DNA from: the human T2T-CHM13v2.0 reference genome, Homo sapiens
DNA: 64,000 bases
Assembly (NCBI RefSeq): GCF_009914755.1
Contig: NC_060928.1
Direction: 5' to 3' (one strand)
In this document: positions 1-64,000 of the stretch, piece by piece
How the letters are laid out: every line of letters starts with the position of its first letter
How positions within the stretch are numbered: the first letter of the stretch is position 1
The notes under the pieces: generated by a model
Seen by the model: only the letters and a program-made list of their open reading frames with translations
Told to the model about the DNA's origin: nothing
Databases searched by the model: none
Program-made: the position numbers and the translations under genes

Positions 1-226
1 AAGACTAAAGTTCCCTAAAAAGGAAAAAATTCTGCTTCCAGACTGTATTCAGCCTCAAGATCAATATCAACTCTTCCCTGGGTCACCAGCCTGCTGGCTT
101 GCCCTGCAGATTGCAGACTTAGCAGCTCCAACAATCTTGTGTGTCAATTTGTTAAACTCTTTCAAGATATTAGATTATATATATAATCTTCAATTGGTTG
201 TTTTTCTGAAGAATCCTGACTAACAT
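1..226 (+). mobile_element. MLT2-family (ERVL) LTR, 3' part
   Basis: ccagcctgctggcttgccctgcagatt...gaagaatcctgactaaca terminus. Confidence 0.7.
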
Positions 227-1261
227 AGTTGTATATATGTCTGTCTTTTTTACAGCAAACCCAAGGGAACTGGAATAGCTCTTAAATAATTCAAAACCGT
301 GCTATCTTGAGTTCTTTGCAGCACTTCTTTATTTAGAATACCAAGACATATATAATCCAGTTTGTCTCTGGAAATAGTCTACTAATGACAGAATATATTG
401 AATTGGTCAAAACTTAAGGAAATCAAAAGTTTGCTCCTCTGCTGGCTATTGCTGACACACAAGGCCCAGAATAAGAATTTTAAGGTTGATTCTATTGTCT
501 TTGGTATGTTCTATATCTGAAATGTCTATTACCTTAATCCTAGTGTCGTTCTCTCCCCGTGCACCATATCTTGCACACTATTACCCAAACTCATCCCTCA
601 CAGTATTAACAGCCACAGGGATTGTGGTGAATCAGAATAATCCCCAGGACTTTTCTGACAGAGATACTAAGGAAAACCGTCTTTTGCTTTGCAGCATGGC
701 TAGAAGAATGTGTAACTAGGACTACTTGTGGCCATCTTCCTCACTTGCAGCAGGAGAGAATGAAAGCCACACAGGAAGAGTGAAAGAAAGAGCCAGATAT
801 TCTCTGCCAGGGAAGAATCTCAATTTCTAGCCTCAAGTCTTTGCTCTCTTTAGATTTTCTTTCTTGTGAACTGCTGCAATATCCTTCACAATAATGGGAG
901 CCAATAAATTCATTTTTGCCTACTCTATTAGAATTGGGTTGGGGGTGACTGGAACTAATAGTGATTGGACATGTTTGCACCTTCTTGTTACTGGAGATTC
1001 CCATAACAAGAACTAGAGGTGTAGCAGCATCAGAGTGATTGGACTGTACCACTGCAGGGAGAACACATGTTCTAACATGGTGGAGAGATTTAATGTGTGA
1101 TTCAAAATTATATTTTCTCTGTGAGTCGGTGGAGATCCAGAAGTTAATATTTTGATGAACAAAGTTATCTTACAAACTATCTTACTATTGATCATAAAAA
1201 ATTCATTGGTTACCAAAAATTTCTTTAAGTTCCTTGCCTAATGCAATTAATTAATTGTTTT

Positions 1262-2030
1262 AATGCAAAAACACAGATAGAAAAACAACAATGAGATGCC
1301 ACTGTATACTACTAGGATGGCTATAATTTTAAAAAAATAATAATAAGTATTACTGATAATATGGAAAAATTGAAACCCTTATGCTTTACTGGTAGGAATG
1401 TAAAATGGTGCATTCACTGTGGAAAACAGTTTGGTGGTTCCTCAAAATGTTAAACATAAACTTACCATATGACCCAGCAATTCCACTCTTGCATACATAC
1501 CACAAAGAAATGAAAGCAGAGACTTAAGCAGATACTTGTTCATTAATGTTCACAACAGCATTATTAACAATAGCCAAAAGTTACAAACAACCTGAGCACC
1601 CATCAATAGAGGAAGGGACAAACAAAATGTGTTCTATACATACAGTGGAATGTTATTCATCTATGAAAAGAAGTTAAGTTTTGATACACATCACACATGA
1701 ATAAACCCTGAAAATATGCTAAGTGAAATAAGCCAGATACAGAAAGGCAAATGTTATAAGATTCCACTTACATGAAATATCCAGAATAGACAAATTCATA
1801 AGGTAGATTAGAGGTTACTAGGGGCTGGGGGAAGTGGGAATGGAGAGTTACTGCTTAGTAGGTATAAAATTTCTGTTGGGGGTGAAGAAAAATTTTGAAA
1901 ATAGATAATGGTGATGGTGGCATAACATTGTGAATATAATCAATGCCACTGACTTATATGCTTAAAAGTGGTAAAAATGGTAATTTTATGATATATATAT
2001 CTCAAATATTTATCTTTTACCACAATAAAA
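1262..2030 (+). mobile_element. L1M (L1MB-like) 3' end
   Basis: Typical ORF2 C-terminal and 3' UTR motifs (ggtaggaatgtaaaatggtgc, gacccagcaattccact). Confidence 0.85.
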
Positions 2031-2230
2031 CAAATGATAAAGCACACACACATACACACACAACTAGAGAGACAGTATTATATGTGCGGCAACTAAGAAC
2101 AAAAGACAATGGCTGCGGGTCAAACAATTTGAGGTTCAAGTAGGAATCTTTGGGAATGTTCTTGATTAGTTTGTATCCCCATTTCTTTATCTGCAAAACT
2201 AGCATAGGAAGTACAATAGCTAGTTCATGG

Positions 2231-2614
2231 TGTATTAGTTCATTCTCACATTGCTATAAAGAAACACCTGAGACTGGGTAATTTATAAAGAAAAGAAATT
2301 TAATTGACTCACAGTTCCACAGGCTGTACAAGAAGCATCACTGGGGAGGCCTCAGGAAACTTACAATCATGGCAGAAAGAGAAGGGGAAGCAGGCACATC
2401 CTGCATAGCTGGAGTAGGAGGAAGAGCAAGAAGTGGGAGGTGATACACACTTTTCAAAAAGCAGATCTCGTGAGAACTCACTCACTATCATGAGAACAGC
2501 AAGGGGGATGTCTGCCCCCATGATCCAATAACCTCCAACCAGGCTCCTCCTCGAAAATTGGGGATTACAATTTGACAAGAGATTTGGGTGGGGGCACAAA
2601 TCCAAACGGTATCA
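2231..2614 (-). mobile_element. MST MaLR solo LTR inside a MIR remnant
   Basis: tgtattagt...ggtatca termini; 5-bp TSD catgg at 2226-2230 and 2615-2619. Confidence 0.9.
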
Positions 2615-3564
2615 CATGGGTTGGAGGAAAGATAACATTTATATAAAGTATTAATTTTGCATGGTAAACATGGTGGATAACTATTAAATATTAGCTGTTG
2701 TTACCATTATTATTGAGTTCACGCTCTACTTTAGTAATCTCCGCATTACCCTACAGTACTGAAAATTCTACTCATAATTTTTATATCATTATTTATTTAA
2801 TTTGTATGAAATAATTATTTTAAAATTGTATTTTCAATCTGGAGCCTGTATATGTGGTTAAAAACTTGAATTTCAAAGCATAGGCTAAAAACCTTAGAAA
2901 ATAAGGTAAGGGAAATTAAGAATAATATGAAAATCTTGAGAATTCTATGTGACATTGTGTTGCCTCTGGGATGCCAAGCCATGACAGTGCAAAAATGAAT
3001 CCTGCCCATCCACAACCAATGATTGCATAGAAAGTTACAGTAGCAGCAGTTATCTTAAAATCCCAGTATGTACTGAGGTACTCTTTTAAAAGTTAGGACA
3101 TGCCATTATTGTGCAGATAACAATTAGCCACAATCACCTATATATTCATGTATGTTATTCAGGAAATCCTGAGAGATGATTGCATAAAATTATCATTTAA
3201 ACTTCAGAGGTAAATTACTGGACTATTCCGTTGTCTAAGAGCACTCAACTCTTGGCAGAACAATTTAGTTAAAAGTACAATTAAGCAAACAAATAAACAA
3301 TAGTTTGAAACTCACTTCAATTGTAAAGTGAAAATAATGGAAGTAGTAGGTTTGGAAAAATCCAGCTATTTTAGATCAGAAAATGACTTACTTATCTATG
3401 CAAATGGCTAAACAATATGTGAGATGATGGGGGTAGTTTATGCCAGTTCCTTATATAAACAACTGAACTATTTCATGCCACTATTGTTCATGTTCTTATT
3501 GTTTCTTAGTTTATTGTAGCAAACCGTATTTGTAAAAGCAAAAAGTAAATAAACTTTATCCTTA

Positions 3565-3903
<339 letters not shown>

Positions 3904-4270
3904 TCATTAGGTCAAATTTCTTTGAAGACTTAAATTTTGCTCAACAATTTATTTGGATTTTCCTTCCACATTATTATGTCTCTGTGTTAATCTTTAAATA
4001 ATATTCTAAATTATTAACAAGGAAAAACTCTTATCACAACGGTTAGAGCAAGATGGTCTTCCATTTTCTTACTGATTCTGAAAAATTGATATAAAATAAA
4101 GAAAGCAGACACTGCACACTCAGGTAGTATCTCTTCTCTATCTTGGTTTCACAATAGTTGCTGGGTTTGTTTTTTTTTTTTAAGGGGATCTCAATGTGGC
4201 AAAAGTATTTTATGTTGTCAGGGTAATCACTCTAAAGAGACATGCAAATCATCTGGTAGCACTTTCAGAC

Positions 4271-4695
4271 ATATTAATTGTTTCTTGGGCTGCTGTAACA
4301 AACTACTTCAAACCTGGGGTCTTAAAACAAGAGAAACTTATTACCTCAGAGTTCTGGAGGCTAGAAGTCTGAAATCAAGTTGCCAGCAGAGCCACACTCC
4401 CACTAACGGCTCTCGGGGAGAAACTTTCCTTGCCTCTTCCAGTTTTTGGTGGCTCCCAGCATCCCTTGACTTGTGGCGGGCATCACTCCAAGCTCTGCCT
4501 CCATTTTCACATGGCCTTCCATGTATTCCTGGGTGTCCTTCTGTCTCTTAGAAGTGAATTTAGGGCTGACCCTAGTACAGCATAAACTCATCTTGATGCT
4601 TACTTTACATCTACAAAGTCCCTATTTGCAAATGAAGTCACATTCTGACATTCCAAGTGGACGTAAATTTTGGGAGTCATTATGCAACCTAGTAA
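4271..4695 (-). mobile_element. MLT1 MaLR LTR
   Basis: gggctgctgtaacaaa...cagagttctggaggctagaagtctgaaatcaag. Confidence 0.8.
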
Positions 4696-4928
4696 ACTAA
4701 TGAGGGGAATGGGCCTTGGCTTCAACAAATTTGAGTTCAAAAACCCAAGTCTTTCCCTTTCTAACTCTGTGACCTTAGCAAATCATACATCTCTGGACTT
4801 CAAAGTTTTTCCTCATAGATAAAATACAATGAGATTGTATTCAACACTGGAAATATTAACTATGCCCTGTTCAAGTATTTGGACGTGGGTTTTAAAATGT
4901 CTAATAACATACTTAAAGAGTGGGAGTA

Positions 4929-5268
<340 letters not shown>

Positions 5269-5547
5269 TCATAGTTGATTCTTTATGAGATATTCTGAGC
5301 AGTTTAATGTTTAAAATTGTGACATTTTTATTCTGAGATAATATAGATAGGCTAAAAAGGATAGTGAACGTATTGCTGAAATACACCACTTGAAGGAGCC
5401 AACCGAAAAAAATAAAATATAATAATTAGTAGCATAATCCAGGTCATTAAAAACTGTTTCAAATTCATTTCTTATTTCAAATCCTGTTGTGAATATATCT
5501 CCTCTCAATAATAACCAGTATAAAATGGTAGTAGCTTATACTCACTG

Positions 5548-6260
5548 CTAGAAGCTGAATTTTGCCCCTGAAAAGTTTATATGTTGAAGTCCTAACCCCT
5601 GATACCTCAGAATATGAGAGTATTTGGAAATAGAGCCTTTTAGAAAGTACTTAATTTTGGCTGGGCGCAGTGGCCCATGCCTGTAATCCCAGCACTTTGG
5701 GAGGCTGAGGCAGGTGGATCACCTGAGGTCAGGAGTTGGAGACCAGCCTGGCCAACATGGTGAAACCCTGTCTCTACTAAAAATACAAAAATTAGCCGGG
5801 CATGGTGGCAGACACCTGTAATCGCTGCTACTTGAGATGCCGAGGCAGGAGAATTGCTTAAACCCGAAGGCAGAGGTTGCAGTGAGCCGACACCGCGCCA
5901 TTGCACTCCAGCCTGGGCGACAAGAACGAAACTCCGTCTCAAAAAAATAAAATAAAATTTAAAATAGAAAGTACTTAAGTTCAGATGAATATGTTAGGAT
6001 GGGTGCTAATCCATTACGACTGGTGTGCTTACAAGAAGATCAAATTTGGACACAGACATATACAGAGGAAAGACCATGCAAATACACAGGAAAAACACAG
6101 CTATCTACTTAGCAAGTTGAAAAGAAACCAACCCTTCCAACACTTTGATCTCAGACTTTTAGCCTTCAGAACTATGAGAAAATAAATTTCTGTTGGTTAA
6201 GCCACCTGGTCTGTGATGCTTTTTTTTTTTTTTTTTGGCAACCTTAGCAAATTCATACAG
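5548..6260 (+). mobile_element. MLT1 LTR interrupted by an AluS (5659-5964)
   Basis: tatgttgaagtcctaaccc...agaactatgagaaaataaatttctgttg; Alu TSD tagaaagtacttaa. Confidence 0.8.
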
Positions 6261-6693
6261 TCACCATTCATTTTTGCATACCACACTGAATCTAATCATA
6301 TTTAGAGTTTTTTAAAATCAAGAAGCAGCACATCATTGTCTGCTAACTTCTCTATGTGAATACACTGTCTAGATTGGCATGTAAGCACAAACTGCACAGA
6401 TGACTGGTGCTTCACTAAGTCCAACTTGCTTCCCAGAACAAAGGGAAGTTTGCCTTACAGATAAATCTAGGACTTTGCCTATTAGGATCTAGAACACTGG
6501 CCTCTGCTTTAATTGTTTTTTTCTGTCTTTTTCACTAAAATTCAGAAAAATTCCTAGGTCTAATATCATGCAGGGTCACCCTATTACAATACTACGGGGT
6601 TTCAGAGAAAGGAGAGCTCACATTGGGTCAGGGGATGGGAAATGCTTCATTAGAGGGTGGCATTCAAACCATACTTCATCCCCACACCCCCCT

Positions 6694-6857
6694 TAGGGGA
6701 AAGTGAGAACGCAGTCTCTCACTATCACCAATTATGCAGTTGAGTTTCCCACATTTGGGGAAATCGCAGGGGTCAGCACATCCTGAGTTTAATGGATAAA
6801 CCTCACCCTGGGAAAACCACCTTTGTGATCATGGTATTTCCTCTGCCAGCTAAGTAT
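6694..6857 (-). pseudogene. RNU1 pseudogene: Full-length U1 snRNA pseudogene
   Basis: The reverse complement aligns end to end with U1 (ATACTTAgCTGGCAG...TTTCCCCT). Direct repeat caaaccatac at 6665-6674 and 6858-6867. Confidence 0.95.
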
Positions 6858-7547
6858 CAAACCATACATGAGCGGGATAGGCAGCAATTAACAGGCAGTA
6901 TACTTTAACTGGAAATAAAAGATTAAGAAAATCAGTGAAGTCTGGAAAATTTGGTATTTAGAGAGAATGGTTTCATATCATTAAAGCATGTATATGTTTA
7001 GGGGGTGGTGCATAAAGACTTCAAAAAGTATTCTAGAAACAAGTTATTGATTATCATCATTAAGGTTAAAAAATTTGGATATTAGCCCAAAGAACAAATG
7101 TATTTCAACTTACATGGGATAGCTGTTAAAAATAGCTTCCTGAGCCCCATTCACGAATAAATAAATAGGAATCTCTGCCAGCAGGCCTCCAATATGTGCA
7201 TTATAGCTAGCTTCCCAGATGCTGCTTATTATCACACTAAAATTTGAGAACTACTGCAATAGATATTAGGAAACTATTAAATGGCCCTGCAAATTTTTGA
7301 GCAAAGAATAACCAAATTATATCTACACTTTAGGATGATTAATCTAATAATGATAGGTATTCAAGACAAGGTAGATATGGGTTTAGGAAGTTGATGCACC
7401 AGTCAAGGCAAGAGACAATGAAAGTTGAGATAAAAGTGGATATAAAGGGCTTTTTGTCTTACCGTGCAAAAAATATGACAAAGGTAGGAATGTAGAATTT
7501 TATAGCTCACATATAAGAGGATGAGATAAAGAAGTATCAAGGATGAC

Positions 7548-8088
7548 TGAGTGTTAATATTGAGTGTCAACTTGATTGGATTGAAGGATGCAAAGTATTG
7601 TTCCTGGGTGTGTCTGTGAGGGTGTTGCCAAAGATTAACATTTGAGTCAGTGGACTGGCAGAGGCAGACCCACCCTCAATCTGAGTGGGCACCATCTAAT
7701 CAGCAGCCAGCACAGCTAGAATAAAGCAGGCAGAAGAAGGTGGAAGGAGCTGACTAGCTGAGTCTTCTGGCCTTCACCTTTCTCCTGTGATGGATGCTTC
7801 CTACCTTCAAACATCAGACTCCAAGTTCTTCAGCTTGTGGACCACTGGACTTACACCAGTGGTTTGCCAGGACTCTCTGGCCTTTGGCCACTGACTGAAG
7901 GCTGCACTGTTGGCTTCCCTACTTTTGAGGTTTTGGGACTCGGACTGGTTTCCTTGCTCCTCAGTTTGCAGACAGCCTATTGTGGAACTTTACCTTGTGA
8001 ACATGTGAGTCAATACTCCTTAATAAATTCCTTCATATATACATCTATCCTATTAGTTCTGTCCCTCTAGAGAACTCTAACTAATACA
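7548..8088 (+). mobile_element. MLT2A (HERV-L) solo LTR
   Basis: ttaatattgagtgtcaacttgattggattgaaggatgcaaagtattg...ctctagagaactctaactaataca; flanks atgac/aagac. Confidence 0.9.
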
Positions 8089-10680
8089 AAGACTAAGTAT
8101 TAAGTTGTGGTAGGGTTAATTAGAGATAGGGGCATCATAAGGAAAAGGCTGTTGAGCATTTAAGAGGGAGTACATGATGGATTCAGACTGAGACATGTTG
8201 AATTTTGCTATTCTGGTAGGACATCCAGAGCAAGACATTCAGCTGGCTGTCTAAAATATAAGCTGGAGTCTAAGAGTGATGTTTGAGCTGAAAATACTGA
8301 CTCAGCATTTATCTGGAAGAGATGATGATTGAAGCAATCTGAATGGATAACACTTGGCTCTTATCTATCCAACATAGGCCATAGGAGAAAGTCACACAGA
8401 ACCAGTGAATTTAATGACAAACTACAAGAATTTTAAATTGAAATTTTATTGTTATGATTTCTTACATTGTTAAGTTTATAATAGTTTACATTATGATCAG
8501 TACCTAAAATTATATTCTCTGGGCCTTAGGTTCATTTTTAAAACTAAAAACAAACAGCCCTTACAATGTAATTGTAATGAACACGTAAGTATTTTTCTTG
8601 TAAAATCAAGTACAGTAACAGCTAAAGAATTGTGTCACCTGGGTCATCCTGGTCCTTACTGTTTCCAGTATCTTCTGTATTTACCTTGCACATTCTCAGT
8701 TTTCTTCATATGGTGCCCATTGGTTGTAAACTTTCTGAATCTTTTCATTTTGACAACCTATCCTACCATGACTTGATTGTTTGTTTACAGATTCAAGATT
8801 TGAAATCATTTTTATCTCAAGCTTGGAAAGAACTGTTATACTACCAGTATTGCTGAAGTGCCCCCAATGCCGATGCTTATTCCTTTGTAATGATCTTGTT
8901 TTGTCTCTGAAAGCTTCTAGGATTTCCTTTTTATCATTAGAGTTTGAATTGTTATCAAAATGATGCTAGATTTTATTTTTCTTCTTGGCTCTTAGGTGAC
9001 CTTTTCAATCTAAAGAAATCTTTCTATCTTCAGTTCAAAAAAAAATTGTCTTCCATCATTTTCTCCTTTCCACTCCCTCAAGTGTGTCCTTATGTGATTT
9101 CTATGAATGCTGTACCCACTAAATCTACCATGTCCCTTAACTTTTCCATCATGTTTCTCATCTATTTATTTTATTATTTATCTCTCTGTGACTTTATCTT
9201 TCAGATTGCCGATCTTTTTTTCAACTGTGTTCTTTCTAATATTTAGCATGTATACTGAATATTTAAATTTCCAAGAACTCTTTTGTATCTTCTAATTGCT
9301 TCTTTTTGTTTAGTAGTCATCTTTGTTTTATGGATCCAACTTCCTTAATACTCCCGAAGACACTAAGTAGAATTTTAATTTTTTTTAAATTCTCTTCTCT
9401 TACCTAAATTGTTTCTTTTTCATCCAGGTGTTGGTTGTTCTGTCTGTTCGTCTTGATCTGTCTCTTCCATTCTATTCTTTTTCCTCCTGTGTGAGTTGCA
9501 TCTGCAGTTTGGTTGTCCTGTTTCCCTAACAATCCTTTTGAAGAAGAGGGTAGGCTTCATAGAAAGGCATGACACTTGTCAACAGGCAGAGTTCCCTGTA
9601 AGATAGGTGGCCTGGGAACAGACCAACAGGCAGACAAGGCTACCATTTGACAAAATAAAGAGGGGTTTACTCTGAAGTCAAAGTGCTTTAGCCTTTTGTA
9701 CCCATGAGTGCAACACCCTATCCTTTTAATTTTCCTCTGTATTATTTTGAAGGACCCCAAGATCTATTCTACTTCTTTCTCAGGATCCACCCAAACCAGA
9801 AACCTGCCTCAGGACCCAATGAATTTCTTTCAAATTATGGTACTTAATCTATTACCTGAACCAGAAACCTCTGGGTTAGTGTTTTAAACATTTTCCATCT
9901 TCTTTTAGCTAGCAGTCATAATTATTAAATAATATTGTGATACTGTACCTTACATTCAGTATCAACAACAAAATTACCTTGCTTTCTTTTAAGAGACTTT
10001 TTTAGAGTAGTTTCAGATATACAAAAAAAATTGAGAGGAAAGTACAGAGTTCTAGTATGCAACCTCTTTCTCTGATACACACACAGTTCCCACTATTAGC
10101 ATCTTGCATTAATGTGGTACATTTGTTACAACTGATGACCATCACCTTGCATTGTTATAGCACTTTTTTTTAATAAAAACATTTAGTTATCTAATTTAAT
10201 CATCAGATAGTAGGTGTCCAATAAATATTTTTGAATCATTGAATGAAATTAAGCATCTGCACATGAGCTACAATTGGTTGCAATTAAATCATATGGCAGA
10301 AGAAAAATATTAAAATAACTATATTTTTAGTTTCAGCATCTATCATTTGCTAAAGTATGTCTTCCAGACTACTAACAATTCCTTGGAGTGAACATTTGAT
10401 ATCTAAAATTTTCCCTTCATTTGGCTCATCAGGCAACATGACTATCTAAACTATGCAAATAAACACAATAAAGCAAACACTTGAAATTATCCTTTATCAA
10501 AATATTGTTTTTACAACCCCTTTAATTGTAGTAAACTTCTGGCACAACTTATTAAAACTGGTTTTACAAAAAACATGCTCTTCCTCTTACCAACATTTGA
10601 GTCATCTGAAACATTGCTTTTGAATGCCCACCCTGTGCTGGGAAGAAAATTTATCCTAATCATCAAATATTTATGGTAAG

Positions 10681-11357
<677 letters not shown>

Positions 11358-11691
11358 TAATAATCTTCCTAGTAAGATTAGGAAGTTGCCAAAGGAAGAA
11401 AATGCTCAAATGCTGAAAGATAGATATCTTATACTACATAAATCCTCCAAAAAAAAAAAATAGTCTCAGTAATTTGTAACTTGTGTTTTCTGCTTTCGTG
11501 AGCAGGATTCTCTTAGGCAAGAAAAAAAAAAAAAAAGCGTCTGTTCATAGGAGTCAGATCTAAAACTTAATCCTTCATTGGGTAGAAATCCACCTCCAAT
11601 GACAGCTCAGAGTTTCATAGCATATTCCTGTCATAACTGTTATTTTCTTGAATCCTTAACTTTGATGGACTTTAGAAATCAGCATGTTGAA

Positions 11692-11769
11692 GGGCAACCC
11701 ACTCGGGTCCCCTTCCACACTGTGGAAGCTTTGTTCTTTCACTCTTCACAATAAATCTTGCTGCTGCTC

Positions 11770-11803
<34 letters not shown>

Positions 11804-11889
11804 CCCACTCAGATCCCCTTCCACGCTGCAGAAGCTTTGCTCTTTCACTCTTCACAATAAATCTTGCTGCTGCTATAAAAAAAAAAAAA
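11692..11889 (+). repeat. Tandem dimer of polyadenylated LTR12 (ERV9) 3'-end fragments
   Basis: Two ~78-bp units (ggcaacccactc...cacaataaatcttgctgctgct) starting at 11692 and 11798, each followed by an A-run (11770-11797, 11877-11889). Confidence 0.85.
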
Positions 11890-12359
11890 TGCACCATGTT
11901 AAGAAGATTGATTGCTGAGAGGAAAAACCTTTTGTTTGGTTGCATACTGTTAACAACAAGAGGCCATTGGAGGAAAAAGAGCAATAGTCAAATAAGGAAA
12001 CCACCATTATTTTCTTTTTGCATATGTTCTATATGTTTTGGCCCTATTACAGAGTAATCAGGATTCCCCAAAAATAACTGCCTATGAGTTTTAGAACAGG
12101 TAGGCATATAAGAATAAGATGAGGCCTGGGAGAGTTGAATTGTAACAGTGTACACGTAGAAGCCCACTGAAGAAGTCTTAGAGATTGTTCTTATCTTCAT
12201 TTATCTTACACTTGGCAAAGAAACTTAAAAAAATTTGGTTGAAAGGAGTAAGTCAACTTCATATGCTAATTACTGTCTTGTGATCCTTTTACTTATTAAA
12301 CTTCTTAATATAAGCCAAGAACTCTGACATAACATAATGTTTAGACCCACTTTCCTAAT

Positions 12360-13184
12360 AGAGTTGACCCTTGAACAACACAGGTTTAAACTGCATGGGT
12401 CCACTTACACATGGATTTTCTTCCACCTGCCACTCCTGAGATGGCAAGACCAACCCCTCCCTCTTCTCTTCCTTCACTTTACTCACCATGAAGATGACAA
12501 GGATGAAGACTTTTATAATAATCCACTTCCACTTAATAAACAGTAAACATATTTTCTCTTCATTTTGATTTTCTAAGTAACATTTATATTCTCTAGCTTA
12601 CTTTACTGTAAAAATGTAGTATATAACACATATAATTTATAAAATATGTGTTACTTTACTGTTTATATTATTAGTGAGGCTTCTAGTCAACAATAGGCTA
12701 CTAGTAGTTAAGCTTTGGAGGAGTCAAAAGTTTTATGCTATATCAGTCCATTCTCACACTGCTATAAAGAACTACCTGAGACTGGGTAATTTATGAGGAA
12801 AAGAGGTTTAATTGACTCACCGTTCCACAATCTGTACAGGAAGCATGGCTGAAAGACCTCAGGAAACTTACAACCATGGCAGAAGGTGAAGTGGAAGCAA
12901 GCACATCTTCACATGGTGGCAGAAGAGAGGGAGAGAAGAAAGAAGTGCCACACACTTTTAAGCCATCAGATCTCATGAGAACTCACTCACTATCACAAGA
13001 ACAGCAAGGGGGAAATCCACCGTAATGATCCAATCACCTCACACCAATTCCCTCCCCAACATTGGGAATGACAATTTAACATGATATTTGGGTGGGGACA
13101 CAAAGCCAAACCATAGCATATGGAAATTTTTAACTGTTTGGTTGATCAGTGCTCTTTACTCCTGCATTATTGAAGGGTTAACTA
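12360..13184. mobile_element. Tigger2-family MITE interrupted by an MSTA LTR (12739-13118, minus)
   Basis: TIR agttgacccttgaacaac... / ...tgaagggttaact; MST flanks tatgc/tatgg. Confidence 0.8.
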
Positions 13185-13659
13185 TAAATCTTTAAAAAAA
13201 CACACACACAAAAAAAGAATATTTACTTAACACTGCAAGGAATATTTAAGAATATTTATCTTAAACAGTATCTTACTTAAAAAAAGTAAAATTAGATGTA
13301 TTACTTTAAAAATCAGTGACAAAACTTTGTTCTTAAAATTCTGGCCACAGAATTAAAATATAAAATACAAATTATAAGTTACACAAAGGTGTAACTCATA
13401 AAATAAAAAATATACATTTCAGTCATGTACACACACACATTTTGCAAATAATTTATATTCTGAATTTATATTATATAAATCTTTAAAAGCTGAAAGTTTA
13501 TCAAATTAACAAGTTTAATAAAGTGACTATACATTAGATAAACATGGAAAATCAGTTATTTTCTAATATCCCATCATTATCCATAAAATATTTTATGAAA
13601 AAAAATCTGAGTATCTACAACAAGAAAATTAAATGCCATGTAATAAATTGCTTACAAGA

Positions 13660-14204
13660 GTCCAATTATTTAGACCACGTAGTACCCATGCCCTTTGCTA
13701 TGTGACTTTGCAGTTCCTCTTTCCAAAGAGGTAAAGTCTATCCCACCTTCTCACCCCTGCTAAAATTTGGGGTGGGAAGGTGGTGATTTGTTTTGGCCAA
13801 TACAGTAAGTCTAAGGTTCTAGAGACCTTGAATATTTTTGCTTGTTGCTTTTTTGTTCCTGCCATTGCCAAACAAACAAGCCTTGTCTAGCTCACTAGCC
13901 GGCTAGAAAAGGAAAGATATACAGAACAGCCAAGTTGTCTCAGTCATCCAGGAAAAGCTATCTTAGATGAGGTAATACCAGGTGATCTCTAGATGTGAGT
14001 GACTGCAACCAAGATTAGCAGAGTTACCTCACCAACCAGCAGCTGGCCACAGTCAAATAAGCAAATCCAGTCAAGATCATTCAAGCCAAGCACAAATTAA
14101 CCAAGCCCGAGAGACTCATAAGCTAAGTAAATGTTTAACATTAAATGCCACTGAAGTTCAGCAGTTGTTACACAGCATTATTGTGGCAATAGATAATTGA
14201 TACA
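13660..14204 (+). mobile_element. MLT1F/G/H-type LTR
   Basis: ccctttgctatgtgactttgcagttcct...gcattattgtggcaatagataattgataca. Confidence 0.7.
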
Positions 14205-14279
14205 TACTATTTAAAGACATTACTAACATGGAAATATATATATTCTTATATTTTCTAGATTTCCTAAATGGCCCTAAAA

Positions 14280-14500
14280 GAGTTAATACTCATATAGCCT
14301 TTACTATATGCCAGGCACTGCTCTTATTTAGACCCCATAATAATTCTCTAAGAAGGCACTATTATCATTGTCATTTAATAAATGATGTAACTAAGGCACA
14401 AAAATTTTAGTTTCCCCAGATCTCACAGCTCAGTGGTGGAACTAGGAATAGAACTTTAATAATATGGCTTCAGAATCCATGGTTTTAACTATTGCACTAT
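14280..14500 (-). mobile_element. MIR
   Basis: tttactatatgccaggcactg...gatgtaactaaggcaca. Confidence 0.65.
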
Positions 14501-14562
14501 AATACATTTTGGACATTTTGCTTACAAAATTAAAAATATATATTCATGTATTATAAATATAC

Positions 14563-14594
<32 letters not shown>

Positions 14595-17081
14595 ATATAA
14601 TTTTAGTAAAATAAAACTATTTTGGTATTATGCTAGCTTGGTACAACCTACATTCCAGCCTACCCATACACACATCCTCAGCTGTGTTGAGAGTGGAACC
14701 TAATCCAAACCAAGCCAGGCATATTTTTTCATCAGAAAGTATAAAATTGGAACAAAGAAAGAATCTGTCAAACTTTGAACTGGAACTCTACAGGGTCACC
14801 TCTGAAGCATATGAAGAAGCCAAAAATATCAGTCTACAAAGAAAAAGATGGTGAAGCAGATTTTTAAATAGAACCAGAAATCAAAGACCATGATGCCTCC
14901 TAAAGAGAGGTGTTGTCTTAGTTCCTGATAACTTTTCAGACATGGGTTTCAGCGCCTCATGAGATTCAATAACAATCCTGGCCTTGATTCCTATAAGAAA
15001 CCCATATATTCTCTTATTAAGTTCTTCCTTTCTTCCTAAAATAGTTTGAGTAGTTTTCTGTGGTAGATAGAATAACATTCCCCCGAAAGATGTCCACATA
15101 CTAATCCCAGAACCCAGCAAAAGGAACTCTACAGATACGATTAAGGCAGGGATGTTGACATGAAGAGATTATCCTGTATTACTCAACTGGGGCTGATGTA
15201 ATCACAAGGGTTTTTATAAGTGAAAGAGGGATGCCAATAGTGAAAGCAACAATAAAACAATGGGTTGAGAACATAAAGGGGAAAAATAGAGGCAAGTTGT
15301 TTCTTCATTGCAAATTTGCCTAGGGTGTGATTTTACAAAACAGTGTTTAGCAGTTTCTTTGAAAGCATAGTCCTGCATACAATCCAGGAATTGTGCTCCT
15401 AATTTTTGCCCAATTGAGTTGAAAACATACAGTCACACAAAAACCAGCACACAAATGTTTATAATGGTTTTATTCATAATTGCCAAAATCTAGAAGCAAG
15501 CAAATGTCCTTCAGTGGGTGAACAGCTAAGAAAATAAAGATGTATTCATACAATGGAATTTTATTTATCAGTAACAAAGGAATGACTGACCTCCAGTTTC
15601 CAGGCCAGCACATAAGGAGCTGGAAGTCACCATTTCATCCTAAGAAGTAAAAAACTGAACAAACAGAAATCAATGACTCCTTTGAGATATAACAGAGAGT
15701 TGGGGTCACAGGGCAAACCACTGCACCTCAAGTTGGAGAGACCAACAGCCATAGCTTGCTGTAGCAGAAACTCACAAATACAAACTCACCAGGGGAACCA
15801 GTGGTGAAGTAGGGAAACCTTAACTATAACTGATGAATTGCTGAAATCTCACTATGGAAAAGTCTGAGAGATAAAACTCCAGTGGGAGGCCAGTTAGCCA
15901 ATCATTGACGGCCCCACACTTTTTTGAGTTTTACCTCCAGGAACTCAACCAGGTTCTCACGGTGAATATCAGAGAATAAAAAATCAGCCTGTGCTTCTTG
16001 CAGAGGGAGGGAAAAATAAACCATTTTGAAATATGCCAGAGCATTCTGTTCTTCTTAACAAGGTTTTCGCACAGGAGAAACTAGTTAACCAAACCCTAAC
16101 ATGCTGAGGCTTTACCAAAGTCTAACTAATGGGGGATGGGAAATACTCAACTCCGACTAGCTCTAGTGTTTCATTTGAAAGAAGAGAAATACCCAGTGCC
16201 AGCCCATGTTAGCCATCCTTTCCCACCTAAGGGGAAGGAGGTGGAAACTGAGAAATACGTGTGAAGTTCAAAGTTCAGAGGCAAAAGTTCACTAGAAGAC
16301 TGAGACCTATTCAAATGACTACAGAATGATTCCTCCTCCCCACACTTAACCACATGTTACCAAAAGCCTATTTACTGCAGTTACTTTTATTCTATACATT
16401 ATGTCCAGCTACCAAGAAAACATTACGAGACATATTAAAAGGCAAAAACCACAGTTTTTAAAGAGACAGAGAAAGCATCAGAGCCAGGCTCGGATATAGC
16501 AGAGATGTTGACATTATTAGACTAGGAATTTAAAACAACTATGATTAGGTTGCTAAGGGCTCTAATGAATACAGTGAGCAGCATGAAAGAACAGATGAGC
16601 AATAAAAGCAGAGAGATAGAAATTCTAAGAAATAACCAAAAATAAATGCTAGAGATTAAAAAAAAATACTGTAAAAGAAATAAAGAATGCCTTGGATGGG
16701 CTTACTGGCAGACTGGATATGCTGAAGAAAGAGTCTCTGACCTGAAATATATCTTAATAGAAACTGCCAGAATTGAAAAGCGAAGAGAACAAAGACTGAA
16801 AATATATATATATAATATCCAAGAAGTGTAGGACAACTACAAAATGTATAACATGTAATGGGATTTCTAGAAAAAGAAGAAAGAAAGGAACAAAAGAAAT
16901 ATCTAAAACAACGACCGAGAATTTCCTCAAATTAGTATCAGACACCATCCACAGATCCTCGAAACTCAGAAAAAACCCAAGCAGGATAAATGAAGAAAAA
17001 AAAATGAAAAGCAAAAAACCCTACACCTAGGCACATCATTTTCAAACTACACAAGATGGAAGATAAAGAGAAAAAATCCTG

Positions 17082-19136
<2,055 letters not shown>

Positions 19137-19137
19137 T

Positions 19138-19231
19138 GCTAAGCAAGATTGGGTTTGGCTAGTACTTGAATGGGAAACCATTAGGAAATACCAAGTGCCG
19201 TAGGCAACAACAACAACAACAAAACAACAAC
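19138..19231 (+). pseudogene. RNA5S pseudogene: 5S rRNA pseudogene, 3' half with decayed A-rich tail
   Basis: gctaagcaagattgggtttggctagtacttgaatgggaaacc...gccgtaggc matches 5S nt ~51-118, followed by a (CAA)n tail. TSD atcctga at 17076-17082 and 19232-19238. Confidence 0.93.
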
Positions 19232-20420
19232 ATCCTGAAAGCAAATAGAAGAGTAAAGAAAAAGAACCCACAAAGACCACCTTACTTATAGAGAAGAAAA
19301 GATAAGAATTACATCTGCCTTTTCAGAAATTATGCAAGCCGGAAGACAGTAGGGTGAAATTTTTAAAGTGTTTAGCAAAAAAAACAAAAAACAAAAAACA
19401 AAAAACTACTAACCTAGAATTCCGTACCCTGTGAAATTATCCTTCAAAAATAAAGGAGAAATAAGACAAAAATCGATCATTTAAGGATGCAGAGAAAAGA
19501 GAACTCTTATACATTGTTGGTGGGAATGTAAACTAGTACATCCACTATGGAAAATACTACGGAGATTTCACAAAAAACTAAAATAGAGTCCATTTGGTCC
19601 AGCCATCCCACTATTGGGTATCTCCTCAAAGGAAAAGAAATCAATATATCAAAGGGTTACCTGTACTTACACATTTATTGCAGCACTATTCCTAATAGCA
19701 AAGATATCAACCTGTGTGTCTATCAACTAATGAATGGATAAAGTGTTACAGATATACATATACATACAGATGTACATGTATATATACATACACATATATG
19801 TGTACATATATGTGTATGTATACACACATACACAACAAAATACTATTCAACCATAAAAATAGTGAACTCATGTCATTTGCAGCAACATGGTTGGAAATGG
19901 AGGTCATTCTCTTAAGTGAAATAAGCCAGGCACAAAAAGACAAATATTGCATGTTCTCACTAACATGTGGGAGCTAAAAAATTTGATCACATAAAGGTAG
20001 AAAGTGGAAAGATAAATAAGTGGGGGAGGATGAAGAGAAGTGAGCTAAAGGATAAAAACATACTGTTAGAATAAATAAATTCAATGTTTGATAACAGAGT
20101 AGGGTGACTATAGTTATACAAAAATGTATTGTACTCAGGTGCGGAACACCTTAAAACCCCGATTTGATCACTACACATTATAAACACATAAAAAAATTTC
20201 ACATAACAACATAAATGTGTACAAATAAAAATAATAAAGACAACTTTGAAAGTCAAAAATTATAATAAAAATAAAAATGGAAAACTGAAAAACAAATAGA
20301 AACAAAGAAAAGGGACAACAGGTAAAAAAACAGTAACAAATATGGTAGACACTAATCCAACTATATCAATAATCACTTTGAATGCCAGTGGTCTAAATGC
20401 GCCAATTAAAAGTCAGAGAT

Positions 20421-20701
<281 letters not shown>

Positions 20702-22203
20702 AAAAGTCAGAGATTGTCAGAGTGAATCAAGAAACAAGAACCAACCATGTGTTGTCTATTAGAAACTCGCTTGAAATATAAAAACACATACAGATTTAAA
20801 GTATACTGATTTCAGACAGGATAGACTTTAGACCAAGGAAATTTATCAGGGATAAAGATAATCATTGCATAATGATAAAGGCGTCAATTCTCCAAGAAGA
20901 TATAACAATCCTTAATGTGTATGTGCCTAACAACAGAGTACACATGAGCCAAAATCTGATAGAACTTTAGTGAAAAAAAAGATAAACCCACTAATAGTGA
21001 GAGACTTCAACATCCCTCTACAAGAAATGTACAGATCCAGCAAGCAGAAATCAGTAAGGATACAGTTTTACTCAACAACTCCATCAAACAGCTGGATATA
21101 TCAGACGTGTATAGCCTACTTTATCCAACAGCAGCCTAATACACATTCTTCTCAAGATCACATGGAACATTCACAAAGATAAATCATATTCTGGGTGATA
21201 AAATACACCTTAACAAATTTAAAAGAATAGAAATTATGCATTGTCTGTTTTCCAAGCACAATATAATTAAAGTGGAAACCAGTAACAGAGAAAGAGCTGG
21301 AAAAATCCCAAAATACTTGGAGATTAAACAACACACTTCTAAACAATACACAGATCAATGAAGAAATCTTGAGAGAAACTTAAAAATACTTTGAACTAAA
21401 TGAAAATGAAAACAACGTCAAAATTTTGCAAGATGCAGTGAAAGCAGTGCTTAAGATAAATTTAAAGCACCGAATGCATAAATTAAAAAAAACTAAAAAT
21501 AAAAAATTAATTACCTAAACATCCACCTTAGAAAACTAGCAAAAGAAGGGCAAATTAAGTTCAAAGTAACCAGAAAAAAGTAATAAAAAATAGAACAGAG
21601 ATCAACGAAGTTGAAAACAGAAAATCAATAGAGAAAATTAATAAAACCAAAAGCTATAATAGTTCTTTGGAAAGATGAATAAAATTGATAAACTTCTAGC
21701 CAGGCTAAGAAAAACATGAGAAGATACAAATTATTAATATCAGAAATGAAAGATGGCACATCATTAAAGAGCCCATGGACATTAAAAGCATAATAAAGAA
21801 TACAATAAAAAAACTCTACTCCCCAAAATTTGATAACCTATATAAAATGAACCAATTCCTTGAAAGACACTATCTGTCAAAATTCACAGAATCTGAAGAG
21901 AAAACAGATTCAAAAATCCTCAACAAAATATCAGCAAATCTGATCTAACAATGTGTTTAAAAAATTATACATCATGACCAAGTGAGATTTATTCCAGGTA
22001 TGCAAGGCTGATTCAACACTGGAAAATCAACTAATGTGACCCATCACATCAACAAGCTAAAAAAAAAAAGTCACGATTTTATCAATAGATTCAGAAAAAG
22101 CATTTGACAAAATCCAACACCCATTAATGATTAAAAAAAATTCCTCAATAAACTGGGAATAGAGGGGAACTTCCTCAAATTGATAAAGGATATCTACAAA
22201 AAA

Positions 22204-25200
22204 CTGGAAGTCCTAGCTGAGCATTCAAGAGAAAGAAATAAAAGGTATCCAAATAGGAAAAGAGAAATTCAAACTATCTCTCTTGCTTACAATATGATTC
22301 TTAAAGACTCTTCCAAAAGGATCCTGAAACTAATAAACAATGTCAGGAAAGTTTCAGGATATCCAATCATTTTACAAAAATCAGTAGCATTTCTATAAAC
22401 CAATAATGTTCAAGCTGACAGCCAAATCAAGAACACAATCCCATTCACGACAGCCGCAAAATAAAATAAAATAAAGTAAAATAAAATACCTAGGAATACA
22501 TGTAACCAAAGAGGTGAAAGATCTCTACAAGGAGAACTACAAGACACTGCTGAAAGAATTCACAGATGACAGAAACATATGGAAAAACTTTCCATGCCCA
22601 TGGTTTGGAAGAATCAATATCATTAAAATAGCTATACTGCCCAAAGCAATTTACAGATTCAATGTTATTTCTATCAAACTATCACCATAATTTTTCACAG
22701 AACTAGAAAAAATTAGCCAAAGCAACTCTAAGCAAAAAGCACAAAGCCTGTAGCATCACATTACCCAACTTCAAATTATACTGTAAGGCTGCAGTAACCA
22801 AAATAGTATGGTACTATACAAGAACAGACACATAGACCAATGGAACAGAATAGAGAGCTCAGAAATAAAGCTGTACACCTACAGCCATCTGATATTTAAC
22901 AAAGGTGACAAAAATAAGCAATGGGAAAGGGACTCTCTATTCAGTAAAGGTGCAGGATAGCTGGCTAACCACATACAGAAGAATGAAACTAGACCCCCTA
23001 CCTTTTATCATATACAAAAATTAATTCAAGATGGATGAAAGATTTAAATGTAAGACCTCAAACTATAAGAATCCTAGAAGAGGTGAAAAGCGACGGCGCA
23101 GCACGGTGCAGCGCAGCTCCTGCTCGCCTTTCCCCTCGCTGGGCGAGAGGTGTCTACGGAGCACCCGCTGCCGCCGCCGCTACCGCTACCGCCACCGCCA
23201 CCGCCACCGCCACCGCCGCCGGCTGCTGTCTCTATGGCGAGGAGGAGGAGGAGGAGCGCGAGCTCAGCGACACAAGTACATAAATAAAGGATAAAATATT
23301 TTATGAAACAAATCTTCAATCAAGTATAACATTTTGATGCTTGGCATCTAGACTCCCTTGTGCCCTCACTATGCCAGCGGCGACTGTAGATCATAGCCAA
23401 AGAATTTGTGAAGTTTGGGCTTGCAACTTGGATGAAGAGATGAAGAAAATTCGTCAGGTTATCCGAAAATATAATTACGTTGCTATGGACACGAGTTTCC
23501 AGCTGTGGTTGCAAAACCCATTGGAGAATTCAGGAGCAATGCTGATTATCAATACCAACTATTGCGGTGTAATGTAGACTTGTTAAAGATAATTCAGCTA
23601 GGGCTGACATTTATGAATGAGCAAGGAGAATACCCTCCAGGAACTTCAACTTGGCAGTTTAATTTTAAATTTAATTTGATGTAAGTGGGAAATAACTGTA
23701 TAACCCAGACTTTTTTTTTTCTTTAATCTTAGGAATTGATTTTCCTCAAGTATGGTGACATGCTAAGTGAATTTGGTGGTTATCCTGGAAATATATAAAA
23801 CGTAACATTTCAAAAGCATGGTTTTCTTTTTTACTATGGGACCAAAAAAAATACTTTGATGTTAAAGATGTTATATTTAAAATATGACTGCAACTTTTTT
23901 TGTATTTGGAAAGCTTTGGGTATTGAAAGTACTTCTGATAGAAAAAATTATCTTACCACATTAGTTTTACTTTCAAAAATTTTGTGTGCAATTTGAAATA
24001 TAGCCTTTTATAATATTTATCCTTATTGTAAAGATTTTTATTGCAGTCATATTCCAGTTTATGAGTAGATTACATGTCAAATGCAGTAAGACATTTTCTG
24101 GAACCTTGGGTACGTTTTCCTTTCAAGTCAGTATTACATAATCATTATGTTGCCACTTCAGCCCACAAAAGCTCTCTTAATTTACATATAGGAGAACTAG
24201 TAGTATCCTTTAACCTGGTGTTTATCATATGTCAGAATCTGCATTCTAACTCAAGCCCTGGGTCTCCACCCAGTTTCCTTAGTTATAGTATTTCTATATT
24301 ATTAGTAGAAGTAGTCTTGATAGCTAAGGGAAGTTTTAGAGTGTTTTTGGAGAAGGGCAGATTATTTGCAAACTGTAAGTTGGGTAAATAAAATATTTAA
24401 TACATTCTAATTAAAAAAACAAAAGAATCCTAGAAGAAAACCTAGGAAACACCATATTGGACATTAGCCTAGGGAAAAAACTTGTGACTAAGTCCTTGAA
24501 AACAATTGCAACAAAAACAAAAATTGACAAGTGGGATGCAATTAAACTAAAGAGCTTCTGCACAGCCAAAGAAACTATCAGCAGAGTAAACAGATAACCT
24601 ACAGAATGGGAGGAAATACTCACAGACTATGTGTCAGATAAAGGTCTAATATTCAGACTCTATAAGGAACTTAAATAATTGAACAAGGAAAAAACAAACA
24701 ATCCCAGTTAAAAATGGGTGGAATACATGAACAGACACTTCTCAAAAAGAGACAAAAAGAGACATAAAAGTGGCCAACAGACATATGAAAAAATGCTCCA
24801 CACCATTAATCATCAGAGAAATGCAAATCAAAACCATAATGAGATATCATCTCATACCAGTCAGGATAGCTACTATTAAAAAGTCAAAAAGCAACAGATG
24901 CTGGTGAGGCTGTGAAGAAAAGAGAAAGCTTATACACTGTTGGTGGGAATGTAAATTAGTTAGGCCACCGTAGAAAGCATTTTGAAGATTTCTCAAGGAA
25001 CTTAAAATTTGACTCGGGAATCCTATTACTGGGTATATATCAAAAAAATAAATAAATTGTTCTAGCAAAAAGACACATGCACTCATATGTTTATCACAGC
25101 ACTATTCACAATAGCAAAGACATGGAATCAACCTAGGTGCTCATCAACAGTGGATTGGATAAAGAAACTGTGATACATATACACCATGGAATACTACACA

Positions 25201-25525
25201 GCCATAAAAAAGGAACAAATTATATCCTTTGCAGCAATATGAATGCAGCTGAAGGCCATTATCCTTAGCAAATTAACTCAAGAACAGAAAATCAAATACC
25301 ACATGTTCTCACTTATAAGTGGAAGCTAAACTTTGGGTACTCATGGACATAATGATTGCAACAATAGACACTGGGAACCGCTGGGGAGAGAGAGAGGGAT
25401 GGGGGCAAAGATTGAAAAAATAACTACTGGCTACTATGTTCAGTACCTGGGCAATAATATAACTATGTAACAAACCTGCAAATGTACCCCTCTACAACTA
25501 AATTAAAGTTGAAATGATTTTTTAA
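22204..25525 (+). mobile_element. 5'-truncated L1PB/old-L1PA element containing the CNOT7 retrocopy
   Basis: ORF2 sequence resumes exactly after the CNOT7 TSD. Approximate TSD gatatctacaaaaaac / gatatatacaagaaac. Confidence 0.8.
23082..24422 (+). pseudogene. CNOT7 pseudogene: CNOT7 (CAF1 deadenylase) processed pseudogene from an intronically polyadenylated transcript
   Basis: GC-rich 5' UTR; ATG at 23371 encodes [41 protein letters not shown]; 1-nt deletion near 23492. Intronless similarity continues to ...WQFNFKFNL at 23680, then GTAAGT and about 730 bp of non-coding sequence. AATAAA at 24387-24392, A-tail at 24413-24422, 15-bp TSD aagaatcctagaaga at 23067-23081 and 24423-24437. Confidence 0.95.
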
Positions 25526-28137
25526 AATGATATATACAAGAAACCTACAGCTAACATCATACTTAATAATTAGATATTTGAAGCTTTCCCGCTAATAGGA
25601 ACAAGGTAAGAATACCCCCTCTCACTATCACTTTTCAACATCACACTGGAAGTCTTAGGAAATGCAATATGACCCAGAAAAAAGCAAATAAAATGCCCAC
25701 TAATAAATGGAGACAATCATAAAATTATAAAATATTTTCCTTTTCAACAGCACAAACAGGCTTCCAGTATCATAACAAGAGGGTACAACTTTTCAACAGC
25801 ACAAAAGGGCTTCAGTGTCATAACAAGAGGGTACAACTTAGAGAGCTGCAAGACACAAACTCTACTTAGATAGAGTTCTTATAGGAATTTCCTCAATTTG
25901 ATCTACAAAAACAAAAACAAAACAGAAAGCTAACTTCATACTTAATGGAAACTGTACACTTCCCACTACAATTTTGAAGAAGGCCATGTTGTCCCCTCCC
26001 ACTATTCCTATTAAACATCCTACTGGAAGTCCTAGCTAATGCAATAAAACAATAAAAAGACAAAAAAGGTATACAGATTGGGAAGAATAAATAAAACCCT
26101 TTGTTCTTAGATGAATGATCATCTATGTAGAAAATCTGAAAGAATCAACAAAAACACTCCTGGAACTAATAAGCAATTACAGCAAGGGTGTGGAATACAA
26201 GGTTAACACACGAAAGTCAAACCCTTTTCTATATACTAACTAGGAATAAAGAAGTGGAATTTGAAGTTTAAAAGAGAATACCATTTACATTAGCATCCAA
26301 GAAAGGAATTTCTTAGGTACAAATCTCACAAAATATGTACAGGATCTATATGAGGAAAACTACAAAACTATTGATTAAAGAAATCAAAACAGAATTAAAT
26401 AAATGAAGAAAATTTCATGTTCATGAATGGAAAGACTTAACATTGTCAAGATGTCAGTTCTTCCCAACTTAATCTACAGATTCAAGGCAATCCCAGTCAA
26501 AATCTCAGCAAATCATTTTGTGGATACCAACAAACAAATTTTAGAGTTTATTTGCAGAGGCAAAAGACTCAGAATTGCTGATACAATATTGGAAAAGAAC
26601 AAAGTTGGAGGACTACCACAAGCTGACTTCAAGACTTATTGTAAAGCTACAGTATTCGATGTAATGTAGTATTGGTGAAGTCTTTCAACAAATGGTGCTT
26701 GAACAATTGGCCATGTAGATACAAAAAAACAAGAACCCAGATACAGACTCATTTATTGCTGGTGGGGATGCAAAATGGTACAACTACTCTGAAAGAGAGT
26801 TTGACAGTTTCTTACACAGCTACATATACTCTCATGATACTGTGCAGCAATCATACTCCTTTGTATTTATCAAAGGAATTGAAAACTTATGTTCTATGGA
26901 AAATCCTTCATATGGATGTTTATGTCAGCTTTATTCATAATTGCCAAAACTTGGAAGCAACCAAGGTGTCCTTCAGCAGGTGAGTGGATACACTGTGGTA
27001 CTTCTAGACAATGGAATATTATTCAACAATAAAAAGATAGCAATCAACCTTTGAAAACATGAAGGAAACATGAATCCATATTACTAAGTGACAGAAATCA
27101 ATCTGAAAAGGTCATATACTAGATGATTCAAACTATATGACATTCCAGAGAAAGCAAAACTATGGAGACAGTAGAAAGATCAGTGATTGCCAGGGATTAG
27201 GAAGGAAGGTGGGACGAATACGCGGAGCATAGAGGATTTTTAGTGTAGTAAAACTACTCTGTATAATACTGTGATGGTGAATACATGTCATTATACGTTT
27301 GTTCAAACACAGAGAATGTACAATATCAAGAGTGAACTCTGATGTAAACTATGAAGTCTGGGTGACAATGATGTGTCAATCTAGGTTCATCAATTGTAGC
27401 AAATGTACCACTCTCTTGGGGGATATTAATAACAAGAGAGTAGAGGCAGGAAGTATATGGGAAATCTCTGTACCTTCCTCTTAATTCCGCTGTGAATCAA
27501 AAATTGCTCTAAAAAATAAAGTCTTTGAAACAAATAAGAAATGATCTGTGAAGTCACAAAAAGGCAATGAAGGAAACTTAATTGCATTTTTTCTAAGTGA
27601 AATAAGCCAGTCTGAAAACGTTATATATTACATGATTCCTATTATATGACATTCTGTAAAACACAAATAAAAAAAATTCTGTAAAACACAGACCATTCTG
27701 TAAAACACAGATCAAGAAAAGGTCAGTCTTTGCCAGAGGTTCAGGCAGAGGAGAAGGTAGTTAAATTGGAAAAACACAGATTTTTAAAGTACTGAAACTA
27801 TTCCATATGACACTGTAATGATTGGTACATGACACTATTTATAAAAATCCATAGACATTTACAGTATAAACAGTGAGGGTTAATGCATACAAATTTTCAT
27901 GAAGTTATTTAGGAAGTCAGGATATCCCAGTATGGAATGCAGAATATGACAAAACAATCTAACTGTATTACAAAAGTATAAAACAACCTCACTGAATGGG
28001 GAAGAGAAGAAGGATGCTGACCCAAGTAACTCTGGAAATGAGTGGAGTCTGAAATTCCAAAGACAAAACAAACTGAACATAAACTGATAAAGTTGTTTCC
28101 CATTGAGGTACAGGTTAACAACTCTGAAACAGCTGTA

Positions 28138-31514
<3,377 letters not shown>

Positions 31515-32217
31515 CACAAGCATACTGGAATAGAACAAATAAATAAATCAATGATGGATAGTGGGAGCCAGGTTTCTTACAGTTGGAGTGGGAATTTACA
31601 GGTAAGCAAGGTGAGGAGGCTAGAATGGTCCATATGAGAATGGATTAGAGTCATTAGTAGTAATTCATGTTTTAGCTCAGTTTAGAGTTGATTACATATA
31701 GAAATGTTATAATATGTGTATGTATTCAGATTAGTATACCCAGATATATTACTTTGTTTTGTAAGCTGAGAGACTCTAGAAGCAAAATGCCCAGAGTATA
31801 TCTAGCACACAAATTTTGTCTTCTAATACCATTCTCTAGCAAGAGGAACCAGAGCTTCTTGGAGAAATGGCTAACTCTAGGACTGGGACAAAAAAATATA
31901 GACGATGAGCCTAGGGCATCTTGAAGTGCCAGAAAGTAAGGAAGTGCTAAAAAACAAGCAAGCAGGTAAACATGTCACAATAATAGGAATATGTCAAAGG
32001 AACACAGGAACCACCTGAGGAGCTCCCAATAGCCAAAGCTAGAACAATTTGAGCAAGAAAATAAAGTACTACTGGGTTATAACTCAAAGTATAAAACAAA
32101 TATCCAAGAGTTCATACTGAATAAATAAATAATTGAATAAGTAAGCAAACATGGGAGGAAGGACTAATCTCCCTTACAGAAGAATTCCAAATAATTTATA
32201 TAAATGTCCCACTCTCA

Positions 32218-32420
32218 CATCACACACTGCGGCCTGTTGGGGGTGGGGGGCAAGGGGAGAAAGAGCATTAGGACAAATAACTAATGCATGTGGGGCTTAA
32301 AACCTAGATGATGGGTTGATAGGTGCAGCAAACCACCATGGCACAAGTATACCTATGTAACAAACCTGCATGTTCTGTACATGTATCCCAGAACTTAAAG
32401 TAAAATAAAATAAAATAAAT
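32218..32420 (+). mobile_element. L1PA 3'-end fragment (~200 bp) inside an L1M 3' UTR
   Basis: gggtgggggg...aaacctgcatgttctgtacatgtatcccagaacttaaag plus A-rich tail; TSD aaatgt(c/t)ccactctca. Confidence 0.85.
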
Positions 32421-32800
32421 AAATGTTCCACTCTCAAGGAGGTAAAGCATAACTCCCGCCTCATTACATATGGGCTGCACAGTGACTTCCTTTCGAAGAC
32501 TACAGTATAGAAAGGAGGAGGGAAAAGGTTAACTTTACCATAGAGAAACATGGCAAACACTACCTCAGTCAGGTGATCAAGGTGAACATCAGTAATCACA
32601 AATCATGTTGATAATTTGTACCCTTAAAATGATGTGATGAAAATGGCACTTTACTTCTGTGATCTTCTTCCTAAAAATCTCATAACCCCAGGATAATAAT
32701 GAGAAAAATATTAGCAAATTCCAATGAAAAATCATTCTACAAAATTCCTCACCAGTACTCCTCAAAACTGTCAAATACATCAAAAACTATATATATATAA

Positions 32801-32947
<147 letters not shown>

Positions 32948-33495
32948 TAATAGATAACTGGAACAGTTTGCTACTAATATTAAGATTTTAATAAAAATAC
33001 CTTTTTGTATACTAGCATTACATAGTACAATAAAATGCCTACACTAGAAAAGGAACACAAAACCATACATTCACACCTACACCCACTTTAACGCATAGAT
33101 ATTGGAGAAAGCAAAATGCATAAAGCAAAAACACCAGAAAAGTGACTGAAATGCCAGAAAAACACCAGAAAAGCATCCAAGAGTACATGTCAAAATCAGT
33201 GCTTCTTTGAAAAAAGGCCAAAAACTTTATGTTTCTTATTTTCCAGAAGAAACACCTTGGACACAAAATTTTTAGAAATTAGGATTAAATTAGAAAATTA
33301 CATAGGAAAGATTAAACTTCAGAATTATGAAACAAACTAGCAAAGAAATATGATTTATAAACAAATTGGGCTGTAATTCATTATTTAAAAATCTTTAACC
33401 TAAAAATATATCTTAATCAAATTAAATGTTCATGAATGTGTTTTGCAAGAAAAAATAGTATATAAAAAGTAGACGGACTTCAAGTTTCTGTCTCA

Positions 33496-33684
<189 letters not shown>

Positions 33685-33794
33685 TTAGCCAGGCATAGTG
33701 GCATGCAACTGTAATCCTAGCTATTCAATAGGCTGAGGTAGAAGGATTACTTGAGCCCAGGAGTTAGAGGTTACACAGTGAACTATGGTGGCAC

Positions 33795-34414
33795 TGTGAG
33801 AGGCACTGGAACCGGAATAACTCCGCCTTGAATAGGGGCTGGGTAAAATAAGTCTGAGACCTACTGGGCTGCATTCCCAGGATGAGATACGAGGTTGGCA
33901 AAAGACCTCTTTATAGATCATAAAGGCCTTGCTGATAAAACAGGATGCTGTAAAGAAGCTGGCCAAAAGCCACCAAATCCAAGATAGCAACTAAAGTGAC
34001 CTCTGGTTGTCCTCACTGCTCATTATATGCTAATTGTTACAATGCATTAGCATGTTAAGAGATGCTCCCACCTGCACCACGACAGTTTACAAATGCCTTG
34101 GCAACATGAGGAAGTTACCTTATATAGTCTAAAAGGGAAAGGAATCCTCAGTTCCAGGAATTGCCCACCCCCTTCCCAGAAAACTCATGAATAATCCACC
34201 CCTTGTTTAGCATATAATTAAGAAATAACTATACATGTACTCAGTTGAGTGGCCCATGCTACTCTTCCGTTTATGGAGTAACCATTCTTTATTCCTTTAC
34301 TTTCCTAATAAACTTGCTTTTGCTTTACTCTATGGACCCACCCTAAATTCCTTCTTGTTGTGAGGTCCAAGAACCTGCTCTTGGGGTCTGGATTGGGACC
34401 CCTTTCCAGTAACA
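33795..34414 (+). mobile_element. MER41 (MER41B-like) ERV1 solo LTR inserted in an AluJ
   Basis: TG...CA termini, characteristic ttgaataggggctgggtaaaataag 5' sequence, 4-bp TSD gcac/gtac. Alu sequence resumes at 34415. Confidence 0.88.
34152..34181 (+). promoter_or_regulatory. Tandem STAT GAS motifs (TTCCAGGAA at 34152-34160, TTCCCAGAA at 34173-34181) in MER41
   Basis: Both match TTC-N3-GAA. Function is not shown by sequence. Confidence 0.6.
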
Positions 34415-34995
34415 GTACCACTGCACTTCAGCCTGGGTGACAGAGTGAAATCCCATGTCTAAACAAATGAACAAACAAAGAAAACAAAACAACAAGATCT
34501 CATCCCAGCAACTAAGGCCCACTATTAAACTGAGAGTTAATCATAAGATTATGTTTTCCTTTTCCACACTTTACCACCACCAAAATAGTGCTTGGGTATA
34601 ATAACAGGGGGTTACAATTTAGAGCTACAAAACATAAACTCTATTTAGATTTCCTAGAAACTTTAATTTGAACTACAAAAAAAAAACTAAAATAACATCA
34701 TACTTTTAAAAAGACATTTCCACTGGTGTTCAGAAAAAATGTAGTAGATAAAAATTGTTTTTAAAAAGACATGTCCCCCTAAGATGAAGAAGGCAATGAT
34801 GTTCCCTTTCACCACTCCAATTCAACATCCTACTGGAAGTTCCAGCTAATGCAATACAGCAAGAAAAGGAAATAAGAGTTATACAAATAGGAAAGGAAGA
34901 AACAAAACTATCTTTGTTCATAGATGACATGACTTCGCTATGAAGAAAGTCCCCCAAAATAAAAAACTTCTGGAACTAAGAAACAATTATAGTAA

Positions 34996-35455
34996 GTGGG
35001 AGCTTAACTTTATGCGTCAACTTGACTGGGCCACAGAGTGCCAAGACATTTGGCCAAAAATTATTCTGAGTGTTTCTGTGAGGCTATTTTTGGATGAGAT
35101 TAACATTTAAATCAGTAAACTGAGTAAAGCAGATTCCCCCCACCAGTGTGGGAGGGCCTCATTCAATCAGTTGAAGATTTGAATAAAACAAAATGACTAA
35201 CCTCCAAGTAAGAGAATTCTTTCACCCAGATGGCCTCTGAACTGGAACATCAGCTTTCTTCTTGCCTTCAGACTCAAACTAAACCACTGGCTCTTCCTGG
35301 GACTCACCCCTGCCACCCTTTGGACTGGAACACCACCATCTCCTAGGTCTCTAGTTTGCCAATTCACTCTGTAGATAATGGGACTTGCCAGCATCCACAA
35401 TCACATGAATCAATCCCTTATAATAAATATCTCTCTCTCTCTCTCTCTCTCTCTG

Positions 35456-35511
<56 letters not shown>

Positions 35512-35543
35512 GTTGGTTCTATTTCTCTGGAGGGCCCTAACAT
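34996..35543 (+). mobile_element. MLT2 LTR containing a (TC)n(CA)n microsatellite (~35430-35506)
   Basis: ttaactttatgcgtcaacttgactgggccac start; dinucleotide runs visible. Confidence 0.8.
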
Positions 35544-36039
35544 TGAAAGGTTGCAAGATACAAGCTTAATATGCAAAAGTCAACTGATTTCCTTTATCAA
35601 TAACAGCATAAATAACTGAAATTTGAAACTAAAAACACAATACTATTTACATTCACACCAAAAAAAAAACTTAGGTATGAATTTAACAAAAATTAGATAG
35701 TATCTATGCAGAAAACAACAAAACTCTAAGAAATTAAAGGAGATATAAATAAGTGGAGAGCTATTCCATGTTGATGCATTAGAAGATTTAAGATAGTTAA
35801 GATGTACATTCTTCTCAAATTCATCTATAGATTCAGTTCGACCTTAATATAAACTGCGGACTTTAGTTAACATATCAGTAATGGTTCATTATCAAATATA
35901 CCACACTAATGTAAGATGTTAAAATAAAGGAAACTGTATGTGGGGTGGGAGGAGAGATATATGAGAACTTTCTGTGCTATTTGCTCAATTTTTATGGAAA
36001 TCTAAAACTGTTATATAAAATCTATTTTTTAAAAAAGGC

Positions 36040-39000
36040 CATTCTATGGCTTCTAGAAAAAATGAAGTAGACATACTTTTCCCTATTCCCTCCACTAAGT
36101 ACAGCTAAGAATTCTGCACCGTATATACAAAACATGAAAAGACTCTGAAAAGTGGAAAGAAAACAGAAGAACCAGGAACCTTGGGATCTGAGGAATGATA
36201 TGACAGTGAGTTTCACAGATTTTCTGTTTTGCCTCATTTATCCTAAACTTGGCACTATAGAAGCAGGTTTCAAATTTCCAGATACTAGACACAGCAACAG
36301 GCCCACATTTTTTAGAAAGTTCCAAAACAGCCTGCTCTTTCTAGCCATAGGATCAGGAAAGTGGCAGAACTGCTCAACTCGAGTCAAACAGCATAGAGAA
36401 AAAACAGCTCTATCCCCATTCCCATCACATAATGTTGAGTCTAGACTTCCACCTTAGCCAGCTGTAACAAGACACTCCTCTTACCCTCCAGGGGTGATGC
36501 TGGGGAAAGCTGAACTGGGATTCATGATTCATGATTTTAAGCCCAGCAGAAAGAGTGCCCTCCTTTTCCTTCATTGTCGGGGGTGGGAGGGGCGAGGGGG
36601 GAGATCAGGTGGAGAAACCTAACTTCCACTCATAACCAGGAAGTAGTGAGACACCTCTCCCCCTTTATGCTGTGGTGACTTTAGTGAAGGCTAAGTGGAC
36701 AGAAAGGACTTTTATCACCCTACAAGCCACATGGAGAATACTAACAAGGCACCCCTGTGCCTCTGGGTAGTTAGTAGTGGAGGCCTAATTGGGAGCCTCA
36801 ATTCTGAAACCCATCTAGCAGCCCTCTTACACCTAAAGGGTAAATGGAGGCTGAGTAGAGAGCCTCCCATCTTGTAGCACGAAGGAAGCAACCCCTTTCC
36901 CTGACTGCACAATGTCAGATATGTAAGAAGAGGTGTCAGAGTACTGCTAAACAGATTGAAATAAAATCCAAATGTAATAACAAAATATCCAAAATGTTCA
37001 GATTCAAATGAAAATCACTCCTCATACCAAGAAACAGAAAAGTCTAAAATTGAATGAGAAAAGATAATCAACAGACACCAATGTCAGGAAGATACAGATT
37101 ATAGAATCTAACAAATATTTTAAAATAATCATCATAAAAATGTTCCAAGGAACAATTACAAATTGAATTGAAACAAAAAATAGAAAGTTTCACAAGTGAA
37201 AAATGCAGTGTCCCAACCAAAAGACACCAATGTCAGGATGATATAGATTATAGAATCTAACAAATATTTTAAAGTAACCATCATAAAAATGTTATGAGGA
37301 ACAATTACAAAATGAATTGAAACAAAAATTAGAAAGGTTCAGCAACTGAAAAATACAATGTCCCAATCAATTAATGGACTCAACAGCAGAATGGAAGGAA
37401 CAGAGGAAGAAAATAGTGAACCTGAATACAGATCAATAGAAATTACTCAATATGCCGGGCACAGTGGCTCATGCCTGTAATCCCAGCACTTTGGGAGGCC
37501 GAGGCAGGCGGATCACAAGGTCAAGAGATTGAGACCATCCTGCCAACATGGGGAAACCCCGTCTCTATTAAAAATACAAAAATTAGCTGGGCGTGGTGGC
37601 ACGTGCCTGTAGTCCCACCTACTCCCAGCTACTTGGGAGGCTGAGGCAGAGAATCGCCTGAACCTAGGAGGCAGAGGTTGAAGTGAGCCGAGACCCTGCC
37701 GAGGCAGAGGTTGAAGTGACCTGAGATCCTGCCACTGTGCTCCAGCCTGGCAACAGAGCAAGACTCCATCCATCTCAAAAAAAAAAAAAAAAGAAATTAC
37801 TCAATATGAACAACAGATGGAAAACAGACTGAAAATAAATACAGCATCTCAGTAATCTGTGGGAATTTAACAACAAAAAAATCTAACATTTGTGTCATCA
37901 GATCCTAGAGGGAGAAAAGAAAGAGAGTGGGCTTGAAAAGTATTTGATGAAATAATGGCTAAAATATTCCCAAACTTAGCAAGATACATAAACCTACAAA
38001 CTCAAGAAGCTGAACAAACACCAAACAGGATAAACCCAAAAAGTTCACATCGAGACAATTATAAAAAAACTTCTGAAAACCAAAGATAAATTAAAAATCT
38101 TGAGAGGCACAAGAGAGAAATGTCTCAAGTCCAGGGGAAATATTCAAACGGCAGTGCATTTCTCATCAGGAATGATGGAGGCCAGAATGAAGTGTCCCAG
38201 CGTTTCTAAATAAGTGATAGAAAAGAACTGTTAACTTAGAATTCTATATCTAGTGCAATATCTTTCAAAAATGAAGGGAAATAAAGACATTCTCAGATGA
38301 AAAAAAAAAATTGTCACCAGCAGACCTATCAATAAAAGAATGGCTAATAAAATTCTTGAAATAAAAAAAAACTCTTGAAACATCAAGAAGAACAAGGAAC
38401 TACAAAGTGAGTAAGTATATGGGTAAATACAACAGATTTTCTTTTTCCACTTGCCTTTTATAAACTATGATTTACAGCAAAAATTCTAATACTGGTATGG
38501 TTCTCAATTTATATAGAAGAAATATTTAAAAATCAGTTATATTATACATAAAGGCAGGCAAAGGGATGTAGATGATGCTAAGATTTCTATACGCAAATAT
38601 GTAAAGTGGTAACTCGTGTATGTATGTATAATAAATACTTTATTCTAGGTATTAAAATACTATATAAGCAGATAAACTAAAAAAGCTACAGATAAATTAA
38701 TTCTACAAAATGTTAAGCAAGCCACTAGAAGGGTGAAAAAAGACGAAACAACAGGGAACAAACTGAAAAATTAAAATAGCAGACAATAGCCCTTCCATAT
38801 GAATAAATGCATTAGAAGTGAGCAGTCTAAATTTCCCAATTAAATGACAAAGATTTGGTGAGGTGTATTAAAACAAAACAAAAACAACCAACTGGGCACA
38901 GTGTCTCATGCTTATAATTCCCGGACTTTGAAAGGCTGAGGTAAGCAGATCACTTGAGGCCGGGAGTTCAAAACAAGCCTGGGTAACAAAGCAAGATCCT

Positions 39001-42000
39001 ATCTCTATTATAATTAAAAACAATTTATTTTAAAAAACCACCCAGATCCAACAATATACTGTCTATAAGAAATTACCTTCAAATATACCAATGTGGGTAA
39101 ATTGAAAGACAAAGAATGGGAAAAGATATCATTCATATATTAATTAAAAGAAAGAAAGGGTGGTTATATTAGTATGAGATAAAGCAGACTTCAAAGAAAA
39201 TTACCAGCAACAAAGAGGGACATTATATAATGTAAACATTATATGATAGAAACTTAAAAAATTTATCTAAATCCTGCTCCTTCTGCAAGAAACTCTTGAT
39301 ACACTAGTAATAGTGGGAAACTTCCTCACCTTGATAAAGAATAATAATAAATAATAAAAAAGGATAAATAAATTAAAAAGGAGCCAAGAAGACAGGGCAA
39401 TCCCAAGCACGTATGTACCAAACAAATGAACTGTAAAATACATGAAGCAAGCAATGATAGAACTGAAAGGAGAAATAGACAAATCCACAATTGTTGGAGA
39501 CTTCACACTCCTCAATCTCAATAACTGATAGAACAACTAGGAAAAAAATCAGCAAGTATATACATGAACTCAACAACACCATTAACAAACAGGATCTACA
39601 TGACATTTTTAGCAAATTCCACACAATAAAAGCAGAATACACATTTTCTTCAAGTACCCACAAACATATACAAAAATAGGCAGTATCTTGGGTCATAAAA
39701 CAAACCTCAGCACATTTAAAATAATTACTATCATACACTGTATTCTCTGAATACAGTAGGATCAAACTAGAAAACAGTAATAAAACATAACAGAAAAACT
39801 TTTTTTTAAATCTTGGAAACTAAACAATGCACTACTATAGAATCCTTGGTTGAAGAAATCTCAAGGGAAGTAAAAGATATATACATTGACCTGAATGAAA
39901 ATGAAAATACAACATAAAAATTTGAGACACATATAAAGCAGTGCTGAGAGGGAAATTTATAGTACTAAATGCATACATTAAAAAAGAGTAAGAGTCTCAA
40001 GTCAATAGTCTAAGCTGCTATCTCAATAACTTAGAAAAAGAAGACCAAAATAAACTCAAAAATAGCAGAAAATGGAAGAAACAAGAGCAGAAATCAATGA
40101 AATTGAAAACAAAAGAGAGGAGAAAATCACTGAACAATAATAAGCTGGGTCTTTAAAAAGATCAATAATATTGACAAACCTCTAGCAAAACTGGCAAGGA
40201 TGAGAGAAGGCACCAATTACCAACACCAAGAACAAAACAGAGAATATCACTATAGACTCTGCAGAAAACAAAACAAACAACAACAAAAAAAACAAGAAAA
40301 TATTACAAACATATCTATACACATAAGAAAAACCACATGATCATATCCACAGATGCAAAAAAAGCATTCAACAAGATTCAACACTCACTTGTTATTTAAA
40401 AAATTAGTCCTCAACTTGACAAAGAACATCTAAAAAAAACCTATGGCTAACATCAGGTGAAGACTAGATGTTTTCCCCCTATAATTAGGAAAAAGGGTAA
40501 GGACGTCTATTTTCACCACTGTTATTCAACATAAAACTGGAAGTTCTAATAGTGAAAAGCATTCAGATAGGACAGAAAGAAAATCGGCTTTATTTGCAGA
40601 TGACATGGTGGTCTAAGTAGAAAATCTTTAAAAACAAATCTTTGAAAAACAAAAAACTTCTAGAACTTGTAGTGACTCTAGCAAGTTTTCAGGATGCAAA
40701 AACTGACATACAAAACTCAACTGAGAGCCTGGAGAGGTGGCATACATATGTAGCTCTAGCTACTCAGGACACAGGATACCACAAGTTCAAGGCTATTGTG
40801 CACTATAGTCACACCTGTGACTAGCCACTGCACTCTAGCCTGGGCGATATAGCAAGACCCCATCTCAAAAAAATTGTATTTATATACTCTAGCAATTAAC
40901 CTGTGTAAGCTAAAAATTGTATTAAAAATACAATATCAAAGAAGTCAAACAAAAGAGGCTGTATAATCCAATGTTATGACATTCCAGAAAAGGCACAACC
41001 TTGGAGACTAAAAAGATCAGAGGTGAGGGAGATGGGAGGTATAAATAAGAGGAGCATAGAGAATTTTAAGGCAGTGAAACTTTTCTCTACAATACTATAA
41101 TAATGGATACATGTTATTATACATTTATCAAAACCCACAGAATACCCAACACCAACTGAAAACCCTAATGTAAACTGTAAACTGTGGGTAATAATGATGT
41201 GTCAATGTAGGTTCATCAACTGTAACAGATGTGCCACTGTGGTTCATGGTGTTGACAGCAGGAGAGGTGCATGTGCAGGGGCAAGCAGTGTACAGGAGCT
41301 CTCAGTACTCTCTGCTCCATTTTGCTGTGAACATAAACCTGCTTTAATAAATAAAGCCTATTTTTAAAATATGCAAGACATTCTGTGTGTTCCACAAAAT
41401 CTAAGATATTTATTTACCTTCTAGCCCTTTACGGGAAAACGTTGCCTACCCTGACCTTGTTACAAAGTTTCTGATTTCCTTTAATAAAGCTGTTTCCAGA
41501 CTACTACTTTTATTCCTTCTCTGAAGCTTCAATTTACAATCTCAGAACTTCCTGAAGCTATTGTAATTTAATCTAGTGCATATCATGAAAGTTACATGTA
41601 AAAATCAGTAGAATATATTCCGGTATCAGAGAGATAAGATACTTTTTAATGTAAAATCTTAAAAGACTAGGAAAGGCAAAATGCTGAAGAAATAAATCAC
41701 AGAACACATACTATAGAAAAATTACCATTTATAATTCCTCAAAAAATATATCTAAATCTAACAATACATGTACATGACTTTTATACTGAAAATACACAAT
41801 ACTAATGAAAGAAATCAAAGATCTAAATAGATGGAGAAACATACCATCATATCAAGTTCATGGATTAGAAGACTTAAAGATAGCAAAAATGTCAATTTTT
41901 CCCCAAAATGATACACAAATTTAACATAACTCATCAAAATCACAGAAGGATTCTTTGTACATAATGACAAAATTATCCAAATTTACATGAAAAGGCAAAG

Positions 42001-42125
42001 GAATCAGAATACCTAAAACAATTCTGAGAAAAAACAAAATGGGTGGACCACTATACCCAATTTCAAGTCATACATAATCAAGACAGTGTTGTATTGGCAG
42101 AGAGGTAGACACATAGATCAACAGA
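36040..42125 (+). mobile_element. Old L1M fragments (5' UTR, ORF1, ORF2) with Alu 37453-37792, FLAM ~38890-39010 and an AluJ fragment ~40725-40872
   Basis: Degenerate L1 endonuclease/ORF2-like peptide (ORF 39491-39679); Alu TSD agaaattactcaatatg. Confidence 0.75.
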
Positions 42126-43191
42126 GAATCTGAGCACAGACTGCCTGGAATCTAGCTAGCTGCTGCTAATGAAACACTGCGGGTATGATACCCACCTTGC
42201 CAAGTGCAAAGGAGCTGGGTAGGTTTACTACCACCTGCTACTCCCCATTCCCTATGTGAACTCTTTTGTGCAACAGAAGCAGCTGTACTCCTACCTGTAA
42301 CATCACCCCGGCAGCCAGAAAAGTGCCCGCTGACCGCTACTGGGACCACTGCTTGCCCTACACACAGAAAGTCAGAGTGCACACTTACCTGACCCAGCCT
42401 CCACTTGGCTTTGCGCCTCTACCTGCCCTGGTAGCTTAACACAAACAATAGAAACTTTTGGGAGCACTATAGCACTGCCCATTGCCTGAGACACCAGAGT
42501 ACCTTCCCTGGGTAACATAAAGCAAGCACAAATCTCACCAGTACCACTGCAGCTGGCACTCTTTGGCAAGCACCACCTCCTAGCTGGAGGCCAACCAACA
42601 CAGTCCATTACAGCACGTCTAGGTAGAATAACACAGTGCCAAGGAAGGGAGAAACCTGTGTGTGACTTCAGCTATCACCATTGCCTGTACCATCCTGGCT
42701 AAGCAGGAGGTCCTGAGTCTGTCCATGTGACCAGTTCGTAACTACTGCAACTGGCCTCTGAGAAAGCAAACACACTAAGGCTATTTATAACCAAGGAGTC
42801 TCAGAGCCTATGTCACTCCCCTGCCACCCCCACCACAGCTGGCCCTGGGAGCCACTGCTGGAAAATTTGAGGACAGCTCATATCACTGGATTCCTTGCAG
42901 ACATTCCCCTGCACCAGCCTGGAGTGTGGCAGCCCCACTGGGTGGCTAGCCCCAGCAGAGCATTCACAGTAGTCTGGCTCTCAGGGACTCCCACTACTGA
43001 AGGAAGGGGGAGTATACCGTATCAAGGGAGCATCCCGTATGACAAAAGAATCCAGATGGCAGGCCTTGAGTTCCAGAACCTTCATTTGTGGGAAGCACAC
43101 GTGTGGTGCTGGGCTTAGCGTAGAAAGTCTGTAGCTCTACTTTGTCAGGCAGCCCTCATGCTCATGAAGGGTCTTAAAGAAAGAGACTTCT

Positions 43192-43476
<285 letters not shown>

Positions 43477-45101
43477 TTAATCTACCACTGCAGACAGAGC
43501 TGGGGCTTCTCCCATGGGAGCTTCATGTGGGTGCACCTTTAGACAGCCTTTCTGGAACACGTCAGGGTGACTGCATCCCCACAGGAAGAGTGCCCTCCAG
43601 GTTCAGGCTTGCATGTGGGGTACAGTCACACTCTCTCTCTACTTGGAACACCAACGTTCCTGCAGATGAAGAGGTACCTGTCTGATCTGAATAGCCACAA
43701 CACTGGGTCAGCAGTGTGACTAGGAGGTGGATCGCATTCCTGATGGCCTGGCAGTGGAACTGAGGAAAAGTCAGAGGGCAGAGTATCTACCTACTTCTTT
43801 TCCTTGGGATAGATATGGGCAAGGGTTGAAAAACTGACTATTGGGTGCTCACTACCTGGATGTGCTCGCTACCTAACTGTGCTCCCTACCTGGATGCAAT
43901 ATACTCAAGTAACAAACCTGTACATGTAACCCCGGATCTAAAATAAAATTGAATTTTTAAAAAAATGTTATTTTGCAGCAACGTGAATACAGCTGGAGGC
44001 CATTATTCCAAATGAGGTAACTCAGGAATGGAAAACCAAATACCCTATGTTCTCAGTCATGAGCTAAGTGAGAGGGAGCTAAGCTATGAATATGCAAAGG
44101 CATACAGAGTGGTATAATGGACTTTGGAGACTCAGAAGGGGGAGGATGAAAAGGGAGTGAGGGATAAAAAACTACATACTGGGTACAATGTACACAACTT
44201 GAGTGACAGGTACACTAAAATCTCAGACTTCATCACTATGTAATTCGTCCATGTAACCAAAAACCATTTGTACCCCAAAAGCCACTGAAATAAAATTAAA
44301 AAAAATTTTTAAGCCACATACCAAGGATGGCAGAGTCACCCTATTTCGGCCTTTGACTATACACCTCTGAACTGTTTCAATAGAGTAATAAACTTCTATC
44401 ATATTAAAAAAAATAGACACAGAACTCAGAATAGATCCACACAAATATGCTCAACTGATTTTTGACAAAGGTACAAAAGCAATTCAGTGGAAGAAAGATA
44501 GCCCTTTCAACAATTGCTGCAGGAAAAATCAGCCATCCACAGCCAAAAAATGAATTTTGACCTAACTCTCTCACCTTATGAAAAAACATTTAATTCAAAA
44601 TGGATTACAAAACTGAAATGTAAAATGCAAAGCTATAAACTTACAGAAGGAAACAGAAAAAAAAATTTTGGATCTAGAGATTGAAGAGTTTGCAAGACAC
44701 AGTATGATCTATAAAAGAATAAAAATCAATAAGATAGACTTCATCAAAATTAAAACCTTTGCTCTTCAAAAGGCCTTGTTATGATGAAGACAAGCACAGA
44801 CCAGGAGAAAATATGTGCAAACCGTAAGTCCAACAAATGATTCATATCAAAAATATATTTTTAAAACTTCCAAAATTCAACATTAAAAAATCCAAACAAA
44901 AAATGATCAAAAGAGATGAAAAGGCATTTCACTGAAGAGGACATATGGATAGCAAATAAACATATGAAAAGATGCTTAACATCACTAGTCATTAGAGAAA
45001 TGCAAATTAAGTTCAAGAGACAATATCCTTACTCACTTATTAGAACAGCTAAAAAAAGTAACAATACCAAATGTTTGGTGAGGGGGCAAAGAAACTAGAT
45101 A

Positions 45102-45748
45102 CAGCAGTCCGCCTTGGGGGTTAGGTTCCCAAGACCCCCAGTGAATGCCTGAAACCACAGACAGTACTGAACCCTATATATATCTATAGATACAGATATC
45201 TTTAGATTTTTTTGTTGGCATACATATAATGGTTTAATTTATAAATTAGACAAAGTATGAGTTAACAATGAAACAGAAAAATTATAATGTGCTATAATAA
45301 AAGTTTTGTGAAAATACTTTCTTGTACTGCACTTACCCGTCTTTTTGTGATGACGTGATAAAAGGCCTATGCTGATGGGATGAAGTGAGGTGAATGACAC
45401 AGGCATTGTGACATAGCGTTAGGCTACTATTGTCAGGAGGATAAACTGCTTCAGGTGATCCTGGATCACAGAACCATGGTGGTATCAATGGTTGAAAGTC
45501 AAGAGCAGAAAATATTAATGACTAACGGGCAGGTAGTCTATAGTATAAATATGTTGGACAAAAGGAGGATTCATGTCCCAGGCGGGAGGGCATGGGATTT
45601 CATTATGCTATTTGGAACAGCACACAATTTGAAACTTATGGATTATTTCTGGAATTTTCCATTTAACATTTTTGGACCACGATTAACTGTGGGTTAATTG
45701 CATTCAAGGAAAGTGAAACCACAGATAAGGGGTTTATGAGACCACTGT
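45102..45748. mobile_element. MER44/Tigger7-family DNA transposon inside L1M
   Basis: cagcagtcc... and ...ggaaagtgaaaccacagataagggg...actg termini. Confidence 0.65.
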
Positions 45749-46469
45749 GTCTCATAAATTGATTGTGGGAATGTAAAATGGTACAGCCAATCTGGAAAAC
45801 AGTTTCCTAAAAAATTAAATGTATGCTTCCCATATGGGCATTACTCCGGAGAAACAAGAACTTAAATTTACACAAAAACCTGTAGGAAGTGTTCACTTCA
45901 TCTTTATTTGTGGTACAGTCATCCATACTAGAGAATACCACTTAGCAATAAAAAAGAAATGAGCTATTGATAGGTATAACTGCTTGGATGATCTTAAGGG
46001 CTTTATGCTGAGTGAGAAAAACCAAAGGTCATACACTATATTATTCCATTGCTACAACAATATATAAGTGACAATATTACAGAGATGAAGAACAAATTAG
46101 TGATGATGAAACAGTTCTATGTTGATTGCAGTAGTTACACAAATTCACACATATGATGAAATAGAACTATACACATGCATTGTATCCTTGCCAAATTCCT
46201 GTTTTCTGCATTGTAGTTACATAGATGTAAGTAACCATTGGAAGAAATTAAAGACACATGCATCCATGTGGTAAGTAAATGGACAACAAACTGTGGAATC
46301 CTATCCAACAATAAAAATTAGAAAAATCATTAAAAAAACTCTCATGGGTGATGCCCACGATGGATTAATGGGTATCAAATTTGCCCTCCTCCAACAAACT
46401 TTAAAATAGAAAAAGATAAAAGGTAACTCTATGCAGACATTGGACAAAAGTGAAGGACGGTGATTCTTT

Positions 46470-46816
46470 TGTTTTCTTTTTTTGAGTCAGAGTCTTGCTC
46501 GGCTGCCCAGCCTGGAGTGCAGTTGCGTGATCTTGGCTCACTGCAACCATCATCTCCCAGGTTCAAGCAATTCTCCTGCCTCAGCCTCTGAGTAGCTGGG
46601 ATTACAGGCACCTGCCATCATGCCCGGCTAACGTTTGTATTTTAGTAGAGACGGGGTTTCACCATGTTAGCCAGGCTGGTCTCGAACTCCTGACCTCATG
46701 ATCCACCCGACTTAGCCTCCCAAAGTGTTGGGATTACAGGCGTGAGCCACCACGCCCGGGTAGAAGTCTCTTTCTTTAAGACCCTTCATGAGCATGAGGG
46801 CTGCCTGACAAAGTAG
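46470..46816 (-). mobile_element. AluS plus a 56-bp 5' extension copied from 43137-43192
   Basis: Alu at 46470-46760. 46761-46816 is the exact reverse complement of 43137-43192. TSD g(a/c)aggac(g/t)gtgattcttt at 46452-46469 and 46817-46834. Confidence 0.92.
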
Positions 46817-47408
46817 GCAGGACTGTGATTCTTTAAAGACATGAAATTAACTCCATAGTCACCCAGTTTTATGCCTGGGGGCACTCTCCAAAACTGGACA
46901 CAGAGAGTTAAGCTCAAAAAGAACAGTGGTCTTAATGGGCACAGAAAGATCACAATTTAGGGCTGTTGAGAAAACTGAATTGTGATGCAGGGTACAGAAG
47001 TGGAAACTCCACTGAAAAAGAGCTCCAGAAATCTGCACGAGGTGCCCAAGAACAGAACTTTCTGCAACTTGTATCTGTGACATCTAATGTGGTAGCCACC
47101 AGTACCATGTGCTACTAAGCACTTGAAATGTGGCAAATGCAAGTAAGAAACAATATTTTAAATTAATTTTAAATAGCTACAACTTGTGACTACTGTATCA
47201 GCCATTATAGCCCTAGAAGTTGGCTGAACAGTTGGCTGAACAGTAGGCTGCAAATGTGCAGAGCAAAATTCTGAGACATGACAGAAGCCTATGAGCTGAA
47301 CAGAGTACAGAGGTGGCAAAAATCAGACGTGGCTCTGACCAAGCAGAATGGAGAGCCTTTGCTGAACCATACGGGCTTTCAGTTTAGACAAAGAAAGGCT
47401 ACACTTAA

Positions 47409-47750
<342 letters not shown>

Positions 47751-49069
47751 TATTGCTAAAGCTTTGGAAAAGAACTGTTGGAATCTGTGGCCTCCTTGAG
47801 TGAGGTCTCACCCACCCCTAGGTTGATTGGTAAAAACTACAGTTTTGTCTGGCTGTAGCTAACTGAAAAACTAGCAACTTTGCCGTAAGAGGAGTCTTGA
47901 TTTACAGCAGAGGTATAAACCTACAACTTTGTAAGTCAAAAGTAAAAAAATCACTTAGGAATGGACAAGGAGTATCTGTAGTTGCTAACCTAAGGTTACA
48001 GTCCTAGTTCTTGAAGAGCAACAGAGCAGCCAGACATTTAACAAGGTCCTGGAAACAGAAGGGCAGAAAAGGGTAACATGAGCTCTCCAAACATCTTTGG
48101 CAAACTGAAATGATGCATGCACAGGGGAGACTCAAGAGAGCATGGCAAATGTAAAAACCAAGGGGAATTTGGGAACTGCCTCCTACAATGAATGCATCCC
48201 CCATCCCACACAGAACAACCAACAGTGGGTGGAAGGCTTATAGACTCAAGTGTTTGATCTTAACCTTTGTCCAAATGATTGGCTGACTGCTAAGCTATGC
48301 AGACACAGGAACTACCCCTAGCAAGCAAGAATAAATATTGAAATAAAGAACTTAAAAACTGAGCACAGACAGCAATAACTTCACATCATATATAAGATAG
48401 ATTCCACAATTTGAGTCCAGTCAAAATGCTAAATTTAAAACAATACAAATCCCTTAGATATAAAACAAAATTGAGTTGCTACAATATGCTACCTAAAATG
48501 TCCAGCTGTCAACCAAAAATTATTAGACATGTAAAAACATATGAAAGTGAAATATACTAAAGGAAAAAAAGCATTCAGTGAAAACTAAATCTGTATGGGC
48601 CCAGATACTTGATTAGTCAAGCCTTCAATAAGACTTCATAACAAATATATTCAAAGAAATAAAAGTAAAAAAAAAATTAAAAATGACTCAATAAAAGAGA
48701 AATCACAATAGAAAATTATAAAGTATAAAAAAAGAGCCATCACACTTCATTCTTCCTAAGTCCTACACCAGAGTTGCTTTAAATGTGTGTATTTAATGGT
48801 TAAATAAGACCTGAAAAGGGAGTTGGCCTAAAAATATTTTTACCGTGAAACATCAATTTCTTCAGAGTTAATGAGAATTATATGCTAACCATACCAAAAA
48901 CCTTGATTAGAATTTTTAGCTTAGATGTATTGATTGATATTAAAAAGGGAAAGTTGAGGCCACATACAGAAAGCAATGGCGAAGGACACTGCCTCCAACA
49001 GAAAATATGAACCAAAAAGCATAATGGAAAAACATTTACATGTAATATACTAAATAGATGTCATGCCAA

Positions 49070-49341
49070 CACAGACACACAAGGTGAGAATACCATGTGA
49101 TAATGCAAGTAGATTGAAATGCTACCGGTGCAAGCCAAGGAATGCCAGAAATTGCCAGTAAACCACCAGAAGTTAGGAATAAGGAAGGATTCTCTCCCTT
49201 ACAGGTTTTCAAAGACATCACGGCCTTGACAACACCTTGATTTCAGACTTCTAGCCTCTAGAACTGAGATAATAAATTTCTGTTGCTTTAAGTCACTCAT
49301 TTTGTGGTATTTTGTTACAGCAGTTCTAGGAAATTAATACA
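49070..49341 (+). mobile_element. MLT1 LTR 3' part
   Basis: caagccaaggaatgcc...cagacttctagcctctagaactgagataataaatttctgttg...aattaataca. Confidence 0.8.
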
Positions 49342-49399
49342 AACATGCCTTTTACCACAGTTCTCTCCCATTGGATTATTTAATAATAAATGATTTAAA

Positions 49400-49732
49400 A
49401 TTAGTATTTGGAAAAGATGTGTTTTAATGAGTAGACATATTAATCAGGTCTCTTTTGACACAGAAATGTTCTATATTTCATTTTCATATTCTTGTCAAAT
49501 TATAAAAATAATATCATAAATATGGACATCGCTACAAGCTATTATGTACAGTCACTGAAAAATCAGAAAAAACATGAGTTAGAAATGTTTATCAAATACA
49601 AGTCTACACAAAACTGAATAAAATTTTTATTTTAAAACATCACAAGTAATTACAAAGACAAATATTCCAACTATACAAACTGTTTTTCACATATACATAT
49701 ATACATACATATATTTAAGGTTGGTTGATCTT
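49400..49732 (-). other. CENPC: CENPC proximal 3' UTR with candidate polyadenylation signals
   Basis: Non-repetitive AT-rich sequence after the stop. Minus-strand AATAAA at 49626-49631 and ATTAAA at 49423-49428 and 49379-49384. The exact 3' end is inferred. Confidence 0.7.
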
Positions 49733-49803
49733 TCATCTTTTTATCTGAGTAAAAAGAAGAACACTTTCCTCATTCCGGAGATTTTTGATGTTATAATAGT
49801 TAC
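49733..49803 (-). CDS. CENPC: CENPC last coding exon: (G)NYYNIKNLRNEESVLLFTQIKR-stop
   Basis: AG acceptor at 49804-49805 after a T-rich tract and TGA at 49733-49735. The peptide appears in ORF 49733..49915 and is the known CENP-C terminus. Confidence 0.96.
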
Positions 49804-50200
49804 CTAAAAGTAAAGTGATAAGAAAATAAAAATTATTTACATATGAATCATTCTTTTTGATTAAGTATGTAGTCATCACCTGACAGTTGTAGTATAGGAC
49901 ACAAGATAAAAACAATTCACCTAACCTAAAGTAACTTATTTAATTCCATGAACTACATCAACAGCTAACCATGACACGTGATCCAGATGAGGCTTGAGAG
50001 AACAGAAATATAAATTTCACATCGTTATGAAAATAAATACGGAGATGAATCAGTCGAGAGTGTAAGAAAAGAAAATCTCTTTCTGAAACCAATCTTTATT
50101 AGGTCTACAGAACTGCTGTGGATTCCTCTAACCAGACATACTCATATATAGATGAATATAAAAGGTACAATGTTAAGTAGAATAAAATCTCAAAATTTTA

Positions 50201-50358
50201 TTTATTTATTTTTTTTTTGTTTTTGTTTTTTCTTTTTCTGGAGAACGGGGTCTCGCTATATTGCCCAGGCAGGTCTCGAACTCCTGGGCTCAAGCTATCC
50301 TCCCGCCTCTTGCCTCCCTGAGAGCTGGGATTACAGGCATGAGCCACCGCGCCCGGCC
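50201..50358 (-). pseudogene. BCYRN1 pseudogene: BC200 (BCYRN1) retropseudogene in the last CENPC intron
   Basis: The reverse complement has BC200-diagnostic sequence (CCCAGCTCTCAGGGAGGC...GGATAGCTTGAGCCC...GACCTGCCTGGGCAATATAGCGAGACCCCGTTCTCCAGAAAAAG) and an A-rich domain, but no C-rich unique domain. 17-bp TSD aaaatctcaaaatttta at 50184-50200 and 50359-50375. Confidence 0.92.
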
Positions 50359-50679
50359 AAAATCTCAAAATTTTAAAAAGGCAAATGCTACTCTTAAATA
50401 AATGAGGTAACAAATAACAGCAAAAGTGAAATACAGATGGACCGCAAGTATCACATGTGACAGGCTTATTAGAATTGAGTACTATCACTGTGACTTTCTA
50501 TATATTAGAAATTGAGAAAGTATTCACAACAGTGCTGACATACTAAGGATTATGCAAGTATGGCTATTATTATTGTCTCCTTCCAACAGAATGTAAGCTC
50601 TATAAAAGCAGGGATTTTTGCCTGTTTTTTCATTTATATATCCCAAATCTTGCAGCAATACATGGACATAGTAGACACT

Positions 50680-50972
50680 TTGTTTTGTTTTTGTTTTTGA
50701 GACAGAGTCTTGCTCTGTCACCCAGGCTGGAGTGCAGTAGTACAATCACAGCTCACCGCAACTTTGAACTCCTGGGCTCATGCAGTCCTCCTGTCCCAGC
50801 CTCCCGAGAGCTAGGACTATAGGTGTGTATCACCATGCCTGGTTAACTTTTGCATTTTTTGTAGACACAGGGTCTCCCTAGGTTGCCCAGGCTGGTCCCG
50901 AACTCCTCACCTCAAGCCCTCCTCAGCCTCTCAAAATGTTGGGATTACAGGTGTGAGCCACTGCACCTGGCC
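50680..50972 (-). mobile_element. AluJ inserted in an L2 3'-end remnant
   Basis: AluJ diagnostics; L2 motifs (agaatgtaagctctataaaagcaggga, ttgttgaatgagtgaatgaatg) on each side. Confidence 0.85.
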
Positions 50973-51165
50973 CATAGTAGTCTCTTAATCATACTTGTTG
51001 AATGAGTGAATGAATGACAAGTGGATTAAAATGCCTATTTACAATAACTTCTGCTGTTCGATAGCTGATGAAGCATACCATTCTTGAAACAGTTTAAAAT
51101 AATGTTCTAAAAACATAATTTCTTAGAGATAACATGGGGTAAATAATTTTTGTTCTCCTCTGTAA

Positions 51166-51492
<327 letters not shown>

Positions 51493-51548
51493 ATATTTTC
51501 ATATTCAGTAGTAAACAACTCTTGTTCTCATGTATCAAAACACTAATT

Positions 51549-51865
<317 letters not shown>

Positions 51866-52014
51866 CTAATGATCAAATGAAAGGAAAATATGTACCAAAC
51901 TGTTCTGACATCCATCAGTCATATCACACTTCATTTTGACCACTGTGGCTTCCATTTCCATAGTGCCCAAAAACAACTATATACATGTTGTCTAAGTGAA
52001 ATAAATTGTCTTAC

Positions 52015-52105
52015 CTGAAGGAACATAGAACGAATCCCCAGTACTTAATATATAAGGTGTTTCATGTAAAGTACACAAAAGGTCACCAAAGTTAACATAA
52101 AAAAC
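52015..52105 (-). CDS. CENPC: CENPC penultimate coding exon (91 bp), cupin domain: VFYVNFGDLLCTLHETPYILSTGDSFYVPS(G)
   Basis: On the minus strand: pyrimidine tract, then AG acceptor (ct at 52106-52107) and GTAAG donor (cttac at 52010-52014). The translation matches the CENP-C C-terminus as I recall it. The phase-1 end joins the next exon in frame (G+GT = Gly). Confidence 0.96.
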
Positions 52106-52173
52106 CTGTAAAAATAAAAATAAAAATCTCATTCAAAACTGAACCATGATAATACTTCAAAGGAACCTTAAAA

Positions 52174-61470
<9,297 letters not shown>

Positions 61471-61502
61471 TAATTTGTTAGAGCAGCAACTGAAAACTAA
61501 TA

Positions 61503-61812
61503 CAGATGTCCCCAACCCCCAGGACAGGGACCGCTACTGGCAGTGGCCTGTTAGGAATGGGCTCACACAGCAGGAGGTAAGCAGCACGCCAGTGAGTGTT
61601 ACTGCCTGAGCTCTGCCTCCTGTTAGATCAGCAGCAGCATTAGATTCTCTCAGGCACATGAACCCTATTGTGAAATGTGCATGTGAGAAATCTAGGTTGT
61701 GTGCTCCTTACGAAAATCTAATGCCAACTCCCACTGCCACCACCAATTTTTGTGGAAGAAAAATTGTCTTTCACAAACCAGTCCTTGGTGCCAAAAAGGA
61801 TGGGGACCATTG
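61503..61812. mobile_element. MER1B (hAT-Charlie) MITE
   Basis: cagatgtccccaacccc...ggtgccaaaaaggatggggaccattg termini. Confidence 0.8.
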
Positions 61813-61933
61813 TAATACAGGAAGAGATTTCTTTTATTTTTCCTTATTTTGTTTTTCCTTATTACTTACTGGCTTATGAAAATTCTACAGCCACTGTAAA
61901 GATTATCACCTACACTATAAAGATTATCACCGC

Positions 61934-62297
<364 letters not shown>

Positions 62298-62834
62298 TCA
62301 ATCTGATTGAAGAATCAAAGAAAGCAAAAAGCTAAATCCCTATTCCCCTCAAAATCATATGTTAAACAAGCATCAAGACTAAGAAAGTAAAAGAGGATAA
62401 ATCTCTCAATCATGCTGGCTTTCATATTCAAACATGCCAAATTTCATACTTTATACATAGGTAGCACACACTGGCAGTGACCTGGTTTTTTGAGCAACTA
62501 AAATAAACAGCATAAGGCCTTCAAACTTTGAGATTCAGCCATTGTTAGAAATTAGTTTGTCTCCTGAAAATTCACACTCTGGAATCTTAACCCCCCCCAA
62601 TGTGATGGGATCAGGAGGTGGGGAATTTGGGACGTAATTAGGTCCTGAGTGCAGAGCCTTCAGGAATGGGACTAGTGCCCTTATAAGAGACACAGATCAA
62701 AGTCTATGGTATTCTTATTATAGCAGCCCAATCTGACTAAGACATCCATCAAGAATGTTTTGCCTCAGATAATTATTTCTCCTCCTTATTTTTTATTACT
62801 ACTTTGTACAATGATCATAATATACCAGAATAAC

Positions 62835-63090
62835 AATAACAGCTAGCACTTATATAGCACTTACTCTATACCAAGCAGTATTATGAGAACTTTATTCTTA
62901 TTCACTTAATGTATATGCCCACTAATGAGACAGCGACTACTTTAGTAGCTTTTTATGGATGAAGAAACTGAGGCACAGAGAGGTTAAGTAATTTTCCAAG
63001 GTCACAATGTAAATGGCAAAGGGGGGGAGTTTGAACTCAGGCATTTAGATTACAGAATTCATTCCCTAATCACTGTGATATACTGCCTCC
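62835..63090 (-). mobile_element. MIR
   Basis: Core gatgaagaaactgaggcacagagaggttaagtaattttccaaggtcaca. Confidence 0.85.
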
Positions 63091-63661
63091 CTAAATGGGG
63101 AAAAAAGCCCCCCGAAATGTTTCAAAGGCATTTTTATAACTTAATAAGACAAAAAAAGTTATTACATCCAAAAATAATTTGCCTTAATCAAAAAGACAAA
63201 AAAGTAATACTAAAAAGTATATATTTCTAGTGTTTTTTTCTCATCTATTCAATTTGGTTCTCTAAGCACACCTCTCCTCATTTCTGTAAACATTTAATTA
63301 AGAAAGCTTTTGAAACATACAAAAATAGAATGATGAACTCTCATGAATACTTAATGCTAACCACCTGCCCAAGCCAGAGTCTACTATCCTCACTCCATCT
63401 TATTTCAAAATAAATGCCCAGTATCATAATTCATCTGCAAATATTTCAGTATGTACTGAAAGATCAAGTGCTTCTAAAAAACATAACCGCAATACTGTTA
63501 TCACACCTAAAAAATAAATATTTAATACCAAATATCTAGTTAATAGTCAAATTTCCAATCATCAGTTAAACATATCTTCAAGGATTTCTTTGAATCAGGA
63601 TCCAGGTTAGCACCACATACAGTGATTGGTTGATCTGTTTCTTAAATTTCTCAATCAATAT

Positions 63662-63879
63662 TAGCGGTTCTCAATCAAGGTGATTTTGCCTCTCAGGGAC
63701 AACGGACAATTTCTGAAGACATATTTGATTTTGTCACAACTACAGTGGTGCTACTGGAATCTAATGAGTAGAGGCCAGGTAAGCTTCTACTTACAGGGCC
63801 TTACCTACAGGACGGCCCCCACTACAACAAAGAAGTATCTAATCAAAAATGTTACTAGTGCCATGGTTGAGAAACCCTG
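63662..63879. mobile_element. MER20 DNA transposon
   Basis: (c)agcggttctcaatc...ggttgagaaaccctg termini. Confidence 0.8.
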
Positions 63880-64000
63880 ATTCCCTAGGTTTCACCTGGT
63901 TCTTTTTTATTTCTTACATTTAATTTATTGAAAACATTAAGCAGTTTGTCATAAAAATCTTCATGCAGGTGGATTTTGCTGACTACATCCCCAGGTATCA

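What the first reader, a model, noticed from the sequence alone, without database searches (positions are those of the whole stretch)
23082..24437. CNOT7 retrocopy preserves an intronic-polyadenylation isoform encoding a 104-aa truncated deadenylase
Seen: coding similarity is intronless from ATG 23371 to 23680, then stops exactly at a GTAAGT donor (23681-23686). About 730 bp of AT-rich sequence follows, then AATAAA, an A-tail 20 nt later and a perfect 15-bp TSD. Reading into the donor gives an immediate stop (TAA at 23682-23684). Inference: the template was a CNOT7 mRNA with upstream introns spliced but cleaved and polyadenylated within the next intron, abundant enough in germline or embryo to be retrotransposed. 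Knowledge (recalled): the parent isoform would end at T104. It would keep DEDD residues D40/E42 and the CNOT6/6L-contacting region around C67/L71, but lose D161/D230 and the CNOT1-binding region. It could therefore be catalytically dead, a decoy, or an expression-attenuation product.
Basis: partly seen in the sequence, partly recalled or inferred. Interest (0 to 1): 0.72.

Follow-up and report, generated by a model that had tools for sequence, protein, structure and literature searches.

The report
Dead CNOT7 retrocopy from intron-terminated mRNA
This is a broken, reverse-transcribed copy of the CNOT7 deadenylase gene, made from a short messenger RNA that ended inside an intron; it is a tidy fossil of that minor transcript but otherwise an ordinary pseudogene.

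Summary
Window 23082-24422 (+) is a 1341-bp L1-mediated retrocopy of CNOT7, whose parent lies on the minus strand of chr8. It sits inside an old L1 between perfect 15-bp target-site duplications.

The copy holds exons 1-3 with introns 1 and 2 removed. It then runs straight through the exon-3 donor (GTAAGT) into the first 721 nt of the 5.6-kb parental intron 3.

It ends 20 nt after an AATAAA that is also present in the parent. The parent has no A-run at that point, although the same intron has runs of 14-19 A elsewhere. Internal priming and a chimera are therefore very unlikely. The template was an intronically polyadenylated (composite-terminal-exon) CNOT7 mRNA.

In the parent this transcript reads ...L103 T104 stop. 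That keeps D40/E42 but loses D161/H225/D230 and most of the NOT1 interface.

The copy itself is dead: a 1-bp deletion in codon 41 leaves a 68-aa ORF. It differs from the parent by about 3% in substitutions, which suggests an age of roughly 15 Myr or more.

I found no direct evidence that the site is used today, and none that the 104-aa product has a function. This is a new example of a known kind, of modest interest.

The parts
23067..23081 (+). Left target-site duplication, AAGAATCCTAGAAGA, part of the host L1
   Evidence: One search finds the repeat pair. One search shows that two paralogous L1 copies carry this 15-mer once, with both flanks contiguous.
23082..23275 (+). CNOT7 exon 1 (5' UTR) copy. 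The first G (23082) does not match the parent and may be cap-derived. The copy has 12 more bases than the parent in the GCC/ACC repeat.
   Evidence: chr8:17514266-17514450, minus strand; 6 substitutions in 176 aligned bases and one 12-base gap.
23276..23487 (+). CNOT7 exon 2 copy, with the start codon at 23371-23373. Intron 1 (about 1.4 kb) and intron 2 (about 1.8 kb) are absent.
   Evidence: chr8:17512632-17512848, 99%; 3 substitutions in 217; residues 1-39 identical to CNOT7 chain 4gmj_B.
23488..23680 (+). CNOT7 exon 3 copy (codons 40 to 104, first two bases). A 1-bp deletion in codon 41, after 23492, shifts the frame.
   Evidence: 4 substitutions in 193 plus a 1-base gap; 60 of 62 aligned residues identical to CNOT7 42-103; 68-aa ORF.
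23681..24412 (+). Copy of the first 721 nt of CNOT7 intron 3, acting as the 3' UTR of a composite terminal exon. Holds the unused donor GTAAGT (23681-23686), the stop TAA (23682-23684) and the poly(A) signal AATAAA (24387-24392).
   Evidence: apart from itself, the only genome match is chr8:17509868-17510588 (minus), 94% with gaps; full alignment; 22 substitutions in 712 and 8 gap events; a single AATAAA.
24413..24422 (+). Remnant of the poly(A) tail, AAAAAAACAA, not templated by the parent
   Evidence: the parent continues ACAGCAGGACC at this point.
24423..24437 (+). Right target-site duplication, AAGAATCCTAGAAGA, followed by the rest of the host L1

Best explanation
Window 23082-24422 is a dead processed pseudogene of CNOT7, made by LINE-1 target-primed reverse transcription and inserted into an older L1.

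Its template was a complete, capped, roughly 1.3-kb CNOT7 transcript. In that transcript introns 1 and 2 had been spliced out and the exon-3 donor had not been used. The RNA had been cleaved and polyadenylated about 720 nt into intron 3, 16-20 nt after an AATAAA. This is an intronic-polyadenylation isoform of the composite-terminal-exon type.

In the parent gene this isoform would encode CNOT7 residues 1-104 followed at once by a stop, with no new residues. The stop lies in the last exon, so the exon-junction rule for nonsense-mediated decay would not apply (inference).

The fragment has two of the five DEDDh active-site residues and lacks most of the NOT1 interface, so it cannot be an active deadenylase. 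The most likely reading (inference) is a low-level by-product of 3'-end processing, or at most a way of lowering full-length output. It was captured once because CNOT7 is well expressed in the germ line.

The copy itself has no function. It is frameshifted, carries no promoter of its own and is intergenic.

Shown: the anatomy, the parentage, the poly(A) signal in the parent and the lack of an A-run there. Inferred: germ-line expression, the age, and what the 104-aa product does.
For: **Parentage and splicing**
- Query 23082-23685 matches three separate chr8 blocks: 17514266-450, 17512632-848 and 17510584-783.
- The post-donor 732 nt match chr8:17509868-17510588, directly abutting the third block. 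This is the only non-self match in the genome.
- Exons 4-7 lie further downstream on chr8. They were mapped with the full-length chr1 retrocopy as a stand-in for the cDNA. Intron 3 is therefore 5619 nt and the longest intron of the gene.

**A true poly(A) site**
- The parent carries AATAAA 16 nt before the end of homology and continues ACAGCAGGACC, with T-rich and GT-rich stretches within 45 nt downstream.
- The intron has 4 AATAAA and 3 ATTAAA in 5619 nt. By my arithmetic, an end falling 10-30 nt after an AATAAA by chance has odds of about 1.5%.
- The intron holds runs of 19, 14 and 17 A elsewhere. Internal priming would be expected at those places, and the copy ends at none of them.

**L1 mechanism**
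- A perfect 15-bp target-site duplication.
- Two paralogous L1 copies show the empty-site arrangement.
- The left flank is highly repeated: 4528 first-look candidates, and all 40 scored matched.
- An A-rich tail follows the copy.
- The bottom-strand nick site reads TCTT/AT, close to the L1 endonuclease preference TTTT/AA. The preference is recalled.

**Coding content**
- Residues 1-39 are identical to PDB chain 4gmj_B, which spans the full 285 aa. 60 of the 62 aligned residues (CNOT7 42-103) are identical to the CNOT7 chains.
- The parent reads TTG ACG TAA across the donor.

**What the fragment lacks**
- D161, H225 and D230, and the NOT1 contacts A137, E138, M141, T142, L147, N171, I184, L187 and F188 (PMC3510486, passages).
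Against: - I found no direct present-day evidence for use of this site. CNOT7 does not occur in the readable supplements of four intronic-polyadenylation atlases (one file each could not be searched). A fifth atlas's supplement could not be opened.
- No paper in the library links CNOT7 to this isoform.
- The exon-3 donor has a perfect GTAAGT. It is not weaker than the other CNOT7 donors. Bound U1 would be expected to suppress a poly(A) site only 720 nt away (recalled principle), so usage is probably low.
- The tail is only 10 nt long and contains a C.
- One retrocopy is a single event and does not show that the isoform was abundant.
Confidence: 0.9

Rival explanations
1. The template was an unspliced or intron-3-retaining pre-mRNA, and the L1 reverse transcriptase primed internally on it. 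In that case no real intronic poly(A) site was used.
For: Intron-retaining nuclear RNAs exist. The tail in the copy is short, 10 nt with one C.
Against: The parent has no A-run at the end point. An AATAAA lies 16-20 nt upstream in both the parent and the copy. Three long genomic A-runs (14-19 A) in the same intron were not used. Introns 1 and 2 are cleanly removed.
Confidence: 0.03
2. The insert is a chimeric retrocopy. Reverse transcription began on a separate polyadenylated intronic RNA and then switched template to a spliced CNOT7 mRNA.
For: L1-mediated template switching is known (recalled).
Against: The junction falls exactly at the genomic exon-3/intron-3 boundary, with no base lost or gained. 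That is what one contiguous RNA gives and would be a remarkable coincidence for a switch.
Confidence: 0.02
3. The intronic-polyadenylation isoform is a regulated, functional product. Either CNOT7(1-104) acts as a decoy for CNOT6/6L, or the site is used to tune the level of full-length CNOT7.
For: - The poly(A) signal has been kept in the human parent since the copy was made.
- The stop lies in the terminal exon, so the mRNA should be stable and translatable (inference).
- Another truncating CNOT7 isoform, CNOT7v2, has distinct functions (PMC5737658, passages).
- CNOT7, and mouse Cnot7, have annotated truncated transcripts that are quantified in cell lines. No coordinates are given for them (PMC11541570 supplements).
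Against: - There is no evidence for the protein.
- A 104-residue piece of a DEDD nuclease fold of about 260 residues would probably not fold on its own (inference).
- CNOT7 is absent from the readable supplements of the four atlases searched.
- Survival of one AATAAA over about 3% divergence is expected by chance.
Confidence: 0.07

Closest known systems
Full-length CNOT7 processed pseudogenes on chr1 (T2T 115,575,456-) and chrX (T2T 68,369,468-68,371,569)
   Same: Same parent and same L1-type retroposition. Exons 1-3 are spliced in the same way.
   Different: Those copies pass from exon 3 into exons 4-7 and do not contain the intron piece (one search gives only two matches). Only the chr4 copy ends in intron 3.
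Processed pseudogenes as records of alternative transcripts (Shemesh et al. [quoted passage not shown]
   Same: A retrocopy preserves a non-canonical isoform of its parent.
   Different: For that paper I saw only the title, in a reference list. The paper itself is not held and its content is recalled. Whether it lists CNOT7 is unknown.
Composite-terminal-exon intronic polyadenylation isoforms, such as soluble FLT1 and the thousands in published atlases (PMC5928244, PMC8559711; search listing and abstracts)
   Same: The donor is left unused, an intronic AATAAA is used, and the result is a C-terminally truncated ORF.
   Different: Here the evidence is a genomic fossil, not RNA data. CNOT7 was not found in the readable supplements of these atlases.
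CNOT7 variant 2 (NM_054026; PMC5737658, passages)
   Same: An alternative 3'-end isoform of the same gene that loses deadenylase activity.
   Different: Variant 2 uses an alternative 3'-terminal exon near the end of the gene and lacks only 41 C-terminal residues. The isoform recorded here ends after residue 104, in intron 3.

Membership tests
L1-mediated processed pseudogene (retrocopy) | Parental introns are absent and the copy lies at an unlinked locus | tested here: met
   Introns 1 and 2 (about 1.4 and 1.8 kb) are missing. The parent is on chr8 and the copy on chr4.
L1-mediated processed pseudogene (retrocopy) | Target-site duplications flank the insert | tested here: met
   A perfect 15-bp repeat lies exactly at both ends of homology. 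The same 15-mer is single-copy in two paralogous L1 elements.
L1-mediated processed pseudogene (retrocopy) | A 3' poly(A) tail that the parent locus does not template | tested here: met
   AAAAAAACAA at 24413-24422. The parent reads ACAGCAGGACC there. The tail is short, as expected for an old copy.
L1-mediated processed pseudogene (retrocopy) | Disabled coding frame (pseudogene rather than retrogene) | tested here: met
   A 1-bp deletion in codon 41, several stops in the original frame, and a 68-aa ORF.
Intronic polyadenylation isoform, composite terminal exon | Upstream introns are spliced, and the last exon continues without a break past its donor into the intron | tested here: met
   Exon 3 and the intron piece are contiguous in the parent, base for base.
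Intronic polyadenylation isoform, composite terminal exon | A canonical poly(A) signal 10-30 nt before the 3' end in the parental intron | tested here: met
   AATAAA lies 16 nt (parent) or 20 nt (copy) before the end.
Intronic polyadenylation isoform, composite terminal exon | No genomic A-run at the end point, which excludes internal priming | tested here: met
   The parent continues ACAGCAGGACCTC. A-runs of 14-19 lie elsewhere in the intron.
Intronic polyadenylation isoform, composite terminal exon | 3'-end reads or annotated transcripts at the site in living tissue | not testable with these tools
   No poly(A)-site database or RNA data is on hand. The literature and supplement searches found nothing specific. 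PMC11541570 lists annotated truncated CNOT7 transcripts without coordinates.
CAF1/DEDDh deadenylase (active enzyme) | All five catalytic residues present: D40, E42, D161, H225, D230 | tested here: not met
   Coding similarity ends at codon 104. The residue list is from PMC3510486. The Pfam CAF1 match scores only 16.6 bits against a cut-off of 24.2.

The most novel reading that the evidence does not exclude
The intron-3 poly(A) site of CNOT7 is a conserved, regulated switch, for example one that responds to U1 snRNP or CDK12 activity in germ cells. On this reading it both lowers full-length CNOT7 and yields a stable 104-residue N-terminal fragment. The fragment keeps the C67/L71 surface and titrates CNOT6/6L away from the CCR4-NOT complex. 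The chr4 retrocopy would then be the first sign that this isoform was abundant in the germ line of ape ancestors.
Probability: 0.06. Interest if true: 0.6.

Novelty: new member of a known kind. Interest (0 to 1): 0.3.

Why it matters
The copy shows, without any RNA data, that a CNOT7 transcript ending 720 nt into intron 3 existed in germ-line or early-embryo cells of an ape ancestor. The same poly(A) signal is still in the human gene. That gives a precise, cheap target for anyone studying premature polyadenylation of CCR4-NOT subunits: one coordinate to look up in 3'-end data.

Beyond that it is a routine pseudogene. It is not in the RefSeq table supplied for this window, so it may be worth adding to pseudogene annotation. 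It also matters for read mapping, because RNA or DNA reads from CNOT7 exons 1-3 and the start of intron 3 can mis-map to chr4.

Tried and rejected
- **Literature on the isoform.** 'CNOT7' with 'intronic polyadenylation' gave 1 paper, seen only as a search listing and not about this site by its title and abstract start. 'CNOT7' with 'telescripting' gave 0.
- **Literature on the pseudogene.** 'CNOT7P1/P2/P3' gave 0. 'CNOT7' with 'processed pseudogene' gave 4 papers, none on a CNOT7 pseudogene by title and abstract start (search listing only).
- **Literature on the general case.** 'Processed pseudogenes' with 'intronic polyadenylation' held 6 papers, 5 of them listed; none of those 5 looked to be about retrocopies of such isoforms by title and abstract start (search listing only).
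- **Supplement searches for CNOT7.** No occurrence in PMC5928244 (4 files), PMC8559711 (3 files, a fourth not searched), PMC11289681 (2 files) or PMC10960005 (11 files, one more not searched). The PMC10227441 supplement was too large to read. These files may have been cut when stored, so absence is weak evidence.
- **PMC11541570.** Lists CNOT7 and mouse Cnot7 among genes with annotated truncated transcripts, but gives no coordinates. It cannot be tied to intron 3.
- **Shemesh 2006.** Not held.
- **Weak-donor explanation.** Rejected. The exon-3 donor GAC|GTAAGT is as good as or better than the other CNOT7 donors.
- **The 105-aa ORF at 24074-24391.** It lies in intron-derived sequence and I take it for a chance ORF.
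- **Structure of the 104-residue fragment.** Not folded. It spans two exons in the parent and two frames in the copy, so no unaltered sequence encodes it.

Full report
**What is in the window**

The stretch 23082-24422 on the + strand is a 1341-bp insert. A perfect 15-bp direct repeat, AAGAATCCTAGAAGA, brackets it at 23067-23081 and 24423-24437.

The flanks belong to an old L1 element. The 202 bases to the left gave 4528 first-look candidates in the genome, and all 40 that were scored matched at 85-100%. I aligned two of the three non-self loci returned by that call, one on chr15 and one on chr8. Both carry the 15-mer once, with the window's left and right flanks contiguous around it. The repeat is therefore a true target-site duplication, and the pre-insertion site can be reconstructed.

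**Where the insert comes from**

A whole-genome search with 23082-23685 gave, besides itself, three separate blocks on the minus strand of chr8: 17514266-17514450, 17512632-17512848 and 17510584-17510783.

A search with the post-donor 732 nt (23681-24412) gave exactly one non-self match, chr8:17509868-17510588. That match abuts the third block.

I then used the full-length chr1 retrocopy as a stand-in for the cDNA. Exons 4-7 map further down at 17504808-969, 17502321-464, 17500023-123 and 17497328-8444.

The translated pieces identify the gene. Residues 1-39 are identical to CNOT7 chain 4gmj_B. 60 of the 62 aligned residues (CNOT7 42-103) are identical to the CNOT7 chains. The Pfam CAF1 match is below its cut-off (16.6 against 24.2 bits), as expected for so short a piece.

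The insert therefore consists of:
- exon 1: 23083-23275, preceded by one unmatched G at 23082
- exon 2: 23276-23487, with the ATG at 23371
- exon 3: 23488-23680
- the first 721 nt of intron 3: 23681-24412

The exon 1/2 and 2/3 joins are exact.

**The 3' end**

The base-by-base alignment runs without a break across the exon-3 donor. The parent reads TTTGAC|GTAAGTGGG and the copy TTTGAT|GTAAGTGGG.

The alignment stops at ...GGGTAAATAAAATAATACATTCTTATT. After that point the copy has AAAAAAACAA and then the target-site duplication. The parent continues ACAGCAGGACCTCAAATGACATTTTCTTCAACATTGTTTCATGG.

The parent thus has the AATAAA 16 nt before the end, and the copy has it 20 nt before the end because of a 4-base indel. 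The parent has no A-run there, and it has T-rich and GT-rich stretches within about 45 nt downstream.

In the 5619-nt intron there are 4 AATAAA and 3 ATTAAA. There are runs of 19, 14 and 17 A at about positions 1699, 2627 and 4467 (the positions printed there are 3 too low because my index started 3 bases inside the intron).

By my arithmetic, an end falling 10-30 nt after an AATAAA by chance has odds of about 1.5%. Internal priming would be expected at the long A-runs, and the copy ends at none of them.

Together with the clean removal of introns 1 and 2, this shows what the template was: a CNOT7 RNA that was spliced upstream, not spliced at the exon-3 donor, and cleaved and polyadenylated in intron 3. 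That is a composite-terminal-exon intronic-polyadenylation isoform.

**What the isoform would encode**

In the parent the reading frame across the donor is TTG ACG TAA. The product is CNOT7 1-104 with no added residues. The normal exon 4 begins G GAG GAC ATG, so codon 104 is ACG either way.

The active-site residues are D40, E42, D161, H225 and D230. The NOT1 interface uses helices alpha1 and alpha5-alpha7, with A137, E138, M141, T142, L147, N171, I184, L187 and F188 (PMC3510486, passages). The fragment therefore keeps two catalytic residues and loses the other three, along with nearly all of the NOT1 contacts.

C67 and L71 appear in a dominant-negative construct, D40A/E42/C67E/L71E (bioRxiv 10.1101/2025.05.08.652725, one passage). 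That these residues contact CNOT6/6L is recalled and was not shown here.

Whether the fragment folds, is stable or binds anything was not tested.

**State and age of the copy**

The copy is dead. One C of ACACCGAG is missing in codon 41, which leaves a 68-aa ORF and several stops in the original frame.

Differences from the parent:

| Part | Substitutions / aligned bases | Gaps |
|---|---|---|
| Exon 1 | 6 / 176 | one 12-base gap in the GCC/ACC repeat |
| Exon 2 | 3 / 217 | none |
| Exon 3 | 4 / 193 | one 1-base gap |
| Intron piece | 22 / 712 | 8 gap events, 23 bases |

The Kimura two-parameter distance for the intron piece is 0.032. The 94% identity counts gaps.

The 1.7% in exons 2-3, where mostly the copy's branch changes, is about half the 3.1% in the intron, where both branches change. 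That is what neutral decay of the copy predicts.

Pairwise 3% is close to the recalled human-orangutan neutral divergence. I infer an insertion roughly 15 Myr ago, or up to about 30 Myr with slower rates. This could not be checked because no other primate genome is on hand.

**Other copies**

The chr1 copy (90% identity) and the chrX copy (95%) carry exons 1-3 and go on into exons 4-7. Neither holds the intron piece. Short 3'-UTR fragments lie on chr11 and chr2.

Only one of at least three CNOT7 retrocopies that contain exons 1-3 records the intronic end. That fits a minor isoform of a gene that is well expressed in germ cells, but the counts are too small to give a rate.

**Is the site used today, and is it known?**

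I could not show present-day use. No paper in the library ties CNOT7 to this isoform. CNOT7 does not occur in the readable supplements of four atlases, and one further supplement could not be opened.

PMC11541570 lists CNOT7 with annotated truncated transcripts. Those labelled 'refseq' have a truncation ratio of about 0.12-0.18, and those labelled 'ucsc' about 0.61-0.74, in three breast-cancer lines. Mouse Cnot7 labelled 'ucsc' has a ratio of 0.13-0.28. The tables give no coordinates. This shows only that annotated short CNOT7 transcripts exist.

The one characterised alternative isoform, CNOT7v2, uses a different, 3'-terminal event (PMC5737658, passages).

The exon-3 donor is strong: GAC|GTAAGT, as good as or better than the other five donors. 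With the recalled rule that bound U1 suppresses nearby poly(A) sites, this argues for low usage.

**Verdict**

The functional ideas remain speculation.

Retrocopies that preserve alternative isoforms, and intronic polyadenylation itself, are both well-known kinds. This is a clean new example of them and not a new phenomenon.

The copy is not in the RefSeq table supplied for this window. Its status in GENCODE or in pseudogene databases could not be checked.

Noticed in passing
L004 (G000 C1:115575456-115577555) and L005/L013 (G000 C23:68369468-68371569): Two further CNOT7 retrocopies, on chr1 (about 90% identity to this copy) and chrX (about 95%). Both carry exons 1-7 without the intron piece. 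The chrX locus also gave an odd separate 69-bp match to the 5' part of exon 2, at 68369276-68369344.
   Followed up: partly
L015 (G000 C11:110370318-110370635) and L016 (G000 C2:149980447-149980716): Short matches (93% and 84%) to the CNOT7 3' UTR. They are probably 5'-truncated retrocopies.
   Followed up: no
window 23165-23221: The GCC/ACC triplet repeat of the CNOT7 5' UTR is 12 bases longer in the retrocopy than in the parent.
   Followed up: partly
L025 (G000 C8:17504700-17510800), gene-sense intron positions about 780, 1699, 2627 and 4467: The parental intron 3 has a second AATAAA 80 nt past the one used. It also has three A-runs of 14-19 nt, which may be Alu tails. None of these is recorded by a retrocopy.
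   Followed up: partly
window 24074-24391: A 105-aa ATG ORF inside the intron-derived 3' UTR part. The parent differs by several indels in this stretch, so I take it for a chance ORF.
   Followed up: partly
L010 (G000 C3:184100418-184100536) and L020 (G000 C5:155405696-155405827): Matches at 73% to CNOT7 exons. The chr5 match is probably the paralogue CNOT8 (name recalled). The chr3 match was not identified.
   Followed up: no
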